From NCBI GenBank assembly GCA_030697705.1, contig JAUYPE010000002.1, positions 4,312 through 68,311 on the forward strand: a stretch of 64,000 bases of DNA. The letters run 5' to 3'. A model generated the notes under the pieces. That model had not been told where the DNA came from. It searched no databases and saw nothing but the letters and a program-made list of their open reading frames with translations. Made by a program: the position numbers and the translations under genes. Below are positions 1 to 64,000 of the stretch, one piece after another; position 1 is the first letter of the stretch, and the number at the start of each line of letters is the position of its first letter. The DNA is from a bacterium (GTDB lineage: Bacteria > Patescibacteriota > Minisyncoccia > Sungbacterales > HO2-52-23).

Positions 1-682
1 GCATGGAGTCCAGCGCGGCATTAAACACTTGTATGGGATACCAATGCCATTCTTCTTTGTGTGTGTAAACACTTCCACGAAACTCATGTGCCGAAAACAG
101 ATGAAATGCGATATGATCTTTATCAGCAGACGCCCGCTCTACCATGTGATAAGGGGCAAAACCGACATAACAGAGGTTAGTAGTGGAGGCCAGAAAATCT
201 TCCGCACAGGTGCGAAAAACGCCTATCAAGGCCTGGATAACAGGACTCACGCCGCACTCCCGTTCAGCCCGATCAACTAAAAAACTTTCAATTGAACGGT
301 AGGAGTGAATCGCCCCGCCCTGCATCCACCACTTTCCTCCAAACGGTTTACCAAGCGCCCGTTTGACGGCAAGGAATCCCGCCTCACCATCCGGCATTCG
401 TGTCGTGATGACCACATCTGCGCACGCGCTATCCAGCCCCTGCCGATACCCGTCGTATATATCTGGACTTACCCCTCCACTGCGATGTCCGGGAGGAACA
501 GTAATGTCAACCTCACCTGCGTGGACATATCTTAACTTCCGTTCCTTTGTCAGATCAGATACATTACGCATCCAAATGACCGTATCGGTCAAAAATCTTT
601 TTCCGGAGAGTGTTTCTTCCGACACATCCAACTCCTTTTCCGTTGTGAAATAACACAAGAACTCCCATAAAAACCCACACAT
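1..682 (-). CDS. hypothetical protein, partial (runs off window start; start codon uncertain, 682 or 571)
   Basis: Open minus-strand frame with no stop from ~682 to position 1 (hand translation ...MRNVSDLTKERKLRYVHAGEVDITVPPGHRSGG...FGGKWWMQGG...); absent from the ORF track only because it lacks a stop inside the window. No family recognised. Confidence 0.3.
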   Translation of the reverse strand, partial: MCGFLWEFLCYFTTEKELDVSEETLSGKRFLTDTVIWMRNVSDLTKERKLRYVHAGEVDITVPPGHRSGGVSPDIYDGYRQGLDSACADVVITTRMPDGEAGFLAVKRALGKPFGGKWWMQGGAIHSYRSIESFLVDRAERECGVSPVIQALIGVFRTCAEDFLASTTNLCYVGFAPYHMVERASADKDHIAFHLFSAHEFRGSVYTHKEEWHWYPIQVFNAALDSM

Positions 683-712
683 CTGACACGAAGCAATATA
701 GCAAATAAATAC

Positions 713-1816
713 CTATTTGTCCAGACATCGGTAAAGTTCTTGATATTCTCCTATTCGTTTTTCCCACGATGAGGCGCGAGCAAATGCGCGTGAGGCATCT
801 GACATTTTTTGGCGGAGTTCTTGATTGGCAAGAATTTTTTGCAAGGCGGCGGCAAAGTCGTCAGGATCACGCGTAGGAACGAGAATACTGTTTTCGCCAT
901 CGCGCACCGCATCGTCAATCCCGCAGTTTTTGCTTCCCACCACCGGAAGACCTGCGGCGGCGGCTTCCAGAAATACTAAACCAAAACCCTCTACATCATG
1001 ATTCACATTTTGTGAAAAAAGACAAAAGAGTTCGGCTCCCTGATAGATATCGCTCAACGCCTCGCAGTTTTCTATACCGTCCAAAATAATAACGCGCCCT
1101 TCGAGTTGTAATTCCTTGATAAGTTTGGTAAGCCGTTCGTCATAGTCATGTTTATACCTTTTACCGACGATGACATAGTTCAGATGAGGAAATGCTGTAG
1201 CTATTTTCGCAAACGCACGGATGCTGAAATGGTATCCCTTCCGCCAGCGGATCGTACCCACACCGAGAATATAATCCTTGAGTCCCGCCGTGTCATATGC
1301 GCCATAAGGTTTGGCAAAAAAATCAGCATCAACACCGTGGTTGATGACGCGAATTTTCAGGTTGGGTATTTTTTTCAGAATCTCGTCTCGCGTAAATGAG
1401 CTGATAGCGGTAACGGTATTCGCCCGGGCGTAGGCATACCGAACCGGCCAAGAGTATAGCCAATGATACAGCGGTAAAATTGAACCGCTCCCCGTTGCGG
1501 TAATGATTATTTTTTTCCTAAGACCGAGTGAGGCGAAAACCGCGATGATCCCGTACGGAAACGCATCAAGCGCATGAATAATATCCGCGTTTTTCAGCGT
1601 GCGGCGAATACGGGGAAGAGCGCGAAACAACCGCCACTTGTTGGGATAGAGAATCGCTTCTTCATAATCCTCTCCGGTTCTAACCGTCGTGAGAACGCGC
1701 ACGTGACTCCCCACATCCGCACGCACAGCAGAAATCAACCGGCGCGAGAAGACGCCGGCACCGTTGTCAGTATGAATATTGTGCGTCAGGAAGACGATCC
1801 GCATACTTTTTTGCAA
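713..1816 (-). CDS. glycosyltransferase family 4 (GT1-fold, retaining)
   Basis: C-terminal EGFGLVFLEAAAAGLPVVGS motif (E-x7-E GT4 signature); 367 aa. Confidence 0.75.
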   Translation of the reverse strand: MQKSMRIVFLTHNIHTDNGAGVFSRRLISAVRADVGSHVRVLTTVRTGEDYEEAILYPNKWRLFRALPRIRRTLKNADIIHALDAFPYGIIAVFASLGLRKKIIITATGSGSILPLYHWLYSWPVRYAYARANTVTAISSFTRDEILKKIPNLKIRVINHGVDADFFAKPYGAYDTAGLKDYILGVGTIRWRKGYHFSIRAFAKIATAFPHLNYVIVGKRYKHDYDERLTKLIKELQLEGRVIILDGIENCEALSDIYQGAELFCLFSQNVNHDVEGFGLVFLEAAAAGLPVVGSKNCGIDDAVRDGENSILVPTRDPDDFAAALQKILANQELRQKMSDASRAFARASSWEKRIGEYQELYRCLDK

Positions 1817-2874
1817 ACCGCCGTCATCTCACGACCGGCTTTGTGCCATGAGAATAGTTTCGTCCGCTCATGACCTTTTTTAATAAGCTCCTCGCGCACA
1901 CCCGGCTCATCCGCAATCCGCGCCATCGCACCGGCTATCGCTTCAGGACGGTGCGGATCAATCAAAAGCGCCGCATCTCCACCGACTTCAGCAAGCGAGG
2001 ATTGATCGGATGTAACGACGGGAATGCCGCAATCCATTCCCTCTAAAACCGGATAGCCAAAACCCTCTATAAAACTGGGAAAAACGAGAGCCATGGCGCG
2101 GCGATACATATAAGAAAGCTGACCATCATTCATGTGCCCGGGGAAGATAATTTTCTCTTCCAGTTTCTCTGCCGTGATATATTCGCGAATCGCGTCCGCA
2201 TAGGGACCGACCGCATTTCCGGCAATGACGAGGTGATAGTCGCGATGTGTTTTTTGAAACGCGTTGAATCCGCGCACGACATTGAATACATTCTTACGCT
2301 CTTTCACGATACCGACAAAGAGGAAGAAATTTTCCGGCAGAGCAAGCCGCGTTTCGGGAACGGCGCAGACACGCTTGAAACCGCACCGCACGACATCAAT
2401 TTTTTCCGCCTGCATATGAAAAATACGCATCGTCTCTCGCTTGGTTGCTTCGGAAATGGCGACGATACGGTCGGCGCGCCAAAGCGAACGGCGATGATAC
2501 CAATAGGTTATGGTATTGAGAATCCTGCCAAAAAATCCGTGCGGGGGAAAATCAAGATAGGCGAAATCAAGAGCAAGCGCGATGGATTTAGGCGGTCGCC
2601 AGAACAGCGGCAGAACGGGCGTGTTAAAAACATACACATCGGCACGAGGCGCGGTTTTCAGGCGATCAAGCCAAAGATAGCCGCTCCCCAAGATTTCAAT
2701 ACGCCAATTTTTTCCGGAGAATTCCGGCAAAACGCGTGGCTTGTTTTTGAGAAAAATGATATAGTCGTTTTCTCTGTCCTCCGCGATCATGCCGGTCGTC
2801 AATTCAAAAATCGTCCGCGCGAGTCCGGCGGGCTTATCCTCACCGTAGGGATGGAGAACGATGCCGATTTTCAT
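1786..2874 (-). CDS. glycosyltransferase family 4
   Basis: FIEGFGYPVLEGMDCGIPVVTSD GT4 motif; 31-nt overlap with the downstream GT. Confidence 0.75.
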   Translation of the reverse strand: MKIGIVLHPYGEDKPAGLARTIFELTTGMIAEDRENDYIIFLKNKPRVLPEFSGKNWRIEILGSGYLWLDRLKTAPRADVYVFNTPVLPLFWRPPKSIALALDFAYLDFPPHGFFGRILNTITYWYHRRSLWRADRIVAISEATKRETMRIFHMQAEKIDVVRCGFKRVCAVPETRLALPENFFLFVGIVKERKNVFNVVRGFNAFQKTHRDYHLVIAGNAVGPYADAIREYITAEKLEEKIIFPGHMNDGQLSYMYRRAMALVFPSFIEGFGYPVLEGMDCGIPVVTSDQSSLAEVGGDAALLIDPHRPEAIAGAMARIADEPGVREELIKKGHERTKLFSWHKAGREMTAVCKKVCGSSS

Positions 2875-4022
2875 ACAAGTTGGCTCTCCATAAAGTGTAC
2901 TATGCGTAGTGCCCGCTCACCCCATGAAGAGTGCAAATGCTGATAAGCTTGATTGACCTTATCCTGTGCCTCATCGGGATGTTCAAAAATATATCTGATC
3001 CTTTCTGGAATGTCTGCGGCCTTATCTGCCGGATAAACGAACGCTTCATTGTTGGAAAGAATACTCGCAATCGCCGGCGTCACGCTTGCAAGAATCGGAC
3101 GACGCGCCGCCGCATACTCAAATATCTTCATAGGCGAAGTATAAAAATATGAATAGTCATCCTTCTCGGTTCCCAGAACGATCAAGACATCAGCCGCCCA
3201 AAGCCAACGGGGAATTTCCGCAAAAGGTTTTTGCCCGACACACACAAGATTTGCAGGTTGTTCGTTTATTAAACCAACGGTACGCAATTCTTCAGCAGTT
3301 CCTCCTACGAGATAAAAGAGAATATTCGGCATAAGGATTGCCGCTTCAACAAATTGTCCCAATCCTTTCCATGGATAGACCTTGCCGATATACATTACCA
3401 TTCGCCGGTCAGATGAAAGACCGAGAAGAGTACGGGCAACTTCTTTGCTTTCCGGCTTATCAAACAAAGCACGGTCAACCGCATTCGGTTCAACTATATT
3501 TTTTTTGTTAGGAACATGAAAACGATAACACAACTGCGCCTTGATAATTTCGTTAATTGATATGACGCCGGATGCATATCGAAAGAGAAGAATGAATTGC
3601 CATAACTTCTTTTTCGCATCGTGCATTTCAACGAAATACGGCACACCAAGGAACGGGATGAGAAAAAAAGAAAACTGGTCAAGATCGGTCGTGTAGATAA
3701 CGAACTTCTCGTGGCGTACCCAGTGCTTCCAACCGAGATAAAAAAAATATCCCACCGCAAAGCTCAATGAACCGAGAAAAAAACCGAACCGGCCGAATGT
3801 ATAGAGCGGCAGGATGCGGAGCCGTTTGAGCGGAATGTCCACACGCAAACCGTAAAAATCTTTTACGCTTCGGGTATCTGTTTCTCGTCGCGGCACGACC
3901 AACTCAAGGTTAACACCCACCTCCAAAAACGCCTCGCACATTTTGGCAAGTTGAATACCGTGCGCCCGTTCGGTTGGCATGCGCGCGTTGGCGATATAAT
4001 AAATTTTATAGGGAAAGTCCAT
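2871..4022 (-). CDS. glycosyltransferase (GT4-like)
   Basis: N-term MDFPYKIYYIANARMPTERAHGIQ (GT4 N-domain), C-term FEYAAARRPILAS; 4-nt overlap with the upstream gene. Confidence 0.6.
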   Translation of the reverse strand: MDFPYKIYYIANARMPTERAHGIQLAKMCEAFLEVGVNLELVVPRRETDTRSVKDFYGLRVDIPLKRLRILPLYTFGRFGFFLGSLSFAVGYFFYLGWKHWVRHEKFVIYTTDLDQFSFFLIPFLGVPYFVEMHDAKKKLWQFILLFRYASGVISINEIIKAQLCYRFHVPNKKNIVEPNAVDRALFDKPESKEVARTLLGLSSDRRMVMYIGKVYPWKGLGQFVEAAILMPNILFYLVGGTAEELRTVGLINEQPANLVCVGQKPFAEIPRWLWAADVLIVLGTEKDDYSYFYTSPMKIFEYAAARRPILASVTPAIASILSNNEAFVYPADKAADIPERIRYIFEHPDEAQDKVNQAYQHLHSSWGERALRIVHFMESQLV

Positions 4023-4041
4023 AAGGGAAACACATTCCCCG

Positions 4042-5079
4042 TTACGCCATCAACCGGCGGATGAGCTTTTCCTCATCAAATACCCAGCGCACGAGTTTGG
4101 CGGCACCGTGTTCAAAATCAATGCGCGGCTCCCAACCCAGATCTTTTTTAATCCGCGCAAGATCGGAGATATACACTTTTTGATCGCCCGGACGCCACGC
4201 GGCGAAGGAATAAGCGATTTTGGTCTGCATGATCTTCTCCAGCACGGCAATCGCCTCAAGGAGCGAGAAGGTATTTCCCGCGCCACCACCGATATTATAA
4301 ATTTTACCGCTAACTTTGGCGATATTTTTAATCGCCAACTCGTAAAGCGTGCACACATCGTCAATGAAAACAACATCACGCACCTGTCGTCCGTCACCGT
4401 AAATCGTCAGCGGACGATGAAGGAGTGTGGAAATAACGAACCAGGCAATCCATCCCTGATCCTCCACACCGAACTGGTGCGGTCCGTAAATGCACGACTG
4501 ACGAAAAACAACCGTCTTAAGACCATAGATGCGCGCATAGTCGCGGACGTATTGATCCGCAGCACCCTTACTGCAACCGTAGGGGGAATGAAAATCAACC
4601 GGCGTCGATTCGGAAACGCCCCGAGGCAGATCACGATACCAGTAGCCGGCATCGGTGAGTTCCACCGCCGCGTTTTCCAAATTGCCATATACCTTATTGG
4701 TGGAGGCGTAGAGCACGGCAGGTCTACGAACAGAACGGCGCACCGCCTCAAGAACATTGAGTGTCCCCTCGGCATTGACTTTGAAATCATGGTGAGGATC
4801 CGCCATGGAGTGTGTCACGGCAACCTGTGCCGCCAGATGCAGTACCGCGTCCACCCGTTCCATAAAACCGACCATGGCATCCGCGCCATCCGTGATATCA
4901 TGCTCAACTATCTTGCACCGCCCGCCCCATTTTTTCTTGAGCCAGAGGGCATTTTCGCCCGACCCCTTGCGGGAGAGATCGTCCACTATCGTCACTTCGT
5001 ATCCTTTACCAAGAAAATAATCGGCGCTGTTCGTGCCGATAAATCCAGCCCCGCCGGTAATGAGTATGTGTTTTGCCAT
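4042..5079 (-). CDS. NAD-dependent sugar epimerase/dehydratase, CDP-paratose 2-epimerase (RfbE/Prt)-like
   Basis: ILITGGAGFIGTN Rossmann motif, DDLSRKGS, YASTNKVYG; the layout matches CDP-paratose/tyvelose epimerases as recalled from memory. Confidence 0.65.
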   Translation of the reverse strand: MAKHILITGGAGFIGTNSADYFLGKGYEVTIVDDLSRKGSGENALWLKKKWGGRCKIVEHDITDGADAMVGFMERVDAVLHLAAQVAVTHSMADPHHDFKVNAEGTLNVLEAVRRSVRRPAVLYASTNKVYGNLENAAVELTDAGYWYRDLPRGVSESTPVDFHSPYGCSKGAADQYVRDYARIYGLKTVVFRQSCIYGPHQFGVEDQGWIAWFVISTLLHRPLTIYGDGRQVRDVVFIDDVCTLYELAIKNIAKVSGKIYNIGGGAGNTFSLLEAIAVLEKIMQTKIAYSFAAWRPGDQKVYISDLARIKKDLGWEPRIDFEHGAAKLVRWVFDEEKLIRRLMA

Positions 5080-5140
5080 GTGAAAAAAGGATCGCCGCGA
5101 GTCCTTGTTCCGAAGTAGAACCCGCTACCCCACACGCAAG

Positions 5141-6202
5141 TTACGCCCTGCACTTTCGCACCTCGGTCTCAATGAGGGTTCCCAGGATCTCAACGGTATG
5201 GGCTAGGCTGTGATGCGCAAGAACGATATCGCGCAGTGCCCGGTTGGGACGCGGCTCAAGGGCAAGTTTTTTAATCCGCGTCGCAAGAAACTCGGCGTTT
5301 CGGTGTTCAAGAAAATACTCCGCTGGAACAACCGTACGGTACGCATCATTCGCGGTAATAACGGTAAGCCCGGTCGCCATCGCCTCCAGAACGGCCTTAT
5401 CAAGCGATCCCGTCCGCGACGCGTTCAGAAACAGGTCATGCTCCGCAAGAAGTGAAGGAATCTCTTCATAACCGCGCGGACCGGCAAAGATGATTTTTCT
5501 TTCCAGTCCCGCGCCCATGACAAGATGCTTGAGACGGGAAAAGTATTCATGGTCGCGTGGCAGGATCGGCCCACCGACAATCGTGAGACGCCACTCCCCG
5601 TCCCATGCCGCGTCCAATAGCTTGCATGCGCGAATAATCGTCTCGTAATCCTTCACCGGCGCGATTCTCCCGATACTGATCATGCGGAGCGGCCGACCGG
5701 ACGCTTCAGCACTCTGTCCACGCAAACGAAAAAGATCCGTATTGACCGCCTGCCCGAGATACAGCACTTTTTTTGAAGGCAAGCGGAATCCTCCCGCCGA
5801 CGAGGTGAGCACAAAATCAACCAGACGCTCCGCCCACGCAAGACGCCGGCTGACCGCTCCATGCGCATACCACAAAAAAGACGGGCGGCGAAGCGAAACA
5901 AGAAAAGGCGCGGCCGCCAGAACAAACTCGGGAATCATATGAAAAAAAACCGCATCCGTGCGTGCATAGTAATACGAAAAAAGCTCCCAAAATCGCCAGA
6001 GCCGGCGCATACGACCGATACCTTCTTCTTTCCCCAATGTCACCACGGTGATATTTGCAGGCAGATGTGCCGACTCCCCCGCCGCATCCGCAATGATAAC
6101 CACCTCTTCAAATCGAGTGGCGAGTCCTATAAACCAATAGTAAAAAGCGCCAAGATTTTCATCACTCCGATGCACCCGCTGGGTAACAATAAGTAATTTC
6201 AT
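5141..6202 (-). CDS. glycosyltransferase family 4
   Basis: GT4-like C-domain (GSLDKAVLEAMATGLTVI); 353 aa. Confidence 0.65.
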   Translation of the reverse strand: MKLLIVTQRVHRSDENLGAFYYWFIGLATRFEEVVIIADAAGESAHLPANITVVTLGKEEGIGRMRRLWRFWELFSYYYARTDAVFFHMIPEFVLAAAPFLVSLRRPSFLWYAHGAVSRRLAWAERLVDFVLTSSAGGFRLPSKKVLYLGQAVNTDLFRLRGQSAEASGRPLRMISIGRIAPVKDYETIIRACKLLDAAWDGEWRLTIVGGPILPRDHEYFSRLKHLVMGAGLERKIIFAGPRGYEEIPSLLAEHDLFLNASRTGSLDKAVLEAMATGLTVITANDAYRTVVPAEYFLEHRNAEFLATRIKKLALEPRPNRALRDIVLAHHSLAHTVEILGTLIETEVRKCRA

Positions 6203-6219
6203 AATATTGTCATCCGTTG

Positions 6220-7380
6220 TTATTGCAACGCGCGATTCCTTAGGGCACCGACGAGGCGCAAAAAACTTGCACGATAGTCCGCAAGATATTTTTCCCGTGA
6301 ATTATCCAGATGTCCACTGACGGCATCCTGTGCGCGCTCACCCATGCTGGTACGGAGCGCGCGGTCGCCCGCCATCGTCGCGAGTGCACCGGCAAAACCG
6401 ATCTCATCATCAATCGCAACGACAAGACCCTCGCGACCATTGTGCACAAGTTCTCCGGCAAGACCGACATCCGTCATGATGACGGGCACGCCCGCCGCCA
6501 TCGCCTCAACCACCACCCTTCCCCACCCCTCAAAATACGACGAGAGCGCCAGACAATCAAATGATTTAAGAAAGACGGGCAGATCGGTACGCCATGGTTC
6601 AATGATAATATTTCGTTCCAGTTTGCGTGAAATGATTGCGCGCCGATAACGTGCCTCATCCGGACCCGCACCGACGAGCACCAAGAGCGCATAGGGATTT
6701 TTTTCGACCAGCCGCGCCATGGCACGAATAAGAAGGAAAAAGTTTTTTTCCCGCTCCACGAAACGGCCAACAGCAATTATCTTGAAAGAAAAATTGCTAA
6801 AACGGCGCGTCAGTTCGGAATCCGGCACGGCAGAAATAAAACGACTGATATCGGTAGCGACGGGAAGGATACTTATGCGTTCTCGCGGCACGCACATCGG
6901 CTGTCCGGTAAGCGAGCGCGCGATGCGCTCCGAAACGACGCGAATGCCATCCGCACGTGGCAAAAGAAACCGTGCAAAATAATAACACGCCCGCTCGCGC
7001 CACGACGCGCGGCGATACCACGGACTCATGATATCGGCATGGACCTGCACCTGCAGGGGTATGCCATACACACGCGCAAAGAGATACATAAGTAATCCCA
7101 TCTCATCCGGCGCTTGCACGGTTAGCGCGTCAAACCGCCTGCGGCGGCACAGCGTACGCACCATGCGAAATGCCCGCCATCGCCGCAAAAATGGCGAGCG
7201 CGCGGCGGCCGCATACCACGTGAGAGAATCCATCGCACCCATTCCTCGCACGGCGGCATCCGCGGTAAGAACGACGACCGTCATTTCACCGCACACACGA
7301 GCGTACTCTCGCACCCGTTCGTGCGCCTCGCTCCCCGGCACGGCAAGGACCGGATCTTCGGACAGCATGAGAATGTTCAT
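6220..7380 (-). CDS. glycosyltransferase family 4
   Basis: EGWGRVVVEAMAAGVPVIMTDVG motif. Confidence 0.75.
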   Translation of the reverse strand: MNILMLSEDPVLAVPGSEAHERVREYARVCGEMTVVVLTADAAVRGMGAMDSLTWYAAAARSPFLRRWRAFRMVRTLCRRRRFDALTVQAPDEMGLLMYLFARVYGIPLQVQVHADIMSPWYRRASWRERACYYFARFLLPRADGIRVVSERIARSLTGQPMCVPRERISILPVATDISRFISAVPDSELTRRFSNFSFKIIAVGRFVEREKNFFLLIRAMARLVEKNPYALLVLVGAGPDEARYRRAIISRKLERNIIIEPWRTDLPVFLKSFDCLALSSYFEGWGRVVVEAMAAGVPVIMTDVGLAGELVHNGREGLVVAIDDEIGFAGALATMAGDRALRTSMGERAQDAVSGHLDNSREKYLADYRASFLRLVGALRNRALQ

Positions 7381-9644
7381 AATGAATTGAGAATGTCTGC
7401 TGTCTCGCGGATCATCCGCTCGCGCGAAAAACGGCGAACCGATGCCACAGCGCGGACAACCGTGGTACGACGCAATATCTCCCGTTCATTGTGCACACGA
7501 AGAATCGCGGCGTGCCACGCGGCACCGTCATTATAACCCGCAACAATGCCCGTCTCACCGTCTCTAATTAGCTCGGGATTCCCGCCCGCCGAAGTCGTAA
7601 CAATGGGAATGCCGGCTCTCATCGCTTCGGCAAGCACATGCGACATTCCTTCATAGCCCGTGTTGAGAAGAAACGTGTCGCCGCCCGCAAGATACCGCAC
7701 AAGCACCTCATGCGGCACCGCGCCCGCAAGCATCACCACGCGCCCCAGATGCAGAGCGGTTATTTTTTCTTCAAGACGGGCGGCATCGGGGCCGGACCCA
7801 ACAATGATAAGCCGCGCATCAGGAATCTCGCGTACTATTTCCGGCATGAGACCGATCAAGAGCTCAAATCCTTTCCACAGAACCAGCCGCCCCGCGGAGA
7901 TGAGGACAAATCCGGAGAGATCAAGCTTGGCGCGCGCTTCATCGCGGGATGACGGCGTAAAGACAGGGAAGGCATTATGCACGACACGAATACGGTTCTT
8001 CTCAACCCCCCACCGCACCACGACTGTTTTTAAATATTCGCTCGGAACAATGACGATACGAGCGCGACGCGCGCTCCAACGCTCCAACCGCCGCAAAAAC
8101 TCCACACGCACACCGTATTTTTTTTCCAAAAACTCGTCAAGTAATCCCGTGACCCCGAATCGTTGAACGCTCTGCTCCCAGGCATAGTCGCCGACTATTT
8201 TCATTACCAATGGTTTTCGCAAAAAAAGAGCAACCAGCGCCGCAGGCACGCCCACGCTTACCGGATCTTGCGCAAAAATACTGTCCGCGCCACACGCCTG
8301 CATGGCTATGGCCACAAGATAGCGGAGATGCCGCACGCCCGGCGGAAGACGGCGAAATGCACCGAAATACGCGACACGCACAACAAATTTTTCAGCGGGC
8401 AGCGCATCAATAAGCGCCTCCGCATAGGTTGCCGGACCGCCAACATCCGGCGGGAATATTCCCGCGGCGACGACAACCGTCCGCCGCACCGCGAAACATT
8501 GGGCAAAAAGCGCGCCATAGGCCGTAGCAATGGCATCCCATGAAAAATTCTGCGCCACATGTTCACGTCCGTTTTCGACCATCATCGCCGCCCGGTCCGG
8601 ATATTCAAGCAGAGTGCTCACGCATCGCGCTATATCAGCCGGTTCGTCAACACGCGCAAAAAGTCCCGTCACACCCTCTGTGATTATGTCGGGAATGCCG
8701 CCCACCCGAGTTCCCACAATCGGGACACCCGCCGCAAGCGCTTCTACGAAAGCATTCCCCATTCCTTCGCTCCGCGAGGGACGCACAAACACATCCGCAT
8801 CGTGAAGGAGAACAGGAATACGCTCATACGGCACCTCGCCGATGAACGAGACGATATCGGCAACTCCCGTCTCGCGTGCAACCGCCATGAGATGTCTTCG
8901 CTCCGGACCGTCACCGATAATAATACCGCGAATTTCCGGCGTTTTTTTTCGCACCTCCGCGATTGCGCGGATAAAGCTGTCGATGCCGTTTTTATGAACG
9001 AGCCGCGAGACGGTAATAACAATTTTCTCACTGTTGCGTTTTTTTTCACTATCCGCCTTTTGCCCGCCCGGATTCTGAAACAGCACCGCATCAACGCCGT
9101 TGGGAATCAGGCGCAGAGGACCGCAATAACCTGCACCACGTACCGCCGCGGTAAGCGAGCGAGAGATTGCCGTCACCGCATCCGCACGCGCAAGCATAAG
9201 ACGAAATGCCGCACCAATAAACCCTTTCCGTCCCCGCCGCAGGCGCTCCTCTCCTTCGCCATACTGGACGGTCAGTATAAACCGTGTCCGCGGGGCGAGC
9301 AGTTTTATCAAAACACCCGCAAGCGCGCCGTGCGAGATATCAACGCCCCACACCATCGGCCGCACCGCGCCTTGCCGCCGTGCCGAACGCGCTATCATAA
9401 AAAACTGCCGCGCGCCAAGAAAGGGTAGAAGCCACTTATCCCCTGATACAGATAAGCCCACGCGCGTGATAACCATCCCGTCCCGCACTTCATGTCGCGG
9501 CAGTGTGCGACGGAATCGCGCCGTTACGATATGAAAATCAAACCTTGGCGCAAGACGCCGCACGGTTTCCTGAATGGCAATCTCCGCTCCGCCCACAAAC
9601 GGAACATAACTCGTAGAAAAAACAACAATAATCGGCTTTGGCAT
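7377..9644 (-). CDS. tandem (fused) double glycosyltransferase, two GT4 modules
   Basis: 755 aa with two separate GT4 C-domain signatures: EGMGNAFVEALAAGVPIVGTRVGG (first half) and EGMSHVLAEAMRAGIPIVTTSAGG (second half). Confidence 0.7.
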   Translation of the reverse strand: MPKPIIVVFSTSYVPFVGGAEIAIQETVRRLAPRFDFHIVTARFRRTLPRHEVRDGMVITRVGLSVSGDKWLLPFLGARQFFMIARSARRQGAVRPMVWGVDISHGALAGVLIKLLAPRTRFILTVQYGEGEERLRRGRKGFIGAAFRLMLARADAVTAISRSLTAAVRGAGYCGPLRLIPNGVDAVLFQNPGGQKADSEKKRNSEKIVITVSRLVHKNGIDSFIRAIAEVRKKTPEIRGIIIGDGPERRHLMAVARETGVADIVSFIGEVPYERIPVLLHDADVFVRPSRSEGMGNAFVEALAAGVPIVGTRVGGIPDIITEGVTGLFARVDEPADIARCVSTLLEYPDRAAMMVENGREHVAQNFSWDAIATAYGALFAQCFAVRRTVVVAAGIFPPDVGGPATYAEALIDALPAEKFVVRVAYFGAFRRLPPGVRHLRYLVAIAMQACGADSIFAQDPVSVGVPAALVALFLRKPLVMKIVGDYAWEQSVQRFGVTGLLDEFLEKKYGVRVEFLRRLERWSARRARIVIVPSEYLKTVVVRWGVEKNRIRVVHNAFPVFTPSSRDEARAKLDLSGFVLISAGRLVLWKGFELLIGLMPEIVREIPDARLIIVGSGPDAARLEEKITALHLGRVVMLAGAVPHEVLVRYLAGGDTFLLNTGYEGMSHVLAEAMRAGIPIVTTSAGGNPELIRDGETGIVAGYNDGAAWHAAILRVHNEREILRRTTVVRAVASVRRFSRERMIRETADILNSL

Positions 9645-9670
9645 GATAACGCATGAGAGGATACGACACG

Positions 9671-11323
9671 CTACACTTTCATTTTCAAAAATAAGAAACC
9701 AAGCGCCGCACCCAAAGCGATAACACCCGCCGCGGCAAAGAACATCCAGGGCGGGACAGCATCCTTTATAATTCGTGTGCTTTCGGGCAACGCATCTACG
9801 ATCAGCGATGCGGCGTGCGCGGCAGAATATCCTCCGTTTTCATCATGCAACACGGCAGAGGCGGGAACGGTTGATGCCACACCGCCCGTAGTTATTTTAT
9901 ACCCACCTCCTTCGGACGCATGTCCTTGCGCGGTAATTCTTGGGATTTCTTTGCCCACCGGTAACGCATGTGATTCCGGCAAAGGCACCGGGACGGAAGA
10001 CGATGTCATAGCAACGCGCGATACAGGTGGCAACGCAGAAGTTGCAGACACATGCTCCGCGGGTGGTGTGATGCCACGAATCCCTCCGGAAAATGTTTCC
10101 GCAGGAATTCCGTTGGCATAGCGCAAGACAATCTTCGGGAGGATATCCGAGACAACACCCGCCAAGCGTGTTGTTTCATTCGGCAATGCCGCGGCGGCGT
10201 GCGGAGCGATGCGAGTACCGGACGGCAGAATGAAGCTCATTGCGCCATCTTCCAGCCGCCATCCGCCGACATCAATCGCCACCGCCGAAGGATTTTCAAG
10301 GCGAATAAACCCTCCACTCCCCGGTACAACCTCGACGATACGGAGTTGGTTAGGCGCCACTACCACCGTTGCGTAATCAGATGCGGCATACTCACCCGAA
10401 GCCACATGAAGACCAATGAGATACGTTCCCGGAAATCTAAAAATATGCTCAACCGCCCGCCCCTCCGCGGTCTCACCGTCACCGAAATTCCAGAGAAAAC
10501 GCGCGCTCTCAATCGGCTTGTCGGTAAGACCGATGCCGTAGCCCAGAAATGAAACAATCGATCCGGCAACGGTATTCCGGTCCTGACCCGCATATGATTT
10601 TATCGTCGGTATCGGCGGAACCGCACGAACTTCTTGCCCCGCCGCGCCTGCACTATCTAATGACGCCATGCCGGATGAAGAAGAAGTTGCCGTCACCGAT
10701 GATACCATTAAAGTGCCACCGCTTTTATTGGGCTGTCCGATCGTCGGCCGCCCGATGACTTCCCATGCCCCGCTCCCATCTTCCGTTACGCCGTCTTCTT
10801 TGAGCGCGATGGAATTTCCTTCCGCCATATTTGCACTACCGACAAATGTTCCCCGCGACCACAATCCCGCATCACTCGCCGCGCTCTCCCAGGTCTCTCC
10901 CCCCTTCCCCCACTCCACAAAACTTTTTATCGTTTCTTTGCCCCGCGGCTCGGCAGAAAAGAGTGCCGCCGAACCGGAGGTATTGCCCATATTGGTTTTT
11001 ATCGTGGAAGACGCCACATACAGGTCGCTCTCCGTATCATTTCCCGCCTCCCGCAAATGCACCGTGAGTACGCTATAGGGCTTAAGCACAAAATGAGCCG
11101 GGAAGACAATATAACCGATACCGTCCGGATACAGTTCCCATCCGGAGAGATCGTCCGCTGTGGCACTGCCGTTATAAAGCTCAATCCGCTCGAGACCGGT
11201 GTCGGCCCCGAGCGGATCAAAGAGCACTTCATTGATAACAGTACCGCTCGCACCCACCCATGCGGGAGAGATCAAAAAGAGGAGAAGCGAGAACGACGCA
11301 GTAATGTTGGCGTACGCTCGCAT
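9671..11323 (-). CDS. secreted lamin-tail-domain (LTD) protein with C-terminal TM anchor
   Basis: Signal peptide MRAYANITASFSLLLFLISPAWVGA. LTD motif VINEVLFDPLGADTGLERIELYNGSATADDLSGWEL and a second LTD-like LRIVEVVPGSGGFIRLENPSAVAIDVGGWRLEDG. C-terminal hydrophobic WMFFAAAGVIALGAALGFLFL. Confidence 0.7.
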   Translation of the reverse strand: MRAYANITASFSLLLFLISPAWVGASGTVINEVLFDPLGADTGLERIELYNGSATADDLSGWELYPDGIGYIVFPAHFVLKPYSVLTVHLREAGNDTESDLYVASSTIKTNMGNTSGSAALFSAEPRGKETIKSFVEWGKGGETWESAASDAGLWSRGTFVGSANMAEGNSIALKEDGVTEDGSGAWEVIGRPTIGQPNKSGGTLMVSSVTATSSSSGMASLDSAGAAGQEVRAVPPIPTIKSYAGQDRNTVAGSIVSFLGYGIGLTDKPIESARFLWNFGDGETAEGRAVEHIFRFPGTYLIGLHVASGEYAASDYATVVVAPNQLRIVEVVPGSGGFIRLENPSAVAIDVGGWRLEDGAMSFILPSGTRIAPHAAAALPNETTRLAGVVSDILPKIVLRYANGIPAETFSGGIRGITPPAEHVSATSALPPVSRVAMTSSSVPVPLPESHALPVGKEIPRITAQGHASEGGGYKITTGGVASTVPASAVLHDENGGYSAAHAASLIVDALPESTRIIKDAVPPWMFFAAAGVIALGAALGFLFLKMKV

Positions 11324-11335
11324 AAGCGAAGCTGA

Positions 11336-12187
11336 TTATGGATTAAGCTTTTTTTTAAGCGAGTCTATTTCTGCGGCGACAGCGGCGTTACCCGGCTCAA
11401 GTACTAACACTTTTTGCCACCACAAGATCGCCTCCATGTAATTTTTCACTTCTTCGTAGCGCCGCCCAAGCATCTTTATGACATCAACACTTGTCGGATT
11501 CGCCGTATTGCCTTTGAGTAAGATATCAATCGCATCTTGCACCCTTTTTTCGGCACTGTAAAAATCAGAGAGGGTAATATATGCCGCCGGCTCGTCAGGT
11601 TTATTGGCAATGGCAATCTTGAAATTTTTCTCCGCCTTTGCGGCGTCCTTGAGATAACTCGCGTAGATCTCGCCAAGGTTTGCAAACGAGACGACGTTTT
11701 TCGGACGAATCGCTCCCGCATACTCCCACGCATCGCGTGCGCCTTCATAGTCGCCAATTGATTTTTTCAACAGTCCCAGTTCAATCCAAATATTAAAAAG
11801 ATTCGGATCGCTTTTAACCGCCGCCCCGTCATTTCGGATGGTTCCGTACAGCTTCTGCCGCTGATCCTCGCTGTATCCCGCAACTTCTATCGCAACCGGG
11901 CGCACTTCGTCCGCAGGACGACCGCGATAAGGAACGGAGACAGGAGGCGGAGCGGGATTGTCTTCTTGTACCTGCACCGTGGGCGAGGCAGAAATGGAGG
12001 GTGGTGCCGGGGCGTTTGAGTTATTTTTCTCTCCACTCGCACTTCCAAATACGGATGATCCGGGCTCCTCTGCCGACATGTCGGGCGCAGGAATCTGACG
12101 GCGCAGAACAAAAAGACCCGCACTCGCAACAAGAACGATACCGAGTGCGATCACCACTATTTTCCTTTGCGATAATAAAAATGCCAT
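11336..12187 (-). CDS. TPR-repeat protein with N-terminal TM helix
   Basis: N-terminal TM (IVVIALGIVLVASAGLFVL), Pro-rich linker, C-terminal TPR-like repeats (WEYAGAIRPKN..., YITLSDFYSAEKRVQDAIDIL..., WQKVLVLEPGNAAV). Confidence 0.55.
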   Translation of the reverse strand: MAFLLSQRKIVVIALGIVLVASAGLFVLRRQIPAPDMSAEEPGSSVFGSASGEKNNSNAPAPPSISASPTVQVQEDNPAPPPVSVPYRGRPADEVRPVAIEVAGYSEDQRQKLYGTIRNDGAAVKSDPNLFNIWIELGLLKKSIGDYEGARDAWEYAGAIRPKNVVSFANLGEIYASYLKDAAKAEKNFKIAIANKPDEPAAYITLSDFYSAEKRVQDAIDILLKGNTANPTSVDVIKMLGRRYEEVKNYMEAILWWQKVLVLEPGNAAVAAEIDSLKKKLNP

Positions 12188-12213
12188 AGCAGAACCATCC
12201 TAAATCAGCTCCC

Positions 12214-13233
12214 CTACCGTGTCAATGCGAAACGAAACCCCCCAACCGGGGCTGTTGCGCTCGTCACATACGATTGATAGAGCTCAACTATTAACGAGCC
12301 ATTGACTACATAATCAAGCGATTCAATCCAGAGACCGAAGCTTTGATTCGTTGCACTTGCCAATGTTATAGGAAATGACAACTTGACCTGACGGCGAAAT
12401 GACCCCCCCACCGGCGGCGGGTCGTTGTTAATGACAAAATTAGTTTTACTGATGAGCGTATCACTCGTGGATGTCCCATTGCGTACGATAAACTCAACTG
12501 TTTTATTCCGGTTAAGCGTTGAATTCATCCCGTCATGAATATCAAGCTCTAATTGTACAAACGCGACCGGATTCGCAGTAGTATTCGCAATAGCGATATC
12601 TCCAATTTTGAGGGGCGTTATCATCGTATTCGGAAACAACTGCTCAAATGAGCCGCTGATGCGAACTTCGGAAACCAGAATGGGAGCGGGAGACGCGAGC
12701 GGTGTTGAAGACGCGACGGGAATCGGTGACACCACGTGAGTGGTTGTCGCCTGAACGGGGGGCGTTTGTTGCTCCGCCGCCAGTTGCGCGCGCAACACAA
12801 CGAGACGTGCCTGCAATACCAGGATTTGCGACAAAAGATCATTTTGAAGCATGGTTGCGGTATCGTCCCCTCCTTGAACTACTTTATCCTGAAGCAAAAC
12901 ATTTATCCGCGCCCGTGTCAACGGACCAAAAAAACCACTCGCCGGCATGATCCCCTCTCGCTTCTGCAGTAATACGACGGCCCCGCGCGTCGCAACACCG
13001 TAATAACCTGTGATTTTCCCGCCCAAGTAGATTTGAGGATCCTGCGCCAGCCACTCCTGTAACTGGCGGACATCATCCCCTTGTGCACCCAATGACAAAT
13101 TGCGGTCAAATACCGCTCCCGCCGCAAGGGGAACGAAGAGCGCCAGCATCACGAGACAACAAAAGAAATAGTGCTTTCTAAACATGCTCCAATAATACCG
13201 CAACACGGAGACAATCGCAAGAAAGAAAGCCAA
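12214..13233 (-). CDS. membrane-anchored peptidoglycan-binding (PG_binding_1) domain protein
   Basis: N-terminal TM, then LSLGAQGDDVRQLQEWLAQDP...GYYGVATRGAVVLLQ (PG_binding_1 pattern), coiled-coil, beta-rich C-terminus. Confidence 0.6.
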   Translation of the reverse strand: MAFFLAIVSVLRYYWSMFRKHYFFCCLVMLALFVPLAAGAVFDRNLSLGAQGDDVRQLQEWLAQDPQIYLGGKITGYYGVATRGAVVLLQKREGIMPASGFFGPLTRARINVLLQDKVVQGGDDTATMLQNDLLSQILVLQARLVVLRAQLAAEQQTPPVQATTTHVVSPIPVASSTPLASPAPILVSEVRISGSFEQLFPNTMITPLKIGDIAIANTTANPVAFVQLELDIHDGMNSTLNRNKTVEFIVRNGTSTSDTLISKTNFVINNDPPPVGGSFRRQVKLSFPITLASATNQSFGLWIESLDYVVNGSLIVELYQSYVTSATAPVGGFRFALTR

Positions 13234-13405
13234 AGACCGAGAGAATACATGAACACCTGAATTCTTATTGCATCATCCGGAGTCCCCGCCCGCCGGCGGG
13301 CGTGGCGCCCGGGACGGACGAATAACCCTATAAACAACCACCTCCCGTCGCACAAGGCACGGGAGGTGGTGAGAATTCCTATTACACAACCATTACAGAA
13401 TCCAT

Positions 13406-14575
13406 TTACGGAGTCACTCCGGATGATCCGCTTGAAACCTCAAGGAGTTTTGCGCGGGTTTTCGGCCCCACATATCCATAGGCAAACTCGCCTTCTTGGG
13501 CGATACCATACCGCTCCTGAAATCGCCCGACTGCTTTACGAGTCAGTGGTCCGAAGTAACCGCTTATAATGCCTTCTGGGTAAAGAGTTGAATCAGAGGC
13601 GAGATATTTTTGAAGAGCGCGAACATCATCACCCTGAAAACCATCGTCTATATCCCGTCCGAGAGCGAGCGGGGCGGCCACTTCTGCAGAAACGGGTGGG
13701 TTCGCGACAGGAACGACCGACTGATCCGGAGTAGCGACATCTTCGGATCCGGAAAGTTCAGCAAGTTTCATCCGCGTCTGCGGACCAACTCTCCCTACCG
13801 GCGGCAAGCCGTACTTCGCCTGAAATCGACGCACCGCCGCGCGGGTCAGAGCACCGTAGTAACCAGTAACCCTTCCTTCGGGATACATTATAGGATCTTT
13901 TGCGAGCCACTCCTGCAACTGCCGGACATCATCTCCTTCAGCGCCCAACGAGAGATCACGGGTCAGCACCAGTGTCGACCCTAAGGAACTTTCCCGTGAA
14001 GTACCATCAGGAGAAGACAAGACCGTCGGTAGAACAGGTGGGACGGCAAGAGGAGCTTGAGCGACCACACTCACAGACGAGGTTGCGGTGGATGAGGTGG
14101 CAGTGCTCACAGCAACTGGCGAGGATGTTACCGATCCACCGCCCCCGCCACCCCCTCCTCCACCACCGCCACTACTGCTAACACCCGAACCACTGTCTCC
14201 CCCGCCACTGGTAGTGCAGGTACCCGAAGGCGTTACCGTAACGGTCTCCGTTGCCGAACCCGAAGGCACAGAGAGGAACACGCGCGATTCACTTGCTTTG
14301 CACTCTGTTGCAACACTCTTTGAGTTTGTCAATGTTTTCTTACCGGCAGACGACAACTCCACGCTACTGCCCGCTGACAAAACGAAAGTAAAAGTGCCGT
14401 TATTAATGTCAACCGAATCAAAAGTACCCGACACAATTGTGTACTCCGATCCGTCCGATGGCAGAACGAGCGTCGGACCACCCACCGCCGTCACGGCGGC
14501 GGCAAGCACCCCGAGCGGCAGAATCACGACGACACTGCATAAAACAGAAATGATTCGTTTCATTGTGATGCGCAC
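13406..14575 (-). CDS. secreted protein with poly-Gly/Ser linker and two PG_binding_1 domains
   Basis: Signal peptide; G13 run; LSLGAEGDDVRQLQEWLAKDP...GYYGALTRAAVRRFQ and GFQGDDVRALQKYLASD...GYFGPLTRKAVGRFQ. Paralogous to the domain in 12214-13233. Confidence 0.6.
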   Translation of the reverse strand: MRITMKRIISVLCSVVVILPLGVLAAAVTAVGGPTLVLPSDGSEYTIVSGTFDSVDINNGTFTFVLSAGSSVELSSAGKKTLTNSKSVATECKASESRVFLSVPSGSATETVTVTPSGTCTTSGGGDSGSGVSSSGGGGGGGGGGGGSVTSSPVAVSTATSSTATSSVSVVAQAPLAVPPVLPTVLSSPDGTSRESSLGSTLVLTRDLSLGAEGDDVRQLQEWLAKDPIMYPEGRVTGYYGALTRAAVRRFQAKYGLPPVGRVGPQTRMKLAELSGSEDVATPDQSVVPVANPPVSAEVAAPLALGRDIDDGFQGDDVRALQKYLASDSTLYPEGIISGYFGPLTRKAVGRFQERYGIAQEGEFAYGYVGPKTRAKLLEVSSGSSGVTP

Positions 14576-14627
14576 ATTAGATGAATCCTGTTACTGCGGG
14601 TTTACGAACCGCAACAACGGGACAAGA

Positions 14628-15344
14628 TTAGCGACACGAACCTTCCTCAATCCGCAAGCTTGAACTTGCAGCTTGCACCAGAGTGCCGCCAGTAACGATG
14701 TACACCCGATACATCACTCCGTCAGAAGCCCCGCGCATGTTGATACAGCCGCCTTTGCCACGCGGAGATGTCACTATCGGTGAACTTGAAGCATCAATCG
14801 TGAGCGTCGTGGTGGCTGAACTGTTGTTACCAATGATTACCGTGCCATCACCTCCAACGGCGAAAGCTGCTCCTGGAGTACCCGTACCAATGCCTACTCT
14901 ATATGTTGCGGCATCAAGACCGAAGAACGCATGAGGCGCAGAAGAGGTCGCCAGCTGAAACGCATTATTAGTCGTACCGATCGTAGAAGTTCCCGCATTC
15001 CAGGTGATTGCATCGGTTACCGCATCCCCTAGCGTAATGGCACCATTTAATACCGTAGCGCCTGTTACCGTAGCCGCAGTGAGCGTGCCGTTTACGGTAA
15101 TCGTGTCTGCCGCCGCATCCCCAAGAGTAACACCACCATTTAATGTTGTGGCGCCTGTCGTCGTTAAGGTACCCGTTACCGAAACATCACCTCCAATACT
15201 CGTCGCATACACTGAAGCGCCTAGACCCACAAAAACTCCCAATGCGAGAGCAAGCACGAACACGAACTTTTGGTAAACAGATCTCTCTAAATGGATACGA
15301 AACATAGGAAATAAAAAGATTAACTTGAAACTGAAGAAAAGCAA
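14628..15344 (-). CDS. secreted repeat protein (Gly/Thr-rich beta-helix-like repeats)
   Basis: Signal-like N-terminus; repeated V(T/N)G(T/A)LT..TGATxLNGxxTLGDA units; start could be the internal Met at 15305. Confidence 0.4.
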   Translation of the reverse strand: MLFFSFKLIFLFPMFRIHLERSVYQKFVFVLALALGVFVGLGASVYATSIGGDVSVTGTLTTTGATTLNGGVTLGDAAADTITVNGTLTAATVTGATVLNGAITLGDAVTDAITWNAGTSTIGTTNNAFQLATSSAPHAFFGLDAATYRVGIGTGTPGAAFAVGGDGTVIIGNNSSATTTLTIDASSSPIVTSPRGKGGCINMRGASDGVMYRVYIVTGGTLVQAASSSLRIEEGSCR

Positions 15345-15540
15345 CTGCCTTTTCTACGGTCTCATCTATGATTAAGAAAAAGAGGTAACGCGCAGGAACC
15401 AAACGGCTTCGACCAGCCCTGCGAACGGGACACCTCTTCATAAAAACAACTTATGTTCTCATAATACATCTTTTGTACAATTACTGCATATTCTCCACCT
15501 GTGGATAACTTTAGGACTTATGCGTTTGCCCCCCAACCCC

Positions 15541-15630
15541 GTCATTCCGATCCGCCCTAGGCGGAGAGGAATCCCGCTAACATTCAGAATGCTGAAATCG
15601 TACGGGATTCCTCACTCTGTTCGGAATGAC
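15541..15630. repeat. MITE-like palindromic repeat, copy A (TIR gtcattccga...tcggaatgac)
   Basis: Perfect 10-bp terminal inverted repeats. Internal motif ctgaaatcgtacgggattcc shared with copies at 21928, 26232 and 45824. Lies just downstream of the 1206-aa surface protein gene. Confidence 0.7.
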
Positions 15631-15730
15631 GACCGAATAAAACACACTGGTATGATTCACATAAAACAAAAAGCCCTCGCCCGAAGACGGAGGACTTTTT
15701 GCTAGCCACAAGGAAGCTATGAGTATCGCG

Positions 15731-18700
15731 TTACTTGGAGATCGTCTGGGGAGACATCTCTGTTGCTGGCAATCCGGGCAAGAGGTAGCCGTTCAACCAG
15801 TCATTCGTGGTAGTTGCCGATGTCGTTGTAGAGTTCGGCGACCATACGAAGTTACTGCTTGATGCCGTGCTACTCCCTACCGCGAGCGTATCTTGCGAAA
15901 TACCACCCATGTTACCGCTACCCTCGCTCGTTCCCGTACCACCCAACATTGTAGAGAGTGTTGGGAAGAAGACACTGTCACCCACAAGAGCCACCGTGAT
16001 GGAGTCCCCTGTTGTGGTACGCGCAACAGTACCAACCAACTTGAAGTAGCGCGTCGTCCCGGCAGGAACATTGATCGCCTCTGAATTCGGTGCGGACGCA
16101 CTATTCGTCACCGGATCAAAGAAGACCGATATATTCGTGGTGGATGCGGCAACATTCGTATTGGCAGTACATGCCTGGGCGGTAGCAGTCTGGAGCGACC
16201 AAGAACCGACACAGTTAACGGCGTTCGCGTTGATCGGATTAGCAGCATACGCCGCCGTGGAGAACGCTGAATCGGTGTACGCGAAAACTTTAAAGGCCGA
16301 TGTTGTTGCAATTGATGTGGAGGAGATGCGGAAGGTAAACTTGTACAGTCCGATATCTCCATCCGTCGGCGCCGTCACGCTGAAGCGATACAGATCCATG
16401 GCCGTGTTGGAGAGCGTGTTTGTCGGCAAGGCCAATGAAGCAAGTGTCGGATGTGCCTTTACCAGACGGATACCCTTCGCCGCCGTATGGGATCCGAGAG
16501 CCGTGTCAATCGTCGTACCGGACGACTGACCGATACCTTTGGCAAGCCCCCTTCCGTCATAGTCAAGAACGATCAGATGACCGGAGTCAGCACCGTTTGT
16601 CGCCGCCTTACCCAAAGGTCCGCTTGTTCCCGCCGCAATAAGATCAACTTTAACGGTCAAGAGCTTATCAGCATCCTTTGGAACAATGAAGTCACTCGTC
16701 AGCGTTGAGGTTGCCTGGAAAATGCCGTTCTGGAAGGTCGCATTACCAACCTTCGTTGCGCCATCCCACAACGATACATTATTCACATCGGTCGTGGAAG
16801 CCGTAGCGGTAGCCATTACCAAGGTGAATTTCGTGAGCTTAATCGCCTCATTATCAGCGTGCAATTTGAACACGGTGGCAAGAACATCCGTCTTACCCGC
16901 CGTTCCAAAGCGCTCTGAAGGAGATGAAGCATCCAAAGTAACCGTCAGTACTCCGCCCGTCTTTATCGTCATCGTCTGACCAGCACTCGTTGTGACCGTC
17001 TCCGTTACCGTCACTCCCGTATCTTTCCCCACAACCGTCGTATCGTTGTTTGTTGAGGTAAGACCGATAGAGAATGTTCCGTTTGACTGGGCACCCGAAG
17101 TAATATTGCACTTCACATCAACCGTCTTGCTCGTTCCTTTCGGAACAATCAGCTGATTGTCAAGTGTGAAGGTCGCCGCCGCTTCGGAAGTAGACGAATC
17201 CGGGTTAATAACATTGGAACCCGTGTTCAATGCTAGTGTGCCGTCAAACATCTGACAATTGTTGAGCTGGTTTGCATTCGCGCTTGCACCCGGAGTAATA
17301 CCAACCTTCTGGGCGGTTACGCGAACATCCTCTCCCGCATTAGACGCATCGTAGATGAGTCGGGCGAAGAGAAAGCCATTGATACCGCGAACTACGGACT
17401 GCGCCGAGGGCGTTCCCGAGACGGAAACCGAAAGCTTTGCCGTCTTAACCGTCTGAATGTTTGCAGAAACCGCAACAGACGGGGTCGGGGTAACCGTCAA
17501 ACCAGTCGTTTGACCGCGCGCCGTTATGTTTGACGCCGTCGTACTCGCCTGCAAGGTATCCTCGGCCTCAAAGTCAGTCGTCAGCTTACCTTTAATGGTA
17601 AAGACATGGTAACCAACAGGCACTGTCCATGTATCAGTGAAGGTGACCGTCTCATCCGAACCGACATCTTTCGGTCCGGCGACGATCACGCCGTTCTCAT
17701 TGAAGATTGCCACATTGTCAATCTGCGTTCCATCCTCGGCACTGTCGGTCAGTGAGAAGACGAGGGGGAAGGAGGTAATCTGAATCTCCTCGCCTTTTGC
17801 CTCAAAGCCGAAAGAACCAAGAGAGGTGTTGGATACGCTGACCGCAACATTCCCTGCGGGAATAGCATTGTTTTTCTCTACGCGAAGCGTACCTTTTGAG
17901 ATCGTGTGATCATACGCGTCGTAGTAGGGCTCCGCGCTGGAGAATGCTCCCGTGTCATCGGTCGGATCGCTTGTTCCGTTCGCGGGAATAATGACATAGC
18001 CAAATGTCTTACCGCGCGCTACGACATCCGTTCGGCGCTGGACATCAAAGTCAACCGTGCGAGCGGACCCGGAAATAATATCCGTCTTAATTGCAAGATC
18101 CATCGTGTCTCCCTTGGCAAACTCAATGCTTGGGGAGAATTTCGCGACATAGAACTTACCATCAGATGAAACAGCCGTCGGGTAATCAACTCCTTTCACA
18201 TTCACCACTACATTGCCGAGGTCGCCCGAAGCAGCAGACCCTGACTGATACCATCGTATCTGCTCCAAGAGCAACGGCTCCGCCGAACCAACCGTCCAGC
18301 GAGCACCCGATGCTACGAAGGCCTTTGTGCCAACCTCAAGAGCGGATCGTGCTGCTCCCGGATCCAACGCACCGCGCTGGGGTGAGGCAAGCGTACCGAT
18401 CGTCAGCGTTTCGTTAATAGTGAAACCATTGCCGACGATGGGAAGCGGTCCGCTTACCACAGCCGTACCAGCATCAATTGCCGTTACCGCAAAACTTACT
18501 ACTTGACCGCCGTTTGAACCGGCCGCAGGACGATTGAAGGCAATCGTCATCGTCTGTGTCGTTCCTTTTGCAATCGTGAACGACTGGCTCAATTTTGCTT
18601 CATGGTTCGCGTTAAGCGTCTTGGAAAGCCCAATCTGGCTTCCCGTTGAATCCAAGAGGACAACGCCATCAACGGAGCTGTCGTCCGCTAATCCCTGCCG

Positions 18701-19351
18701 TTGTACCGTGATGCTCTGCACGACGACATCACCGTCATTGGAAGCGGTCAGAGTAATGTTCGTCGCCGGAATGCGCGAGGCATTAAACGGAGCCAAAGCC
18801 GAAGCTGGCTGGGCTGGCGAGGTTACCGTCAAGCCCGTTCCTGTTCCTACCGCCGTCGTTGTAGTTGTAGGAGGAGGAGTAGGAGTTGTCGTGGTTGTCG
18901 TAGTCGTGGTTGTGGTCGTACTTGTCGTCGTTGACATTGACGCAAATTTCGCTCGAGATATTGGACCGAAATATCCCGCCGTCGGCGAGACGCCGTTTGC
19001 CGCCTGCCATGCCGACACCGCCGTCCTTGTTATCGGACCGAAGTACCCCGTCGCTCCACCTGAATAGGTGAAGAGACCCGCTGCTATCAGCGTCTCCTGA
19101 AGACAGGTGACATCTGCACCGCGCGAACCAATCGTCAGATCACGCGTAAAGGTACAGTTGCTTGCAGATGTGCTACTGGAACCGGATTTGAGCGCGGCAA
19201 GCTGTTTTGTAAGTTCAGCCACCTGCGCTGTTAACTGATCAATAAGATCCTGCGTCGTAACTTGTGCTACCGCCACAAACGGAACGAACGCGGCCGCACC
19301 CGAAAGTGCCAGCGCGGTCGCCACCGCCGCGACTCTGAATTTGATACTCAT
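15731..19351 (-). CDS. large secreted surface protein (1206 aa) with PG_binding_1 domain and poly-Thr linker
   Basis: Signal peptide, coiled-coil (LIDQLTAQVAELTKQLAALK), PG_binding_1-like CTFTRDLTIGSRGADVTCLQETL...GYFGPITRTAVSAWQ, T-run TTTSTTTTTTTTTTTTPTPPPTTTTT, then ~1000 aa beta-rich repeat region. Confidence 0.65.
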   Translation of the reverse strand: MSIKFRVAAVATALALSGAAAFVPFVAVAQVTTQDLIDQLTAQVAELTKQLAALKSGSSSTSASNCTFTRDLTIGSRGADVTCLQETLIAAGLFTYSGGATGYFGPITRTAVSAWQAANGVSPTAGYFGPISRAKFASMSTTTSTTTTTTTTTTTTPTPPPTTTTTAVGTGTGLTVTSPAQPASALAPFNASRIPATNITLTASNDGDVVVQSITVQRQGLADDSSVDGVVLLDSTGSQIGLSKTLNANHEAKLSQSFTIAKGTTQTMTIAFNRPAAGSNGGQVVSFAVTAIDAGTAVVSGPLPIVGNGFTINETLTIGTLASPQRGALDPGAARSALEVGTKAFVASGARWTVGSAEPLLLEQIRWYQSGSAASGDLGNVVVNVKGVDYPTAVSSDGKFYVAKFSPSIEFAKGDTMDLAIKTDIISGSARTVDFDVQRRTDVVARGKTFGYVIIPANGTSDPTDDTGAFSSAEPYYDAYDHTISKGTLRVEKNNAIPAGNVAVSVSNTSLGSFGFEAKGEEIQITSFPLVFSLTDSAEDGTQIDNVAIFNENGVIVAGPKDVGSDETVTFTDTWTVPVGYHVFTIKGKLTTDFEAEDTLQASTTASNITARGQTTGLTVTPTPSVAVSANIQTVKTAKLSVSVSGTPSAQSVVRGINGFLFARLIYDASNAGEDVRVTAQKVGITPGASANANQLNNCQMFDGTLALNTGSNVINPDSSTSEAAATFTLDNQLIVPKGTSKTVDVKCNITSGAQSNGTFSIGLTSTNNDTTVVGKDTGVTVTETVTTSAGQTMTIKTGGVLTVTLDASSPSERFGTAGKTDVLATVFKLHADNEAIKLTKFTLVMATATASTTDVNNVSLWDGATKVGNATFQNGIFQATSTLTSDFIVPKDADKLLTVKVDLIAAGTSGPLGKAATNGADSGHLIVLDYDGRGLAKGIGQSSGTTIDTALGSHTAAKGIRLVKAHPTLASLALPTNTLSNTAMDLYRFSVTAPTDGDIGLYKFTFRISSTSIATTSAFKVFAYTDSAFSTAAYAANPINANAVNCVGSWSLQTATAQACTANTNVAASTTNISVFFDPVTNSASAPNSEAINVPAGTTRYFKLVGTVARTTTGDSITVALVGDSVFFPTLSTMLGGTGTSEGSGNMGGISQDTLAVGSSTASSSNFVWSPNSTTTSATTTNDWLNGYLLPGLPATEMSPQTISK

Positions 19352-20107
19352 AATGTATGCGTTAACTTTTCTTCATACGATACCCGTGCGCTTTCAGATG
19401 AGGTAAGCCCCTCTGCAACCACCGCAGGCACCGCATGTCGGAAACCTCTTTTCATCTTCCGCAGTTGCAGATGATGAAAGAGCTTTCCTTGCCATGGGAA
19501 CGCTCGTTTTTTATCTGTCGACGTCTAAATGGCTAATAATGGGTTCAGATAAGAAAACGGGCGTTAACTAACTTCAATGTTTAATGACCTAACCGAAGCA
19601 ATGGAGCCATGTCGTTTCTTCTCGCCTCCATCACTTACCATTCGCATGAGCGAATATGAGGTGAAGTGGCAAGGAATCGACCCGACCTAAACTCCAGATA
19701 AATATCTTGGTAATTTGATAAGGGAATGATTGCGCACCCCCTGTTCTTAAATTTTCAAAGTACGGTCATGCGGCGACACCAGCGAACAATACTCTCTCCT
19801 TTCCCCTATTGCAAATCGGATGTGAACGAAGACGGGAAAACAAACTCCTCGCTCGCATCAGATTTTCAACCTTTTAACGAGAGAAACCAACCAAAAAGGC
19901 GTTTTTTCGGCGGCACATAAAGCACTAAAACAAACCACATTACTTGCAAGTATAACTCATCATCCTGTTACCACAAGGAGAGTTTTCCACAAGGGATTTC
20001 AAGGTCATCCACAAGACACACGGTACTCTGGGTAAGTATAGACCGATATGCGCAACTCATCAAACGGACACCATGTGGAAAACTTTTTCACGCCTCCTCC
20101 GGACATA

Positions 20108-20983
20108 TTATTTCTCCTTCAGCACGCTTTGAAGATACTCCTGAAACTCTCCACCGACCTCCTGGTGCGCTATGCCAGCCGCCACGGTAGCTTTCAGAAA
20201 ACCGAGCCGGTCGCCACAGTCGTAACGCGTACCTTCATACAGATATCCATAAATCTCGCCGCCGCTTCTCATCCGCTCCTCCATCGCCACAATATCATGG
20301 AACTCTCCCGATTCGGGCCGATTCGCCCGCTCAAGAAATTCTAGAATATCAGGGGTAAGGATGTAGCGCCCTATCCGTATGATATCCGACGGAGCGTCTT
20401 CCACGCGCGGCTTTTCAACAACTCCTTCAACTTTGTACAATCGCGGTGAAATCTCACTTCCTTTTACCACGCCATACCGCGAGAGCGTTTCGGGCGGCAT
20501 GCGCGTCAGTGCCAACACCGGAGCCCGATAGCGTTCATAGATCGGCATCAATTGCGCCAGGCATGACTCGCGTCCCATCACCAAATCATCTCCGTAAAAA
20601 ACTGCAAACGGTTCGTCGCCGATAAGATGCCGTGCGGCCAAGAGAGCATCCCCCGTTCCGCGTTGCTCATGCTGGCGGACAAAAGTAAACGTCGCCATCT
20701 CTGCGATCCGGCGGACATCATCCGCAAGATGTCCTTTATTGTGTTGTCGCAGAAAGGCCTCCAATTCTCCCGCAACATCAAAATGATCTTCCAACGATCG
20801 TTTCGCTCGGGATGTCACGAGTATAATCTCTTTTATCCCCGCGTCAACCGCCTCTTCCACCAAATATTGAATAACCGGCTTATCTACAAGCGGAAACATC
20901 TCTTTTGGTTGTACCTTTGTCGCCGGCAAAAATCTTGTGCCCAAGCCCGCAACCAAAAATACCGCTTTTTTAACAATACTCAT
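20108..20983 (-). CDS. galU: UTP--glucose-1-phosphate uridylyltransferase
   Basis: KAVFLVAGLGTRFLPATKVQPKEMFPLVDKPVIQY N-terminus typical of GalU; 291 aa. Confidence 0.85.
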   Translation of the reverse strand: MSIVKKAVFLVAGLGTRFLPATKVQPKEMFPLVDKPVIQYLVEEAVDAGIKEIILVTSRAKRSLEDHFDVAGELEAFLRQHNKGHLADDVRRIAEMATFTFVRQHEQRGTGDALLAARHLIGDEPFAVFYGDDLVMGRESCLAQLMPIYERYRAPVLALTRMPPETLSRYGVVKGSEISPRLYKVEGVVEKPRVEDAPSDIIRIGRYILTPDILEFLERANRPESGEFHDIVAMEERMRSGGEIYGYLYEGTRYDCGDRLGFLKATVAAGIAHQEVGGEFQEYLQSVLKEK

Positions 20984-21053
20984 AGATCTTATTTGTAAGA
21001 TGTCCTCTCTATAATAAATGTCCTAAATAATGTCCTTTATTTGAATTTATGTC

Positions 21054-21815
21054 CTATATATCACCGCCTGAAATCTCGTACAGGGCACCCTTTTTATCTC
21101 CCTCTCGCAGTATAATCTTTCGCTCCAAAAGATCTTGCAAATCACGCTGGATCGTCTTCACGCTTACTCCTGAAAAATGAGGCGTGAGATCGCCAAGCTT
21201 CGCCTGTGTAGCTTTTTTGAGAACGGCAAGTATCTCCTCTTGGCGGCTCGTCAGCCCTTCCGGTTTTTTATCAAAAACGCTATGCAACTTTTCTCTTATC
21301 TTTGGAGATGGTGGGACATGCGCGGAAACGGAGGGTTTCTTTTCTCCATAATCCTTTTTTTTCTCCTCACTTTTTTGCGATGATGATTTTACCGCAACGG
21401 ACTGTTCCAGTATAGACCCATCCGCAGGTGCATGGAAAGAGTCGGTGACCGAGGTACCCTTTTCAGGCGTGAGTTCATCCAAAAAATCAGAAAGCATACC
21501 CGCTAACGCCCGGTACTCCCGTTCAAGAACGGTAATGTTAACAGCCCTGACAAACACCAAAGAACGGGCGATTTTGAGATATCCCAAAATCGTCTCAACC
21601 TTCCCGCATACGCCAAGCAGTACTCCTTCGACATAATCCGCAAAGGCAGCTTCAGCAATACCGGCAAAAACACCGTTTGCCGATTCGCGGAGCGCGCGGC
21701 GCAGAACCTCATCGCGCGGAAAAAAATCCGTCACGCGATAAAGCGCCAGCGTCACTTCTATCGCCCTTTTGTGAAGTTCATAGGGCACCTGCATGCCCCG
21801 AAAGTTGGCAGCCAT
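21054..21815 (-). CDS. four-helix-bundle (23S rRNA IVS-protein-like) domain fused to C-terminal winged-HTH domain
   Basis: N-terminus FPRDEVLRRALRESANGVFAGIAEA resembles the four-helix-bundle/IVS protein family. C-terminus LTSRQEEILAVLKKATQAKLGDLTPHFSGVSVKTIQRDLQDLLERKII is DeoR-like HTH. Lys/Glu-rich linker. Confidence 0.45.
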   Translation of the reverse strand: MAANFRGMQVPYELHKRAIEVTLALYRVTDFFPRDEVLRRALRESANGVFAGIAEAAFADYVEGVLLGVCGKVETILGYLKIARSLVFVRAVNITVLEREYRALAGMLSDFLDELTPEKGTSVTDSFHAPADGSILEQSVAVKSSSQKSEEKKKDYGEKKPSVSAHVPPSPKIREKLHSVFDKKPEGLTSRQEEILAVLKKATQAKLGDLTPHFSGVSVKTIQRDLQDLLERKIILREGDKKGALYEISGGDI

Positions 21816-21927
21816 AATGCAAACAAGAATGAAATTTTTTTAACCTCAAGCGACAACAGCATATAAGACATCAGTCCTTTCGTCAACTAAAGATAAAGGA
21901 CATTGGTATGCTTTATGCGCATTATCT

Positions 21928-22010
21928 GTCATCCTGAACGAAGTGAAGGATCCCGTACGATTTCAGTATACTGATATAGTAGCGGGATTCCTCGTTTCAC
22001 TCGGAATGAC
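21928..22010. repeat. MITE-like palindromic repeat, copy B
   Basis: gtcatcctgaacgaagtgaagg...cgtttcactcggaatgac with internal ggatcccgtacgatttcag; in the divergent intergenic region between 21054-21815 and nth. Confidence 0.7.
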
Positions 22011-22076
22011 GGAATGGGGTGGGACGAATAAACTCCATTGCCTCTCACTCCTACCCCTAGTACAATAGAATCCTCC

Positions 22077-22805
22077 ATGATGATGAAAAAAAATCAATTT
22101 TCTCGCGCACAAAAAATCGTCACCGCGCGAGGCCGCGCCATTATCCGCCGGCTCAAAAAAACATACCCACACGCGGGTATGATGCTGAACTTCTCCAGCC
22201 ACTGGGAGCTCCTCGTCGCCGTCATTTTATCGGCACAGTGCACGGATAAAAAAGTAAATCAGGTAACGGAAAAGTTATTCCAAAAATACCGAACTTTAGA
22301 GGACTATATCGCCGCCGATCCGCGAGAGTTTGAGCGCGATATTCATGCGACGGGATTTTTTCGGTCTAAGACAAAACATATTCTCACGACGGCAAAGTTG
22401 ATAAAAGAAAAATATAATGGCAAAATTCCCCGGACGATGGAGGAGATGCTCACGCTCCGCGGCGTTGCGCGCAAGACGGCAAATGTCGTTCTTGGCAACG
22501 CACACAATATAGTAGACGGCATTGCCGTAGATACGCATGTCCGCCGCCTCTCACAACGCCTAGGACTTACGACCAAAAACGATCCCAATAAAATAGAGCA
22601 GGATCTCATGAAAATCCTGCCTAAAAACGAATGGTTTAAAACGACCTATTTACTCATAGAACACGGCCGCAGTATCTGTACCGCAAAAGACCCCCGTTGC
22701 GACCTCTGCCCCCTCCGTGATATCTGCCCCTCGGCATTTCAGTTTCCAAGGTTTAAAAAAGATGATGCGAGACAAAAAAATTGCACTACTCCCCAAGGGA
22801 AGTAG
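22077..22805 (+). CDS. nth: endonuclease III (DNA-(apurinic/apyrimidinic) lyase), [4Fe-4S]
   Basis: LNFSSHWELLVAVILSAQCTDKKVN, HhH (LRGVARKTANVV), C-terminal CTAKDPRCDLCPLRDIC cluster motif. The ORF-track frame opens at 22038; start chosen at MMMKKNQ. Confidence 0.85.
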   Translation: MMMKKNQFSRAQKIVTARGRAIIRRLKKTYPHAGMMLNFSSHWELLVAVILSAQCTDKKVNQVTEKLFQKYRTLEDYIAADPREFERDIHATGFFRSKTKHILTTAKLIKEKYNGKIPRTMEEMLTLRGVARKTANVVLGNAHNIVDGIAVDTHVRRLSQRLGLTTKNDPNKIEQDLMKILPKNEWFKTTYLLIEHGRSICTAKDPRCDLCPLRDICPSAFQFPRFKKDDARQKNCTTPQGK

Positions 22806-22828
22806 TGCAAGAACTCGCGAAGAACAAA

Positions 22829-23302
22829 TCACTTTTCAACTTCCTTGTAGGTCTCGGCAAACTCTCTAGCGGCAATGAGATAGGGTTCATTTCCTCTTTT
22901 TTCCCCGTTTTGGTCGCAGATATCGGCAATCAAAACATTCTCATCGCCGGTTTGCGGCTCGCCCCATTCCGCCATAATCTCAATCGGCTTACCGAATGGG
23001 TTTCTTATGGCACGGCAGTAAGCTCTTGCCCCATAGACACCTTGTTCGTCAGTCGAATCATAGCGACCCAGAAACTTCGCTTCAGAGATGGCGTATTCTT
23101 CGCCGGACGGATTCGTTACAATCCAATCTCCGTCCTTGGCGGTATTAGTCGTCTCCTGCGCGCCACTTTGCAGAGTCGTCGTGATATTCTCGCCTGCTAC
23201 TGCCGGCCGTGCATGCACGCGGCCCTGTTTTTTGAACACGGGCGCGGTTGCGAGAGCTGTCATAATCTCCGGCGCTTTGCGGTCTACTTTTGTGAAGACC
23301 AT
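22829..23302 (-). CDS. hypothetical protein
   Basis: Start placed at MVFTKVDRK because it has an aaaaggag SD 7 nt upstream. The longer ORF-track frame would run through repeat copy F. Confidence 0.4.
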   Translation of the reverse strand: MVFTKVDRKAPEIMTALATAPVFKKQGRVHARPAVAGENITTTLQSGAQETTNTAKDGDWIVTNPSGEEYAISEAKFLGRYDSTDEQGVYGARAYCRAIRNPFGKPIEIMAEWGEPQTGDENVLIADICDQNGEKRGNEPYLIAAREFAETYKEVEK

Positions 23303-23404
23303 TTCTGACTCCTTTTCTTGATTAACTCCGCTAAATAACTCTCGGTTCATAATACTATAGTTATTTAATAATGTCAACTCCTTGCCATGTATCCTCCCCC
23401 ACAC

Positions 23405-23480
23405 TGTCATTGCGAGGAACAGCAGTGACGAAGCAATCTCAACTTTTGGCATAGAGATTGCCGCGCTTCGCTCGCAATGA
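23405..23480. repeat. palindromic repeat, copy F (variant subfamily, TIR gtcattgcgagg...ctcgcaatgac)
   Basis: Perfect 11-bp TIR plus internal cgaagc/gcttcg palindrome; immediately downstream of the clpB stop (possible terminator hairpin). Confidence 0.55.
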
Positions 23481-23506
23481 CGAGTAGGAGCATTTTACTA
23501 AATGTG

Positions 23507-26179
23507 TCAACTCTTCGCCGTTATTGCAACGCGGGAGGGAAGTCTTTTGACCTGTTTTGAGAATGAAACAACATCATCGCGGACATCAGCGAGAAGCGAT
23601 TCGCCGTCCACTATTTTATTTGCGATAAGCTCGCCCGCAAGCGGGTCAAGAATGTATTGCTGAATCGCCCGTTTGAGCGGCCGCGCACCGTATTGCGGGT
23701 CATACCCCTTCGTGCCGATGAATTTTTTGAGTTCTGACGTAAAGGCGATGGTAATATCCCGCGCAACTATGCGGCGGCGCACCATTTCAAGCTGAATATC
23801 CACGATGCGCTGAATTATCTCAACTCCCAAAGATGAGAAGATGATAATCTCATCCAGACGATTCAAAAATTCCGGACGGAAGTGACGCTCCAGCGCTTTA
23901 CGAATCTTGTCCCTCATGCTTCCTTCTTTCTCCTCATGCGTGTCCTCGCCAGAACCCGCAAAACCGAGCCGCCCCATTTCTTTGACATACTCGCCGCCAA
24001 TATTGGAGGTCATGATGATAATCGTGTTTTTGAAATTCACCACACGACCCTTGGCATCCGTGAGTCGGCCGTTATCAAGAATTTGCAAGAGAATGTTAAA
24101 CACCTCTGGATGAGCTTTTTCTATCTCGTCAAAAAGAATGACGGAGTACGGACGGTGGCGCACGAGTTCGGTCAGCTGACCACCCTCTTCATAACCGACA
24201 TAACCGGGCGGCGAGCCGACGAATTTGGAGGCGGTGTGACGCTCCATATATTCGCTCATATCCATGCGGATAAGCGCTTTTTCATCGCTGAACAAAAACC
24301 CGGCGAGCGTCTTGGCAAGCTCGGTCTTCCCCACACCCGTCGGTCCGAGAAACATAAACGACCCAATGGGGCGGTTTTCTTCACTGATACCTGCACGCGA
24401 TCGGCGCACCGCGTGGGCGATCTTGGTAATCGCTTCGTCCTGACCGATAACGCGAAGCCGCAGTTCGTCCTCCATGCGGATGAGGCGAGACATCTCGGTC
24501 TCCAGCATCTTGGTAACGGGAATGCCCGTCCAGCGCGCAACGACGGCGGCGACATCCTCCTCCCCCACCTCGCCGCGCGGCGAAGATCGCGTATGCTGAA
24601 GCGCGGTGAGCCGCTCCTCAACTTCTTTTAATTTTTTTTCGGTCTGGGGAATCTTGCCATAACGGTACTCGGCAACCGCGCCGAACTCTCCCGAGCGCTC
24701 GGCAATATCGGCTTCCTGCCGGAACGAATCAAGCTCTTTTTTGAGCGTACGCACTTCAACAAGTCGCTCCTTCTCCTCCTGCCATGCCGATTCTGACGCC
24801 GCAATGCCCGCCTGCAGTTCCGTAACATCCTTTTCCACTTTTTTGAGCCGTTCTTTGGCACGGCGGTCGGTTTCTTTTTTCAATGCCTCGCGTTCAATTT
24901 CAAGCTTCATAATGCGCCGACGCGTCTCGTCAAGCTCCTTGGGAATACTGTCCATTTCCAATCGTAACGAAGACGCCGCCTCATCAATCAAGTCCACGGC
25001 TTTGTCGGGCAAAAATCTATCGGCGATATAGCGCGCCGAGAGGTTCGCCGCCGCAATTAGTGCGCCATCGGTAATTTTAATCCCATGGTGCGCTTCGTAT
25101 TTCGGCTTGAGTCCGCGCAAAATCGCCACAGCATCCTCCACGCTCGGCTCGTCCACATACACCGGCTGGAATCGCCGCGCAAGCGCCGGATCGCGCTCAA
25201 TATGGCGCTGATATTCGCGCAGGGTGGTAGCACCGATAGCATGAAGCTCACCGCGCGCGAGCGCCGGTTTGAGCATATTTGCAGCATCAATCGCGCCCTC
25301 CGCCGCACCCGCACCAACAAGCGTGTGCAGTTCGTCTATGAAAATAACATACTTGCCCGCCCCGCGCTCTATTTCCCGCAGTATCGCCTTCAGCCGATCT
25401 TCAAACTCGCCACGGTATTTCGTCCCGGCGACAATCGCCGCCAGATCAATGGAAATGACTTCTTTTTCTTTTAATGTCTCGGGTACATCGCCTGCAACAA
25501 TCCGCTCGGCAAGCCCCTCAACGATGGCGGTCTTGCCCACGCCTGCCTCGCCTATGAGGACGGGATTGTTTTTGCTCCGGCGCGAGAGTACCTCCATGAC
25601 GCGGCGAATTTCGGCATCCCGCCCGATGACGGGGTCAAGTTTCTCCGCCCGCGCGAGGCGGGTGAGGTTCTTGGCGTATTTTTCCAAAACATTATACTTC
25701 GTTTCCGGTTCGGCATCGGTAATCCGCTGACCGCCGCGAAGTTCCGCCAGCGCACGCATGACAACTTCTTTATTTAACCCTTCACGCTCCAAAAGCTCTT
25801 TGGCACGCGTCGGTATCTCCAGGAGAGCGAGAAAAAGATGCTCCGTGGAGATGAATTCATCTTTGAGATGCGCCGCCTCGCGGTGTGCCTGCTCAATGGA
25901 CTTCGCCAAGTCCTGCGTGAGATACACCTGCCCCATCGGCGTAGAAACCGAAGCGCCGCGCGGCATCCCGTCAAGCGTTTCAAATAAGCGATCCATAAAC
26001 GCCGAGATGTCAATCTCCAATTTTTCCAAAATCGCGTCAACCGTCCCCTCCTCTTGCAAGGCAAGGGCGGCAAGCAAATGGAGCACATCAATCTGTTGAT
26101 GTGAGCGTTCAAGCGCCAAGTCATGCGCTTTTTTGAGCACCTCTTGAGCTTTTATCGTAAATTGTTGGAATGGCGGCAT
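23507..26179 (-). CDS. clpB: ATP-dependent chaperone ClpB
   Basis: Clp N-domain; two AAA+ modules ([30 protein letters not shown]); long coiled-coil M-domain between them; no ClpP-binding loop. Start at [15 protein letters not shown] (26179). Confidence 0.9.
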
Positions 26180-26231
26180 AGATATAAATAATAACGAGAG
26201 CAATGTTTAAGTTGTTTTCTTTTCTTTGTTT

Positions 26232-26358
26232 GTCATTCCCGTCCCCGCTTTTGCGAGGATAAACTCCGCGAGGAATCCCGTTAGTTTTCAGTCCCCACAA
26301 GGGGGATACTAGCTATATGCTGAAATCGTACGGGATCCTTCGCTACGCTCTGGATGAC
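26232..26358. repeat. MITE-like palindromic repeat, copy C (longer variant)
   Basis: gtcattcccgtcc...tgctgaaatcgtacgggatcc...tggatgac; sits in the clpB upstream region. Confidence 0.65.
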
Positions 26359-26673
26359 GGACGATAGAGAAGACCGAAACCTAGACCCTATTTGCTTTAA
26401 TATCTTATCAGAAAACAGAGACAAAATCAAACAAAAACGCCTATTACTTCAAAATAAGAGTATTGGATGAAGTTAGAACCACCCCCCTATATTTTCCCAA
26501 TAAAAACTGAAACGAGATACGCTGTCATTGTGGAAACAACGCTGGACTTTCTAACATATTAGCTTTCCACGCTCAATCTTCAATAATCTCGCCTCAATGT
26601 CCTTTAGTGAGGAGGGTCCGGAATAATCAAGAACATATTCATCTTTCGATTTTTGTTTTATTTCCATTTTCCA

Positions 26674-26789
26674 TCAAAAAGTCAACACGCGGAATGATTC
26701 GGCATACTTAAGGTGTTTTTTCTTGCCCTCACTCTTGGCACGAATGCGAATCCTCTCCTTTATTTTTTTGATGTCTGGAATCTGGAATT
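26674..26789 (-). pseudogene. relic of the 3' end of an LmbE/PIG-L family deacetylase gene (~38 codons)
   Basis: Minus-strand translation ...EFQIPDIKKIKERIRIRAKSEGKKKHLKYAESFRVLTF* aligns with the C-terminus of the intact LmbE-like gene at 27535-28272 (...ESQIPDVKKMEERIRTRAKNEGKKKKMRYAETFRRLMF*). The frame is closed by a stop upstream. Confidence 0.6.
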
Positions 26790-26889
26790 CGTAGGCACAC
26801 ACTGCTCAAATCTTTTTCCCACTTGTTTTTGTACGAGCATCCCTACGCACGCATTGACCATAGCCCTTACTCAATGCTATGATCATCAT

Positions 26890-27102
26890 ATGAATAGTAT
26901 CACACCAACTCGTATTTATAATAAATTGACGCGTCTTGAGCAAGAAATCCAACGACTCAAAGCCCAAGCGTATCTTACGCTCCCCCACAAGACACGCACT
27001 ACTCCGCGGTATACGGAAAAAGCGATTATGGAGGCGGTGCGCGGAGTACGCGACACTATCTGGAACGAACGCTATGCCAAAAAGATTACGCGTATTCGTT
27101 GA
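26890..27102 (+). CDS. putative antitoxin (small ORF overlapping PIN gene start)
   Basis: 71-aa ORF (MNSITPTRIYNKLTRLEQEIQRLKAQ...) whose 3' end overlaps the PIN start by 29 nt; family not recognised. Confidence 0.4.
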   Translation: MNSITPTRIYNKLTRLEQEIQRLKAQAYLTLPHKTRTTPRYTEKAIMEAVRGVRDTIWNERYAKKITRIR

Positions 27103-27499
27103 TACGAGCGCGCTTCTTGCCGGACTCAATTCACCTAACGGCGCGGCAGGAGCCATCCTTGCCGCATGTTTTTCGAAACGGCTCATACCCGTTATTTCAC
27201 GGCAAGTCATTGAGGAGGCGGAACGGAATATTGAGATGAAATTCCCCGCGCTTCATCGTGCATGGGAAGCGTTTCTTCGTATCCCGCCAGAACTTGCTCC
27301 GGATCCGTCGTTACGCCAAATCCGCAAAGTACACCAAATCTTGCCTACGAGTGATGCGCCAATTCTTGCAAGCGCGCTCAAAGCGCATCCCGATGCATTG
27401 GTAACATGGAATACTCGGGACTTCCTCCGCAAGGAGGTTATGTTACGCACTCCCTTCCCCATTTTCATCCCACGGGATTTTCTCAAACAATATCTTTAG
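27074..27499 (+). CDS. PIN-domain protein (VapC-like toxin)
   Basis: RVFVDTSALLAGL (first acidic residue), TSDAPILASAL, TWNTRDF - PIN acidic-residue pattern. Start MPKRLRV at 27074, not the extended ORF-track frame. Confidence 0.65.
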   Translation: MPKRLRVFVDTSALLAGLNSPNGAAGAILAACFSKRLIPVISRQVIEEAERNIEMKFPALHRAWEAFLRIPPELAPDPSLRQIRKVHQILPTSDAPILASALKAHPDALVTWNTRDFLRKEVMLRTPFPIFIPRDFLKQYL

Positions 27500-27534
27500 G
27501 AATTAGGAACTCTAGTTACAGAAGCTCCACGGGA

Positions 27535-28272
27535 TTAAAACATCAACCTTCGAAATGTCTCCGCATACCGCATTTTCTTTTTCTTGCCCTCGTTTTTAGC
27601 GCGAGTACGGATGCGCTCCTCCATTTTTTTGACATCGGGAATTTGGGACTCATGTGCCCGCAGAGCCGCAAGTTTTTTTCCAATGGTTTTGGAAATGTCT
27701 ACAAACATATTCGGTCGGTCGGTACCAAAAAACCACACCCCTTGCATCTGGTGCGGCAAAAGATCCTCCTGTTTGAGTTCGGGGAAAAATGCGTGCGAAG
27801 CGGTCGCCGGATAAATCGCGTCAAATACCGCCTCGGCGGTAATCCGATGGTCGCGGTGAAATCGCCCAAAACTATCAAAGAGATGGTTTCCCGGATCGGC
27901 CGAGAGGACGACATCCGGTTTTACCTCGCGCATAACGCGGATGAGGCGCCGCCGAAGCTCTGCAGTATGCTCCAAATCTCCATCCGTCTCGCGCAAGAAA
28001 TGAATGTCTGAAACGCCGACAATCGCGCCCGCCGCGCGCTGTTCTCTCTCGCGCATAGCTATCATTTCTTCGCAGGTCTGACTGACTTTGTGCGTTCCCT
28101 TCTCGCCGTTCGTTATAATGCAATAGGCGACTTCGTTGCCCTTTGCCGTCAGCGTAGCAATCGTCCCCGCACAGCCGAAGTCAAGATCATCCGGATGCGC
28201 CGAAAAGACAAGAAATTTTCTCGGTTTTGATTTTTTATTTGTCGTACTTTTTACCCTATACGCCATAGACAT
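27535..28272 (-). CDS. LmbE/PIG-L family N-acetylglucosaminyl deacetylase (BshB-like)
   Basis: FSAHPDDLDFGCAGTIATL and HxDH-type motifs (FHRDHRITAEAV). Confidence 0.75.
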   Translation of the reverse strand: MSMAYRVKSTTNKKSKPRKFLVFSAHPDDLDFGCAGTIATLTAKGNEVAYCIITNGEKGTHKVSQTCEEMIAMREREQRAAGAIVGVSDIHFLRETDGDLEHTAELRRRLIRVMREVKPDVVLSADPGNHLFDSFGRFHRDHRITAEAVFDAIYPATASHAFFPELKQEDLLPHQMQGVWFFGTDRPNMFVDISKTIGKKLAALRAHESQIPDVKKMEERIRTRAKNEGKKKKMRYAETFRRLMF

Positions 28273-28320
28273 ACAGACCCAATATCCTTAATTGGGTGAG
28301 GAGACCTTGACCCTTAATAA

Positions 28321-28686
28321 CTACACCTCAATGATCGTGATTTCTTTGATTTTCTGAAACTGGCGATCACGGGTAACGAGCGACACATTTCGGATCATGG
28401 CGGTTGCCGCAATCCCTGCGTCGGGAATCGCAAGCGCATAATTTCTCCGTAGCCGTGCGGCAATTTCCGCAATCGCATCATCAAACGGGATAGATATGAA
28501 ATTGGCGAGAAATGCTTTCGCCTTTGCACTATCCTCTTCCGTGAGTCCGGGAAATGCAAGAGTTTCTGCGATGGTGAGTGAAGAAATAAGGAGAGCTCTT
28601 CCCATCTGTTTCCACTCAGAAAGAGCGTATACCGCTTTTGGCTCGGCATTGAGACACGCAATAATGATATTCGTATCAACGAGCAT
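28321..28686 (-). CDS. PIN-domain toxin VapC
   Basis: MLVDTNIIIA..., ...IAETLAFP..., ...VTRDRQF PIN signature; start at 28686 one nt after the upstream antitoxin stop. Confidence 0.75.
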   Translation of the reverse strand: MLVDTNIIIACLNAEPKAVYALSEWKQMGRALLISSLTIAETLAFPGLTEEDSAKAKAFLANFISIPFDDAIAEIAARLRRNYALAIPDAGIAATAMIRNVSLVTRDRQFQKIKEITIIEV

Positions 28687-28687
28687 G

Positions 28688-28900
28688 CTAAGAAGAAACA
28701 CTCTTGAGTTGTTTTTGCATGCGTTTATTCCACTCTTGACGAATCCGGCGTTGATACCCTACTGCGTCAACTTTTTTTCCTTTCAGTATGCCGATTGCAT
28801 TAGTCCAACTCTTGGGGAGCGGATAGCGCACAGAGTCCACTATTTCAGAAGCCACAATCCCTGCTCTATTTGTTTTTGTCTCTCTTGCTTTTGTTGGCAT
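28688..28900 (-). CDS. putative VapB-type antitoxin
   Basis: 70-aa ORF MPTKARETKTNRAGIVASEIVDSVRYPLPKSWTNAIGILKGKKVD... directly upstream of the PIN gene (SpoVT/AbrB-like swapped-hairpin flavour). Confidence 0.5.
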   Translation of the reverse strand: MPTKARETKTNRAGIVASEIVDSVRYPLPKSWTNAIGILKGKKVDAVGYQRRIRQEWNKRMQKQLKSVSS

Positions 28901-29009
28901 GGATTGCAGTATAACATATATTAAAAAATAAAACAAGAAAAAGCGAGGGTACTGTCCGAGCCGCTCTATGCGCGGGGCAATATAACTGTCACACACAAAT
29001 CAATCATCA

Positions 29010-30085
29010 CATTTCCATCCCGAGGCGTTTTTTAATCTCTGCCACAAGTTCAGGGGAATAACGCTCATACACCCGGTTTCTTGTATTCCGCTGTTGCTCA
29101 AACCATTGAGGATGTACTCTTTATGTATTGCTCGACTATTCTTTTCACCGCAACATCACCAAGTTTACACACTTGTTTTAACTCGTTAAGCCCAAGCCAT
29201 TCAGACCGGACATCAGGAATTGATTTCATTTGAGAGATCCTTTGCTTAATTTCTTGGACTAATTCCGGAGCATAATGTTCAGCCTTTTGGTGTGACTTCT
29301 TAACCTGACGCTTCCCCAGCCATTCGGGATGTTCTGCGCGATATTCTTCAGCAATTTTTCTAATATACTTTGAATAACGAAATGCACCTCTCTGTACACT
29401 TCAAACAAGCCGCAGGCGGTGCGGTTATGACGAGAACATACTCAAAACAAGGAAACTCGAACTGGAACGAACTGAGGAGACCAATGGATCATACGGCGAT
29501 GATTACACGACAAGATACGCTGAAATTGCAGACAGGTAGTGGGTAAGATAGCCGTCAATGGATCGGGGGAACGAGGTGACCAGTCCATAGCAGAGCTTGA
29601 GAATGCGGAAGTGGATCTCAACCCGCATGCGCAGATTGAGTAGCACGATATGGATAGGGGTTGAGAGAATCCACGAATTTCTGATACGAGAGAGGGGGCT
29701 CCATGATCTCCCAGAGTGATTTCTTAGTGGCAATATTTTGCTTCTGCTTCAGGATTGCGCAGGTTACGGCTTCGCTGTTGGTAAGGGCTGATTTCCGACC
29801 TTTGGGATGTTCCCGATCTTTGAGTTTCAATGAATGGAATAGTTGTGATACTCTTGCTTTGAGGGTGTAATAGATTGTAAGGAAGGTGTTCATACAAGTG
29901 GCGGCGTAAGCCGTCCCTTGTATTGTAGCAGAAAAGGTGATGTGGTGCATTTCGTTATTCAAAGTATGGTAGTCATCATACAGCTCGTGGCGTTGGATCG
30001 GGGTTAATCGGGTGCGTTTGTGGATGGTCATGTTGTTTACCGTACCGCCGATAGCCATTCCGGCAATGGCGGAGACTGTAAACAA
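29010..30085 (-). mobile_element. degenerate transposase pseudogene, possibly IS630/Tc1-like, frameshifted
   Basis: 155-aa ORF (29618-30085) with HTH-like RLTPIQRHELYDDY and HPKGRKSALTNSEAV (cf. IS630 N-terminal GRP motif). Downstream frames are broken but translate to ...EHYAPELVQEIKQRIS... and ...RYSPELVAEIKKRLG... (cf. the YSPDLNPIE tail of IS630/Tc1). GC is visibly lower than in flanking genes. Confidence 0.3.
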
Positions 30086-30110
30086 CGCTAGGGATTCTTA
30101 CAAGTAAAAC

Positions 30111-31394
30111 CTACTTCCTCTCATCAAGCTTCACCTTCACGCTTATTTCTTTACCGGCACGGAATACGGTCAAAGTAATTTCCTCACCAACGGCGTGGTT
30201 TTGGACAATAGCCGACAATGCGCGATTCGCATCAATCCGCTCGCCGGCAACGACAAGAATAATATCTCCTTCTTTCAAACCCGCACGGTCAGCCGGACCG
30301 CCGGGCACGACTGCAGGACCGTCGGTATTTTTACCAAGCAATGCGCCGTAATTCCTGCCGAGATTCAAGCTTTTGGCAAGGTCGTCGGTAACGGGCGCGT
30401 ACCGCACACCAAGGTAGGGATAGATTATCTTGCCGGTTTTGCGTACACTCTCAATATCACGTTTAACTTTATTGATGGGAATGGCAAAACCGATGCTCTG
30501 CGCGCCGCTCGCCACGGCGGTATTGATGGCAACCACCTCGCCGTAGACATTGATAAGCGGTCCGCCGGAGTTGCCGGGATTAATTGCCGCATCGGTCTGC
30601 ACCAATTCCTGCAATGCCTCTGGACCGTCCGCTCCGCCATTAGCAACGATGGAACGCTGAAGACCGGAGACGACGCCAACTGAAACGGTATTGCGGAATT
30701 CGCCGAGCGCATTACCGATGGCGATGACGGTCTGCCCGATTTTAATTGCTGAAGAATCGGCAAGTTTAAGAAACGGCAAGTTTGAGCCGGTTATCTGCAG
30801 AATCGCCAGATCCTGCACGGGATCGCGCGCCAAGACCTTCGCGGGCAATTTTTTGCCGTCGTTCGTGAGAACGGTAAAGTCCGCAGTTACATCGGCGACG
30901 ACATGTTTGTTCGTCACAATAAACCCATCGGCTGATACGATGAATCCACTTCCCGCAGAAACTTCTTGCCGTTTCGTCCCGTTTTGGCGAAGTTGCGGCA
31001 CTTGAAGGTTTGGATTCTCACCAAAAAATTGCTTAAAGAATGGGTCATCGCCGAATGGATCCACAAAATACCGCTCAATAATGGGAACATCTTTACTCGC
31101 CACTATACTGACTACGGCGGGTGAGGCGTTTTTGACCACCTGTACCACCAGTTCATCGGAGCGAACGATGCGCTCAATAGCCTCTTTTGTTTCGGGCGTT
31201 ACCGGCTTATCGCCCGACTTTTGCCGCGGGAAAAAATAAGATGGAATAATCGCCTCCTGGCTTACCATGGAACCGCGCCCGAAAACGCCAAGCACAAGCG
31301 TTGTGCCGATGAGCGAGGCGAGAAAACTTAACACGACGGCGAAAATAACCATCTGGCGCATGGTCGGCTGGGGTTGTTGTTGATGATCGGGCAT
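30111..31394 (-). CDS. htrA: HtrA/DegP-family serine protease with PDZ domain
   Basis: N-terminal TM; trypsin-like catalytic motifs (TNKHVV, DLAIL, GNSGGPLINVYGEVVAINTA); C-terminal PDZ. Confidence 0.85.
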   Translation of the reverse strand: MPDHQQQPQPTMRQMVIFAVVLSFLASLIGTTLVLGVFGRGSMVSQEAIIPSYFFPRQKSGDKPVTPETKEAIERIVRSDELVVQVVKNASPAVVSIVASKDVPIIERYFVDPFGDDPFFKQFFGENPNLQVPQLRQNGTKRQEVSAGSGFIVSADGFIVTNKHVVADVTADFTVLTNDGKKLPAKVLARDPVQDLAILQITGSNLPFLKLADSSAIKIGQTVIAIGNALGEFRNTVSVGVVSGLQRSIVANGGADGPEALQELVQTDAAINPGNSGGPLINVYGEVVAINTAVASGAQSIGFAIPINKVKRDIESVRKTGKIIYPYLGVRYAPVTDDLAKSLNLGRNYGALLGKNTDGPAVVPGGPADRAGLKEGDIILVVAGERIDANRALSAIVQNHAVGEEITLTVFRAGKEISVKVKLDERK

Positions 31395-31514
31395 AGGAAA
31401 AACTTTACATTTGAAACTCTGACAAGACCCTCCCTACTCTACCATACGGAACAACAATCGCAAAAGGTGCCTCACAAGGATATGCGCGGCATGGACTCTC
31501 CTAAAAAATACCCA

Positions 31515-31739
31515 TTACACCGCCTCAACACATCGCACCTCGGGCACGGCTTGTTTGAGCATCTCCTCAACTCCCGCTTTGAGCGTCAATTGCGAGAGCG
31601 GACAGCCGTGGCAAGTCCCAAGAAGTTGGACGAAAACCGTCCCCGTCCCCTCCTCAAACCGCACAAACTCAATATTCCCCAAATGCCTCGCCAGCATCGG
31701 CCTGATCTGCCCAAGCGCTTTTTCAATTTGTTCGATCAT
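31515..31739 (-). CDS. Nfu/NifU C-terminal-domain Fe-S cluster carrier
   Basis: 74 aa, GTCHGCPLSQLTLKAGVE CxxC motif typical of the Nfu domain. Confidence 0.7.
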   Translation of the reverse strand: MIEQIEKALGQIRPMLARHLGNIEFVRFEEGTGTVFVQLLGTCHGCPLSQLTLKAGVEEMLKQAVPEVRCVEAV

Positions 31740-31792
31740 AAAAGCCCTTATCTTAGCACTAACAGCCCAAGTTTTTCTTTGGCAATAAATTC

Positions 31793-32467
31793 TTACTGAC
31801 TACCACTCCTTGCAGATTCATCAACTAGTCTACTCTGAAGTTCTTTAGCTACTTTGAGTAGTTCTTCCATAGGATAGTCTTGTCGTCCAAGAAAGCCCCT
31901 TTCCGCACCCTTGTCTTTAAATTCCTCATAACGATCAATGAAATACTCCTGAATAAAACTAATCATCTCACTGGCAGGGAACCCCCTCATCCTCTCTCTA
32001 ACTTGTTCGTCAGTTAGTTTTTCTCCTCTACTTTGAGCATCTTGCGTTATCTTTTTTTCAACTATCAGGGAGAGGTTGTGGTCATCAAGCATGGATCGCT
32101 CCATTTTTAACTTTTCTATCAACTCCATTTTCCGACTATCTGTCGGCTTATTTTCTCTCTTCGCTTTCTCTATGGTCTCCTCATTGACGAATATTGCGTT
32201 ACGCAGGTTATACCATACCATGCTTGAAGTGCCCGCTTTTACATCAGCGGGTATCTCCAATTTTTTAGATCTTTCTAGTTTTCTATCCTGTTCTGCTTTT
32301 TCAAAACCCCTCGCTATTTTTCCTTCGGGATCATCCATTGTCATCGCTTTTGAATAATCCATCGTACCGTCAGGATTTCTTTTTGCACCAACAAAAATCC
32401 GGCTCTTTGGTTTTTCCTGCTCTGAAGGTTGTTCGGGTGTAGACCCACCCATTTCAGGACTTTTCAT
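31793..32467 (-). CDS. hypothetical Lys/Glu-rich protein
   Basis: ORF only; charged low-complexity sequence; no family recognised. Confidence 0.35.
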   Translation of the reverse strand: MKSPEMGGSTPEQPSEQEKPKSRIFVGAKRNPDGTMDYSKAMTMDDPEGKIARGFEKAEQDRKLERSKKLEIPADVKAGTSSMVWYNLRNAIFVNEETIEKAKRENKPTDSRKMELIEKLKMERSMLDDHNLSLIVEKKITQDAQSRGEKLTDEQVRERMRGFPASEMISFIQEYFIDRYEEFKDKGAERGFLGRQDYPMEELLKVAKELQSRLVDESARSGSQ

Positions 32468-32522
32468 AGTTTTTGTTGACCATACTCTTAGGATTAAATA
32501 TGCGGTTTACGACTGTATAATG

Positions 32523-33122
32523 TCACTCTCTAAACTGCTCAAGCTTCATCCGCTCAATCACGCCATTCACCTGCTCCCAGTTCAGATTCTTGAAAAATAC
32601 CTCAATGTACTCCTTGCGCGCCGTGGCAAAGTCCAGAAAATACGCGTGCTCGTACACATCCATAATAAAGAGTGCGACTGCTCCCCACACACCGCCCTGA
32701 TTGTGCGAGTCACAGAGGTAGTTTCGCAATGTGCCGTCTTCTAAATCAAAAGCGAGAATCGCCCACCCCCGCGCCGCAATACCGAGCGCCTTGAACTCTT
32801 CCATCCACTTTTCGTATGAACCAAAATCCTCCTCAATCCACTGTTTGATCATACCCGTCGGTTCGCTCCCGCCCGCTTTCATATTATCAAAATACCCCTC
32901 ATGGAGGCGGATGCCGTTTAACGCGAATGTCTCTTCGCGCTTGAGCTCGCCGAACTCCGAATAGGTCGCATTTGCCGCCGCGTGGTCAGTGACTTTTAAC
33001 TTCTCCTGTATCTCGTTCCATTTTTTGACATACCCCGCATAGAGCACATCGTGGTGCTCTTTTAACTGCTTCTCGGAAATCCCCTCCAACTGCGTATACG
33101 GCAATGGTTTTTGTCCTTTCAT
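32523..33122 (-). CDS. sodA: Fe/Mn superoxide dismutase
   Basis: KPLPYTQLEGISEKQLKEHHDVLYAGYV (N-terminal SOD signature) and DVYEHAYFLDF (C-terminal D-x-W/Y-E-H-A-Y-Y motif). Start MKGQKPLPY (33122) has an aagagg SD. Confidence 0.85.
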   Translation of the reverse strand: MKGQKPLPYTQLEGISEKQLKEHHDVLYAGYVKKWNEIQEKLKVTDHAAANATYSEFGELKREETFALNGIRLHEGYFDNMKAGGSEPTGMIKQWIEEDFGSYEKWMEEFKALGIAARGWAILAFDLEDGTLRNYLCDSHNQGGVWGAVALFIMDVYEHAYFLDFATARKEYIEVFFKNLNWEQVNGVIERMKLEQFRE

Positions 33123-33132
33123 AATCCTCTTC

Positions 33133-33242
33133 GTCATCCCGAACGGAGTGACTGCCAGCAGGCGTCCCGTGAGGGAGGGATCCCTCACAGCTTCAGTATA
33201 AACTGAATGTTAACGGGATTCCTCGCTCACGCTCGGAATGAC
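33133..33242. repeat. MITE-like palindromic repeat, copy D
   Basis: gtcatcccgaacggagtgactgccagcaggcgtcccgtgagggagg...ctcgctcacgctcggaatgac. Its first ~45 nt are near-identical to the reverse complement of copy E (45824-45929). Abuts the SOD ribosome-binding site. Confidence 0.75.
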
Positions 33243-33254
33243 ACGAAAAATATA

Positions 33255-33503
33255 TTACGGAAAAATCTGATTCCCTTCTTCGTCAAAAATCAAAATCGCC
33301 TGCGTGGGGCATGATTTCGCGGCGAGGAGAATCGTCTCGTCGTCCGCCCCGTGGTCATTATACACCACCGCCTTATTCTCGCCATCCAGCTCAAACACGC
33401 CGGGCGCCACGGCAATGCACGACGCTGCCCCAATGCAGAGATCGCGATCCACAACGATCTTCCCAATCTTTAAGGGCTTTGATTCTGGTTTTTGGTCATC
33501 CAT
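33255..33503 (-). CDS. ferredoxin (single [3Fe-4S]/[4Fe-4S] cluster type)
   Basis: 82 aa, CIGAASCIAV...KSCP Cys pattern. Confidence 0.7.
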   Translation of the reverse strand: MDDQKPESKPLKIGKIVVDRDLCIGAASCIAVAPGVFELDGENKAVVYNDHGADDETILLAAKSCPTQAILIFDEEGNQIFP

Positions 33504-33524
33504 AACAAGTGCGAGACAAACTGC

Positions 33525-33731
33525 TTAGCGAACAGATTTTAATACCCCTTCTTTGCGAGTATGCTTTTTTGAGAAACGCTTGCTTGCGTCAAGTATCTCA
33601 ACATACAAGGGAATCCCCTTGCTATCAAGATCAACCATAATGCCGGGAGCGATTTCGCGCGTTTCAGCCACCTTGCCCCTCTTAAAGGTCAGGTTTACGG
33701 CATCAGCAACAGGATCATAAGAATAGTTCAT
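33525..33731 (-). CDS. DUF2283-family protein (putative antitoxin partner)
   Basis: 68 aa MNYSYDPVADAVNLTF...GIMVDLDSKGIPLYVEILDAS, pattern of DUF2283; overlaps the upstream gene by 4 nt. Confidence 0.55.
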   Translation of the reverse strand: MNYSYDPVADAVNLTFKRGKVAETREIAPGIMVDLDSKGIPLYVEILDASKRFSKKHTRKEGVLKSVR

Positions 33732-33970
33732 GGAAGTGAGTTTGTAAAGTATTGGGTAATAACAACGATTCTATCATCTTCTCGCACAAAAATGACTTTG
33801 AGATATTTTTTACCAACCTTGTAAAACGCAAGAAACTTGTCTGATTCCATGATGAGCTTCTCCGGTGCGTCTATCGCACTATACACCATTTCCCGGGAGA
33901 TACTTCGTTGCCCTAATTTTTCTAATGCGTGCCGCGTAAAAATAATTTTCACCATGGAACGGAAAACCAA
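33728..33970 (-). CDS. DUF4258-family protein (putative toxin partner)
   Basis: 80 aa, IIFTRHALEKLGQRSISREMVYSAI...; DUF4258/DUF2283 are a known co-occurring pair. Confidence 0.5.
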   Translation of the reverse strand: MVFRSMVKIIFTRHALEKLGQRSISREMVYSAIDAPEKLIMESDKFLAFYKVGKKYLKVIFVREDDRIVVITQYFTNSLP

Positions 33971-33972
33971 TG

Positions 33973-35097
33973 CTACCCATAATACTTCTCCTTGTAGAAT
34001 CTGATCAACTGTTCAACTTCCGTGATAATTTCGGGCGAGCCGACGCCGACTTTGAGTTTTTTCTGCACCGTCTCCAGATCAACCGCGCCCTCAAGCACCG
34101 CCTCTTCTATGTCTTTGTCGGTAATGTTGAGTTTGACATCAATCACCTTCGCTCCCTCTATCATAACCCGTTCGTTCTGATTTGTCCTGCGAAAATAATC
34201 ATTCGCCGCTTTGCGAAACGCCTTGTCCGCCAAAACAGAACAGTGAATTTTTCTATTTGGTAAACCACCCAACCGATCCATAATGTGCTGGGGTTTTATT
34301 TTTAATGCTTCGCCCAAAGGCAGGCCGCCGTTTTCCGTTACCATAACCGAAAACATAGATGTCGCCGCAATCGCCGAACCGCAGCCAAAAGTTCTCCATT
34401 TCATCTCCGCGACTTTTTCGGTTTGCGGTTCAATTTTTAGCCACATCTTCATCATATCGCCGCAATTATGGACAAGAAACGCACTCGTCGCGTAGGTATG
34501 AGAGTCTGCAACTTCAAAATTATACAGTCGTCCACCTTCAAACGACATAGTCTCTACATGCTCAATCGGTAGCTCAATGTGGTGACGCTCCCCCACAACC
34601 GGATAAAGGCAAATATCTTTCGCCTTAAGATCTCCGGCATGCGCCCATGTAATAGGCGCATATGCGTTCGATTCAGACATATATTGCTTTGCATAGATGA
34701 GATGGTCGGGTGTCGCAATAATTTCCCCTTGGAAATTCTTGATTTTTATGAGTGAACCCGCTTGATACCTCACACGAAACGCCTTCTCAACAGGATAGTA
34801 TCCAGAATCATGACTCAATACTTTTTCACCAACTTGAATGTTGGGAATCTCTTTCAGACCAGCCCCCGTCAACACTAATGTTTCAGGCGCAAGGCAGGCG
34901 GGCGAGCCGACCATCCCCGTCGCGTCATAAGCATTTTCATCCGGCTCCTCAAGCATGAGATTGCGCGGATTGAAAAAATGCTCTTTGACGATATCCGAAT
35001 AGTACCACCGCTCGCCGGTGAATTGGTTGACCACATCCCCCGCCGCGAGCCCCCCCTCGGGAATCGGTTTCTTTTCTTTAACTTTTTGATTATCCAT
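33973..35097 (-). CDS. IscU/NifU-type Fe-S scaffold protein interrupted by a mini-intein
   Basis: N-extein ...YSDIVKEHFFNPRN...GMVGSPA | intein | CGDMMKMWLKIEP...FGCGSAIAATSMF...LPNRKIHCSVLADKAF (IscU signature with all three Cys); C-terminal BFD/NifU-like tail without Cys. Confidence 0.8.
   Translation of the reverse strand: MDNQKVKEKKPIPEGGLAAGDVVNQFTGERWYYSDIVKEHFFNPRNLMLEEPDENAYDATGMVGSPACLAPETLVLTGAGLKEIPNIQVGEKVLSHDSGYYPVEKAFRVRYQAGSLIKIKNFQGEIIATPDHLIYAKQYMSESNAYAPITWAHAGDLKAKDICLYPVVGERHHIELPIEHVETMSFEGGRLYNFEVADSHTYATSAFLVHNCGDMMKMWLKIEPQTEKVAEMKWRTFGCGSAIAATSMFSVMVTENGGLPLGEALKIKPQHIMDRLGGLPNRKIHCSVLADKAFRKAANDYFRRTNQNERVMIEGAKVIDVKLNITDKDIEEAVLEGAVDLETVQKKLKVGVGSPEIITEVEQLIRFYKEKYYG
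34465..34896 (-). other. mini-intein (144 aa, no homing-endonuclease domain) inserted at the GSPA^CGD active-site Cys of IscU
   Basis: Block A CLAPETLVLT, block B GEIIATPDHLIY (TxxH), block F/G YNFEVADSHTYATSAFLVHN followed by +1 Cys (CGDMM). Confidence 0.8.
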
Positions 35098-35120
35098 AGT
35101 GAGGCGTTGTTTAGCGTTAT

Positions 35121-35790
35121 TCTGTCATTCCCGACTTAATCGAGAATCTATGATTCCTATCTTGCGTCGTAAACGATATTAGAACCATATTCCATCTGCA
35201 AATTGGATCATTTTGCCCATGAGGACACCGCAAAAATTACCCAAAATGGGGGTAAAAGTGTGAAGATACCTATAACTACAGAGGGCAAGAGGTATAAAAG
35301 GTTAAGGAGTAGCTTGAGCTTTTTTCCGGTTAGATCACCAATCCTAATTTTTGCCCCATCTTTATAGTGCTTCAAGTTTTCTTTGAACTCATTATCAATG
35401 GACTCCGATAGATAAATGTACAAAGCAAGAAAAACTATAGCAGGAATCATCACAAGGGTAGCATAGGGAGCGACTCTTAAAAGAATGGGGTGTGGATAAT
35501 TGAATGTTTTGTATAACTCATTAAGCGTCGGATAAAGATAAAGATGAACATACAAAAGGAGCAAGCTATCCGCAATTGCAATAAAAAGTGCTACATTTTT
35601 TATACGCTTTAGCACCGTCCACGCCTTCTCTTTTTCTATAGTACGATTCCTACGCTTCATAGCTATTAATACGGATAGGATAGGGACCAGAATTAACAGG
35701 CCATATATATAGGAAGTACTCATAGTTTTTATTTACGATAACTTTATAAAATCCTCTGCTTCTGGATTCCCGCTTTCGCGGGAATGACAG
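35121..35790. mobile_element. segment bounded by a perfect 12-bp inverted repeat (ctgtcattcccg / cgggaatgacag) carrying a low-GC passenger gene
   Basis: IR arms at 35122-35133 and 35779-35790 share the gtcattcc TIR core of the MITE family. The enclosed membrane-protein gene is much more AT-rich than flanking nifS/iscU. Confidence 0.5.
35208..35723 (-). CDS. hypothetical 4-TM membrane protein (passenger within IR-bounded segment)
   Basis: ORF with 4 hydrophobic segments; AT-rich codon usage. Confidence 0.45.
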   Translation of the reverse strand: MSTSYIYGLLILVPILSVLIAMKRRNRTIEKEKAWTVLKRIKNVALFIAIADSLLLLYVHLYLYPTLNELYKTFNYPHPILLRVAPYATLVMIPAIVFLALYIYLSESIDNEFKENLKHYKDGAKIRIGDLTGKKLKLLLNLLYLLPSVVIGIFTLLPPFWVIFAVSSWAK

Positions 35791-35800
35791 GATTAAGATT

Positions 35801-37075
35801 TCACTTATAATTCTTCCCGCCTACTTTTATTTTAGACCCTTGACCGGCAAACGCCTCCGGGTGGGACACATCCATCTGCCCCATTTCCAGCCGTACGGGA
35901 GAGATTTGGCGCAGTTTTTCTACAATACCAGGAAAAACTTCCATGACATAATCCAAATCCTCCTTCGTCGTACGGTGGCCGAGCGTAAAGCGGAGCGATC
36001 CGTGCGCGTACTCATACGGTCGTCCAATGGCGAGAATGACATGCGAAGGGTCGAGCGTCGTAGAGGTACACGCCGAACCGGTGGAGATGTAAATGCCCTT
36101 TGAATCCAGATACAAAATAACCGCCTCGCCTTCAATATCCAAAACCGACATATTCACATTATTAGGCAGACGCTTTATCGGATGACCGTTCAAGACAACT
36201 TTTGGAATCTCGGTTATGAGTCGGTGCGTTAAGTAATCGCGAAGTTCAATCAAACGCGCGTTTTCTTTTTCTTTCTCCGCATGCGCGAGTTCAAACGCTT
36301 TGGCAAAACCGATAATACCCGGCACATTTTCCGTCCCAGAACGGAGATTATTTTCCTGCCCGCCGCCGTGGATAATGGCCTTGAGCCGTGTCCCGCGCTT
36401 TACATAAAGACACCCGACACCTTTGGGACCGTACATTTTTGAGCCATTTATCGCGAGCAGATCAACGCCTAATTTTTCAACATCCATCTCAAGCGCGCCC
36501 GCCGCTTGGCACGCGTCGGTATGGAAATAAATCGGCGTCGCGTTTCCGGCAATTTTACGCTCCGCGCGGATATCTTTTATAACTTTGGCAATCTCCGGAA
36601 TCGGTTCAATGGTACCGATCTCGTTATTGGCATACATGATAGAAACAAGAATCGTATCCGGTTCTATCGCGCGGCACACCGCTTCCGGATCAACGAGTCC
36701 GTCCTCATCAACCGGCAGGTAGGTAGTGCGAAACCCTTCTTTTTGCAGTGCTTCACATGAGTGCAAAACGGCGTGATGCTCAATCGCGGAGGTGATAATA
36801 TGCCTCCCCTTATCTCCGTACATGTGGGCTATACCAAAAATTGCCAAATTAATCGCCTCCGTTCCTCCGCCGGTAAAAATCAACTCCTCCGACTTGCAAT
36901 GCAAAATGTGAGCGACCGTTTCGCGCGCCGCGTCTAGTGCCTCTTTTGCGCGCCTCCCCGGACGGTACAAAGACGAAGGATTGCCGAATTCACCTTCCCA
37001 AAACGGCTCCATCGCCGCTTTTACGCGCGAGTCAAGGTAGGTCGTCGCCGCATGATCTAAATACACTTCTCGCAT
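35801..37075 (-). CDS. cysteine desulfurase (NifS/IscS, class V aminotransferase)
   Basis: YLDHAATT, PLP-lysine region (INGSKMYGPKG), catalytic loop SGSACTS. Confidence 0.85.
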   Translation of the reverse strand: MREVYLDHAATTYLDSRVKAAMEPFWEGEFGNPSSLYRPGRRAKEALDAARETVAHILHCKSEELIFTGGGTEAINLAIFGIAHMYGDKGRHIITSAIEHHAVLHSCEALQKEGFRTTYLPVDEDGLVDPEAVCRAIEPDTILVSIMYANNEIGTIEPIPEIAKVIKDIRAERKIAGNATPIYFHTDACQAAGALEMDVEKLGVDLLAINGSKMYGPKGVGCLYVKRGTRLKAIIHGGGQENNLRSGTENVPGIIGFAKAFELAHAEKEKENARLIELRDYLTHRLITEIPKVVLNGHPIKRLPNNVNMSVLDIEGEAVILYLDSKGIYISTGSACTSTTLDPSHVILAIGRPYEYAHGSLRFTLGHRTTKEDLDYVMEVFPGIVEKLRQISPVRLEMGQMDVSHPEAFAGQGSKIKVGGKNYK

Positions 37076-37247
37076 AAAAAATTATTACTCTTGCCATCCA
37101 GTATACGGTATGCCCCACCGTTGTCAATAAAAGTATTGACAACGGTATAAAATAAATGTATACATAAGGGGAGGCCGTGCCCTTTGACATCAGTCGCGCG
37201 TCTTCTGCCGCGACTTCACCATCCGCAAAACCGCGAAGGAGTACGAC

Positions 37248-38444
37248 ATGCCGCTCAATCCTTTCAGGTTCTCTGAAAAAGCTCGCACCTATTATGGCAG
37301 AGTATTCCCACGCATTGAGCTTGTTGCGGCCCATATAGATGAAGAGTATAGCATTTCAGCCGCTGCGAGAGAGGAGATTATGCGTGATCTTGCCAAACTC
37401 CCCAAAAAAATCGCTGCATCCGCCTCAACTCTGGGAAATGATGCCGCTCAACTCCGCGCCGCTTATGCGCACCTTAATGGGAGGGATAGAGAAAAATGGG
37501 AAGAGATGATGGCACACGATCATGCCATTACGCGCCCTCTGAAAAGATTATTGAAAGACGGCATCACGACATGGGAGCAGGTGAAAGAACGGGCGACTGC
37601 GCAACAACGCCTGAATGAACAAGAACCGCCGCTTGATGATTCAACAGCACGTGAGACGGAACAAGAAACACCACCGGAGCCGGTACAATATGATGATCCT
37701 CGCCCAGCGTCACCAATGGATGAGCGATCATCAACTACCCACCCCTTCCTTTTCCTTAAAGCATTAGCGTCGGCAAGCGCAACAGTGCTGGGAGAATTGG
37801 GGCGGGTAGCCGAAGAGGTGACCTATCTTCTTGATGCCCGAGCTCGCGACCAGCGCCTTCTGGTACGCCAGAGCGAGCTTGAGACACGAAACGCACAACT
37901 CACAGAGCAGATCGCTCTCCTAGAGGAGACAAGGCGAACAACACAGAAGCGGCTTGCCGGTGCAGAGCACCGCATCCAGATACTCACCCAACAAGTAAAG
38001 GAGCTCGCGCCACGGCGTTTGGAAGAACTTGCGGAACTTTTTCCAAGTATCCCGGCACTGTTCAAATGCGCCGACGACATCCGTGAGGAGATGCGAAAGC
38101 GTGAGGATATAGTCAACTCGTTGCCCACAAAGCTCCTTTGGCTCGGAAACCATGACGGCAAACCGAAAGAGATGGTGTCCATGGTCTATCATCCCCCTTT
38201 TAAAGCGTATTTCAGCGACGCGGATCACGAGATTAGAGAGGCGGTCATAAAACAAATTCACTTCCTGTGCGAAGAGGGACCGCATCACAAGTCCCTTGAT
38301 ACCAAACGGAACAAAAATCCAACTCCTCCCCACACGCCGGATGAGCATATGTATATCCGGATAAAAATCGGCCTGCGGGCCACCTGCTCAAAGGAAGGAT
38401 CAGAACTTCACTTTTACAATATCATTCCGCGAGGTGATCTATGA
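37248..38444 (+). CDS. hypothetical coiled-coil protein with possible RelE/ParE-like C-terminal domain
   Basis: 398 aa on the plus strand, a rare orientation here. Acidic linker, heptad-like central region (LLVRQSELETRNAQLTEQIALLEETRR). C-terminus ...HMYIRIKIGLRATCSKEGSELHFYNIIPRGDL is reminiscent of a RelE-fold tail. Confidence 0.35.
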   Translation: MPLNPFRFSEKARTYYGRVFPRIELVAAHIDEEYSISAAAREEIMRDLAKLPKKIAASASTLGNDAAQLRAAYAHLNGRDREKWEEMMAHDHAITRPLKRLLKDGITTWEQVKERATAQQRLNEQEPPLDDSTARETEQETPPEPVQYDDPRPASPMDERSSTTHPFLFLKALASASATVLGELGRVAEEVTYLLDARARDQRLLVRQSELETRNAQLTEQIALLEETRRTTQKRLAGAEHRIQILTQQVKELAPRRLEELAELFPSIPALFKCADDIREEMRKREDIVNSLPTKLLWLGNHDGKPKEMVSMVYHPPFKAYFSDADHEIREAVIKQIHFLCEEGPHHKSLDTKRNKNPTPPHTPDEHMYIRIKIGLRATCSKEGSELHFYNIIPRGDL

Positions 38445-38580
38445 TATGAGATGATGCTCACATAGTCATTCATGGGCGCAGAAACATTATACGTACGGAA
38501 CCAAAACCCATCAAACTTTGTTTGATGGGTTTTTCATGCACAATCAAAAAAAGATATCTGGTTGGTACCACACAGCTCCC

Positions 38581-39108
38581 CTATCCCTTCCCCAGCGTAT
38601 TCTGTCCCGGTTCCCACTCAACTGGACAGCGCTCACCCGTTTGAAGCGCCTGAACCGCGCGAAGTACCTCTTTGACCGAACGACCGACAGCATTATCCGA
38701 AACCATAAACCATCGCAGGTTACCCTCCGGATCAATGATAAATGTCCCTCGTTCGGAGGCGCCGTCCGCGGCGAGCACGCCGTACGCGCGCGAGATATCG
38801 TGAGTGGTGTCCGCCACAATGGGATACTTTACCATCGCTAAATCCCTTTCAAACCAATTTTTATGCGACCACTCGCTGTCCGTTGAACAGGCAAGAATAG
38901 CCGTATGATATTTTTCAAATTCTTCTTCCAGCCGCGCAAACTCCTTCAGCTCCGTCGGACATACGAAGGTAAAATCCCGCGGATAGAAAAACAAAACCAC
39001 CCACTTTTTCCGATAATCGGCAAGCGAGACGCGCACAAAGTCATCCCGTCCCGCCTGATAGGCGATTGTTTTATCAAACTCCGGCGCTTGTTGGCGTAAG
39101 CTCATCAT
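38581..39108 (-). CDS. peroxiredoxin (AhpC/TSA family)
   Basis: FTFVCPTE peroxidatic Cys motif. Confidence 0.8.
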   Translation of the reverse strand: MMSLRQQAPEFDKTIAYQAGRDDFVRVSLADYRKKWVVLFFYPRDFTFVCPTELKEFARLEEEFEKYHTAILACSTDSEWSHKNWFERDLAMVKYPIVADTTHDISRAYGVLAADGASERGTFIIDPEGNLRWFMVSDNAVGRSVKEVLRAVQALQTGERCPVEWEPGQNTLGKG

Positions 39109-39181
39109 ATTTTTTTATCCCGTGAAAACGGCTACCATCCACCTCCCTATCCTACGGGAAGGGGATATTTTTTACAAGCGT

Positions 39182-39805
39182 TTATCTGTAGGAACGCGAT
39201 CGCCGCCGCCGGCGCCACCCCCGGACAAGCGGAAGCGCTCCGGGGAGCAGGGAGAGCGCGATAATACCGAGAACGATAGGCAGAAGATACCGGTCAATAT
39301 CGGGAATGACACTCCCTAAAAAATAGCCCACTACGGTCAATCCGGCGCCCCAAATGATTCCGCCGAGTATATTATAAAAAAGAAATGTGCCATAGGGCAT
39401 CTTGCCCACTCCTGCAATAATCGGCGCGAATGTACGGACTACCGGTATAAAGCGCCCGAATATAATCGCCCGCGGACCGTGCGTATCGTAGAATACTCCC
39501 GCCTTTTGCACATATTCGGGACGAAAAAAACGTGAACGCGGGCGCGTGAAAAGCCGCGCTCCAGCCCGCCGCCCGAACGCATAGCCGACATTATCACCCA
39601 GAATCGCCGCGACCGTGGCAAGCGTGGCAAGTGGAATGATTGCAAAAAATCCTTGAGCCGCGAGAAATCCGGCCGTAAAGAGCAAAGAGTCGCCCGGTAG
39701 CGCTACACCGATAAGCAGACCGGACTCGGCAAAAATCATGGCGAAAACACCAAGATATCCTCCCGCGGTGACAAGCGCCTCGACACTGATACCGAAGATA
39801 TTCAT
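39182..39805 (-). CDS. DedA/SNARE-associated family membrane protein
   Basis: FAESGLLIGVALPGDSLLFTAGFLAAQG DedA signature. Confidence 0.75.
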   Translation of the reverse strand: MNIFGISVEALVTAGGYLGVFAMIFAESGLLIGVALPGDSLLFTAGFLAAQGFFAIIPLATLATVAAILGDNVGYAFGRRAGARLFTRPRSRFFRPEYVQKAGVFYDTHGPRAIIFGRFIPVVRTFAPIIAGVGKMPYGTFLFYNILGGIIWGAGLTVVGYFLGSVIPDIDRYLLPIVLGIIALSLLPGALPLVRGWRRRRRSRSYR

Positions 39806-40341
39806 GGGAGGTGCTGCATCACTCGCGGCCGCAGAAAGGGAATTCGTACGACCACATACCCCGATGCAAGACCTACGAGCAGACCGGCAAGAATATCCGT
39901 TGGATAATGCACGCCCGCCGCGATGCGCCCGACACCGATAAGCGCACTTACAAGAAACAATGTCACGCCGATTTTTTTGTCATACGCATAGACGGCTGCC
40001 GAAAGAGCGAAAAAAAACGCCGCATGCCCTGAAGGTAGCGACCATGAGGAATCAAAAAAAAGCGCCTGCACCGGCAAAACGGCAAACGGCCGCGGCTGAT
40101 GGATAAAAAAACGGATAAGCGGCGTTATGATACCACGCGCGAGAACCACTGCCACACCGGCACCAAAAAAAATGCGCCATCGCTCACCATTGAGTCGCCC
40201 GGCATGCCATACCGCCCACAAAAACCATACTACCGCGATAAAGGAAAGGTGCACGGCAAAAAACCCTATGATAGCATCGCCCCATGCCGAGCGCCCCAGA
40301 AATCCATTCAGAAAAAAAATAATTACAGTATCCCATGCCAT
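39802..40341 (-). CDS. PAP2-family phosphatase (undecaprenyl-diphosphatase-like)
   Basis: SLPSGHAAFFFA and GVHYPTDILAG PAP2 motifs; overlaps DedA by 4 nt. Confidence 0.75.
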   Translation of the reverse strand: MAWDTVIIFFLNGFLGRSAWGDAIIGFFAVHLSFIAVVWFLWAVWHAGRLNGERWRIFFGAGVAVVLARGIITPLIRFFIHQPRPFAVLPVQALFFDSSWSLPSGHAAFFFALSAAVYAYDKKIGVTLFLVSALIGVGRIAAGVHYPTDILAGLLVGLASGYVVVRIPFLRPRVMQHLP

Positions 40342-40422
40342 ATGCTTCCCACTCTACCACAATTCAATAACTCTCGCACCTTGGCGGGATATCAGGCAGA
40401 CCCATACCTGCGGTCTGCTTTT

Positions 40423-41070
40423 TTATTTTTTGCGCGCATGGGCATCGGCTTCACGATCCTCGTCCGCCGCACGCCACAAGTACCACGAGGCAACGGATGC
40501 ATGCGCCCGCCACGGCACGGCAAGTTTTTCCATGCGCTTTTTATCCGGCAATGCTTTCAGTCCGTAGACAATCTGAAACCCTTTGCGAATACCGAGATCG
40601 CCAGTCGGCAGGATGTCGGGACGATTCATGGTAGAAATCAGAAACATGTGTGCCGTCCACTCGCCGATGCCTTTTACCCGCGTCAGATGCCGGATAATCT
40701 CTTCATTTTTCATTTTTTTGATCGCGCAATGGCGGATCGTCCCGTCGGAAAACTTCTCCGCCAGATCGCGGAGAGAGCCCGCCTTTTGCGCGGAAAGCCC
40801 GCTTGAGCGCAAGAGCTCCACTGGCAGAGCGCTCACCTCCTTCGGTGTGGGAAATTTTTTCTTATTTCCAAAAAGAGAGAGGAAGCGGGTATAAATCGTC
40901 TCCGCCGCCTTACCGGATAGTTGCTGATGGATAATGGAACGTACCAGCGCCTGAAACGGATTTTTTCTCACCGCCATGTCGGGAACGCCGTGCTTTATGA
41001 TCAGTCGGGCAAAATATCGGTCTTGCTTGAGTATCTTTAACGATTTGTTCGTTTTGTGTATTTTCTTCAT
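40423..41070 (-). CDS. HhH-GPD DNA glycosylase (AlkA / 3-methyladenine glycosylase II-like)
   Basis: HhH + GIGEWTAHMFLI...PTGDLGIRKG. Start chosen at MKKIHKTNK; the ORF-track frame extends to 41121. Confidence 0.7.
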   Translation of the reverse strand: MKKIHKTNKSLKILKQDRYFARLIIKHGVPDMAVRKNPFQALVRSIIHQQLSGKAAETIYTRFLSLFGNKKKFPTPKEVSALPVELLRSSGLSAQKAGSLRDLAEKFSDGTIRHCAIKKMKNEEIIRHLTRVKGIGEWTAHMFLISTMNRPDILPTGDLGIRKGFQIVYGLKALPDKKRMEKLAVPWRAHASVASWYLWRAADEDREADAHARKK

Positions 41071-41190
41071 AAGAACTCTTGCATGCTCTCCCACGACATG
41101 GCAGCATGACTTCGTTAACAAAAGACCTCATCCATCGCGGGTGAGGTCTTTACAACAAAACAAAGCTGGTTCAAAAACACTCCGGAACTG

Positions 41191-41730
41191 TTACATCATC
41201 TGCTTCGGAGGCATCATCTCCTGCCCACCGGCATCCGGACTCTTTGATGGTACCGAACAAGTACGATAGAATTTGAAACCGATATAGAAGCCCCACAAGA
41301 CAACTGTACCAAAAAGATTCAAGAAGAAGTGAAGCCACGCTAAGTCAACGAAATTACCAAGAATACCAGGTGTTCCCTGCATGCCCGTCTGAAGATGCTG
41401 ATAATATTTAATGATATGTTCAAAGAAATGATAACTCTGGAGAATGGTCGCGAAGAAAAAAAGCTTGTAAAGAACTTTTTTATTCCTAGCTTCTTCCGGC
41501 AATCTTTGCAGGATAAGCCAGAATCCTAACGTGAACAGAAAGTCGTAAAAAAAGTGCACCGACTCAAGATCAAACTGACCGATTAACCCATGCGATCCGT
41601 CTATGCCAAGATCCAGGATGGCATACTGATAGATAATGGTGAAGTGTTCCATCATGTGCGCCGTCTGCGTAATAAGAACGATTCCATAAATAGCACAGAA
41701 CATACCTATGCTTTTATTTTTCATAATCAA
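41191..41730 (-). CDS. small membrane protein with two HxxEH motifs (paralog 1)
   Basis: HMMEHF and HFFEHI motifs in predicted TM helices; ~60% identical to the 42159-42689 product; shares a 100% identical ~95-bp tract. Confidence 0.5.
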   Translation of the reverse strand: MIMKNKSIGMFCAIYGIVLITQTAHMMEHFTIIYQYAILDLGIDGSHGLIGQFDLESVHFFYDFLFTLGFWLILQRLPEEARNKKVLYKLFFFATILQSYHFFEHIIKYYQHLQTGMQGTPGILGNFVDLAWLHFFLNLFGTVVLWGFYIGFKFYRTCSVPSKSPDAGGQEMMPPKQMM

Positions 41731-42158
41731 GAAAAAACACTTTTTATTTGGATAATTACATGTCTGATGTTAAGGATATCATGAAATTTTTTCCCCTGCC
41801 AAAAAAGTTATCCACAAGGAACAACAGGGACTGCCTACTAAGGGATGGGGGAACAGATTCGCGCGAGGGAAGCAGTCGTATGAAAGAGCGCATCTATCAC
41901 ACCGATGGACGACACGGGCACTACACCCATAAACGAATCTGCTGATGTACAGAAGCATTTCTACCAACCTTCCCTACCGGCTCATTCAAGAAATTCTTTC
42001 TTAATCATCTCTACATTTTTACTATTAACCCAAATTAGGGGAAACGAGTTTCAAAGAGATGGTGTACAAGAGGAGAACGCTAACAAAAATGAAAGGTCTC
42101 ATCCATTACGGATGAGACCTTTCTATAAACGCCGGTTCAGTAATATTCTGATACACGA

Positions 42159-42689
42159 CTACATCTGCGCTGGAGGCGTCATTTCCTGTTTGTCCATACT
42201 GAAACTTTTTGATTCCGCTGAGCAGGTGCGATGAAACTTAAGGCCTATATAGATAACCCACAAGATAACCGTACCGATGAGATTCAGAGTGAAATGGAAC
42301 AATATTAGGTTGATGTGGTTTCCCAGAAAACCGGGGGTTCCTTGCATACCCGTTTGAATATACTGATAATATTTAATGATGTGTTCGACCATGTGGTAGC
42401 TCTGGACAACGACCCCAAAGACAAGAAGATTATACAAGAATTTTGAGGAGTCCTTGGCTTCTTCCGGCAATCTTTGCAGGATAAGCCAGAATCCTAACGT
42501 GAACAGAAAGTCGTAAAAAAAGTGCACCGACTCAAGATCAAACTGACCGATTAATCCGTGCGCAGGATCCACGCCAATGGCATACTGATAAACTTGGACG
42601 ATGTGCTCCAACATGTGAACCGATTGCACGATAAGCGTGAAACCGAATAGAGCACAGAACATACCTATACTTTTATTTTTCATAATCAA
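42159..42689 (-). CDS. small membrane protein with two HxxEH motifs (paralog 2)
   Basis: HMLEHI and HMVEHI. Upstream 60 bp (tttttcataatcaagaaaaaacactttttatttggataattacatgtctgatgtt) is duplicated with paralog 1. Confidence 0.5.
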   Translation of the reverse strand: MIMKNKSIGMFCALFGFTLIVQSVHMLEHIVQVYQYAIGVDPAHGLIGQFDLESVHFFYDFLFTLGFWLILQRLPEEAKDSSKFLYNLLVFGVVVQSYHMVEHIIKYYQYIQTGMQGTPGFLGNHINLILFHFTLNLIGTVILWVIYIGLKFHRTCSAESKSFSMDKQEMTPPAQM

Positions 42690-43391
42690 GAAAAAACACT
42701 TTTTATTTGGATAATTACATGTCTGATGTTGATGTTAAGGATAGCATGAAATTCATGTGCTCGCTAAAAAAGTTATCCACAAGGGATACTAATGCTCATC
42801 CGCCGGAGTTCTATGAAACCTTTTTCTCTATTGGCTCATGCTCAACTCCAAAATCTCCCGCCAAACAGGATAAGAGTTTCCAATCGTCAAAACGGCGAAC
42901 CGTTTCGACCCGCATTTTCCCCCTGCCTGTGTCATAAATACTTTCGGGCCGTGGGGTTTTCTATAAGAAACACTAAAGTTTAAGGAACCCATATCTGAAA
43001 CATGGTATAGAACCAGTGCCAGCTAGCGGAGAGGCCAATTAATATGGCAGTCGCGATCAAAATATTTCTTAAGCTAAACATAAGAGTTGAGGAAGCCCCA
43101 TTATGAGCTTCACTGAAGAAGTTAGTGTAAGTTAATTGCGTGCCGCACTATTTTTTGTGAGATATGAGACGTATGACCCGATCACCCGTGGGTGATCTAC
43201 GCACATATCACCTGCACCAGTATACCACAAAAACACGGCATCTTGGTAGAAGCACACAAACACAAGGGAACTATTTTGAGTAAGAAGACCGCGGAGGCGC
43301 TGGACTGCATGAGGACCACTTTGGTGCGAAAAAGGTCTCTTTCTTCCTTCAACAAAGGCCCTTTTTGATTTCATCCCTCATGCTACCGCTC

Positions 43392-43901
43392 TTATACCTT
43401 ATCCCGTCGCGCCTCTTGCGCTTTGCGAATGTTTTTCTTCTGGGCGCGCCGCTGTGCAAGGGTCGGCTTTTCTTTCTCCGGCACGTTTCTGCGGGATAGC
43501 GCCATGAACACATCGCCTTTCTTGTGGACAACCGGACCCCGAATCTGCTTCAAAAAAGAGTCCTTTAGCTTCGGATTATCAATAACAAGCTTGCCACCAC
43601 TCACATGAGCGTCTTTTTTGGCAATGAGCCACGTTGCTGTATCCCAGCTGCCGCTCGAGCGCCTACCCGCTATACGCTCCAAATGCCCTTTTACTCCCAC
43701 ATCTTGGGTTCTAAACCTTATAAACTCCCCTTTTGGCCGAACTTCAATCCGATAAAATTTCCCGCCACCCGCACCGGGACGCTTTCGCGCCCACCCACTC
43801 GGTTGCGCCAGACTATGTTGCCGGTGGGACATGCCGCGCCATCGCGCCTGTGCTTTTTTGATGTTTTTTCTCGCCGCACTTTTTTGTTGTGCCGTAGTCA
43901 T
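43392..43901 (-). CDS. hypothetical basic protein with repeated termini
   Basis: 169 aa; N-terminal AARKNIKKAQARWR and C-terminal AQKKNIRKAQEARR repeats; no family recognised. Confidence 0.35.
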   Translation of the reverse strand: MTTAQQKSAARKNIKKAQARWRGMSHRQHSLAQPSGWARKRPGAGGGKFYRIEVRPKGEFIRFRTQDVGVKGHLERIAGRRSSGSWDTATWLIAKKDAHVSGGKLVIDNPKLKDSFLKQIRGPVVHKKGDVFMALSRRNVPEKEKPTLAQRRAQKKNIRKAQEARRDKV

Positions 43902-44035
43902 GGTAAGAAAAAATAACGCACGAAAGTTGCTATTCAGACGAAACTGCTGTTAGCATGCGCGACCTTTAATGCTTTGCTTTGACTCTAGAATAGCACTAAC
44001 CGCAAAACTTTTCATTTCCCATTCATACCATGTTG

Positions 44036-44106
44036 CTGCGGGACTAGGATTCGAACCTAGATTAACGGATTCAGAGTCCGTCGTCCTACCGTTAGACGAT
44101 CCCGCA
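44036..44106 (-). tRNA. tRNA-Gln (anticodon CUG)
   Basis: Cloverleaf folds by hand: acceptor UGCGGGA/UCCCGCA, D-stem GUCU/GGAC, anticodon stem ACGGA/UCCGU with loop CUCUGAA, T-arm CUAGG-UUCGAAU-CCUAG. U1-A72 is typical of bacterial tRNA-Gln. Confidence 0.8.
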
Positions 44107-44138
44107 AATATTATGCTGACATTTCTCCCCCGATAAGA

Positions 44139-44161
44139 GAAAAAGCGTCACGAATGACGCT
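44139..44161 (-). terminator. rho-independent terminator
   Basis: Minus-strand hairpin agcgtca-ttcg-tgacgct followed by TTTTT; downstream of 44208-44864. Confidence 0.55.
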
Positions 44162-44207
44162 TTTGACTATAGCACGGGAAGGAAGGATTTCAACCTTTCT
44201 CCTCCGC

Positions 44208-44864
44208 TCATTCCGATTGGTTCGTCTCTCCGACTTTTTTCTTGAGCTCCTCCCATCTGCGAGGACTCATGAACTCAAGCTCCGTTGGAAAGCGACTACC
44301 GTAGCCCCGCTCCTTCTCCTGCCATTCTTGTAGTTTATGGGCAACCACGCGGTCTATGGCAGTAAAAAACGAAGTGTCCTCAAGGTCTCTTCCACTGCGC
44401 CTGTTCTGCATCGGTGGCAGGTTTGTAGGACGCAGATCAAGGATCTTTTCTATCTCATGGGCGATTTTTTCCGCGGGGTATGCATAGTCCCCCACTCCCC
44501 GCCCCATGATCATCTTCACATCATTCTCAATTTGCCGAATATGCTCATACTTTGAGGCGGACTCCTCAAGCCACTCCCCCATTTTGCAAAAAAAAGCCCT
44601 GACCGCCTCGGCTTCTTCCCGCGTCTCCGCCTCCAGTGCCGATTGTATCTCTTCAACGCTCCTTCCGCTTCGTGCGGCAAATTTTTGCCTATCTTCCTCA
44701 AATCCCTCTGCAACATCTGCTAGCCCCTCTCCACGATACTTCTCCGCCGCATGTCCAAACAACAACGCAAGCTGCTGGTCCGACCTCGCCATCTCACCAA
44801 GCTCTTGAGGGTTCACTTGTCTCTCCCCGTAGAGTTCATGTTTTTCCATAGTGGGAAATAACAC
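44208..44864 (-). CDS. hypothetical acidic protein
   Basis: ORF only; no family recognised. Confidence 0.35.
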   Translation of the reverse strand: MLFPTMEKHELYGERQVNPQELGEMARSDQQLALLFGHAAEKYRGEGLADVAEGFEEDRQKFAARSGRSVEEIQSALEAETREEAEAVRAFFCKMGEWLEESASKYEHIRQIENDVKMIMGRGVGDYAYPAEKIAHEIEKILDLRPTNLPPMQNRRSGRDLEDTSFFTAIDRVVAHKLQEWQEKERGYGSRFPTELEFMSPRRWEELKKKVGETNQSE

Positions 44865-44901
44865 CTACTTATATGATAATACTATTTTTTATTTATGTCA
44901 A

Positions 44902-45810
44902 CTATACTTTCAGATATCGGCGAACGGCGAATACGCTGGAGAGTGAACCGAGGATGACGCCAAACGCGGCGAGAAGCCCAAAGAACTGGAGAAAATTGGC
45001 AGCAAAATAATGATAAAGGTCAAATGAGGGCACCAGAAGAAGTAGCTTGGGTGCGATCAGCCAGGTAATCGGGAGGAAGGCGAGCACCGTCGCGACGGCG
45101 GCAACCACGCCGTAGAGCACCCCGTTCACTAGAAACGGCCCGCGGACAAACCACGAGGTGGCGCCGACGAGGCGCATGATGCTGATTTCTTCGCGCATGG
45201 TAAAAATGGCGATGCGAATGGTATTAAACGCCACAAGCACGGCGATGAAAGCGAGAAAGAGCGCTATCAATGCTCCCCCACCCCGCACGGAGGCAAGAAT
45301 AGAGGAGAGGCGATCAATGACCGTTTGATTCTCAAAATAATTAATTTTCTCTACAATCGGATATTTTTTATTTACCAAAAAATCGCTGATGGCGGCGTAG
45401 TGCCTCGGATCCGTCGCACGGATATTAATACTCGCCTCCAGCGGATTCTCACCCACCTCCTGCAAGGCGGAGGCGATGAGTGCGTTATCCTTGTGCGCCT
45501 CCTGAAATACCGCAAGCGCGGCGTCACGGGAGACGAAGGTGACGGCTTTAACGTCGGGTAGTTTTTCCACATCTTGTTTGACCGCAAGCATTTGGTCGTC
45601 CGTCGCGCCCGGCATGAAGTAGACGGTAATATCAATCTTTTGCTCAAGCGAGGTGATAACGGAGTTCATCAGCGCGTTCACAAACAACAAACTCCCCATG
45701 ACGAAGAGCGTCAACGCCATGACCATAATAGTCGCCATAGAAAGCCAGCCATTGCGCCAGAAGCTGACGAGACCCGCATGAATTGTCCGTTTGAGGGTAG
45801 TGAAAAGCAT
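44902..45810 (-). CDS. ftsX: cell division ABC transporter permease FtsX
   Basis: FtsX N-terminal pattern (TIHAGLVSFWRNGWLSMATIMVMALTLFV), periplasmic domain, 3 C-terminal TMs. Confidence 0.8.
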   Translation of the reverse strand: MLFTTLKRTIHAGLVSFWRNGWLSMATIMVMALTLFVMGSLLFVNALMNSVITSLEQKIDITVYFMPGATDDQMLAVKQDVEKLPDVKAVTFVSRDAALAVFQEAHKDNALIASALQEVGENPLEASINIRATDPRHYAAISDFLVNKKYPIVEKINYFENQTVIDRLSSILASVRGGGALIALFLAFIAVLVAFNTIRIAIFTMREEISIMRLVGATSWFVRGPFLVNGVLYGVVAAVATVLAFLPITWLIAPKLLLLVPSFDLYHYFAANFLQFFGLLAAFGVILGSLSSVFAVRRYLKV

Positions 45811-45823
45811 AGATTATTATTCT

Positions 45824-45929
45824 GTCATCCCGAGCAGAGCGAGGGATCCCGTACGATTTCAATATACTAGTATTGACGGGATTCCTCCCTCACAGGACGC
45901 CTGCTGGCAGTCACTTCGTTCGGAATGAC
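45824..45929. repeat. MITE-like palindromic repeat, copy E, in the ftsE-ftsX intergenic region
   Basis: gtcatcccgagcagagcgagggatcccgtacgatttcaatatac...cgttcggaatgac. Reverse complement matches copy D over ~45 nt. Fills most of the 147-bp ftsE/ftsX spacer. Confidence 0.75.
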
Positions 45930-45957
45930 GGAATAGAGACAACTACACAAGGCCTCC

Positions 45958-46638
45958 TTACAACAAATACTTTCCGTTCTGCTCGTCGCTGATAATCTCG
46001 CCGTGGTCTAAAACAACCAACCGCTTGCCGATGGCATTGACGACCTCTTTGTTGTGCGAAGCCAGAAGTATCGTCGTGCCAAGCTCGTTGATTTTCTGAA
46101 GTAGTTTCATTATCTCCCAGGTATTGACAGGGTCAAGATTGCCCGTGAGCTCGTCTGCCAGAATCACATCCGGACGATTGACCAGCGCCCGTGCGATGGC
46201 AACGCGCTGTTTTTCGCCGCCCGAGAGCTGGTGGGGATAGTTTTTCATCTTGTCGCCAAGACCAACCACATCAAGTGCTTGAGGCACATCCTCCTGAATT
46301 TCTTCGTCCAGCCGCCCCGCCGCCTCCATGGCAAACGCAACATTCTCGTACGCCGTCTTCATCGGCAATAATTTATAATCCTGAAAAACGGTACCGATTC
46401 TCCTCCGCACATGATGCAATCGCCGCCGTGGAATAGAGGTAATGTCAATCCCGTCAAGATAGACATGTCCCCCGCTCGGGTCTTCTTCGCGCAAAAGCAG
46501 GCGCAAAAGCGTCGTCTTCCCCGCCCCCGACGCGCCCACGAGTGAGACGAATTCTTTGGGCTCAATGCGCAGATTGATGTTTTTTAGCGCAATCGCGTCG
46601 TGGCTGTAAATTTTAGAAACATCATCAAAGAAGAGCAT
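45958..46638 (-). CDS. ftsE: cell division ATP-binding protein FtsE
   Basis: Walker [15 protein letters not shown] signature [15 protein letters not shown], Walker [12 protein letters not shown]. Confidence 0.85.
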
Positions 46639-46680
46639 GAAGAATGCTGAATGACAAATGTAAAATGCTGAATAGAGAAG

Positions 46681-47037
46681 TTATTTCTTGGAGTTTAGAA
46701 TAATTTTTGAGAGGATTCGTACGATCTGATCATACTCATCCAACATTTTCACATGTTGATCCTTGGAAATCAAACAAAGATCGGAAACGAGACGGATCCA
46801 AAACATCATTTCTATAGCAGATTTTCTCGCTAGGGAGATGAACTGAATAAATTCTTTCTTTGAGACTCCACCACTTCCCTCAAAGAGATTTGCAGGAATA
46901 GAACTTGCCGCCTTTACCATTTGTGACGACAGTACAAAACCTTCACTGTTTCTTGGAAAATTCCTTGTCGCTAGGATAATAGACAGAGCAAAAGTATAAC
47001 ACCTCTCCTGAATATTCTCTGCCTTATTATTCAGCAT
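46681..47037 (-). CDS. four-helix-bundle protein (23S rRNA intervening-sequence protein family)
   Basis: SSQMVKAASSIPANLFEGSGGVSKKEFIQFISLARKSAIE matches the family signature; gene is markedly AT-rich. Start chosen at MLNNKAEN; the ORF-track frame opens at 47058, inside the prfB 3' end. Confidence 0.6.
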   Translation of the reverse strand: MLNNKAENIQERCYTFALSIILATRNFPRNSEGFVLSSQMVKAASSIPANLFEGSGGVSKKEFIQFISLARKSAIEMMFWIRLVSDLCLISKDQHVKMLDEYDQIVRILSKIILNSKK

Positions 47038-47047
47038 TTTGCATTTA

Positions 47048-48152
47048 TCATTTATCATTCTCTCTTATCTCCGCATCTATAAACTCATCCAAGTCGCCGT
47101 CAAGGACTTTATCAATTTGGGAGGTTTCTATCTCTGTGCGGTGGTCTTTGACCATTTGGTAGGGATGCATGACATACGAGCGAATCTGGCTTCCCCACTC
47201 AATCGCCACCTTTTCATTGCGCACGCCACGGCGTTCTTGTTCCTGCTGGAGTAATTTTAACTGATAGAGCTTTGCCCGCACAAGCTCCATCGCCGTGTGA
47301 CGGTTTTGATCCTGCGATCGCTCGGATTGCGATGCGGACTGCAGTCCCGTGGGAAGATGGGTAATGCGAACTGCCGTCTCGCGCTTGTTCACATTCTGCC
47401 CGCCCGGACCTGAAGAACGGAAGAAATCAATCTTCAGATCTTCGGGTTTGATTTCAACCTCTTCAGCCGCGACGAATCCCGGCATCACGTCCACCAGCGC
47501 AAATGAAGTATGGCGCAAATCTTGCGAAGAAAAAGGGGAGATACGGACTAAACGATGCACTCCCGCTTCTTTTTTCAAATACCCGTACGCGTAGGGCGCT
47601 TCTATTAACAATGTGGCGTTCTTAATCCCCCATCCTGAAGGCCCACCCTGCTCGCCGAAGTGCTCGTGGATTACTTTGGTCCTCCACCCTCGATGCTCGC
47701 AAAATCTCCCGTACATCCGCCACAAAATCGCCGCCCAATCCTCCGCATCACGCCCACCGGCTCCGGCATAAATGGACAAAGCCGCGTTGCCCTTATCGTA
47801 TTTTCCCGCAAAATAAAGCTCCGTCTCCACATCCTTCATCTCTTTCGCTAAAATTTCCACCCGGTCGGCGATTTCTTTCTCCAGCGCGGCATCTCCGCCG
47901 CTCACTGCCAAAAGCTCCTGCAAACTCCCCGCCTCGCTCGTGAGCCGATCCCACCGCTCTATTTCGCGCTTGAGCACGGACAACTCCTGCGCGCGCTCCG
48001 TCGCATACTCGCGACGATCCCAGAATCCCGCCTCCTGCATCTCATGTTCTATTTTCAGAACTTCTTCACGCTTTTTGAGTACCTCAAAGCCGGTCCCGAT
48101 ACATCGGGATGTCAGCCATTAATCGCTCAAGTTTTTCCCCTGTTTCCTGCAT
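47048..48152 (-). CDS. prfB: peptide chain release factor 2 with programmed +1 frameshift
   Basis: SPF and GGQ motifs. The main frame begins at 48085 with no N-terminal domain. Upstream frame-0 ORF MQETGEKLERLMADIPMYRDRL ends at CTT TGA (48089-48084); a +1 slip continues as EVLKKREEVLKIEHEMQEAGFW..., the classical RF2 autoregulatory site. Confidence 0.8.
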
Positions 48153-48217
48153 GAGGACAAGTGTACCACACCGTGAGAAAACAAAAAAGGGCGCACAGAA
48201 TCTCCGGCGCCCTTGTC

Positions 48218-48688
48218 TTAACTGTTTTTACTGCGGTATGGGGGGAAATATTCCTCAAGCGTTTGACGAATCCACTGTTGTTGTGCTTGAGAAAAATTTT
48301 TCATCCGTGTTTCCCACCGATGCTCCTTCTGCTCTATAAGCTCCCCTAATACTCGGGTATACACCTGCAAGGTTCTTGGAAGCCTCCTCAACACCCAACT
48401 GCTGTGCAGACTCCCTTCCGTGAAAAGCACCCACGCCATTGCGGTAAAAAGGTGCCTATCGCGGCAACTCGCCATGATACGGGTAACCTCCTTCCACTGT
48501 CCCCCACGCCAGAGATACAGAAACTTCTCATCCGGCACGATACCTCGTTCTTTTATCTCGTTCAGTGTCATGTGCCACACAATAAAAACCGCATCTTCTC
48601 CTCTAATCACCGCGTACAAAACACTCTCAAACTTCCCAAAATCTATTTCTCCTGAGCCGCTCATTGCATCCATCTCCTCTAATAACAA
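48218..48688 (-). CDS. hypothetical protein
   Basis: ORF only (156 aa); no family recognised. Confidence 0.35.
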   Translation of the reverse strand: MLLEEMDAMSGSGEIDFGKFESVLYAVIRGEDAVFIVWHMTLNEIKERGIVPDEKFLYLWRGGQWKEVTRIMASCRDRHLFTAMAWVLFTEGSLHSSWVLRRLPRTLQVYTRVLGELIEQKEHRWETRMKNFSQAQQQWIRQTLEEYFPPYRSKNS

Positions 48689-48786
48689 AGAACCTTAAGC
48701 CAACCAGTACGCGGAAATCATCATTTTTCAGGTAAGAAAATAATCGCCTCCCCGACCGCGAGTTCACAGGACGAGATTATTCTCAA

Positions 48787-48857
48787 GCCGGAGGGGAGGA
48801 TTGAACTCCCGACCTACGCGTTACGAATGCGTCGCTCTACCACTGAGCTACTCCGGC
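48787..48857 (-). tRNA. tRNA-Thr (anticodon CGU)
   Basis: Acceptor GCCGGAG/CUCCGGC, D-arm GCUC-AGUGGUA-GAGC, anticodon stem ACGCA/CGCGU (one A:C at 31-39) with loop UUCGUAA, T-arm GGGAG-UUCAAUC-CUCCC. Confidence 0.75.
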
Positions 48858-48887
48858 GTTAATTTTACCGTATACTCACTCCTACTA

Positions 48888-49505
48888 CTATACAATACCG
48901 TGGCCGGAAAGAAAGTCCTGCACGACGGCAAACAACTTCTCATGCCCGACGGCGTTGGGGTGAAGTCCGTCCTCCAAGTCCTTTTTCGCATCTATAACAC
49001 TCCATACCGGCACATAATGCACTCCCGCCAAAGCCGCGCATTTCTGCAGACCCGCATCATAGCGCTCAATATTCTTCTGCGCAAAGAAAATATCATCTTC
49101 AAACGGCATTGTTCGCGCGTCATCCACCGGTGTAAGCCCGACCACCACGATGTTTCTGGCAAGCCGCTTCGCCTCGGTAAGAATTTTTTTCATGTTCTCA
49201 ATGAACACGGCGTAGGGAACATGCGGCGTGCCGGCAGGGTCCCGATACCGCGCATCGTTAATACCCACGGCAAACATAATCACATGCGGCTCGCGCGCCA
49301 TCGCCTCGGTTGTGAGGCGGTGCAGAATATCGCGCGTGGTGTTGCCGGGAATCCCCAGATGATACACGAAAAAGTAGTCCTGAAAGCGCGAGGCGAGTGT
49401 GCGATCGTGCAAAAAAGACCGCAATCGATCCACCCATCCGCCAGATGCGTCCCACGCGCCGTAGGCAATACTGTCGCCGAAAATACAGATGTTCGTGGTG
49501 TTCAT
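48888..49505 (-). CDS. SGNH/GDSL-family hydrolase
   Basis: ICIFGDSIAYG (GDS block), GINDA, and DGLHPN (catalytic Asp/His block). Confidence 0.75.
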   Translation of the reverse strand: MNTTNICIFGDSIAYGAWDASGGWVDRLRSFLHDRTLASRFQDYFFVYHLGIPGNTTRDILHRLTTEAMAREPHVIMFAVGINDARYRDPAGTPHVPYAVFIENMKKILTEAKRLARNIVVVGLTPVDDARTMPFEDDIFFAQKNIERYDAGLQKCAALAGVHYVPVWSVIDAKKDLEDGLHPNAVGHEKLFAVVQDFLSGHGIV

Positions 49506-49617
49506 TGAAGGTAAAAACATCAAAAAAGCTCATAGGTACCGCCTGGAAATACCAGAAACACTATAGCACACGGAAAAAAATTGCGCGAGTCGCGGGAAGC
49601 GCAGTATACTAGCAGAA

Positions 49618-50013
49618 ATGGCTATGGTCTTTCTCATCCGCGACTATCTCCGCTGGCACTATACCGCCGCCGTGCGTGAGCTTTTGGGCATTCTAGGAAA
49701 TCTCCTCTGGTTTTTCGCCCACCTTTTTTCTCTCCGTCTGCTCCTCGCTACTCTCTTTTCACCATTTTATAGAATCCATGAGGATTATTTCAGTGTCGCT
49801 GATATTGAAAAAACGCTTGCCAGCATCGCCGCAAATCTCGTTTCCCGCGTTGTCGGATTTTTATTGAGGATTATCGTCATCGCTCTCGGCATTATTACGG
49901 AAGGCGTACTCATTGTACTCATCTTGCCGATTTTGCTTGTCTGGATTTTTCTGCCCGCTATTATCATTGGTTCTTTGGGACTGGGCATATTCGGATTGTT
50001 GCATAATCTATGA
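49618..50013 (+). CDS. small hydrophobic membrane protein (co-transcribed with Clp-like ATPase)
   Basis: 131 aa, 3-4 TM; stop overlaps the start of the next gene (ATGA). Confidence 0.45.
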   Translation: MAMVFLIRDYLRWHYTAAVRELLGILGNLLWFFAHLFSLRLLLATLFSPFYRIHEDYFSVADIEKTLASIAANLVSRVVGFLLRIIVIALGIITEGVLIVLILPILLVWIFLPAIIIGSLGLGIFGLLHNL

Positions 50014-52550
50014 AAACGCCTTTTTTGGATTTCAAAAAAAATAAATTCTTCGGAGCGCTCGTTCTTGAGCGTTATTTCCCGCGGCAATGGCGACGGACGA
50101 TTAGAGTGCTCGCGGATATTGGTCTCGTCATTGCCGTGCTCCTCGTCGGCTATAGTGCTGTCGCTTTTGCTGTCGCCCATCAGAAAGGTGTGGCTGTGGG
50201 CGGGATGCCCCCCTTTAGTGAGCTTCCTCCTTACAATGAGCTTGTTGGCACGGGAATACTTATATTTTCTCTCGGCATACGCCTCTGTATTCTTTCCCTC
50301 AACGCCTATATACGCTCGCTGACGCTTGAGAAAAAGGGGGATCCCACGGACAAGAATCTAGCCGGACGGATGGATTATTATGTCGCGACACTCGCCTATA
50401 CCGCCTCTCGCACGCGTGGAGGGGCGAGCGTTGCAACTATAGCCAAAGCGCTTCCCCGCACTGCCATTGGTCGCGAGTTTCTCAAACGACTCGGCATGAA
50501 CGCTCAAGAATATGCCGCGCGAACCGACATAAAAAAATCCGAGCGGCCAGCGTATCTTGAACCGCAAAAAACTTTCGCTAAACCCCCACTCCTTGCCGAC
50601 ACACTTCCTGCAAACGGCGAGATCACATTCGTGCATTGTGCCGACATCCTCTGGGAGCATGACGAATATTTTCAAAAGCTCTGTTTCGCACGCGGACTCA
50701 CCAAGGACGATGTTACGGGTACGGCGGAATGGGCTTCGGGCGCGGCGGACGAGCAGGACCGTGCGGCGCGGTGGTGGCGGCGCGAACGGTTGGCGCGAAT
50801 TCCGGGATTTGCCAAAGGATGGGCGTATGGCAGGACCTATCTCTTAGACCGGTTTGGTACCGAGCTTACTACAAATAATAATATGGCCGCCGAACGCATC
50901 ACTGGCAGAGAGAGCGAGGTTGAAAAAATTGAAACGGCTCTGCTCAAACGATCGGGGGCGAATGCGCTCATCATCGGCGAGCCGGGAGCCGGAAGGCATG
51001 CCATTATCGCCGCGTTCGCGGAGCACATGCGCGAGGGGCGCGTCCATCCCGCGCTTGAGCATAAGCGCATTATTGAACTTCAGTTCTCAACCGTAACGGG
51101 CGCAGGAAAAACCAAAGGCGAAACGGAATCACTCCTCATCACACTCTTCAATGAAGCCGTGCGGGCGGGTAATATTATTCTCTTGATAAGCGACCTGCCC
51201 GCATTTGTATCCTCCCTTGGAGCACTCGGCATCGGCGCGGGTACGCTTCTGGCACCCTACCTAGAACATTCCGGTTTGCATCTTATCGCCACAGCAGACA
51301 CCGCGCGCTTCCGCCAAGTACTGGAAAGCGATGCAGGACTCATGAAATACTTTGAACGCGTAGAGCTCACCGAGCCGGACCCGCACCGCCTCCTCGCTAT
51401 TCTTGAGGACCACGCGCTCGTACTTGAAACAACATACCGCAACCGCATCATCATCACTTATTCCACGCTCATTAAAGCAGTTGACGGAGCAGTCAATCAT
51501 ATTGTCATCGGCGCACTTCCCCAGCGCGCGATTCAACTTCTGGAAGAGGCGACGGCACACGCGGTTGCGTCACATGCGCCTTTTCTCATACCTGAACACA
51601 TCAACGCCATTGTTTTACAAAAAACAAACATGCCTTCGGGCGCCATTGGCAAGGAAGAACAAGGCGCACTGCTTGATATGGAAGAACGACTCTGCACGCG
51701 CGTCATCGGACAAGACGAGGCAACGGCGGCGATTGCCGACACGATTCGCCGCGCGCGTACCGGCATCCGCAATCCAAGCCGCCCCATCGGCTCATTTCTT
51801 TTTCTCGGACCCACAGGTGTCGGAAAAACAGAAACGGCGAAGGCATTAGCCGCCGTGTATTTTGGCAACGAGGAGGCGATGCTACGCTTTGATATGAGCG
51901 AGTATGCGACCCAAGCGCAGGCCAAACAGCTCCTCGGCTCATTCGCCAAGGGCGAGCCGGGGTTACTCGCAAGCCGCATCCGCCGCGCGCCCTACGCCGT
52001 CCTGCTTTTGGACGAGTTTGAAAAATCGCACTCCGATGTGCGCAATATATTCCTGCAAATTCTTGATGAGGGCTTCTTTTCCGACCATTTGGGGAAGCAT
52101 GTCAATCTCCGCAACGCCATCATCATCGCTACCTCAAACGCCGGCGCGCTTGAGATTTTGGAGCTCGTTCAAAAAGGAGGCGATCCGGTAGCCGCGCGCG
52201 AGACGCTTATCGCCCATATTGAACAAAAAGGCATTTTCTCGCCGGAACTTTTGAATCGGTTTGATTCACTCGTGATCTTCCGCCCGCTTGATGAGAATGC
52301 GCGACGCGCCGTGGCAAAACTACTGCTGGAAAAATTGGTGGCGCGGCTTAAACGGCAAAATTATCTCCTCACAATTACGCCTGAACTCATTGATACGGTC
52401 GCAACGCGCGGCTACCATCCGGAGCTCGGTGCGCGCCCCATGCAAAGATTCATTCAAGACAAGATAGAAAAAACAATCGCCAACCGCATGATCAAAGGTG
52501 AGCTCACTTTCGGCACCCCCTTCTCCCTCTCCCCTGCCGATATCGCGTAA
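50010..52550 (+). CDS. membrane-anchored Clp-like AAA+ ATPase with degenerate D1 and intact D2
   Basis: N-terminal TMs; two Clp_N-like repeats. D1 Walker A GEPGAGRHAII (K->R, T->H) and Walker B ILLISDLP (DE->SD) are inactivated. D2 has [25 protein letters not shown], sensor-2 GARPMQR. No IGF/IGL ClpP loop and no long M-domain. Confidence 0.7.
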   Translation: MKTPFLDFKKNKFFGALVLERYFPRQWRRTIRVLADIGLVIAVLLVGYSAVAFAVAHQKGVAVGGMPPFSELPPYNELVGTGILIFSLGIRLCILSLNAYIRSLTLEKKGDPTDKNLAGRMDYYVATLAYTASRTRGGASVATIAKALPRTAIGREFLKRLGMNAQEYAARTDIKKSERPAYLEPQKTFAKPPLLADTLPANGEITFVHCADILWEHDEYFQKLCFARGLTKDDVTGTAEWASGAADEQDRAARWWRRERLARIPGFAKGWAYGRTYLLDRFGTELTTNNNMAAERITGRESEVEKIETALLKRSGANALIIGEPGAGRHAIIAAFAEHMREGRVHPALEHKRIIELQFSTVTGAGKTKGETESLLITLFNEAVRAGNIILLISDLPAFVSSLGALGIGAGTLLAPYLEHSGLHLIATADTARFRQVLESDAGLMKYFERVELTEPDPHRLLAILEDHALVLETTYRNRIIITYSTLIKAVDGAVNHIVIGALPQRAIQLLEEATAHAVASHAPFLIPEHINAIVLQKTNMPSGAIGKEEQGALLDMEERLCTRVIGQDEATAAIADTIRRARTGIRNPSRPIGSFLFLGPTGVGKTETAKALAAVYFGNEEAMLRFDMSEYATQAQAKQLLGSFAKGEPGLLASRIRRAPYAVLLLDEFEKSHSDVRNIFLQILDEGFFSDHLGKHVNLRNAIIIATSNAGALEILELVQKGGDPVAARETLIAHIEQKGIFSPELLNRFDSLVIFRPLDENARRAVAKLLLEKLVARLKRQNYLLTITPELIDTVATRGYHPELGARPMQRFIQDKIEKTIANRMIKGELTFGTPFSLSPADIA

Positions 52551-52599
52551 AAAAGCGGGAAGACCATGCGTCTTCCCGCTGATATGCCTGAACACAAAT

Positions 52600-52836
52600 C
52601 TAAGGATCTCGTTCTTTTTGTTGTTCTTTTTCTTCTTTCAGCTCACGGAAGGCAGGAAGATCAAGGAGATGATTGAGGATCATTCTATAAATTTCTCCTT
52701 GACTAACCTCCTCACTGATTTCCTCTTCTGAAGCTTCAGATTCTTCCGTATCCCCTTCATCCTCCTCTTGAAAGAAAGGAAGCTCAAGGATTTCGGAGAC
52801 GAACGGGGGGAGCTTCTTATCGTTCAACTCGCACAT
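52600..52836 (-). CDS. hypothetical small acidic protein
   Basis: 78-aa ORF rich in Glu/Asp; uncertain. Confidence 0.25.
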   Translation of the reverse strand: MCELNDKKLPPFVSEILELPFFQEEDEGDTEESEASEEEISEEVSQGEIYRMILNHLLDLPAFRELKEEKEQQKERDP

Positions 52837-52904
52837 GGTACCCTCCTTTACCTCTGTTGATTCTTGGAGACACGATAGCGTTTTCTGGTGATTCTGTCAA
52901 AAAC

Positions 52905-54287
52905 CTATTCTGCCTTCAATGCCGATTCGGTATATACATTAGAAGCATTCCAGAGAAGCCAGCCATGACCCGATGACTTCTCCGCCGCATCCGCCTGCAG
53001 TCGGACTTTGAGCTCGCCTGACGGCCTGCCCGCAACACGATCCGCCTCATGAAAAAAGTCCTCCAGCCACGGTCGCAACCGAGCGTGGCGGGGCGTCGTT
53101 GAACTTACTCCCACCGCGGGAACCGTTGAGCTCGCCGCCACCGCGACAGATGAGGATGCTGTGCGCTTATTCAGCAAGTCCTCCGCAAAAAACATAGCCC
53201 GTTCAACGAGTATTCCGGGATTTGTCCGCGCCTGATTCACATTCCAATTGATTGCCGGAAGTTTCCGCACGGGATCGGGCGGCAAGACAAGCCCGCTGTA
53301 GTAGTGCGACGGATACACCATAAGCGAGACGAAATCAAAATTATCCCCCACATCTTCCAATCGCTGACCGATACCCACATCGCTCCCACTCGTTGCGACA
53401 TAACCAAACAAGTCGGCCGAGAGGATCAGCTCCGGCTTGTACGCCTTAAGATTGTCGTGCAGAAACTCAAAAAAACTTTTCATCACAACATATTTGGGCG
53501 TCTTTCCATCCCATGCGGGATACATCGCCTTGGCAACATCGCCGTCCGAGGGAAAGCGCACATAATCAAACTGAACTTCGTCAAACCCGAGATCCGCCAT
53601 TTTTTTTGCCAACGCGAGAATATACTGCCGCGCGCCCGGGGACGCCGGATCCATCCAGTAGCCACCTTTATTATCCTGCCAGAGCGGTATGGACGGCGTA
53701 ACTCCCGCGGGAGCTGGAACGCGTAGATATTTCTTCCGGGCGCATCCCGCATTGGGAATCGCTTTGGCGGACGCGTGCTTGAGGTACCATTCCGGATGCG
53801 CATTGATCTGCGAGGCATCTTTGAACGCCACAATGCGCGCAATCGCCCAAATGTTTTTTTGGTGCAACTCGGTGAGCAGACTACCCAAATGTTTTTCGTT
53901 GTAGTCGGGACCACATACCTCTTTGACATCAACGACGATGGCATTGATCTCCGTCTTTTCGGCAAGCGCAATGATATTATTCCGCAAACCGATCGCGCCA
54001 CGCCCCTGATCGTTCGCGACATCAGCGGTCATATAGAGCCCCTTGATATTCGCCGCGCGCATCTCGGCTTCTCGCATCCGCTCCGCAAGAGGTTTTTCTT
54101 CTTTTTGTGGCGCGAGAGCCACCCCGTGTGACAAGGACGTTGAGCTTGCTATTGATCCCACCATACCCGCAATTTCTCGCGACATTCCCCCACGCCAAAC
54201 AAGCCCGCCCAGAGCGGCAAGAGTGATGACGAGCGATCCTCCTAGGATCAAGTATTTTTTAGCAAAGCGAGAAAACCAAACAAACAT
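52905..54287 (-). CDS. putative glycoside-hydrolase-like protein (GHL/DUF4015-type TIM barrel), membrane anchored
   Basis: N-terminal TM; ...AIVVDVKEVCGPDYNEKHL..., ...GGYWMDPASPGARQYIL..., DEVQFDYVRFPSDGD consistent with the GH-like hypothetical family; assignment tentative. Confidence 0.45.
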   Translation of the reverse strand: MFVWFSRFAKKYLILGGSLVITLAALGGLVWRGGMSREIAGMVGSIASSTSLSHGVALAPQKEEKPLAERMREAEMRAANIKGLYMTADVANDQGRGAIGLRNNIIALAEKTEINAIVVDVKEVCGPDYNEKHLGSLLTELHQKNIWAIARIVAFKDASQINAHPEWYLKHASAKAIPNAGCARKKYLRVPAPAGVTPSIPLWQDNKGGYWMDPASPGARQYILALAKKMADLGFDEVQFDYVRFPSDGDVAKAMYPAWDGKTPKYVVMKSFFEFLHDNLKAYKPELILSADLFGYVATSGSDVGIGQRLEDVGDNFDFVSLMVYPSHYYSGLVLPPDPVRKLPAINWNVNQARTNPGILVERAMFFAEDLLNKRTASSSVAVAASSTVPAVGVSSTTPRHARLRPWLEDFFHEADRVAGRPSGELKVRLQADAAEKSSGHGWLLWNASNVYTESALKAE

Positions 54288-54508
54288 AGTCCGAGTGTAG
54301 CATCTGCCGCGTACTGTTTCTAGAGCGAGACTTTTCCAGCAGGAAAATATCCGTGACTTGGGAAGGAATCTTCCGCTTGCTCCGCTATTTTCTTTTGGCG
54401 ATTTTCGGGCGGGCAGTTATCTTTTTTCTAATCTTTTTACTCTTTCTTCCACCAGCGAACATTCCAGCGAAATAAGCCATCTGCGCGAGGTATGTAACCG
54501 ACCGTTAT

Positions 54509-57298
54509 CTACTTTAATTGTTTAAGAATATCTCCCAGTCGCCGCTGTGCCTCGCCGTAGCGTGTCCAATCACCATCCCTTTGCGCTCGGAGCGCCTCTT
54601 CATATGCGGCGACTGCTCTTCGTATGCGCTCCTGAACATCTTGAGTGGGCGCCACTTGCGGTCTCGCTGTCTGGGACCCCTCTGATCTTATTCCTGTTCC
54701 GCCACCAAAGATTCTCATTAACCCCTCCTCCAGCGTCTCTTCCATGGCAATTTTATTTTCATACGCCACAACCACTCGTTTTAACTCCGGAATTTTTCCG
54801 GCCTCAGCTTTGAGATAGAGCGGGCGCACATACAGAAGAGATTCTTCAATCGGGATAACCAAAAGCGGACCTTGAATTACTTGCGACCCGCCTTGACTCC
54901 AAAGCGAGATCTGCTGGCTAATCTCGGGGTCTTGGTTAATTCTACCTATAATTTGTTTAGGTCCGAACACGAGCTTATCTTTAGGAAAACGATAGACCAA
55001 CAATTTACCGTAGCTTTCCCCATCGTTACGGGCGACCATCCAAGAGGACAAATTGTCTTTTGCGCGGGGAGTAAAAGGCAACATCAAAACATATTCCTCT
55101 TTTTTCTCTCCCGGCAACTTCATAATAATATGCCGCGGTTGCATCGGCGGAATCGCGCCTGTGCGGGATGCCCCCTCACCCTCTGCCGCAATGGCCGGAA
55201 TTTCCCACTGGTCTTCTTTGTTGTAAAAAATCTGCGGATCGTCCATGTGGTAGACCGAATACGCGGCAGTCTGCAGGGTGAAGATATCTTCGGGATAGCG
55301 CAAATGGGAAACGAGACTTTTTGGCATCTCCGAAAGCGGCCGGAATGTTCCGGGGAAAATCTTAGCGTATGTTTTTATTATCGGATCCTCTCTATCCGCC
55401 TGATAGAAGACGACACTGCCACTATACGCATCAACCACTACTTTGACCGAGTTTCTGATGTAGTTTATATTTCCGCCGTTTAACCGTATCAGTTCCGAGT
55501 AAGGATAACGATCGCTCGTGGTATACGCATCGGCGATCCAATACACCTTGCCGTCGGCAATGACGATATAGGGGTCTCGGTCAAAGGTCAAAAACGGCGC
55601 GATCTTGGCGACCCTTTCGGCAATGGTGCGGTAATACAGAATACGGCTCTCGCTGGTTATGTCATTGGACAAAAGCAGTTTAAGCGACTGGAATTTCACT
55701 GCGTAAAAGACGCGCCTTAAAAACGAGTTTATCGCCACTCCGCCTTTGCCTTCATATGTTGCGTAGACATTTTCTTCACCCTTGGGATAATCAAACTCAC
55801 GGGACTTTGTTTTGACGATAACATAGTCATTTGAAAGTTCACCAAAGTAGATTTCCGGGCGCGAAATTTCAAGCTCTTTCATATTTGCCTTTGGCGGCAA
55901 ATCCTTAACGAACAAAACCGGCAAACCTTCGGGAGTAACTTGATTCACCGGTCCGGCCGCCACACCGTATCCATGCGTAAATGTCAGCCGTTCGTTAATC
56001 CAATTTCTATTCGGGAGACTCTCTGAAGCCAACTCCCGCGGAGAGAGCATGATCTGGCGAATCTCGCCATCTATGATATAGCGATCGTTATCAACTTCGG
56101 CAAATTCGTAATAGGTTCTGATTTCTTGTATCTGGGAAAACGTTGATAAAAGGGGTTTTCTATCCCACAGCCGCACATTTTTGACCGTGAGATTATTGTT
56201 CCCGATATCAGACGCGGTGAGCGGCTTATCTCCGGAGATTTCCCGTTCCTCAATTTTATCAAGCGCAAACCCCTGCCGAGTGGCGGCAATATTATACTTA
56301 ATAAATGGCGTTTCCTTCACGAGTTCATTGGGAGCAACTACGAGTTTTTGGACAAGGGACGGGATCACCGCTCCGACGAATCCCACGACAACATACAAAG
56401 AAACTGCTCCGATAAGCGGCGCCAATTTTCCTTTCCACGCCCAAAAGGCAGCCGAAACTGCCGCGAGTGCTGCCGCAGTTATTGAAATCCACAGCATGAA
56501 TATTCTCACGGTTGCGTCTGTGTATGTCGCGCCAAATACTAAACCGCTCTGACTCGTCAGGAGTGCAAAGCGGGAAAGATAGACTCCGGCGACAATGGTT
56601 GAGAGAAAAATGGCGAGCAGGATACCAAGATGAATTCTTGCCCCGTTAGAAGTAAAGAGACGACTGCTGATACGTAAACGCATCGGACTTCTAACGGGGC
56701 GAGCCGCGCTTTCTGTCTGCTCGGGTAGACCTCCGAACTGAAGACTGCCTCGCAAAAAATATATAATCGCGGAACCGGCAAGCGATAACAGAACAAGAAA
56801 TTTTATCAACCCCAATCCTATTTGAAAGACTGGGAGAGAGAACAGATAAAAGCCGACATCTTTACCGAAGATAGGATCTGCTGTGCCGAAAGCCACACCT
56901 GAAATAAATTTTAAGACCTCCTGCCAATTGGCTGCTGTCACGAGTCCGAAAAAAACCGCGATTACTACACTCAACACAACGGCTAATTTTTTAACAATGC
57001 GACTGTCCACATTCACTACCTGTTGACCAGTTAAGGCCGCCGGTAAAACCGGCATCCAAGAGATTTTTGAGCGGAGCGCCACGGAGAAGTTGATGAGCAA
57101 AAAAACCGCGGCAAAAATTCCCGCTGATGAAAACAATGCTATTTTAGCGATGAGAGATTTAAAAAAGATTTGAGTGTGGCCAACCTCGGAAAACCACCAC
57201 CAGTCAGTAACAAAGCCAACAATACCTGAAAAAAGGAAAAAGATAACAAAAAGCCCGATAAAGAAAAATCGTGTAAGATACTTTGGGATAGCAGTCAT
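54509..57298 (-). CDS. UPF0182-family large membrane protein
   Basis: N-terminal multi-TM region with WWWF motif (FVTDWWWFSEVGHTQIFF), ~930 aa. Start taken at MTAIPKY; the ORF-track frame extends to 57409. Confidence 0.7.
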   Translation of the reverse strand: MTAIPKYLTRFFFIGLFVIFFLFSGIVGFVTDWWWFSEVGHTQIFFKSLIAKIALFSSAGIFAAVFLLINFSVALRSKISWMPVLPAALTGQQVVNVDSRIVKKLAVVLSVVIAVFFGLVTAANWQEVLKFISGVAFGTADPIFGKDVGFYLFSLPVFQIGLGLIKFLVLLSLAGSAIIYFLRGSLQFGGLPEQTESAARPVRSPMRLRISSRLFTSNGARIHLGILLAIFLSTIVAGVYLSRFALLTSQSGLVFGATYTDATVRIFMLWISITAAALAAVSAAFWAWKGKLAPLIGAVSLYVVVGFVGAVIPSLVQKLVVAPNELVKETPFIKYNIAATRQGFALDKIEEREISGDKPLTASDIGNNNLTVKNVRLWDRKPLLSTFSQIQEIRTYYEFAEVDNDRYIIDGEIRQIMLSPRELASESLPNRNWINERLTFTHGYGVAAGPVNQVTPEGLPVLFVKDLPPKANMKELEISRPEIYFGELSNDYVIVKTKSREFDYPKGEENVYATYEGKGGVAINSFLRRVFYAVKFQSLKLLLSNDITSESRILYYRTIAERVAKIAPFLTFDRDPYIVIADGKVYWIADAYTTSDRYPYSELIRLNGGNINYIRNSVKVVVDAYSGSVVFYQADREDPIIKTYAKIFPGTFRPLSEMPKSLVSHLRYPEDIFTLQTAAYSVYHMDDPQIFYNKEDQWEIPAIAAEGEGASRTGAIPPMQPRHIIMKLPGEKKEEYVLMLPFTPRAKDNLSSWMVARNDGESYGKLLVYRFPKDKLVFGPKQIIGRINQDPEISQQISLWSQGGSQVIQGPLLVIPIEESLLYVRPLYLKAEAGKIPELKRVVVAYENKIAMEETLEEGLMRIFGGGTGIRSEGSQTARPQVAPTQDVQERIRRAVAAYEEALRAQRDGDWTRYGEAQRRLGDILKQLK

Positions 57299-57461
57299 AC
57301 TATTGGTCAATAATAGCACTATTTCTTTGACATAGCCACAAGTCGCGCGCTCCAGAAACTTATGCCGAGAAAACGTGCGACAAAAAATGAATCTCCCCGA
57401 TGCAAGCATCGGGGTAAGTAATGAATATATAAAATGATTTTTTTAGGAATCAAGATATTTT

Positions 57462-57587
57462 TTACCTTTTTCTTTTCTTTGTTTCTAGCGCGCGAATTTC
57501 TTTTTCGTCAAAACCCAAGTGATGGCCGACTTCGTGCCGCACTACCTCATAAATCAATTTAATTACACAAGATTCCAAAATATTACA
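57462..57587 (-). pseudogene. C-terminal fragment of a small zincin-like metallopeptidase (HExxH)
   Basis: Hand translation ...LIYEVVRHEVGHHLGFDEKEIRALETKKRKR* right after the stop of 57583-58164; no ATG; resembles the tail of DUF1025-type minimal metallopeptidases. Confidence 0.3.
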
Positions 57588-58164
57588 TCAGTCCTTTGGC
57601 GAATAAGCCGATAGCCAGTATCCCCAGAAAATTAAGTGCAAATGATATCGGTATAAATACTGATGTTTTCATTTTTGAGAGTCCCATCATTGCAAGGCCA
57701 GCTTCGTCCGGTAAAGGAGATGCGATGATTAAGGCGCCGATAAACGGGATGAGCCATTTAAAAAGCTTCGGGCGAAAAATGGAAACCAACCTCTCTTGTT
57801 TAGTCTTTCGCATGAGCCAGTGAATATCTTCTGAAATACTGTCTTTGATGAAACGAAAAATGAGGAGATCGCCGATGAGCGCGCCGATTCCGCCAAATAA
57901 TGCCACTTCCCCTATTGAATTGGCGGCCGCTATTTCAAAGAGTACTACACTGGCTGGCGCCGCGGTAAATATCGATACAAAAAATATGCCAGCAATAAGA
58001 CTTCCCAGCAGTTCCCATTCCTGCGTGCTCGTCAGAATTTCCGCCAAAGCGCCGGTTTTTGCCAGAATGACGGCAATAACAATACTCAGAGCCACGACCC
58101 CCAAATCTCGCATTACATTATTTTTCTCATTTTGTGTATTCATCTCCGTGGTATTATTTTTCAT
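57583..58164 (-). CDS. hypothetical membrane protein
   Basis: 193 aa, several TM segments; no family recognised. Confidence 0.4.
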   Translation of the reverse strand: MKNNTTEMNTQNEKNNVMRDLGVVALSIVIAVILAKTGALAEILTSTQEWELLGSLIAGIFFVSIFTAAPASVVLFEIAAANSIGEVALFGGIGALIGDLLIFRFIKDSISEDIHWLMRKTKQERLVSIFRPKLFKWLIPFIGALIIASPLPDEAGLAMMGLSKMKTSVFIPISFALNFLGILAIGLFAKGLM

Positions 58165-58180
58165 ACTTATCTGTATCTTT

Positions 58181-58339
58181 AGACCTACTGCGTAATAATT
58201 TTCGTCATGAGATTTTCAAATTGTAGGCGAGGCGAAGGAAAAATTATGAAGCATATACAGCGTATATGTTGAATAATTTTTACCAAGCCGTAGCCAGAAT
58301 TTGGAAATCGGAATAGGAAGGTTATTACGCAGTAGGTCT
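58181..58339. repeat. perfect 18-bp inverted repeat (agacctactgcgtaataa / ttattacgcagtaggtct) with 123-bp spacer
   Basis: Arms at 58181-58198 and 58322-58339; lies between the P-type ATPase stop and the next gene's start (left arm 17 nt from the ATG). Confidence 0.7.
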
Positions 58340-58366
58340 CTTGTACTTATCCGGCAATCCCCACTG

Positions 58367-61000
58367 TCACCGCGGCTTTTCACCTCTTTTATTTATTTTA
58401 CCTGAATTAATTTGTCTGCTTCTAAAAAACCATTTTGCCATCTCAATCAGCACAATATTCAATAAACCGATTAGTACAACGCCGATCAACCAATTGAGAG
58501 GCAGTGCCACCGTATTGAAAATCGTTTGCAGTCCTGGGAGATAAATGGCTACTGCCATAAGGACAAGACCGATCAAAATACCGCCATTAAGATACTTGTT
58601 TGAAAATAGCGGATACGAAAGAATACTTCTGTCCAAGCTTCGCACCGAAAGAGCGACGAGTAATGTATAGGTACCGAAAGCGGCAAAGATAAAGGTACGA
58701 ACAATGGATTCATCATAGCCGAGTCGCATCAGAACGTAATAAATAACGAAGAGCAGGATGCTGGTCGAAAGACCAATGGCAAGAATCAGGAATTTCATGA
58801 CTGGATCGAAAAGTTTTATTTTACCTCTCTTCAACGGCTTGTGCTTAAGACCGTCCGGCTCTGTTTCAAACGCGTACGAAACAGCCGGAAAACTGTCGGT
58901 AAAGAAATTGACCCAAAGGATCTGGAGCGGATTTAAAGGCAAAGGCAAGCCAGTGAGAAGTGATCCGCCGATCAGAATGAGACCATCGGTCACGTTAGAA
59001 AGGAGGTACACGAGCACCTTACGAATGTTGCCAAGAATCTGCCGGCCTTCCTCAATGGCCGCAACAATGGTCTCGAAGTTGTCATCGAGAAGTACCAGAT
59101 CTGCAACGCTCTGTGCCACTTCCGTACCTGAACCCATAGCAATGCCCACATCGGCTTGTTTGATGCTAGGGGCGTCGTTCACACCATCACCAGTCATGGC
59201 CACCACTTCTCCCATTTCCTGATAGAGTTTGGCGATGCGAAGTTTGTCGAATGGCGTGACACGGGAAATAACAGCAAGATGCGGTAGACGAGCTTTCAAC
59301 TCTTCCTCTGAAAGTTTCGAGAGTTCGAAAGCATCCAGCACCGACTGTTCATCAACTTTCATACCAACCTCTTTGGCCACGGCTATAGCCGTTCCCCGAT
59401 GATCGCCGGTGAGAATGACTGTCTTGACGCCAGCGTCTTGTACACGACCTATGGCATATTTGATGCCGGGACGAATAGGATCACGGAATGTAATAAGGCC
59501 GCTCCACGACAAGCCGGAAAGGGATAAGTTTTTTGAAATAGAAAAGTTTTCCGTGTGAGTAATCTCTTTAGTGGCAACACCAAGCACTCGTTCTCCAGAG
59601 AGTGCAAGTGAGTCAATCTGCTCGAGCAATGCCCCCTTTTCTTTTGTGCCAAGCGAGGAATGACTTAGTAAAATATCAGGCGCACCGAAAAAGACGAGCA
59701 GATGTTTGCCAGATTCATTCACCAAAGATACTGAAAATTTCTGCACCGCATTAAACGGCATGGTTTGGAGAACATGCTCTTTGCCGGTGATTTCGGCAAA
59801 TGTCATTCCTCGAATACCGGCCGACCGAACAAGAGCCGTTTCCATAATTCTGCCGTTCATTCGCCAAGAGTCAGGATGGTCATGCGGATTTTCTATAAGC
59901 ACATTTGCGTTAGTGAGAGCCCGGGCAATTAACCTCTGTTCGCCTATGTCAAAAGGGATGATCTTTGACATCACCATTTTTGCCATCGTCAGCGTTCCGG
60001 TTTTGTCGGTAAGAATGACGGTCGTACTGCCCAGAGCCTCGGCCGCAACAAGTTTTCTCACCACACCCTTCCGCTTTGCCATTCGCTCTACTCCAACAGC
60101 AAGGATGACAGTCATGGATATTGGCAATCCTTCTGGAATGGCGGATACCGCGATAGCGACGGAAGTGAGGAACATATCAAAGGGAGAGTGCCCAGCAAGA
60201 ATACCAATACCGAATACCACAAGCGTCAACACGCCGAGGACAATACTTGAATAGATGCTGAAATTGGTGATGGCTTTCTGAAGCGGAGTTTTCTCGTTCT
60301 CGGAAGTTGCGATAAGCGATGCAATCTTGCCGAGCTCGGTGCTTGCATCGGTGCGGCAAACAATGGCGGCGCATACCCCTTGAGTTACAAGCGTTCCGGC
60401 AAAGATCATGGAGTTTTGATCCGAAAGCCCTGTTGATTCCGGTGACTTATCTGTTGATTTTGAGACCGGCAAAGATTCACCGGTAAGCACCGCTTCGTCG
60501 ACTTGGAAGTCGTTGATAAACATGACTCTCGCATCAGCTGGCACACGATCACCCTGTGCTAGTCGGATGATATCGCCCGGTACAAGTTCTTCCGCATCAA
60601 TCTCCCGTTCTTTACCATCCCGAATGATCCGCGCTCGCTGTTTGAGATAGGTCTTAAGTTCCGAAAGTGCACGCTCGGCTTTATTCTCCTGATAGAAGCC
60701 CAAAGCAGAATTGACAATAACGGCAACGAAAATAAAGATAGCGTCACGGTAATGCGAAATAGCCAGCGTAATGATGCCAGCAACGATAAGAACGAGTATC
60801 AGAGGATTGGTAAGCTGATTGAGAAATATTTTTAGCCCGACCACTTTTCTGGACGTACTGATCGTGTTTTTCCCAAACGCCAAAAGACGATCTTTAACCT
60901 CTTGTGCAGACAAACCTTTTTCTGTGTCCGTTTCAAATAACCGTGCCGTTTCTTCGGATGATAGATGCCAGAAACTTTTGTTTTGTATGTTTAAATCCAT
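58367..61000 (-). CDS. P2-type cation-transporting ATPase (Ca2+/Mg2+-ATPase-like)
   Basis: DKTGTLT phosphorylation site, PEGLP in M4, TGDGVNDAPSIKQADVGIAMG hinge; start at MDLNIQNKSFWHLSSEE. Confidence 0.85.
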   Translation of the reverse strand: MDLNIQNKSFWHLSSEETARLFETDTEKGLSAQEVKDRLLAFGKNTISTSRKVVGLKIFLNQLTNPLILVLIVAGIITLAISHYRDAIFIFVAVIVNSALGFYQENKAERALSELKTYLKQRARIIRDGKEREIDAEELVPGDIIRLAQGDRVPADARVMFINDFQVDEAVLTGESLPVSKSTDKSPESTGLSDQNSMIFAGTLVTQGVCAAIVCRTDASTELGKIASLIATSENEKTPLQKAITNFSIYSSIVLGVLTLVVFGIGILAGHSPFDMFLTSVAIAVSAIPEGLPISMTVILAVGVERMAKRKGVVRKLVAAEALGSTTVILTDKTGTLTMAKMVMSKIIPFDIGEQRLIARALTNANVLIENPHDHPDSWRMNGRIMETALVRSAGIRGMTFAEITGKEHVLQTMPFNAVQKFSVSLVNESGKHLLVFFGAPDILLSHSSLGTKEKGALLEQIDSLALSGERVLGVATKEITHTENFSISKNLSLSGLSWSGLITFRDPIRPGIKYAIGRVQDAGVKTVILTGDHRGTAIAVAKEVGMKVDEQSVLDAFELSKLSEEELKARLPHLAVISRVTPFDKLRIAKLYQEMGEVVAMTGDGVNDAPSIKQADVGIAMGSGTEVAQSVADLVLLDDNFETIVAAIEEGRQILGNIRKVLVYLLSNVTDGLILIGGSLLTGLPLPLNPLQILWVNFFTDSFPAVSYAFETEPDGLKHKPLKRGKIKLFDPVMKFLILAIGLSTSILLFVIYYVLMRLGYDESIVRTFIFAAFGTYTLLVALSVRSLDRSILSYPLFSNKYLNGGILIGLVLMAVAIYLPGLQTIFNTVALPLNWLIGVVLIGLLNIVLIEMAKWFFRSRQINSGKINKRGEKPR

Positions 61001-61001
61001 A

Positions 61002-61430
61002 TTATTTGCTGATAAAATTATTCTTCCTGGCCGAGTCGTCAAGCACTGCTCGTATCTCTTCACTTACAAAATTGTTATCCAGAATTCGTTTGAGCGCATT
61101 GAGTTGTCCTGGGAGGATAGATTGGCCGCATAATTCCTGCGCTCTATCTGCCACTTTCCCGATATCATCGAAAGAGATGACCATATTTGCCAAACCCACC
61201 TTCTTCAAAATTTCAGCGCAACCCATCTTGTCGCTTACCAGAACCGGAATGCCTAGACACGCCGCTTCCATAGGGACATTCCCAAATGTTTCAAAAGTCG
61301 AAGGGCATAGAATCAACCCTTGGGCTAGGTAAAACTTCTTCAACCCTTCAGCTAAACCAAAAATGTTCACAATGGTCACGAAGTTGATATAAAAAAATAG
61401 GCGAAAATATTGCACATGCTGGGCTCTCAC
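61002..61430 (-). pseudogene. glycosyltransferase family 1 C-terminal fragment (truncated remnant)
   Basis: Only the C-terminal GT1 motif (STFETFGNVPMEAACLGIPVLVSD) is present. The ORF begins directly after a terminator and lacks the N-terminal Rossmann domain. Confidence 0.45.
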
Positions 61431-61444
61431 GTAGGATTTTTAAG

Positions 61445-61489
61445 CAAAAAGAAAGAGTGACCTCTATAAAAGTCGCTCTTTCTTTTTTT
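61445..61489. terminator. bidirectional rho-independent terminator
   Basis: gaaagagtgac-ctctataaaa-gtcgctctttc stem-loop flanked by A-run on one side and T7 on the other; terminates 61496-62275 on the minus strand. Confidence 0.6.
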
Positions 61490-61495
61490 AATATC

Positions 61496-62275
61496 CTACA
61501 ATCCTTTTGCCTTTTGTGCGATATTTCGGAATTTCTGGTATGCTCCTTTCAAATCTTCATTTGCTTCCTTGAATGCCTTTCGCCCAATGGCTACCCGCGC
61601 GGCATCAACATCTTCCTCCGCATCTTTGAGATCGGATTCTACCTCGGTTGTGTTTTTGCCTTGAACTTTCAATTCACCAACCTTCGCCCCCACGGCGGCT
61701 GCGCGTTCTTCTGCTTTTACTACGGCATCGTTTGCGCGAGAGGCGTGAATAGCGTCAACAATACTTTTGACCAATTCGCGTTTGGACTTAAAGAGGTCTC
61801 GGATTTCTTTGGCAAGAGTCTTAATAGCGTCTCGCCCGGAAGCCGCTTCAATCTTTGCCTTCTCGGCATTTAAGTTCTGGATGGCAGTATCAACCGCATT
61901 GGCAAGTTGGGTTTTCAACTCATCGGTGATGTTTGGCATTCGTTGGATACGCTCTTTTGTGCGCTCCATCCATTTAATTTGAATGTCAACCAACTTGAGA
62001 AGAATCTCTTTTCTTTTGGTTTCCATTTTCTGTCGAGCTTCTTCTTGTTTCTGTTTGGCGGCTTCACGCCTTGCCTGAGCTGTTGCCCCGCGCTCTTCCG
62101 CAACCTGATTCCTTTCTTCATCATGAGCGTCTTTGAACGCCTGCCGTTCTGCGCGCAGTTGGTTGAGAGCATTTTGGAAATCGCCATCCGTAGTTTGCGC
62201 AACGCCCACCGATGGCGATCCTACGAACACGAAAGCGACAAAGATCGGCAAGAACGATAATAATAGTTTTTTCAT
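61496..62275 (-). CDS. secreted coiled-coil protein
   Basis: Signal peptide MKKLLLSFLPIFVAFVFVGSPSVGVAQ; remainder Lys/Glu/Ala-rich helical repeats. Confidence 0.45.
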   Translation of the reverse strand: MKKLLLSFLPIFVAFVFVGSPSVGVAQTTDGDFQNALNQLRAERQAFKDAHDEERNQVAEERGATAQARREAAKQKQEEARQKMETKRKEILLKLVDIQIKWMERTKERIQRMPNITDELKTQLANAVDTAIQNLNAEKAKIEAASGRDAIKTLAKEIRDLFKSKRELVKSIVDAIHASRANDAVVKAEERAAAVGAKVGELKVQGKNTTEVESDLKDAEEDVDAARVAIGRKAFKEANEDLKGAYQKFRNIAQKAKGL

Positions 62276-62296
62276 GGTTTTAGTGTTTAAAGAAAA

Positions 62297-62674
62297 TTAC
62301 TGCGAAACTTCGCCCAACGCTTGGTCAAGTTCCGAGAGAGCGGCGTCATCGGCCGCAAAAGCATTTAATGTTTGCCCGAAATCTGCTTGAGAGGATTCTT
62401 GGGCGATCGACGATTCGTCCAGTGCCTCAACCGCGCTGATTCCCGAGGTCTCATCCAAAATATCGCTGAAGGTTTGATTTAATTCCTCAAGAGCGACATT
62501 GTCTTTTGAGAACGCATCGAGATCAGCCGATATACTGTCCAGCTCTCCGACATCGCGATCCAAGCCAGGAACATCAAACGCTTTATCTCCTCTAAAAATA
62601 AAGAATGCTCCCACCACCACGACAAGAACGACAGCCACAACGATACCGATAACTGCGTTTTTATTCATATTCAT
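62297..62674 (-). CDS. membrane-anchored acidic protein
   Basis: N-terminal TM (VIGIVVAVVLVVVVGAFFIF) followed by a Asp/Glu/Ser-rich domain. Confidence 0.4.
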   Translation of the reverse strand: MNMNKNAVIGIVVAVVLVVVVGAFFIFRGDKAFDVPGLDRDVGELDSISADLDAFSKDNVALEELNQTFSDILDETSGISAVEALDESSIAQESSQADFGQTLNAFAADDAALSELDQALGEVSQ

Positions 62675-62804
62675 ATGCGTATATTTAAGTGGTGGATATT
62701 AACTTCACCAAGTGGCCGACCTTTGTTGAATCTTATATCCGACTTGGATTTCAACATTAAGAATATCACGAAACTTAAAGACGAGCAATTTTTTTTGAAA
62801 AAGA

Positions 62805-62874
62805 GCGGGTGAAGGGAATCGAACCCTCGCATCCAGCTTGGGAAGCTGGTGTACTGCCACTGTACGACACCCGC
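62805..62874 (-). tRNA. tRNA-Gly (anticodon CCC)
   Basis: Acceptor GCGGGUG/CACCCGC, D-arm GUAC-AGUGGCA-GUAC, anticodon stem CCAGC/GCUGG with loop UUCCCAA, T-arm GAGGG-UUCGAUU-CCCUU. Confidence 0.75.
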
Positions 62875-62920
62875 AATGCCATTATCCTAAAACCGAACAT
62901 GCGCTTTGTCTATAGTAAAC

Positions 62921-64000
62921 TTATACGGATTCTTTCTTCCGAAACTTCGGGGTAACCCAGAAGCCGAGGCGGGCACAGCCGCCGATGAGCAGGCGCGTTT
63001 GCGCCTCCAGCGCGGGGATCGCACCGAAGATGATAAGCGTAACGGGAAGCATGAGCCACTGTACAAAATATAGGACATAATGCCGCCGACGAAACCACAC
63101 GGGCTTGGGCGGCAAGAGCAGGATGCTCAAAATCGCCGAGGAGGTGATGCCGAGTATCGCCAAACTTGTGATAATGCGCGTGATGCGCGGAAGATTATAA
63201 GACAGCACCGAGCTCTGAAACGTCGAACCGCCGAGCGCGACGGGAAGCCAGCCAAGGAGGAATATCATGACCGCATTCGTCGCCCACGAGTGAAAACCTT
63301 CTATAATGTGGAAGCTCCAATAGAATTTTTTCCGCAGGGAAATTTTTTTATTGCGCATAAATCCGCACAAAAAATATGGAATATTCTCGCATCCCCACGC
63401 CCAGCGCCGCTGTTGTTTGTAAAGATTTTTCATCGTTGTCCAAAACTTCGGGGCGACATTGGCATCCATGGAGACAGGATACAGGATTGGCACGACGCGC
63501 CAATCGCCGCCGTAATGAAGGTAGCACTGCCAGAAAATTTGCGAGTCCTCCGAAACGATGGCGCGATTCCAGAAGCCGACTTCCGTGAGCGCTTTAAACG
63601 GCATGGCATGGGAAGAAAAAGTCGTCAGCCGTTCCGGGCGCGACTGTTGGATCATATGCCAAAAACTTGAGGAGAATGCGATAACGCGTGCGAGTAAAGG
63701 TGCGGTGAAAATATTGTTCGTAAAAAGCGGTATGGGCTGATAACTTGTGCGCTGGGGATTTTCCACCGTCAAAAATTGATAGGTAAGAATACCGAAGTAT
63801 TCGGGTAAAACCTGCGTATCCGCATCAAAAACGGAAACAAGTACCCGTTCATAAGGAATACGCATACCGTCAATAAGTACGCGTTGCGCCTCGCGCCCCG
63901 CCCATGCTTCATTGGAACCCTTGCCGGGAATCTCACTGGCAATCCCCGCCGGATGGACGGTCACAAGGAAGGCGCCGAACATCCCCTCAAACTCATGTCG
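62921..64000 (-). CDS. GT2-family processive beta-glycosyltransferase (cellulose/chitin-synthase-like), N-terminus beyond window
   Basis: DAD (DxD) and QQRRWAWG (QxxRW) motifs, multiple C-terminal TMs; frame stays open to the window end. Confidence 0.7.
   Translation of the reverse strand, partial: RHEFEGMFGAFLVTVHPAGIASEIPGKGSNEAWAGREAQRVLIDGMRIPYERVLVSVFDADTQVLPEYFGILTYQFLTVENPQRTSYQPIPLFTNNIFTAPLLARVIAFSSSFWHMIQQSRPERLTTFSSHAMPFKALTEVGFWNRAIVSEDSQIFWQCYLHYGGDWRVVPILYPVSMDANVAPKFWTTMKNLYKQQRRWAWGCENIPYFLCGFMRNKKISLRKKFYWSFHIIEGFHSWATNAVMIFLLGWLPVALGGSTFQSSVLSYNLPRITRIITSLAILGITSSAILSILLLPPKPVWFRRRHYVLYFVQWLMLPVTLIIFGAIPALEAQTRLLIGGCARLGFWVTPKFRKKESV

Follow-up and report, generated by a model that had tools for sequence, protein, structure and literature searches.

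Among described systems, the SufB intein of M. tuberculosis is one of the closest parallels to the locus reported here. That element is 359 aa long with an intact endonuclease domain, belongs to class 1 and uses Cys1, a block-B His, a terminal His-Asn pair and a Cys at position +1, within an Fe-S assembly host that depends on splicing (PMC8891592). The locus analysed here has the same class-1 arrangement, but its intein is a 144-aa mini-intein, and the host is a NifU/IscU scaffold of a NIF/ISC-like pair instead of SufB of the SUF system. Stress-sensitive splicing has been studied by experiment for SufB, whereas the NifU/IscU intein is known here from sequence. Work by Topilina in 2015 reportedly presented the M. 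tuberculosis SufB intein as a sensor of oxidative and nitrosative stress.

The solved mini-inteins, natural or engineered (gp41-1, Mtu RecA, Spl DnaX and Npu/Ssp DnaB), share the HINT horseshoe of ~130–150 residues without a nuclease, but they occupy other host genes, and gp41-1 is naturally split. By sequence, gp41-1 is the closest of them to the present insert (30% identity; TM-score 0.70, normalised by query length), while the others reach query-normalised TM-scores of 0.71–0.76. At block position F:4, gp41-1 has Asp where the NifU/IscU intein family has an invariant Asn. The NifU/IscU mini-intein appears to be a natural deletion product of a LAGLIDADG intein, intact relatives of which survive in sister lineages. 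These full-length NifU/IscU alleles (P0003, L001–L015) have the two-part design of the LAGLIDADG homing inteins PI-PkoII, PI-SceI/VMA1 and the archaeal V-ATPase inteins; the copy analysed here is entirely without the nuclease domain and would thus be unable to home on its own.

The interrupted scaffold gene

Within the 64,000-nucleotide stretch of DNA that was analysed (the window), the initial annotation had recognised an IscU/NifU-type gene. It is present as a 374-codon frame, intact on the minus strand, which that annotation had left unstated; the plus-strand translation of the same interval contains many stops. The precursor is identical to P0001, a database entry whose sole annotation is 'iron-sulfur cluster assembly scaffold protein'. 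On the precursor, the NifU_N profile (PF01592) matches with an E value of 2.7e-31, broken into two stretches. When the insert is deleted in silico, a 230-aa protein results in which NifU_N aligns as one stretch (profile positions 2–125 of 127, E 6e-36, 123.8 bits versus a cutoff of 22).

The CGD, GCGSA and HCS motifs of the scaffold align to the solved IscU/NifU chains 4eb5 and 7c8m, with 2z7e and human ISCU also among the solved-structure matches. All three ligand Cys are present, the first followed by Asp and the third preceded by His, and the GSPA motif (G64 S65 P66 A67) is invariant in the alignment with intein-free alleles. The precursor has Cys at positions 68, 163, 212, 239 and 286, leaving the N-extein without any, and the C-terminal BFD-like region has zero cysteines.

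IscU/NifU profiles had been proposed at the outset for placing the host. The PF01592 match stood, but the TIGR01999 IscU equivalog scored 105.3 on the host against a cutoff of 192.4, and TIGR02000 NifU scored 129.6 against 273.3. NifU proper has a central [2Fe-2S] domain with four Cys and a C-terminal Nfu domain. Because both equivalog scores fall below cutoff, the BFD-like region lacks Cys and Nfu is encoded by a gene of its own, we describe the host as NifU/IscU-like and not as a strict IscU or NifU. The order of the scaffold and its upstream cysteine desulfurase partner (Table 1), NifS–NifU, is also found in relatives L017, L019 and L020. L017 is syntenic over NifS–NifU–ferredoxin–SOD–Nfu–HtrA, including a counterpart of the small Nfu-type gene, and carries a full-length intein.

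Table 1. Positions of the scaffold gene, its intein and neighbouring genes in the window
Feature	Position	Strand	Basis or remark
NifU/IscU-like scaffold precursor gene	33973..35097	-	374 aa, stop included; intein-interrupted; ORF
N-extein, residues 1-67, ending ...GMVGSPA	34897..35097	-	alignment with intein-free alleles
Class-1 mini-intein of 144 aa (precursor residues 68-211), a HINT splicing domain alone	34465..34896	-	
Block A, CLAPETLVLT, with Cys1 nucleophile (precursor Cys68)	34867..34896	-	Cys1 in 67/67 family members
Block B, TPDHLIY, TxxH motif Thr62 and His65	34693..34713	-	T62 65/67, H65 67/67
Scar of the missing LAGLIDADG endonuclease domain (...LYPVVG/ERHH...)	34585..34602	-	alignments with P0003/L017
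Block F, RLYNFEVADSHTY	34492..34530	-	R123 64/67, L124 67/67, N126 67/67, E128 66/67, H133 66/67
Block G, AFLVHN, plus +1 Cys (precursor Cys212)	34462..34482	-	H143, N144, C+1 in 67/67; TIGR01443 above cutoff
C-extein, residues 212-374: CGD, ligands Cys239 and His285-Cys286, C-terminal BFD-like domain	33973..34464	-	
NifS/IscS-type cysteine desulfurase, upstream partner of scaffold	35801..37075	-	PF00266 Aminotran_5 E 5e-76
Nfu-type small protein with CxxC (NifU C-terminal domain), in the same Fe-S neighbourhood	31515..31739	-	PF01106 E 1.4e-24

Identification of the insert as a mini-intein

The initial annotation had described a 144-aa insert between GMVGSPA and CGDMMKMWL, with splicing blocks A (CLAPETLVLT), B (TPDHLIY) and G (SAFLVHN before the +1 Cys) and no endonuclease domain. 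Its coordinates proved exact, its removal restores a contiguous NifU_N domain and the blocks read as quoted, B within ATPDHLIY. A profile search of the 144 aa returned no LAGLIDADG match, whereas relatives P0003 and L017 carry PF14528 at the junction of blocks B and F, where the domain missing here spans ~236 aa. The same annotation had equated the +1 nucleophile with a cluster-ligating Cys. This was borne out by alignment to solved IscU/NifU structures, where Cys212 is the first Fe-S ligand of the scaffold and corresponds to residue Cys33 in IscU from A. fulgidus (4eb5, numbered by counting along the alignment) in the motif G-x-P-x-C-G-D. Across the 67 family members, Cys1, His65, Asn126, His143, Asn144 and Cys+1 are invariant. 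Asn126 takes the place of the commoner Asp at F:4, and it does so family-wide, including in nuclease-bearing alleles.

A search of the insert against HINT and intein profiles had been set beforehand as a check that could count against an intein, and matches were found. The best Pfam match of the insert alone was PT-HINT (PF07591; E 8.7e-8, 32.9 bits versus a cutoff of 27.7), the only Pfam HINT model above cutoff, with Hint_2, Hint and Intein_splicing also matched; PF14890, at 18.9 bits, fell below its cutoff of 35.8. The C-terminal intein model TIGR01443 scored 18.8 bits (cutoff 15.6), and the N-terminal model TIGR01445 scored 21.8 bits (E 2.8e-4, cutoff 24.5) over intein residues 1–68, a match that takes in block B.

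The AlphaFold (AF2) model of the insert is all-beta, with 14 beta-strands, a pLDDT of 92.7 and a pTM of 0.85. Confidence falls to a pLDDT of 86 at the endonuclease-domain scar and to a mean of 74 at insert residues 71–80, where the loop is ~7–8 residues shorter. In a Foldseek search of the PDB, the best matches, at E values from 5e-9 to 1e-7, were hedgehog HINT and the mini-inteins gp41-1, RecA and DnaX. The best 50 were all HINT domains (probability 1.00, query-normalised TM-score 0.59–0.79), made up of 46 inteins, two hedgehog domains, two BIL entries (four BIL2 chains) and one other BIL domain. Profile matches, conserved residues and the modelled fold confirm the insert as a HINT domain of the class-1 mini-intein type, for which splicing is predicted. 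No other intein was found among the ten longest ORFs scanned in the window.

A widespread family of inteins at the same site

Inteins at the identical site are present in 69 of the best 120 homologues, 64 of which have a ~380-aa intein with a LAGLIDADG nuclease (precomputed PF14528 matches) and five a mini-intein; this recurrence is far beyond chance. The remaining 51 are intein-free, an allele that the initial annotation had expected in relatives. In four such alleles (alignment A1), GSPA is joined straight to CGD, and the extein junction of intein-free L020 reads GGAAGCCCGGCG/TGCGGAGACATGATG. Homologues with a non-intein insertion at this site were also looked for, having been named early on as possible evidence against an intein; none was found, and each insertion seen was an intein.

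Fifteen GTDB species genomes carry the same allele, ranging over CPR bacteria and the archaeal groups Woesearchaeota, Nanoarchaeota, Methanosarcinales and Methanomassiliicoccaceae, and short-form IscU has it as well. A profile of the nuclease region of the relatives (A2) matches the PI-PkoII, PI-SceI and V-ATPase intein endonucleases (E 8e-11 to 1e-6). On the evidence of these alignments and profiles, the window intein is a member of a large and widespread NifU/IscU intein family that spans CPR bacteria and archaea and in most cases includes a LAGLIDADG nuclease. Two mini-inteins (P0047 and P0052) have Pfam support as inteins, but they match the main family in their N-terminal part only (hhalign E 0.015, 26% identity). 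On this weak match we rejected their derivation from the window-type intein, and they probably represent a separate or very divergent mini-intein lineage at the same site.

Nuclease loss and selection

The intein of P0002 has both deletions in common with the window intein and keeps all catalytic residues. Despite the shared deletions, the two inteins are only 58% identical compared with 90% for the exteins, so the mini form is old. P0004 carries a 164-aa mini-intein with other deletion boundaries that is 89% identical to the full-length intein of P0005, a second and independent loss of the nuclease. The nuclease was thus lost at least twice in the family.

Intein identity is 58–60% compared with 89–92% for the extein, so the intein evolves much faster. 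Using the Nei-Gojobori method on the window versus L017/L019, we obtained a pN of 0.28 versus a pS of 0.74 for the splicing domain and 0.055 versus 0.51 for the extein; only the contrast of pN with pS was used, because synonymous sites are saturated (dS undefined or >1.8) and dN/dS is therefore rough. Purifying selection is strong on the extein, and constraint on the intein is clear. GC3 also differs, at 0.41 for the intein versus 0.58 for the extein. The state of the intein departs from that of the nearest extein neighbour in 20 of 120 sequences, and intein-free alleles occur even in close relatives (85–88% extein identity), giving a patchy distribution. A homing nuclease is the hallmark of a selfish element. 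Patchy presence, faster evolution and lower GC3 fit such an element better than a regulatory switch.

Proposed mechanism and alternative explanations

Taken together, we consider it very probable that the insert is a splicing-competent, class-1 relic of a LAGLIDADG homing intein in the NifU/IscU-like scaffold of a CPR (Parcubacteria/Sungbacteria-like) bacterium. Once the 374-aa precursor is translated, splicing would be expected to follow the canonical class-1 pathway. Cys68 (intein Cys1), aided by Thr129 and His132 of block B, would carry out an N-S acyl shift at Ala67-Cys68, and the resulting thioester would be attacked by Cys212 (+1). Asn211 would then cyclise with the aid of His210, and an S-N shift would yield the 230-aa scaffold with native GSPACGD and a free 144-aa intein. 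The insert interrupts the ligand loop, and Cys212 is itself the first of the cluster ligands; the unspliced precursor should therefore not build clusters, and scaffold activity is predicted to depend on splicing.

The nuclease of the homing ancestor would have been removed through an in-frame deletion. The intein would then have persisted because the gene, which is probably indispensable, works only if the element is taken out precisely, whether through splicing or through conversion to an allele without it. The simplest explanation for insertion at the active-site Cys is that homing nucleases target invariant DNA and that a +1 nucleophile is needed; the position can be accounted for without an adopted regulatory role. 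Against the relic reading, some curated intein models score below cutoff, F:4 has Asn instead of the usual Asp, and an intein without a nuclease could equally be expected to last for a long time had it acquired a useful role.

Such a role could be conditional protein splicing, with the intein co-opted as a post-translational redox or metal switch, a control point that the initial annotation had suggested. A Cys1/Cys+1 disulfide, or Zn, Fe or Cu held by Cys68, His132 and Cys212 with Cys239 and His285-Cys286, would stall splicing, and new Fe-S scaffold would mature only under reducing or metal-appropriate conditions. Consistent with this, both nucleophiles are Cys, the one at +1 also serves as a metal ligand and has the remaining ligands nearby in sequence, and the gene lies amid redox genes (in the window, SOD, ferredoxin and Nfu; in syntenic L017, a peroxiredoxin). 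The mini-intein has, in addition, outlasted its nuclease over ~40% sequence divergence with its catalytic residues kept. Control by redox state and by metals has been reported for other inteins, including Zn/Cu inhibition of the Prp8 and DnaB inteins, as reviewed, and a disulfide-trapped precursor of the oxygen-labile enzyme MoaA of Pyrococcus abyssi, a possible analogy in that a catalytic-Cys intein interrupts a redox-sensitive, metal-cluster-related protein (PMC10663303). Control in MoaA, however, pairs an N-extein Cys with Cys1. The N-extein of the window protein has no Cys, so any disulfide trap would need Cys+1 or intein Cys96; the latter varies across relatives, and no extra conserved Cys was found in the intein. 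Given also the intein-free alleles in close relatives, the rapid divergence and distinct GC3 of the intein and the homing nuclease retained by the majority of alleles, we regard adoption as a switch as unlikely.

Very improbable, in our assessment, is a dead insertion, in which the HINT domain no longer splices, this NifU copy is pseudogene-like and Fe-S assembly is carried out by another system elsewhere in the genome. Loss of the nuclease, the shortened loop modelled with lower confidence and the Asn at F:4 could each be taken as signs of decay, and some relatives look broken (the frame of L005 ends in a stop inside the intein, and the C-extein of L014 is truncated). Yet the F:4 Asn is no private lesion, being common to the family, and the window copy retains an intact frame, all catalytic residues, strong purifying selection on its extein, constraint on its intein and a conserved NifS–NifU neighbourhood.

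A bacterial intein-like (BIL) or pretoxin-HINT domain that cleaves its host into two fragments without ligation, a reading prompted by the PT-HINT match and by BIL and hedgehog structures among the best fold matches, is scarcely credible and was rejected on context: such domains are found in variable, secreted or toxin proteins, where they lie at the borders between domains and usually cleave instead of splicing, whereas this one sits in frame inside a single conserved domain of a housekeeping scaffold, has intein-free orthologues with continuous flanks, an invariant His-Asn plus +1 Cys junction and relatives whose LAGLIDADG homing nuclease matches PI-PkoII and PI-SceI, and would by cleavage without ligation destroy the ligand loop.

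Implications

In a full-text search of the open-access literature we found no paper describing an IscU/NifU intein, in agreement with the initial annotation, which named no documented case; the main text of the Novikova 2015 survey mentions neither NifU nor IscU. With this intein, NifU/IscU, the core Fe-S scaffold, joins the list of intein host proteins, and its active-site Cys has been targeted repeatedly in CPR bacteria and in several lineages of archaea. As the genes carry no annotation beyond 'scaffold protein', taking inteins into account would put right the protein lengths and domain calls of many metagenome-assembled genomes. The compact 144-aa Cys/Cys mini-inteins are also candidate tools for protein engineering.

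The understanding of inteins or of Fe-S assembly would change only if a regulatory role were demonstrated. If the switch reading were true, CPR and DPANN cells, which have minimal genomes and few transcriptional regulators, would couple Fe-S biogenesis to their redox or iron status. Full-length, mini and empty alleles in near-identical exteins provide a natural series for the homing cycle of invasion, nuclease loss and persistence, and the same series is suited to asking whether a +1 nucleophile that is also a metal ligand makes an intein responsive to redox or metals.

A mini-intein in a NifU/IscU-like scaffold protein

The initial annotation had described an IscU/NifU-type gene split by a mini-intein. 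The predicted reading frame exists, but on the minus strand (the plus-strand translation of the same interval contains stops throughout), where it encodes 374 aa, and the boundaries proposed for the 144-aa insert were exact, corresponding to residues 68–211. The precursor reads ...YDATGMVGSPA / CLAPETLVLT...SAFLVHN / CGDMMKMWL..., with the 144 aa in the middle, and is matched by PF01592 (NifU_N) in two separate stretches. After in silico deletion of the insert, the resulting 230-aa sequence gave a single PF01592 stretch (profile positions 2–125 of 127, E = 6e-36) and aligned over its full length with IscU/NifU proteins of solved structure (such as A. fulgidus 4eb5 and 7c8m), with the CGD, GCGSA and HCS motifs in register. 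The proposed identity of the +1 cysteine with a cluster ligand also held, as it aligned onto Cys33 of 4eb5 (position counted along the alignment), which corresponds to Cys37 of E. coli IscU. The host is NifU/IscU-like, but its assignment to strict IscU or NifU was not sustained, with both NCBIfam equivalog cutoffs missed; the Nfu domain is encoded by its own gene and is not part of this protein. The last ~50 residues of the host protein gave a weak BFD-like [2Fe-2S] match and are strongly conserved among CPR homologues (…DKDIEEAVLEGA…LIRFYKEKYYG); this region contains zero cysteines, so cluster binding in the usual manner would be impossible.

Profile searches with the insert alone bore out its reading as an intein. 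PT-HINT matched above cutoff (E = 8.7e-8), with further Pfam matches to Hint_2, Hint and Intein_splicing; TIGR01443 (intein_Cterm) passed its cutoff, while TIGR01445 (intein_Nterm, E = 2.8e-4) and PF14890 scored below theirs. The insert was modelled with AlphaFold2 from a 13-member family alignment; the confident model (pLDDT 92.7, pTM 0.85) was all-beta, and its best solved-structure matches were HINT domains throughout (probability 1.00), including the hedgehog autoprocessing domain, gp41-1, the Mtu RecA mini-intein, Spl DnaX and the DnaB and RadA inteins. The closest of the solved structures by sequence was the gp41-1 mini-intein (30% identity). Cys1, block-B Thr62-x-x-His65, block-F His133 and block-G His143-Asn144, followed by Cys+1, are all present (intein numbering, in which Cys1 is precursor Cys68). 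Across 67 aligned family members, C1, H65, H143, N144 and C+1 are invariant, as is a block-F Asn126 where Asp is usual. In sequence and predicted structure, the element has all the examined features of a class-1 mini-intein, with the curated intein profiles passed only in part.

Genomic neighbourhood

The scaffold gene lies in a compact minus-strand Fe-S/redox neighbourhood of NifS, NifU, ferredoxin, Fe/Mn SOD, Nfu and HtrA genes, which the Nfu gene completes. The DUF4258/DUF2283 pair, which we take to be toxin-antitoxin-like, occurs in the window and on the contig of homologue P0002, and is missing at the syntenic loci L017, L019 and L020. The gap between NifS and NifU is empty in L017 and holds other unannotated ORFs in L019 and L020. 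Two ClpB-like genes fall within this one 64-kb window; in the second, Clp_N and the first AAA domain were not detected at E ≤ 1e-5.

Features in the window and at related loci in other genomes
Feature	Position	Strand	Remarks
ClpB-like AAA+ chaperone	23507-26203	-	
HtrA	30111-31394	-	
Nfu-type protein	31515-31739	-	74 aa; PF01106 E 1.4e-24; CHGCP motif
Fe/Mn SOD	32523-33188	-	
Ferredoxin	33255-33503	-	
DUF4258/DUF2283 gene pair	33525-33970	-	between NifU and ferredoxin genes
NifU/IscU-like precursor	33973-35097	-	
BFD-like region of precursor	33973-34130	-	E 0.005
Mini-intein	34465-34896	-	
Hydrophobic ORF	35208-35723	-	171 aa; between NifS and NifU; no Pfam match
Second ClpB-like AAA+ chaperone	50010-52550	+	
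Woesearchaeota genome, intein locus	L005:3797-4231		
Methanomassiliicoccaceae MAG, intein locus	L014:3863-5230		
Nitrososphaera MAG, intein locus	L016:3101-4216		

Related inteins at the same site

The 120 best-matching homologues of the precursor comprise 64 with a ~380-aa insertion at precisely this site, five with mini-inteins of 141–164 aa and 51 intein-free alleles, the kind that the initial annotation had suggested seeking. Named sources are Candidatus Sungbacteria, Giovannonibacteria, Yanofskybacteria and 'Parcubacteria group' bacteria, and the database annotation is merely 'scaffold protein' or 'hypothetical'. LAGLIDADG_3, a homing nuclease domain, appears in the precomputed Pfam annotation of the long proteins, and when the family profile was compared with known proteins, its nuclease portion hit the PI-PkoII, PI-SceI and V-ATPase intein endonucleases.

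When the intein profile was run against GTDB genomes, one for each species, it hit 16 loci, 15 of them NifU/IscU genes with the same G-x-P-x / C...HN / CGD junction (at L011, masked bases on the N-terminal side leave the C-junction alone visible). These 15 belong to CPR bacteria, one MAG labelled Gammaproteobacteria, and archaea (Woesearchaeota, Nanoarchaeota, Methanosarcinales, Methanomassiliicoccaceae and one unclassified archaeon). The reading frame ends within the intein at L005, and at L014 the C-extein frame stops ~30 residues past CGD; allele decay or faulty assembly may explain both. At L016, a related LAGLIDADG intein (C-terminal …SAFLVHN/CKQVL…) sits in a different host protein, and the intein lineage thus extends beyond NifU/IscU.

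A mini-intein search of 1.84 billion cluster representatives returned 1044 relatives (E ≤ 0.001) in many host proteins. The best 150 of these included seven additional short-form IscU proteins whose intein occupies the same Cys site; in two it is a mini (144 and 164 aa). Short-form carriers (P0122, P0151, P0161, P0162, P0164, P0223 and P0224, and loci L014 and L015) are of archaeal/clostridial type, with GNPV/C…HN/CGD and without the C-terminal tail. Because short-form IscU is occupied at the same Cys, inteins have targeted this site repeatedly in divergent IscU subfamilies.

The window element belongs to a large 'NifU/IscU Cys-site' intein allele family, of which we could not find a literature description in open-access text. 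No description of an IscU/NifU intein turned up in open-access full text, which was also searched for CPR, Parcubacteria and DPANN inteins, and neither protein is named in the main text of Novikova's 2015 review of intein hosts. NifU/IscU as an intein host, and its cross-domain distribution, are apparently unreported within the open-access text searched.

Probable splicing route and choice of site

By the established class-1 mechanism, splicing would start with an N-S acyl shift at Ala67-Cys68 and proceed through trans-thioesterification by Cys212 and cyclization of Asn211 to an S-N shift; the products would be the free intein (144 aa) and a 230-aa scaffold carrying an uninterrupted, native GSPACGD. 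Since the insert parts the first ligand cysteine from the preceding strand, the precursor should not assemble clusters; the earlier claim that scaffold function depends on splicing is reasonable.

The further proposal, that splicing acts as a redox- or metal-controlled switch, appears improbable. Both intein nucleophiles are cysteines, the +1 Cys being a metal ligand, and redox-related genes lie nearby (SOD, ferredoxin and Nfu in the window, peroxiredoxin in L017), but the N-extein has no Cys, the sole internal intein Cys (Cys96) is not conserved, closely related hosts lack the intein and most alleles still have the homing nuclease. In function, the nearest counterpart is the mycobacterial SufB intein, likewise in an Fe-S assembly protein, and that of M. 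tuberculosis is reportedly a stress sensor. Precedents elsewhere include a disulfide trap giving redox control of splicing in the Pyrococcus abyssi MoaA intein, and inhibition of Prp8 and DnaB intein splicing by Zn/Cu (review PMC10663303).

The flanking peptide GSPA/CGD is invariant in a 16-sequence alignment of the precursor and homologues and is kept in 15 of 17 alleles compared at the DNA level, the exceptions to GSPA being the short-form loci L014 (GNPV) and L015 (GNPK). Being conserved, the flank would offer a homing nuclease a stable DNA target, supply the required +1 nucleophile and make imprecise loss lethal to the gene. The element is ordinary in kind, sitting as it does at an active-site nucleophile, and the insertion site can be explained without any regulatory role.

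Nuclease loss, divergence and selection

The closest extein among the 120 homologues, P0003 (95% identity over core columns), bears a full-length intein, and the contig on which it lies (L017) shows synteny with the window across NifS, NifU, ferredoxin, SOD, Nfu and HtrA. Compared with P0003, the intein in the window is missing all ~236 residues of the nuclease domain (where ...LYPVVG now meets ERHH...) and has a loop shorter by ~7–8 residues. The 144-aa intein of P0002 has the same two deletions yet is only 58% identical to that of the window, compared with 90% in the extein, which marks the mini form as old; all catalytic residues have been kept despite this long divergence. In P0004, whose intein is 164 aa long and shares 89% identity with the full-length one of P0005, the deletion has other boundaries and represents a second nuclease loss. 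At the same GSPA/CGD site, P0047 (residues 64–204) and P0052 (residues 59–201) carry mini-inteins of a second lineage (141–143 aa) that match Pfam Intein_splicing (E = 7e-9) yet barely align to the main family (hhalign E = 0.015, 26% identity), which suggests either independent invasion of the site or extreme divergence.

Between the window and L017, pN and pS were 0.28 and 0.74 for the splicing domain and 0.055 and 0.51 for the extein, with synonymous sites saturated and the ratios therefore rough. Judged from these values, the intein appears to be under purifying selection while evolving far faster than its host. Its GC3 is 0.41, compared with 0.58 for the exteins; the intein segment thus differs in composition from the remaining gene, and its pS against L017 is higher than that of the extein. 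Different histories for intein and extein are hinted at, and 20 of the 120 sequences have an intein state unlike that of their nearest extein neighbour. Read from sequence comparison, the combined pattern bears the marks expected of a homing-intein cycle, in which invasion and nuclease decay would be followed by persistence of a splicing-competent mini-intein.

Follow-up and report, generated by a model that had tools for sequence, protein, structure and literature searches.

A probable SRM-hairpin-bounded gene cassette in the variable nifS–nifU slot of a Sungbacteria-like CPR genome

How did a low-GC gene for a small membrane protein come to lie between two short inverted repeats inside the nifS–nifU gene pair of a CPR bacterium? 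We analysed this locus within a 64-kb stretch of DNA (hereafter the window), for which an earlier note, made from the sequence letters alone, had reported a perfect 12-bp inverted repeat around a single open reading frame (ORF). Sequence inspection placed CTGTCATTCCCG at 35122–35133 and its exact reverse complement at 35779–35790, precisely where the note had put them; the left arm reads ctgtcattcccg and the right arm cgggaatgacag, with a bounded segment of 669 bp (35122–35790, GC 0.38). With a repeat-finding program, the match lengthens to 15 nt (35119–35133/35779–35793), 93% of them complementary. The only substantial ORF in the segment is, as claimed, one of 171 amino acids (35208–35723, minus strand; a 150-aa hypothetical protein at NCBI), accompanied by a trivial 54-aa ORF on the opposite strand. 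The flanking genes were also named correctly. Upstream lies a nifS cysteine desulfurase gene (35801–37075, minus strand; TIGR03402, E = 8e-151) and downstream a NifU/IscU scaffold gene that carries a 144-aa mini-intein (33973–35097, minus strand; Pfam NifU_N plus Hint/intein). We argue that the segment is probably a gene cassette of horizontal origin, framed by a pair of SRM hairpins and set in a hypervariable slot between nifS and nifU.

The inverted repeat in itself carries little weight. Perfect 12-bp inverted repeats with spacers of 100–1,000 bp number 10 in the window against 3.3 ± 2.0 per shuffled window; such a repeat alone is therefore not improbable, and the case against a chance match around an ordinary resident gene rests on the repeat family, already known, to which the arms can be assigned. 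With arms of that kind, and between them a gene that deviates in composition and is missing in relatives, a chance match is extremely improbable; we rejected it on motif identity, weak as the 12-bp statistic is. The GTCATTCC core, which the earlier note had seen as common to the arms and to MITE-like elements of the window, is indeed over-represented (11 matches against 2.07 expected, with 0 of 100 shuffles reaching 11), and about five related, GTCATTCC-ended MITE-like elements occur within the 64 kb, all of which fail the SRM pattern described below.

The family to which the arms belong was described in 2025, mainly from Neisseria and other Pseudomonadati, with no discussion of CPR bacteria (Chenal et al., Nat Commun 2025, PMC11893778). 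Its defining sequence, the Neisseria Transformation Sequence (NTS; CGTCATTCCCGCGMAVGCGGGAATCYRG), lengthens the dRS3 repeat of Neisseria (ATTCCC-N8-GGGAAT) and gives it an orientation, and a degenerate Ssn-related motif (SRM) was defined alongside it. In Neisseria, the forward strand of the hairpin is bound in single-stranded form (ssDNA) by the GIY-YIG enzyme SsnA, which cuts a few nucleotides upstream; cleavage depends critically on the GTC 5′ of the palindrome, and binding on the C that immediately follows it on the 3′ side (PMC11893778).

The right arm lies within an intact hairpin of this kind, here termed the A module (35762–35789, minus strand; TGTCATTCCCGCGAAAGCGGGAATCCAG), which begins 11 nt past the nifS stop codon. 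Of its 28 positions, 27 agree with the NTS consensus from Neisseria, within the limit of at most one mismatch used in PMC11893778; it also fits the degenerate SRM pattern (HGTCWY N0-2 YYVSBRH N0-5 WNVSBRG N0-2 RNCYNB) and contains a perfect dRS3 core (ATTCCCGCGAAAGCGGGAAT). Folded as ssDNA, it is predicted to form an 8-bp stem closed by a GAAA loop (ΔG −10.2 kcal/mol, z = −4.7), with none of 200 shuffles equalling it. Two sites in the window fit the SRM pattern, where shuffles predict 0.28; the other one, at 39283–39311, is intragenic and forms no hairpin.

The left arm is more degraded. The module that contains it, termed B (35123–35150, plus strand; TGTCATTCCCGACTTAATCGAGAATCTA), shows no match to the NTS consensus within three mismatches, lacks the dRS3 arrangement (ATTCCCGACTTAATCGAGAAT) and fails the SRM pattern because of a G-to-A change in the 3′ half of the stem; its folding as ssDNA is unremarkable on the forward strand (ΔG −2.4, z = −0.5) and modest on the other (ΔG −4.3, z = −2.0). 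It nevertheless aligns with a B-type stem variant, ...CCCGA/TCGGG... (...ATTCCCGA/TCGGGAAT...), that is intact in three loci from other genomes (L014, L027 and L108), and is therefore a decayed copy of it. Both arms keep the GTC 5′ of the palindrome (GTC-ATTCC...) and the C 3′ of it (...GAAT-C), and their GTCA tags face outward. The inverted repeat is the 5′ part (C-TGTCATTCCCG) that two NTS/SRM copies in opposite orientation have in common. This pair, one intact and one decayed, comprises the only true NTS-type modules in the window. The arms are NTS/SRM hairpin modules and not ordinary transposon ends, which replaces the earlier view of them as plain transposase terminal inverted repeats (TIRs).

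A scan for TGTCATTCCCGCGNNNGCGGGAATCC, with one genome per species, returned at least 120 stretches from many phyla; among the matches listed, the motif is found in 13 CPR loci and one Nanoarchaeota MAG. An Ssn-like GIY-YIG gene is present in 7 of the 120 loci and directly abuts an NTS repeat in five of these, again among the matches listed, which also include four units of about 300 bp with the order SRM(+)–GIY-YIG–SRM(−) (L019, L059, L086 and L090). With GIY-YIG genes abutting repeats and SRM–ssn–SRM units recovered, the published association with Ssn is independently reproduced. SRM copies also pair among themselves: 50 of the 86 adjacent pairs among the matches listed are arranged plus then minus, and 41 of those 50 lie no more than 150 bp apart. 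These compact doublets measure 55–140 bp, have outward TGTCATTCC...GGAATGACA ends and show no target-site duplication.

The closest counterpart of the window's arms is one such doublet in a Ca. Sungiibacteriota MAG of 51% GC (L108), where an A and a B module stand back to back in 70 bp with outward TGTCA ends. Its A module is identical to positions 35760–35789 of the window over 30 of 30 nt, and its B module (GTCATTCCCGACCTGATCGGGAATCC), which follows 14 nt past A, agrees with the left arm at approximately 23 of 27 positions. The arms of the window are thus the two module types of an L108-like doublet, in the same polarity and separated by 611 bp of foreign DNA. A nearly nucleotide-identical NTS/SRM hairpin here borders a freshly acquired gene in a Sungbacteria-like CPR genome.

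The enclosed gene is foreign and recent. Measurements proposed in the earlier note bear out its impression of an ORF more AT-rich than its neighbours: GC is 0.378, against 0.499 ± 0.047 for 516-bp windows (lowest 0.9%), GC3 is 0.386 against 0.527 ± 0.059, and the synonymous-codon log-likelihood is the third lowest among 54 putative genes. An exhaustive HMMER search found 25 representative relatives at E ≤ 1e-3 (best 54% identity), a word-index protein search returned only the ORF itself plus one 55% homologue, and a scan of JGI metagenomes added two loci at 58% identity (L008 and L009), slightly nearer than P0002, the closest homologue from the protein searches; given the 25 relatives and the metagenomic loci, the ORF is a real gene. 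Its AlphaFold2 model, built from 24 sequences (pLDDT 91.5), consists of four long helices, which fits the four transmembrane segments claimed in the earlier note. No match was found in the Pfam, NCBIfam, PADLOC or PHROGs libraries, and none to a transposase. The family profile finds its best PDB match, a weak one, in Myxococcus xanthus PilC (E = 0.0016, two collinear stretches); none of 24 family members carries Pfam T2SSF, and since a Foldseek search of the model against the PDB returned nothing and the genomic surroundings are not those of pilus operons, this likeness is only a lead. Homologues at 33–58% identity reside on contigs of 36–41% GC in unrelated contexts, with neighbours that include aldolase, P-type ATPase and SmpB genes, and no GTCATTCC arms were found at the five homologous loci (four places: L006, L007, L008/L009 and L130). 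Similarity between the insert and L008/L009 amounts to 70% at the nucleotide level and is confined to the ORF. Taking its foreign composition together with the lower-GC contigs of its homologues, we conclude that the gene was horizontally acquired from a lower-GC CPR lineage.

Its site of residence is itself variable. The nearest NifS homologues belong to Candidatus Sungbacteria/Sungiibacteriota and other Patescibacteria, and the gene order VTT, (MFS), AhpC, nifS, nifU, ferredoxin, SOD is kept in relatives. The slot was recovered from six related loci, in five distinct versions (NifS is identical within L001/L002 and within L004/L005), and the 171-aa gene is found between nifS and nifU in none of the six, the filling differing in each version. 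The complete Sungiibacteriota genome L003 has nifS overlapping nifU. In L001/L002, whose nifS is 92% identical to that of the window in amino acids and 84% in nucleotides, the spacer measures 176 bp and holds a different, 125-bp MITE with 20-bp TIRs. The remaining versions carry short ORFs on the opposite strand, of 129 aa in L004/L005, 109 aa in L131 and 156 plus 68 aa in L132, with no Pfam match and a GC content near that of the host. None of these other fillings contains an SRM. Nucleotide homology between the window and L001/L002 ends exactly with the stop codon of nifS (35801) and returns within nifU, at 35075, the spacer being too diverged from that of L001 for the breakpoints of the insertion to be placed precisely where the arms end. 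As the junction differs in every version and homology breaks at the slot, the nifS–nifU slot is a hotspot; with that of the window it has six states, of which the one in the window is, by composition, the most foreign.

Could the insert be an artefact of metagenome assembly, a low-GC fragment of another CPR organism spliced in through repeats common to both genomes? An A module identical over 28–30 nt across different CPR genomes, an ORF product recorded on one contig and a sharp jump in composition at the arms would suit such a chimera. The left arm, however, is unique and decayed, and the 12 nt that it has in common with the right arm are too short for an assembler to join; the gene, moreover, is complete, co-oriented and fits exactly between intact genes. 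We consider an assembly chimera very improbable.

A role at the RNA level, in which the hairpins between nifS, the inserted gene and nifU would be transcribed and would stabilise the mRNA, direct its processing or terminate transcription, finds some encouragement in the co-stranded arrangement of the three genes, in the position of the very stable right hairpin immediately past nifS and in the terminator-like hairpins that directly follow nifS in relatives. Neither hairpin, though, is followed by a U-tract or flagged by a terminator scan, on which ground a terminator or promoter role was rejected, and conservation of the stem sequence across phyla argues for sequence recognition by a protein instead of structure alone. 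SsnA, for its part, does not bind RNA (PMC11893778). We regard an RNA-level role as improbable. A search of the window against Rfam returned three tRNAs only, with no RNA family at the hairpins.

If the cassette reading is correct, the hairpins may act in their ssDNA form as Ssn sites, by analogy with the biochemistry of the Neisseria enzyme. The outward GTCA tags would then place the predicted cuts just outside each arm and on opposite strands, delimiting the cassette with the geometry of the IS-like SRM–ssn–SRM units. Such a geometry might have mediated the arrival of the cassette, by insertion of the unit or by capture into a resident doublet; alternatively, it might now modulate exchange of the cassette by recombination or transformation, as in Neisseria. 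Three histories fit what is seen: unit insertion, capture into a resident doublet, and later, independent colonisation of both spacers. For a link between arms and gene, as in the first two, speaks the observation that the only two intergenic modules of the window flank its most atypical gene and face outward, a co-location with a chance of about 2/53 × 1/4, or ~0.01, under independent placement, by a rough post-hoc estimate.

Independent events would have the gene enter the hypervariable slot by ordinary recombination, with single SRM hairpins later colonising both new spacers. Precedents exist for SRMs in successive spacers around ordinary genes, in the order SRM(+)–gene–SRM(−): an HdrC-like gene in L079 and a glycosyltransferase/radical-SAM gene in L100 (Falkowbacteria). 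Once the ssn units are removed, SRM pairs at gene-scale spacing show no orientation preference among the matches listed, so that the outward orientation at this locus could be coincidence. The difference in stem subtype and the unequal decay of the two arms point the same way, as do the SRM-free fillings of the slot in relatives. Against this stand the low chance of co-location estimated above and the pairing of an A with a B module, which mirrors the Sungiibacteriota doublet L108. We hold independent colonisation to be possible but unlikely.

Alternatively, the whole segment may be a mobile unit, that is, an SRM/MITE-like doublet that transposed in one piece with the 171-aa ORF as cargo, its mobility supplied in trans by the agent that moves the doublets. 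Its termini and their polarity equal those of the compact doublets and SRM–ssn–SRM units, both arms co-locate with one strongly foreign gene, and Ssn is predicted to cut just outside each of them. A direct repeat outside the arms is absent on inspection (flanks ...gcgttatt and gattaaga), and the earlier note's suggestion of target-site duplications beside the arms found nothing convincing; a possible internal 4-bp GATT repeat, which as such a duplication would be compatible with insertion into a doublet already in place, is too short to carry weight. This absence is uninformative and no obstacle to mobility, because SRM doublets at 41 other places likewise show no duplication. Against the mobile unit speaks that it is unique in the window and that no second copy bounded by the inverted repeat, of the kind the earlier note had thought to look for, was found among 5.8 billion proteins and 1.84 billion representatives or in collections of genomes, metagenomes, viruses and phages; a genome scan with the ORF alignment gave nothing, and the viral and phage searches were empty. 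The homologues are armless and sit in other contexts, and the two arms are unlike in subtype and decay. Transposition by Ssn or NTS is raised in PMC11893778 only as an analogy, its activity not having been demonstrated, and the demonstrated effect of the system is restriction of transformation, not insertion or mobility; we found no follow-up paper on Ssn and mobility. Movement as a single unit is accordingly unlikely in our judgement. Of the earlier proposal of a MITE with a captured passenger, the kinship with GTCATTCC-ended elements and the foreign gene stand, and movement in one piece is left as a possibility only. A still broader idea, that SRM/NTS doublets serve as vehicles in CPR bacteria, an Ssn-dependent, hairpin-ended pair inserting non-nuclease cargo into a housekeeping operon without target-site duplication, we rate as quite doubtful.

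Further points weigh against the cassette reading itself, beside the lack of orientation preference at gene-scale spacing and the diverged spacer. No other true NTS-type module occurs in the window; neither a motif regular expression nor tblastn with three GIY-YIG sequences found a GIY-YIG/Ssn gene in the 64-kb window, which leaves an active Ssn partner hypothetical; and the left arm, being decayed and failing the SRM pattern, may no longer function.

The cassette can be set beside several known systems. It agrees with Neisseria NTS/SRM and SsnA (PMC11893778) in the near-consensus right arm with its dRS3 core, SRM pattern, hairpin potential and oriented GTCA tag, in the intergenic position of the repeats beside a variable gene, and in the NTS–gene–NTS arrangement discussed there for membrane-protein genes; it differs in its CPR host, in having no ssn gene in the window and in pairing one intact with one decayed copy. 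SRM–ssnA–SRM units, whose IS-like or MITE-like architecture was noted in PMC11893778, and the compact doublets have in common with it the outward TGTCATTCC...GGAATGACA termini, the lack of target-site duplication and, in L108, the A-plus-B pairing; whereas they enclose a spacer of 5–90 bp or a GIY-YIG gene of about 95 aa, the arms here enclose 611 bp with an unrelated membrane-protein gene in single copy.

REP/BIME elements with their RAYT transposases (IS200/IS605-like) resemble these repeats as short extragenic palindromes that form ssDNA hairpins, as inverted doublets and as repeats flanking a small domesticated nuclease gene, but differ in sequence, there being no GTAG head here, and in the enzyme, which is GIY-YIG and not HUH Y1. 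Classical MITEs and composite transposons are alike in being short segments bounded by TIRs (here 12 bp perfect, 15 bp at 93%) with multi-copy kin in the same genome. MITEs, however, are typically smaller than 669 bp, and the present unit contains a conserved 171-aa gene instead of being short and non-coding, with arms that resemble each other over 12–15 bp. Lacking a target-site duplication, a transposase and further copies, the unit is neither a MITE of the classical type nor a composite transposon.

The minimal mobile elements of Neisseria, along with NIME-flanked variable genes, consist of cassettes that vary between strains within conserved flanking genes and have hairpin repeats at their borders. 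The present locus shares this plan, with nifS and nifU constant around varying cassettes and hairpin repeats at the cassette borders; it differs in that exchange by transformation and homologous recombination has not been demonstrated for CPR bacteria and in that the other fillings of the slot are free of SRMs. CPR bacteria presumably rely to a large extent on taking up DNA. Marking of variable cassettes by hairpins and an ssDNA nuclease would bear on the exchange of accessory genes in their small genomes, and the nifS–nifU slot with its six states offers a concrete test bed for cassette gain mediated by SRM pairs. The GIY-YIG consensus proved to represent a real and very large family, and one CPR locus from the motif scan (L088) has a weak GIY-YIG match 2.7 kb from its NTS.

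Comparison of the window's nifS–nifU spacer (35098–35800) with the junctions of related loci (L001–L005, L131 and L132) identifies the junction of these two normally coupled genes as a slot that is hypervariable among Sungbacteria-like genomes. Its states comprise gene overlap, a 125-bp MITE, small orphan ORFs in four distinct sets, and the window's cassette (35122–35790), in which a low-GC membrane-protein gene lies between one intact and one decayed hairpin module of the kind described by the degenerate Ssn-related motif (SRM). The MITE, which differs from the window's content, lies in the spacer of the closest relative (L001 6282–6408, equivalent to L002 4203–4329) and is bounded by perfect 20-bp terminal inverted repeats, GGAATTCATGCGTTCCCGAC...GTCGGGAACGCATGAATTCC.

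On the reverse strand, nifU/iscU (33973–35097) is interrupted by a 144-amino-acid mini-intein (34465–34896; junctions GSPA|CLAPETLVL...FLVHN|CGDMM), inserted in the NifU_N domain of the NifU/IscU scaffold immediately before a cysteine that is probably cluster-binding. NifU of L001/L002 (610 amino acids) carries a bigger, LAGLIDADG-containing insert at the same position, while the proteins of L003 (a complete Sungiibacteriota genome), L004, L131 and L132 are intein-free and 221–226 amino acids long. Between nifU and the ferredoxin gene, a toxin–antitoxin-like DUF4258/DUF2283 pair (33525–33970, reverse strand) occupies a region without homology to the matching stretch of L001. In the AhpC–nifS interval, where L001/L002 have only about 150 bp, the window holds a higher-GC, forward-strand orphan ORF of 398 amino acids (37248–38444), probably coiled-coil, with weak matches to DruC and PHROG and nothing else. 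An MFS transporter gene found in all relatives is absent from the window, in the interval between the VTT gene and AhpC (39109–39195).

The window also harbours a family of MITE-like palindromic elements of 90–130 bp (15541–15630, 21927–22010, 26232–~26340, ~33140–33242 and 45823–45929), with further copies in L001 at 9045 and 10797. Their ends read GTCATTCC / GG(A/G)ATGAC(AG) around an inner stem, AGGAATCCCG...CGGGATCC, and the copy at 15541–15630 folds with a dG of −32.8 (z −9.7). Every copy is intergenic; the one at ~33140–33242 accounts for a stretch by which the SOD ORF is spuriously lengthened at its N-terminus. The family does not match the SRM pattern, but shares with it the GTCAT head and an architecture resembling doublets, that is, closely spaced, oppositely oriented SRM modules with outward-facing tags. 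A second SRM-pattern match (39283–39311, reverse strand), within the VTT-domain gene and lacking a hairpin, is probably due to chance. Two longer perfect inverted repeats, of 24 bp (29365–29388/29944–29967) and 18 bp (58181–58198/58322–58339), were found; the former encloses about 600 bp adjoining an HtrA-like protease gene, with a doubtful 155-amino-acid ORF as its sole content, and could represent either an IS in decay or a further MITE.

Scanning of genomes for the hairpin repeat bound by Ssn nucleases in Neisseria (NTS) recovered an exact NTS-type hairpin at 1510–1535 of L033, a metagenome-assembled contig binned as Nanoarchaeota. In L070, from a Rickettsia endosymbiont, NTS-type hairpins form dense doublets of 120–135 bp each, three in 8 kb, which are possibly the same as Rickettsia palindromic elements.

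Follow-up and report, generated by a model that had tools for sequence, protein, structure and literature searches.

Clp/Hsp100 motors are, in the textbook view, soluble unfoldases whose two rings are both active and carry tyrosine pore loops, and the substrate is threaded from the N-domain/D1 face to the exit at D2; ClpV is soluble, with both rings active. FtsH and Msp1/ATAD1 represent an established way of extracting proteins from membranes, and the pore loop of FtsH uses Phe. Most lineage-specific membrane proteins of the CPR have no assigned function. In ClpB, the pore-loop tyrosines form the substrate clamp (PMC6546751). In the double-ring AAA+ Pex1/Pex6, D1 is inactive and D2 is the motor; Pex15/PEX26, which contacts the N-domains, tethers the complex to the membrane (PMC5762779). 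Torsins are Clp-related AAA+ proteins that lack aromatic pore loops, associate with membranes, and depend on a membrane cofactor (PMC5425593). Here, we describe a membrane Clp-like ATPase and its small partner, encoded in a 64,000-nucleotide stretch of DNA (the window). No description of such a pair was found in the literature on CPR/Parcubacteria Clp proteins or membrane-anchored Hsp100s, for which subscription journals were incompletely covered.

Results

A conserved gene pair

The two-gene unit consists of a 131-aa ORF (window coordinates 49618-50013, plus strand), recognized as the gene of a small membrane partner by its homologs directly upstream of or fused to AAA+ genes, and an 846-aa ORF (50010-52550, plus strand), assigned as a membrane-anchored class-I Clp/Hsp100-like ATPase from Pfam, NCBIfam, and ClpB alignment. 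The ATG of the AAA+ gene (50010-12) overlaps the TGA of the small gene (50011-13), as the ATGA coupling proposed in the first-pass annotation requires. The 846-aa product is identical to NCBI MDZ4299948.1, "AAA family ATPase". Right after its stop codon, between convergent genes, lies an 11-bp GC-rich stem-loop (52554..52580), a consensus match only, with a T-tract on the minus strand only. The window's canonical ClpB, also noted earlier, occupies 23507..26203 on the minus strand; the start first assigned to it, 26179, is the first ATG inside this ORF. The 846-aa protein is therefore a second, specialised Clp/Hsp100 paralog in a genome that also encodes a full ClpB, in agreement with the earlier reading.

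The ATPase family comprises 944 clusters at 50% identity (E<=1e-3), or 583 at E<=1e-10. Its named sources are all Patescibacteria/CPR, except for one short, probably mis-binned contig. Mean pairwise identity is 54% in D2-large, 35% in the linker, 33% in D1-large, and 18% in the N-domain; judged by such conservation, this is a large family under purifying selection. The window pair carries every family feature: hairpin, helical N-domain, linker, degenerate D1, canonical D2, and a motif-bearing small protein. Lost and variable D1 catalytic residues, together with an N-domain too diverged for Pfam, would suit a decaying, functionless ClpB/ClpC duplicate beside a spurious small ORF. This explanation is scarcely credible, however, and is effectively refuted by conservation: all 944 clusters share the same architecture, the ORFs are intact at full length, with all D2 catalytic residues present wherever covered, and the small ORF has at least 278 homologs with invariant residues, a model of high confidence, and repeated in-frame fusion to the ATPase.

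At 43 of the 44 loci with upstream DNA, the ATPase gene is immediately preceded, on its own strand, by a homolog of the small gene or is fused to one. Among the 36 unfused loci, the genes overlap in 14, are separated by 0-20 nt in 18, and lie farther apart in 4 (maximum, 56 nt). Eight independent loci (L020, L022, L026, L031, L035, L038, L041, and L042) encode in-frame fusions, and the database protein P0242 joins the small protein and the ATPase end to end. By this synteny and these fusions, evidence that reaches far beyond the ATGA overlap on which co-encoding was first proposed, the ATPase has a real, conserved partner in the small membrane protein. The other neighbours of the pair differ from locus to locus, no conserved third gene was found at the compared loci, and the neighbourhoods inspected consist of housekeeping genes. 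A defence-system or phage affiliation was considered and rejected: PADLOC matched only the D2 region (DolB, 1e-32; PDC-M37B), and neither PADLOC nor PHROGs returned a match to the small protein.

The small membrane protein

The 131-aa protein is predicted to consist of an N-terminal bundle of short helices bearing conserved motifs and one long helix, hydrophobic over its final ~45 residues; the AF2 model (pLDDT 92) renders residues 63-130 as a single helix. In 41- and 120-sequence alignments, the N-terminal motifs (49651..49773, plus strand) are W13-H-Y, NLLWFFAHLFS, which contains F37, and TLFSPFYR, which contains P49 and R52; F37 is invariant, and the other motif columns are invariant or nearly so. 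Alignments and hydropathy define an N.VSRVVGF..R motif (R77, G80, and R84), followed by a 44-residue hydrophobic stretch (49834..50001, plus strand), at the centre of which W109 is near-invariant and P113 invariant. This stretch is probably a membrane helical hairpin, since in some fusion types it runs directly into cytoplasmic sequence; for the topology of the small protein, fusion types that carry an extra hydrophobic segment conflict in parity with those that lack it. The protein has no match in Pfam, NCBIfam, PHROGs, or PADLOC, and its model has no fold match in the PDB. Comparison with the N-terminus of unfused ATPases led us to reject the idea that the small protein is a paralog of that region.

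Apart from one acidic residue, no polar or pore-lining pattern is conserved in the membrane segments. Covariation between a conserved Glu in the hydrophobic helix of the small protein and an Arg in TM2 of the ATPase, as expected of an intramembrane salt bridge, was not convincing: in lineage counts uncorrected for phylogeny, both residues occur in 4, Arg without Glu in 1, Glu without Arg in 8, and neither in ~17.

Membrane anchor, N-domain, and linker of the ATPase

The cytoplasmic N-tail of the ATPase carries the family consensus F.GAL.LE..FP...R (residues 13-29; 50046..50096, plus strand). It is followed by a predicted transmembrane hairpin (50118..50312, plus strand) made of TM1 (residues 37-57), a K/R-poor loop, and TM2 (residues 78-101). 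The N-terminal TM helices proposed earlier are recovered as two segments, both by Kyte-Doolittle hydropathy (37-57 and 78-101) and as AF2 helices (25-58 and 77-104). Of Lys and Arg together, the N-tail (36 residues) has 9, the loop (22 residues) 1, and the 25-residue segment behind TM2 5, a bias that predicts an N-in/C-in topology with cytoplasmic ATPase domains. Family-wide hydropathy and K/R bias support the hairpin. The short extracytoplasmic loop shows little conservation.

An all-helical juxtamembrane N-domain with two similar helix groups (residues 105-253; 50322..50768, plus strand) follows. Pfam PF02861 (Clp_N) does not match the 846-aa protein even at E<=1. Comparison with true Clp_N domains by hhalign gave a probability of 69% (E 4e-5) and aligned the two repeats in register. 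Foldseek's top five matches to the model are Clp N-domains, at non-significant E 0.4-2 and TM ~0.45, the best being the N-domain of Plasmodium HSP101; in a profile search against the PDB, a "Clp amino terminal domain protein" was the only natural protein to match the soluble N-domain (E 1.3). These weak but concordant, remote similarities of sequence and model suggest a very diverged Clp_N-like domain. The two Clp_N-type repeats initially described are thus a tentative assignment, which draws on remote similarity without a Pfam match.

The next element is a family-specific linker, RWWRRERLARIPGFAKGWAYGRTYLLDRFGTELT (residues 254-287; 50769..50870, plus strand), defined from family alignments. 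It is rich in Trp and Arg (consensus RWW..RIPG.GK.WAYG), W256, L261, and G274 are near-invariant across the family, and its tail corresponds to the "L..F..DLT" linker between N-domain and D1 of canonical Clp proteins.

With its two rings, its integration into the membrane, its dedicated membrane partner, and best (non-significant) N-domain fold matches to HSP101, this Hsp100-like ATPase calls to mind an export motor that pushes unfolded proteins through a channel in the membrane module, like PTEX HSP101-EXP2. We consider such a motor quite improbable. Its polarity would be wrong, since the N-terminal anchor turns the D2 exit face toward the cytoplasm, a geometry at odds with the secretion role floated at first; the extracytoplasmic loop is short and variable, and the pore-loop tyrosines are missing.

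The D1 and D2 modules

ClpB alignments and family motif counts delimit D1 as a pseudo-ATPase (50880..51644, plus strand) with large (residues 291-470) and small (471-545) subdomains. HMMER aligned residues 278-542 to Thermus thermophilus ClpB 152-414 with 94 bits. On the plus strand, alignment to ClpB places Walker A at 50976-50999 (GEPGAGRH, against GEPGVGKT in ClpB), the pore loop at 51099-51122 (GAGKTKGE), Walker B at 51174-51197 (IILLISDL; ILLISDL against ILFIDEL), and the former Arg-finger site at 51336-51356 (GLMKYFE). HMMER and MAFFT agree on these substitutions, which confirms the GAGRH and ISDL motifs reported previously. The sensor-1 position is lost as well, as are the Arg fingers (KYF for RRF) and the pore-loop Tyr (KTK for KYR). 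PF00004 has no significant match in D1, where only AAA_16 appears, below its cutoff.

D1 is degenerate family-wide, a trait that the earlier reading missed: among 67 nonredundant members, the Walker-A Thr is kept in 2, the Walker-B DE in 7, the Arg-finger pair RR in 2, and an aromatic pore-loop residue in none, and some family members lack any D1 P-loop. Judged by these residues, D1 is unable to hydrolyze ATP, and in the family as a whole even ATP binding is not required of it. More than a regulator that senses nucleotide, it resembles a ring that serves in assembly or as a structural spacer; the regulatory role suggested in the first-pass annotation finds no support, since the nucleotide-binding residues are unconserved and the P-loop is absent in some members.

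D2, predicted to be an active ATPase and followed by ClpB_D2-small (51645..52529, plus strand), matches Pfam AAA_2 at 1e-41 and ClpB_D2-small at 1e-18. Both Pfam models named beforehand for this region are significant (PF07724, 1.3e-41 at residues 591-753; PF10431, 1.5e-18 at 760-833), and HMMER aligned residues 528-836 to T. thermophilus ClpB 523-833. Alignment locates, on the plus strand, Walker A GPTGVGKT (51807-51830), Walker B VLLLDEFE (51999-52022), sensor-1 ATSNAG (52128-52145), the Arg finger LNRFD (52251-52265), and sensor-2 GARPMQ (52428-52445). Wherever the position is covered, family members retain GKT (66/66), DE (66/66), the sensor-1 Asn (65/65), the Arg finger (64/64), and the sensor-2 Arg (63/63). 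The ClpB alignments and the family counts thus uphold the earlier picture of two AAA+ modules with catalytic residues in D2 alone.

Two insertions of other Clp proteins are missing. The M-domain, ~125 residues, is absent from all 30 members in an alignment that includes canonical ClpB and ClpC, and the HMMER alignment skips from ClpB residue 414 to 523; where a ClpB-length M-domain had been found lacking, it is wholly absent. Between D2 sensor-1 and the Arg finger, no aligned member has the [LIV]G[FL] ClpP-loop insertion, which is visible in the ClpC controls of the same alignment. The absence of an IGF/IGL docking loop is thus confirmed and, together with the hairpin, supports the view of a membrane-tethered, ClpP-independent protein.

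Beyond the earlier reading, the D2 pore loop is, by alignment, noncanonical. It is shortened (LLGSFAKGEPGLL; 51930-51968, plus strand) by a 4-residue deletion that removes the GYVG tyrosine; the aligned pore position holds Phe or Tyr in 29/67 members (43%), F645 in the window protein, and the D2' loop (EKH in ClpB) is unconserved. These losses keep a nonthreading mechanism open. The ATPase might act as a switch with Torsin-like or NSF-like logic, in which the D2 cycle translocates no polypeptide but moves the D1/linker/N-domain collar and thereby gates or remodels a channel, pore, or membrane structure made of the TM hairpins and the small partner; such a switch could be connected with the dependence of CPR cells on a host. 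The missing aromatics, with none in any D1 and fewer than half of the D2 loops retaining one, speak for such a switch, and Torsins likewise lack aromatic pore loops and depend on a membrane cofactor (PMC5425593). Moreover, the partner is always there as a subunit, in some lineages covalently fused, and does not look like a substrate to be consumed, and a ring of six copies would bring together ~24-30 membrane helices. Against it, the Arg finger and sensor-2 of D2 are retained, unlike in Torsin, so that no cofactor is needed to complete the active site; the 43% of members with an aromatic in the shortened loop include the window protein, whose residue is the Phe that FtsH uses there; and nothing points to a channel, the one acidic residue being the only conserved polar or pore-lining feature of the membrane segments. 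On balance we regard the switch as possible but tentative. Its bolder version, an unrecognized, lineage-defining CPR machine whose nonthreading D2 cycle, relayed by an inert D1 ring and a Clp_N-derived collar, gates or reshapes the ~24-30-helix assembly with its partner, is unlikely. If true, that assembly could be a portal or envelope-remodeling device tied to the episymbiotic, host-dependent lifestyle of the CPR, and the Clp/Hsp100 scaffold would gain a new mode of action.

Relation to described Clp families

The 846-aa protein falls below the cutoff of every Clp family model compared: ClpB (TIGR03346, 402 bits against 1232; NF008118, 355 against 1417), ClpA (TIGR02639, 362 against 993; NF008263, 273 against 1350), ClpV (328 against 885), ClpG (332 against 1900), and ClpK (326 against 1900). 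Pfam and NCBIfam identify no peptidase domain of the FtsH type (M41) in it; its architecture is D1-D2. The best database scores are to ClpB (402 bits with TIGR03346; 1e-103 to the T. thermophilus protein), and at two related loci, the pair lies close to a canonical ClpB gene (L005) or to one for HSP20 (L006). Both observations would fit a disaggregase that acts on aggregated membrane proteins and, apart from its membrane tether, is of the conventional ClpB/Hsp104 type. Such a disaggregase is nevertheless highly improbable: the score lies far under the ClpB cutoff, the M-domain, through which ClpB is coupled to DnaK, is absent in all aligned members, D1 is catalytically dead, the tyrosines are missing from the pore loops of both rings, a full ClpB is already present in the genome, and neighbourhoods are otherwise unconserved. 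The term "disaggregase" used in the first-pass annotation is therefore not upheld. Within 5 mismatches, no CIRCE/HrcA operator was found upstream of the pair at 39 loci or upstream of the window's ClpB, which leaves no regulatory link to proteostasis.

Discussion

With a probability of about 0.5, we propose that the two genes encode subunits of one stable CPR/Patescibacteria membrane AAA+ machine, driven by D2, that pulls or remodels membrane clients. The two-helix hairpin of the ATPase, predicted to lie in the membrane with both ends cytoplasmic, would build a membrane module with the small protein at presumably ~1:1 stoichiometry. Below the membrane would come the diverged Clp_N-like collar and the Trp/Arg-rich linker, then the D1 ring, which would serve without hydrolysis as a structural spacer or assembly ring, and last the D2 ring, which, with all cis- and trans-acting catalytic residues, would be the only motor. 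Such a D2 implies a ring oligomer; we infer the hexamer, its ATPase activity, and the physical complex of the two proteins.

The N-terminal anchor turns the substrate-entry face, formed by the N-domain and D1, toward the membrane, so that D2 ATP cycles would act from the cytoplasm, pulling on or remodeling clients that are embedded in the membrane or associated with it. Extraction or disassembly of membrane clients would then proceed as in FtsH, Msp1, and Pex1/Pex6, presumably with neither ClpP docking nor DnaK/M-domain coupling, and the earlier label "extractase" fits this geometry. Since the GYVG tyrosine is deleted and an aromatic is kept in only 43% of members, the client grip would be unconventional; it may rest on the partner, the N-domain, and the linker collar instead of processive aromatic pore-loop threading.

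The family (~600-900 clusters at 50% identity) breaks four Clp/Hsp100 rules together: it is membrane-integral, its D1 is dead, its pore-loop tyrosines are gone, and its small membrane subunit is obligate. The family can therefore serve as a natural experiment on the abilities of a lone D2 ring and on the purpose of a pseudo-ATPase ring. It is found almost only in CPR/Patescibacteria, whose very small genomes are unlikely to conserve a 3-kb operon that the cell could do without. The natural fusions are ready-made single-chain constructs for structural work.

Among Clp proteins, ClpA shares the order N-domain, D1, D2, and D2-small without an M-domain, and is the sole NCBIfam/PDB relative that aligns in one stretch over D1 and D2 (query residues 275-836); it is also soluble, with an active D1, pore-loop tyrosines, and a ClpP-docking IGL loop, none of which the window protein has. 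ClpB/Hsp104 has the highest sequence similarity, above all in D2 (47% identity between the D2-large domains of the window's own ClpB and the 846-aa protein), no ClpP loop, and a ClpB_D2-small domain. The window protein differs from it in lacking the M-domain, an active D1, and the equivalents of Y251 and Y653, and in having an integral membrane anchor and an obligate membrane partner. ClpV/TssH is, like it, a ClpP-independent class-I Clp ATPase, with one dedicated client bound through the N-domain, but is soluble and active in both rings; no T6SS genes were seen in the inspected neighbourhoods.

Torsin with LAP1/LULL1 resembles the window pair in being Clp/Hsp100-related, free of aromatic pore loops, and membrane-associated with a membrane cofactor. 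Torsin is nonetheless a single ring that takes its Arg finger from the cofactor, whereas D2 of the window family keeps its own (64/64), and the Torsin cofactor has a degenerate AAA+ fold, in contrast to the small helical membrane protein found here. FtsH and Msp1/ATAD1 likewise have an N-terminal transmembrane anchor that turns the AAA+ entry face to the membrane, but they consist of one AAA ring, lack a Clp-type D1/D2, and are without a dedicated small partner of the window family, and FtsH carries a fused metalloprotease. Pex1/Pex6 belongs to the classic AAA clade rather than to Clp/Hsp100, forms a heterohexamer that is not itself membrane-integral, and has aromatic D2 pore loops needed for threading, and its partners share no homology with ours; in outline, however, it too combines an inactive D1 and a D2 motor with a small membrane partner, and acts on membrane-associated clients from the cytosolic side.

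An isolated gene pair encodes a Clp-like ATPase

The ORF of the large protein (50010-52550, + strand, 846 aa) begins with an ATG that overlaps the TGA of a small upstream ORF (49618-50013, + strand, 131 aa), bearing out the translational overlap proposed in the first-pass annotation. Genes for a GDSL hydrolase (48888-49523) and a DUF4015 protein (52905-54287) flank the pair, and since both lie on the opposite strand, the pair stands alone as a two-gene unit. The ATPase stop codon is followed by a GC-rich hairpin (52554-52580). Two genes downstream of the pair lies a gene for a 966-aa polytopic UPF0182 family protein (54509-57409, - strand; Pfam 2e-293). A related locus, L003, shares the prfB and DUF4015 neighbors; its sequence was compared only up to the DUF4015 gene. 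The adjoining prfB (RF2) gene (47048-48152, - strand) carries a classical programmed +1 frameshift at 48084-48089: the upstream frame reads MQETGEKLERLMADIPMYRDRL and then stop, ending CTT TGA G, and the +1 frame runs on into a 330-aa ORF (47048-48040). The 3′ end of prfB is overlapped by 11 nt by a 125-aa ORF (46681-47058, - strand) matching Pfam 23S_rRNA_IVP, the 23S rRNA intervening-sequence protein (1.5e-25).

The ATPase is identical to NCBI MDZ4299948.1, "AAA family ATPase". Its C-terminal half matches Pfam AAA_2 (1e-41) and ClpB_D2-small (1e-18); Pfam reports no significant AAA domain in D1. Aligned with solved structures, residues 278-542 correspond to ClpB D1 and 528-836 to ClpB D2, and the ClpB M-domain is skipped. 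By its D2 and overall module order, the protein belongs, at the level of sequence, to the Clp/Hsp100 superfamily. Defining tests exclude it from ClpB, ClpA/ClpC, ClpV, ClpG, and ClpK, and its NCBIfam scores against the ClpB, ClpA, ClpG, ClpV, and ClpK models are all three- to six-fold under the cutoffs. Neither the N-region nor the small partner has a family match in Pfam, NCBIfam, PHROGs, or PADLOC, and we found no published description in the part of the literature covered.

Hydropathy and K/R bias corroborate the N-terminal transmembrane helices, predicting a two-helix hairpin (37-57 and 78-101) with both ends cytoplasmic; AlphaFold2 modeling of residues 1-292 (pLDDT 78) is consistent with it. 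The model renders residues 117-253 all-helical, in two similar helix groups. Comparison with true Clp_N domains by hhalign gave a probability of 69% (E 4e-5), the five top Foldseek matches of the modeled domain were Clp N-domains (E 0.4-2), and, when PDB sequences were searched with a profile, the sole natural protein to match the soluble part of the N-region was a Clp N-terminal domain protein (E 1.3). The two Clp_N-type repeats proposed earlier thus hold insofar as hhalign places both in register, but Pfam detects no Clp_N; the domain would resemble Clp_N only remotely.

The window also encodes a ClpB of 898 aa (23507-26203, - strand), which the first-pass annotation had called canonical. 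All domains are indeed present (Clp_N, AAA, AAA_lid_9, AAA_2, D2-small, and a full-length M-domain), but between the D2 sensor-1 and Arg finger it has an insertion of ~11 residues whose position in the alignment is exactly that of the loop by which ClpC docks ClpP (VGLGF / KVGFG). The insertion is missing from the other aligned ClpBs and from the ClpB of another family locus, L005, and this protein may be a ClpB/ClpC hybrid. The 64-kb window contains no ClpP-like gene.

D1 is degenerate and D2 is intact throughout the family

The D1 substitutions read from the window sequence are real: Walker A is GEPGAGRH instead of GEPGVGKT, and Walker B is ILLISDL instead of ILFIDEL. D1 has further lost its Arg fingers, where RRF has become KYF, and its pore-loop tyrosine, where KYR has become KTK, as well as the residue at sensor-1. 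Motifs were counted over 67 nonredundant family members. The D1 Walker-A position is K in 37, R in 21, and another residue in nine; the Thr/Ser that follows is retained in 2/67, the Walker-B DE in 7/67, and the RR fingers in 2/67. Some members lack a recognizable D1 P-loop altogether. The catalytic loss in D1 thus characterizes the whole family, and D1 nucleotide binding is not conserved.

Only D2 is catalytically equipped, as had been proposed: the window ATPase has all D2 catalytic residues, and GKT, DE, the sensor-1 Asn, the trans-acting Arg finger, and the sensor-2 Arg occur in every sequence covering those positions. Mean pairwise identity in the family is 54% in D2-large, 33% in D1-large, and 18% in the N-domain. 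That the gene is a decaying duplicate is unlikely because conservation is strong.

The substrate-gripping clamps of ClpB are Y251 (with K250/R252) and Y653/V654 (PMC6546751). No member has an aromatic D1 pore-loop residue (0/67); in the window loop, GKTKGETE, the Tyr alone is gone, the Lys/Lys and Glu/Glu pattern around it being preserved. A four-residue deletion, overlooked in the first-pass annotation, removes GYVG from the D2 pore loop and leaves GS----F(A/E)K..PG. The window ATPase retains the Phe (F645), but just 29 of the 67 members have an aromatic residue at the aligned position. The window ATPase has no ClpP-docking loop and no M-domain, in line with the first-pass annotation, and both are absent from every family member in the alignment that included canonical ClpB and ClpC. 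With M-domain and pore-loop tyrosines missing, a conventional disaggregase is unlikely. The main rival explanation is that D2 might drive conformational changes in the membrane module without threading; like Torsins (PMC5425593), the family has no conserved aromatic pore loops, but the D2 retains its own Arg finger, which argues against a close Torsin parallel.

The family was found almost entirely in Patescibacteria

The window ATPase stands at the head of a separate group of proteins 800-870 aa long, in none of which Pfam detects Clp_N. When the family-specific N-region was used as the profile for an exhaustive search, the matches formed 944 clusters (50% identity) at E<=1e-3; at the stricter E<=1e-10, the number of clusters was 583. 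Nearly all full-length members are 790-860 aa. The genome collection holds 38 confirmed loci in Giovannoni-, Yanofsky-, Taylor-, Portnoy-, Berkel-, and Veblenbacteria, Paceibacterota, and other Patescibacteria. One extra locus, L046 (CAZRDN010000113.1, 2.4 kb), is the sole member from a Gammaproteobacteria-labeled bin; on so short a contig, the probable explanation is a CPR fragment placed in the wrong bin, not gene transfer beyond CPR. In the distant locus L005, a canonical ClpB gene (839-3514) adjoins the pair, and in L006, likewise distant, an HSP20 gene (1798-2220) lies two genes away, a faint hint of a proteostasis neighborhood that is absent from other loci.

The small membrane partner is obligate and sometimes fused

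The first seven diverse members inspected all have a gene for a 109-138-aa protein directly upstream on the same strand, with no other conserved neighbor. These small proteins are homologous, sharing W13-H-Y, invariant F37, P49, and P113, and near-invariant R77, G80, and R84. Of the 46 loci, 44 come with usable upstream DNA, and 43 of these carry the small-protein domain; the exception, L045, is the most divergent locus and has a 138-aa ORF of marginal similarity in the same place. Among 36 unfused loci, 14 pairs overlap, 18 are spaced by 0-20 nt, and four are wider (maximum 56 nt). A profile search found at least 278 small-protein homologues, the best-scoring 120 of which are 106-163 aa and devoid of Pfam domains, those with names being called hypothetical. 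The modeled small protein (pLDDT 92), a bundle of short N-terminal helices with a long helix (63-130), resembles no solved structure. E94 of the small protein (49897-49899) is a conserved acidic residue within its hydrophobic helix (GL..E), and ATPase R91 (50280-50282) is a mid-membrane Arg of TM2 in the window's subgroup; the two might form an ion pair inside the membrane, although they do not covary convincingly across loci.

The small-protein domain forms the N terminus of one uninterrupted ATPase ORF in eight loci that belong to different lineages (L020, L022, L026, L031, L035, L038, L041, and L042), and P0242, a 991-aa database protein, joins the two complete proteins end to end. Unfused ATPases lack this domain; kinship of their N termini with the small protein was considered and rejected. 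Sequence evidence of this Rosetta-stone kind strongly favors a stable complex in which the two proteins occur at about 1:1, and it speaks against the partner being a consumed substrate.

In L041, L042, and P0242, cytoplasmic sequence directly follows the hydrophobic tail of the small-protein domain, which implies a hairpin tail whose C terminus lies in the cytoplasm; W109 and P113 lie at the center of the hydrophobic stretch. L020, L022, L026, L035, and L038 have one additional hydrophobic segment, at approximately residues 130-165 of the fused ORF; it separates the small-protein domain from a truncated N-domain in which only the second repeat is left, and we could not reconcile this predicted segment with the hairpin topology. 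Extra segments in L041, L042, and P0242 number none or two. If every hydrophobic segment spans the membrane, the pass counts of the fusion types conflict and cannot all be right.

Proposed function and comparison with known systems

Sequence comparison establishes the architecture, the dead D1, the intact D2, the missing M-domain and ClpP loop, and a membrane partner that is obligate and in some cases fused. Conservation of the trans-acting D2 Arg finger suggests that the ATPase would form a ring oligomer. D1 would serve as structural spacer or assembly ring. In motors of the Clp/Hsp100 type, threading proceeds from the N-terminal side toward D2; with an N-terminal anchor, the N/D1 entry face would therefore point toward the membrane. 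This polarity is wrong for the secretion role suggested earlier, so that an export motor is unlikely. The entry-face geometry, together with the D2-only motor and the missing M-domain and ClpP loop, points most likely to ATP-driven pulling or remodeling of membrane-associated clients from the cytoplasmic face, independently of a protease or DnaK. Our confidence in this assignment is only moderate. The closest working analog of the ATPase-partner pair is Pex1/Pex6 with Pex15, and FtsH and Msp1 have the same geometry as that proposed for the ATPase.
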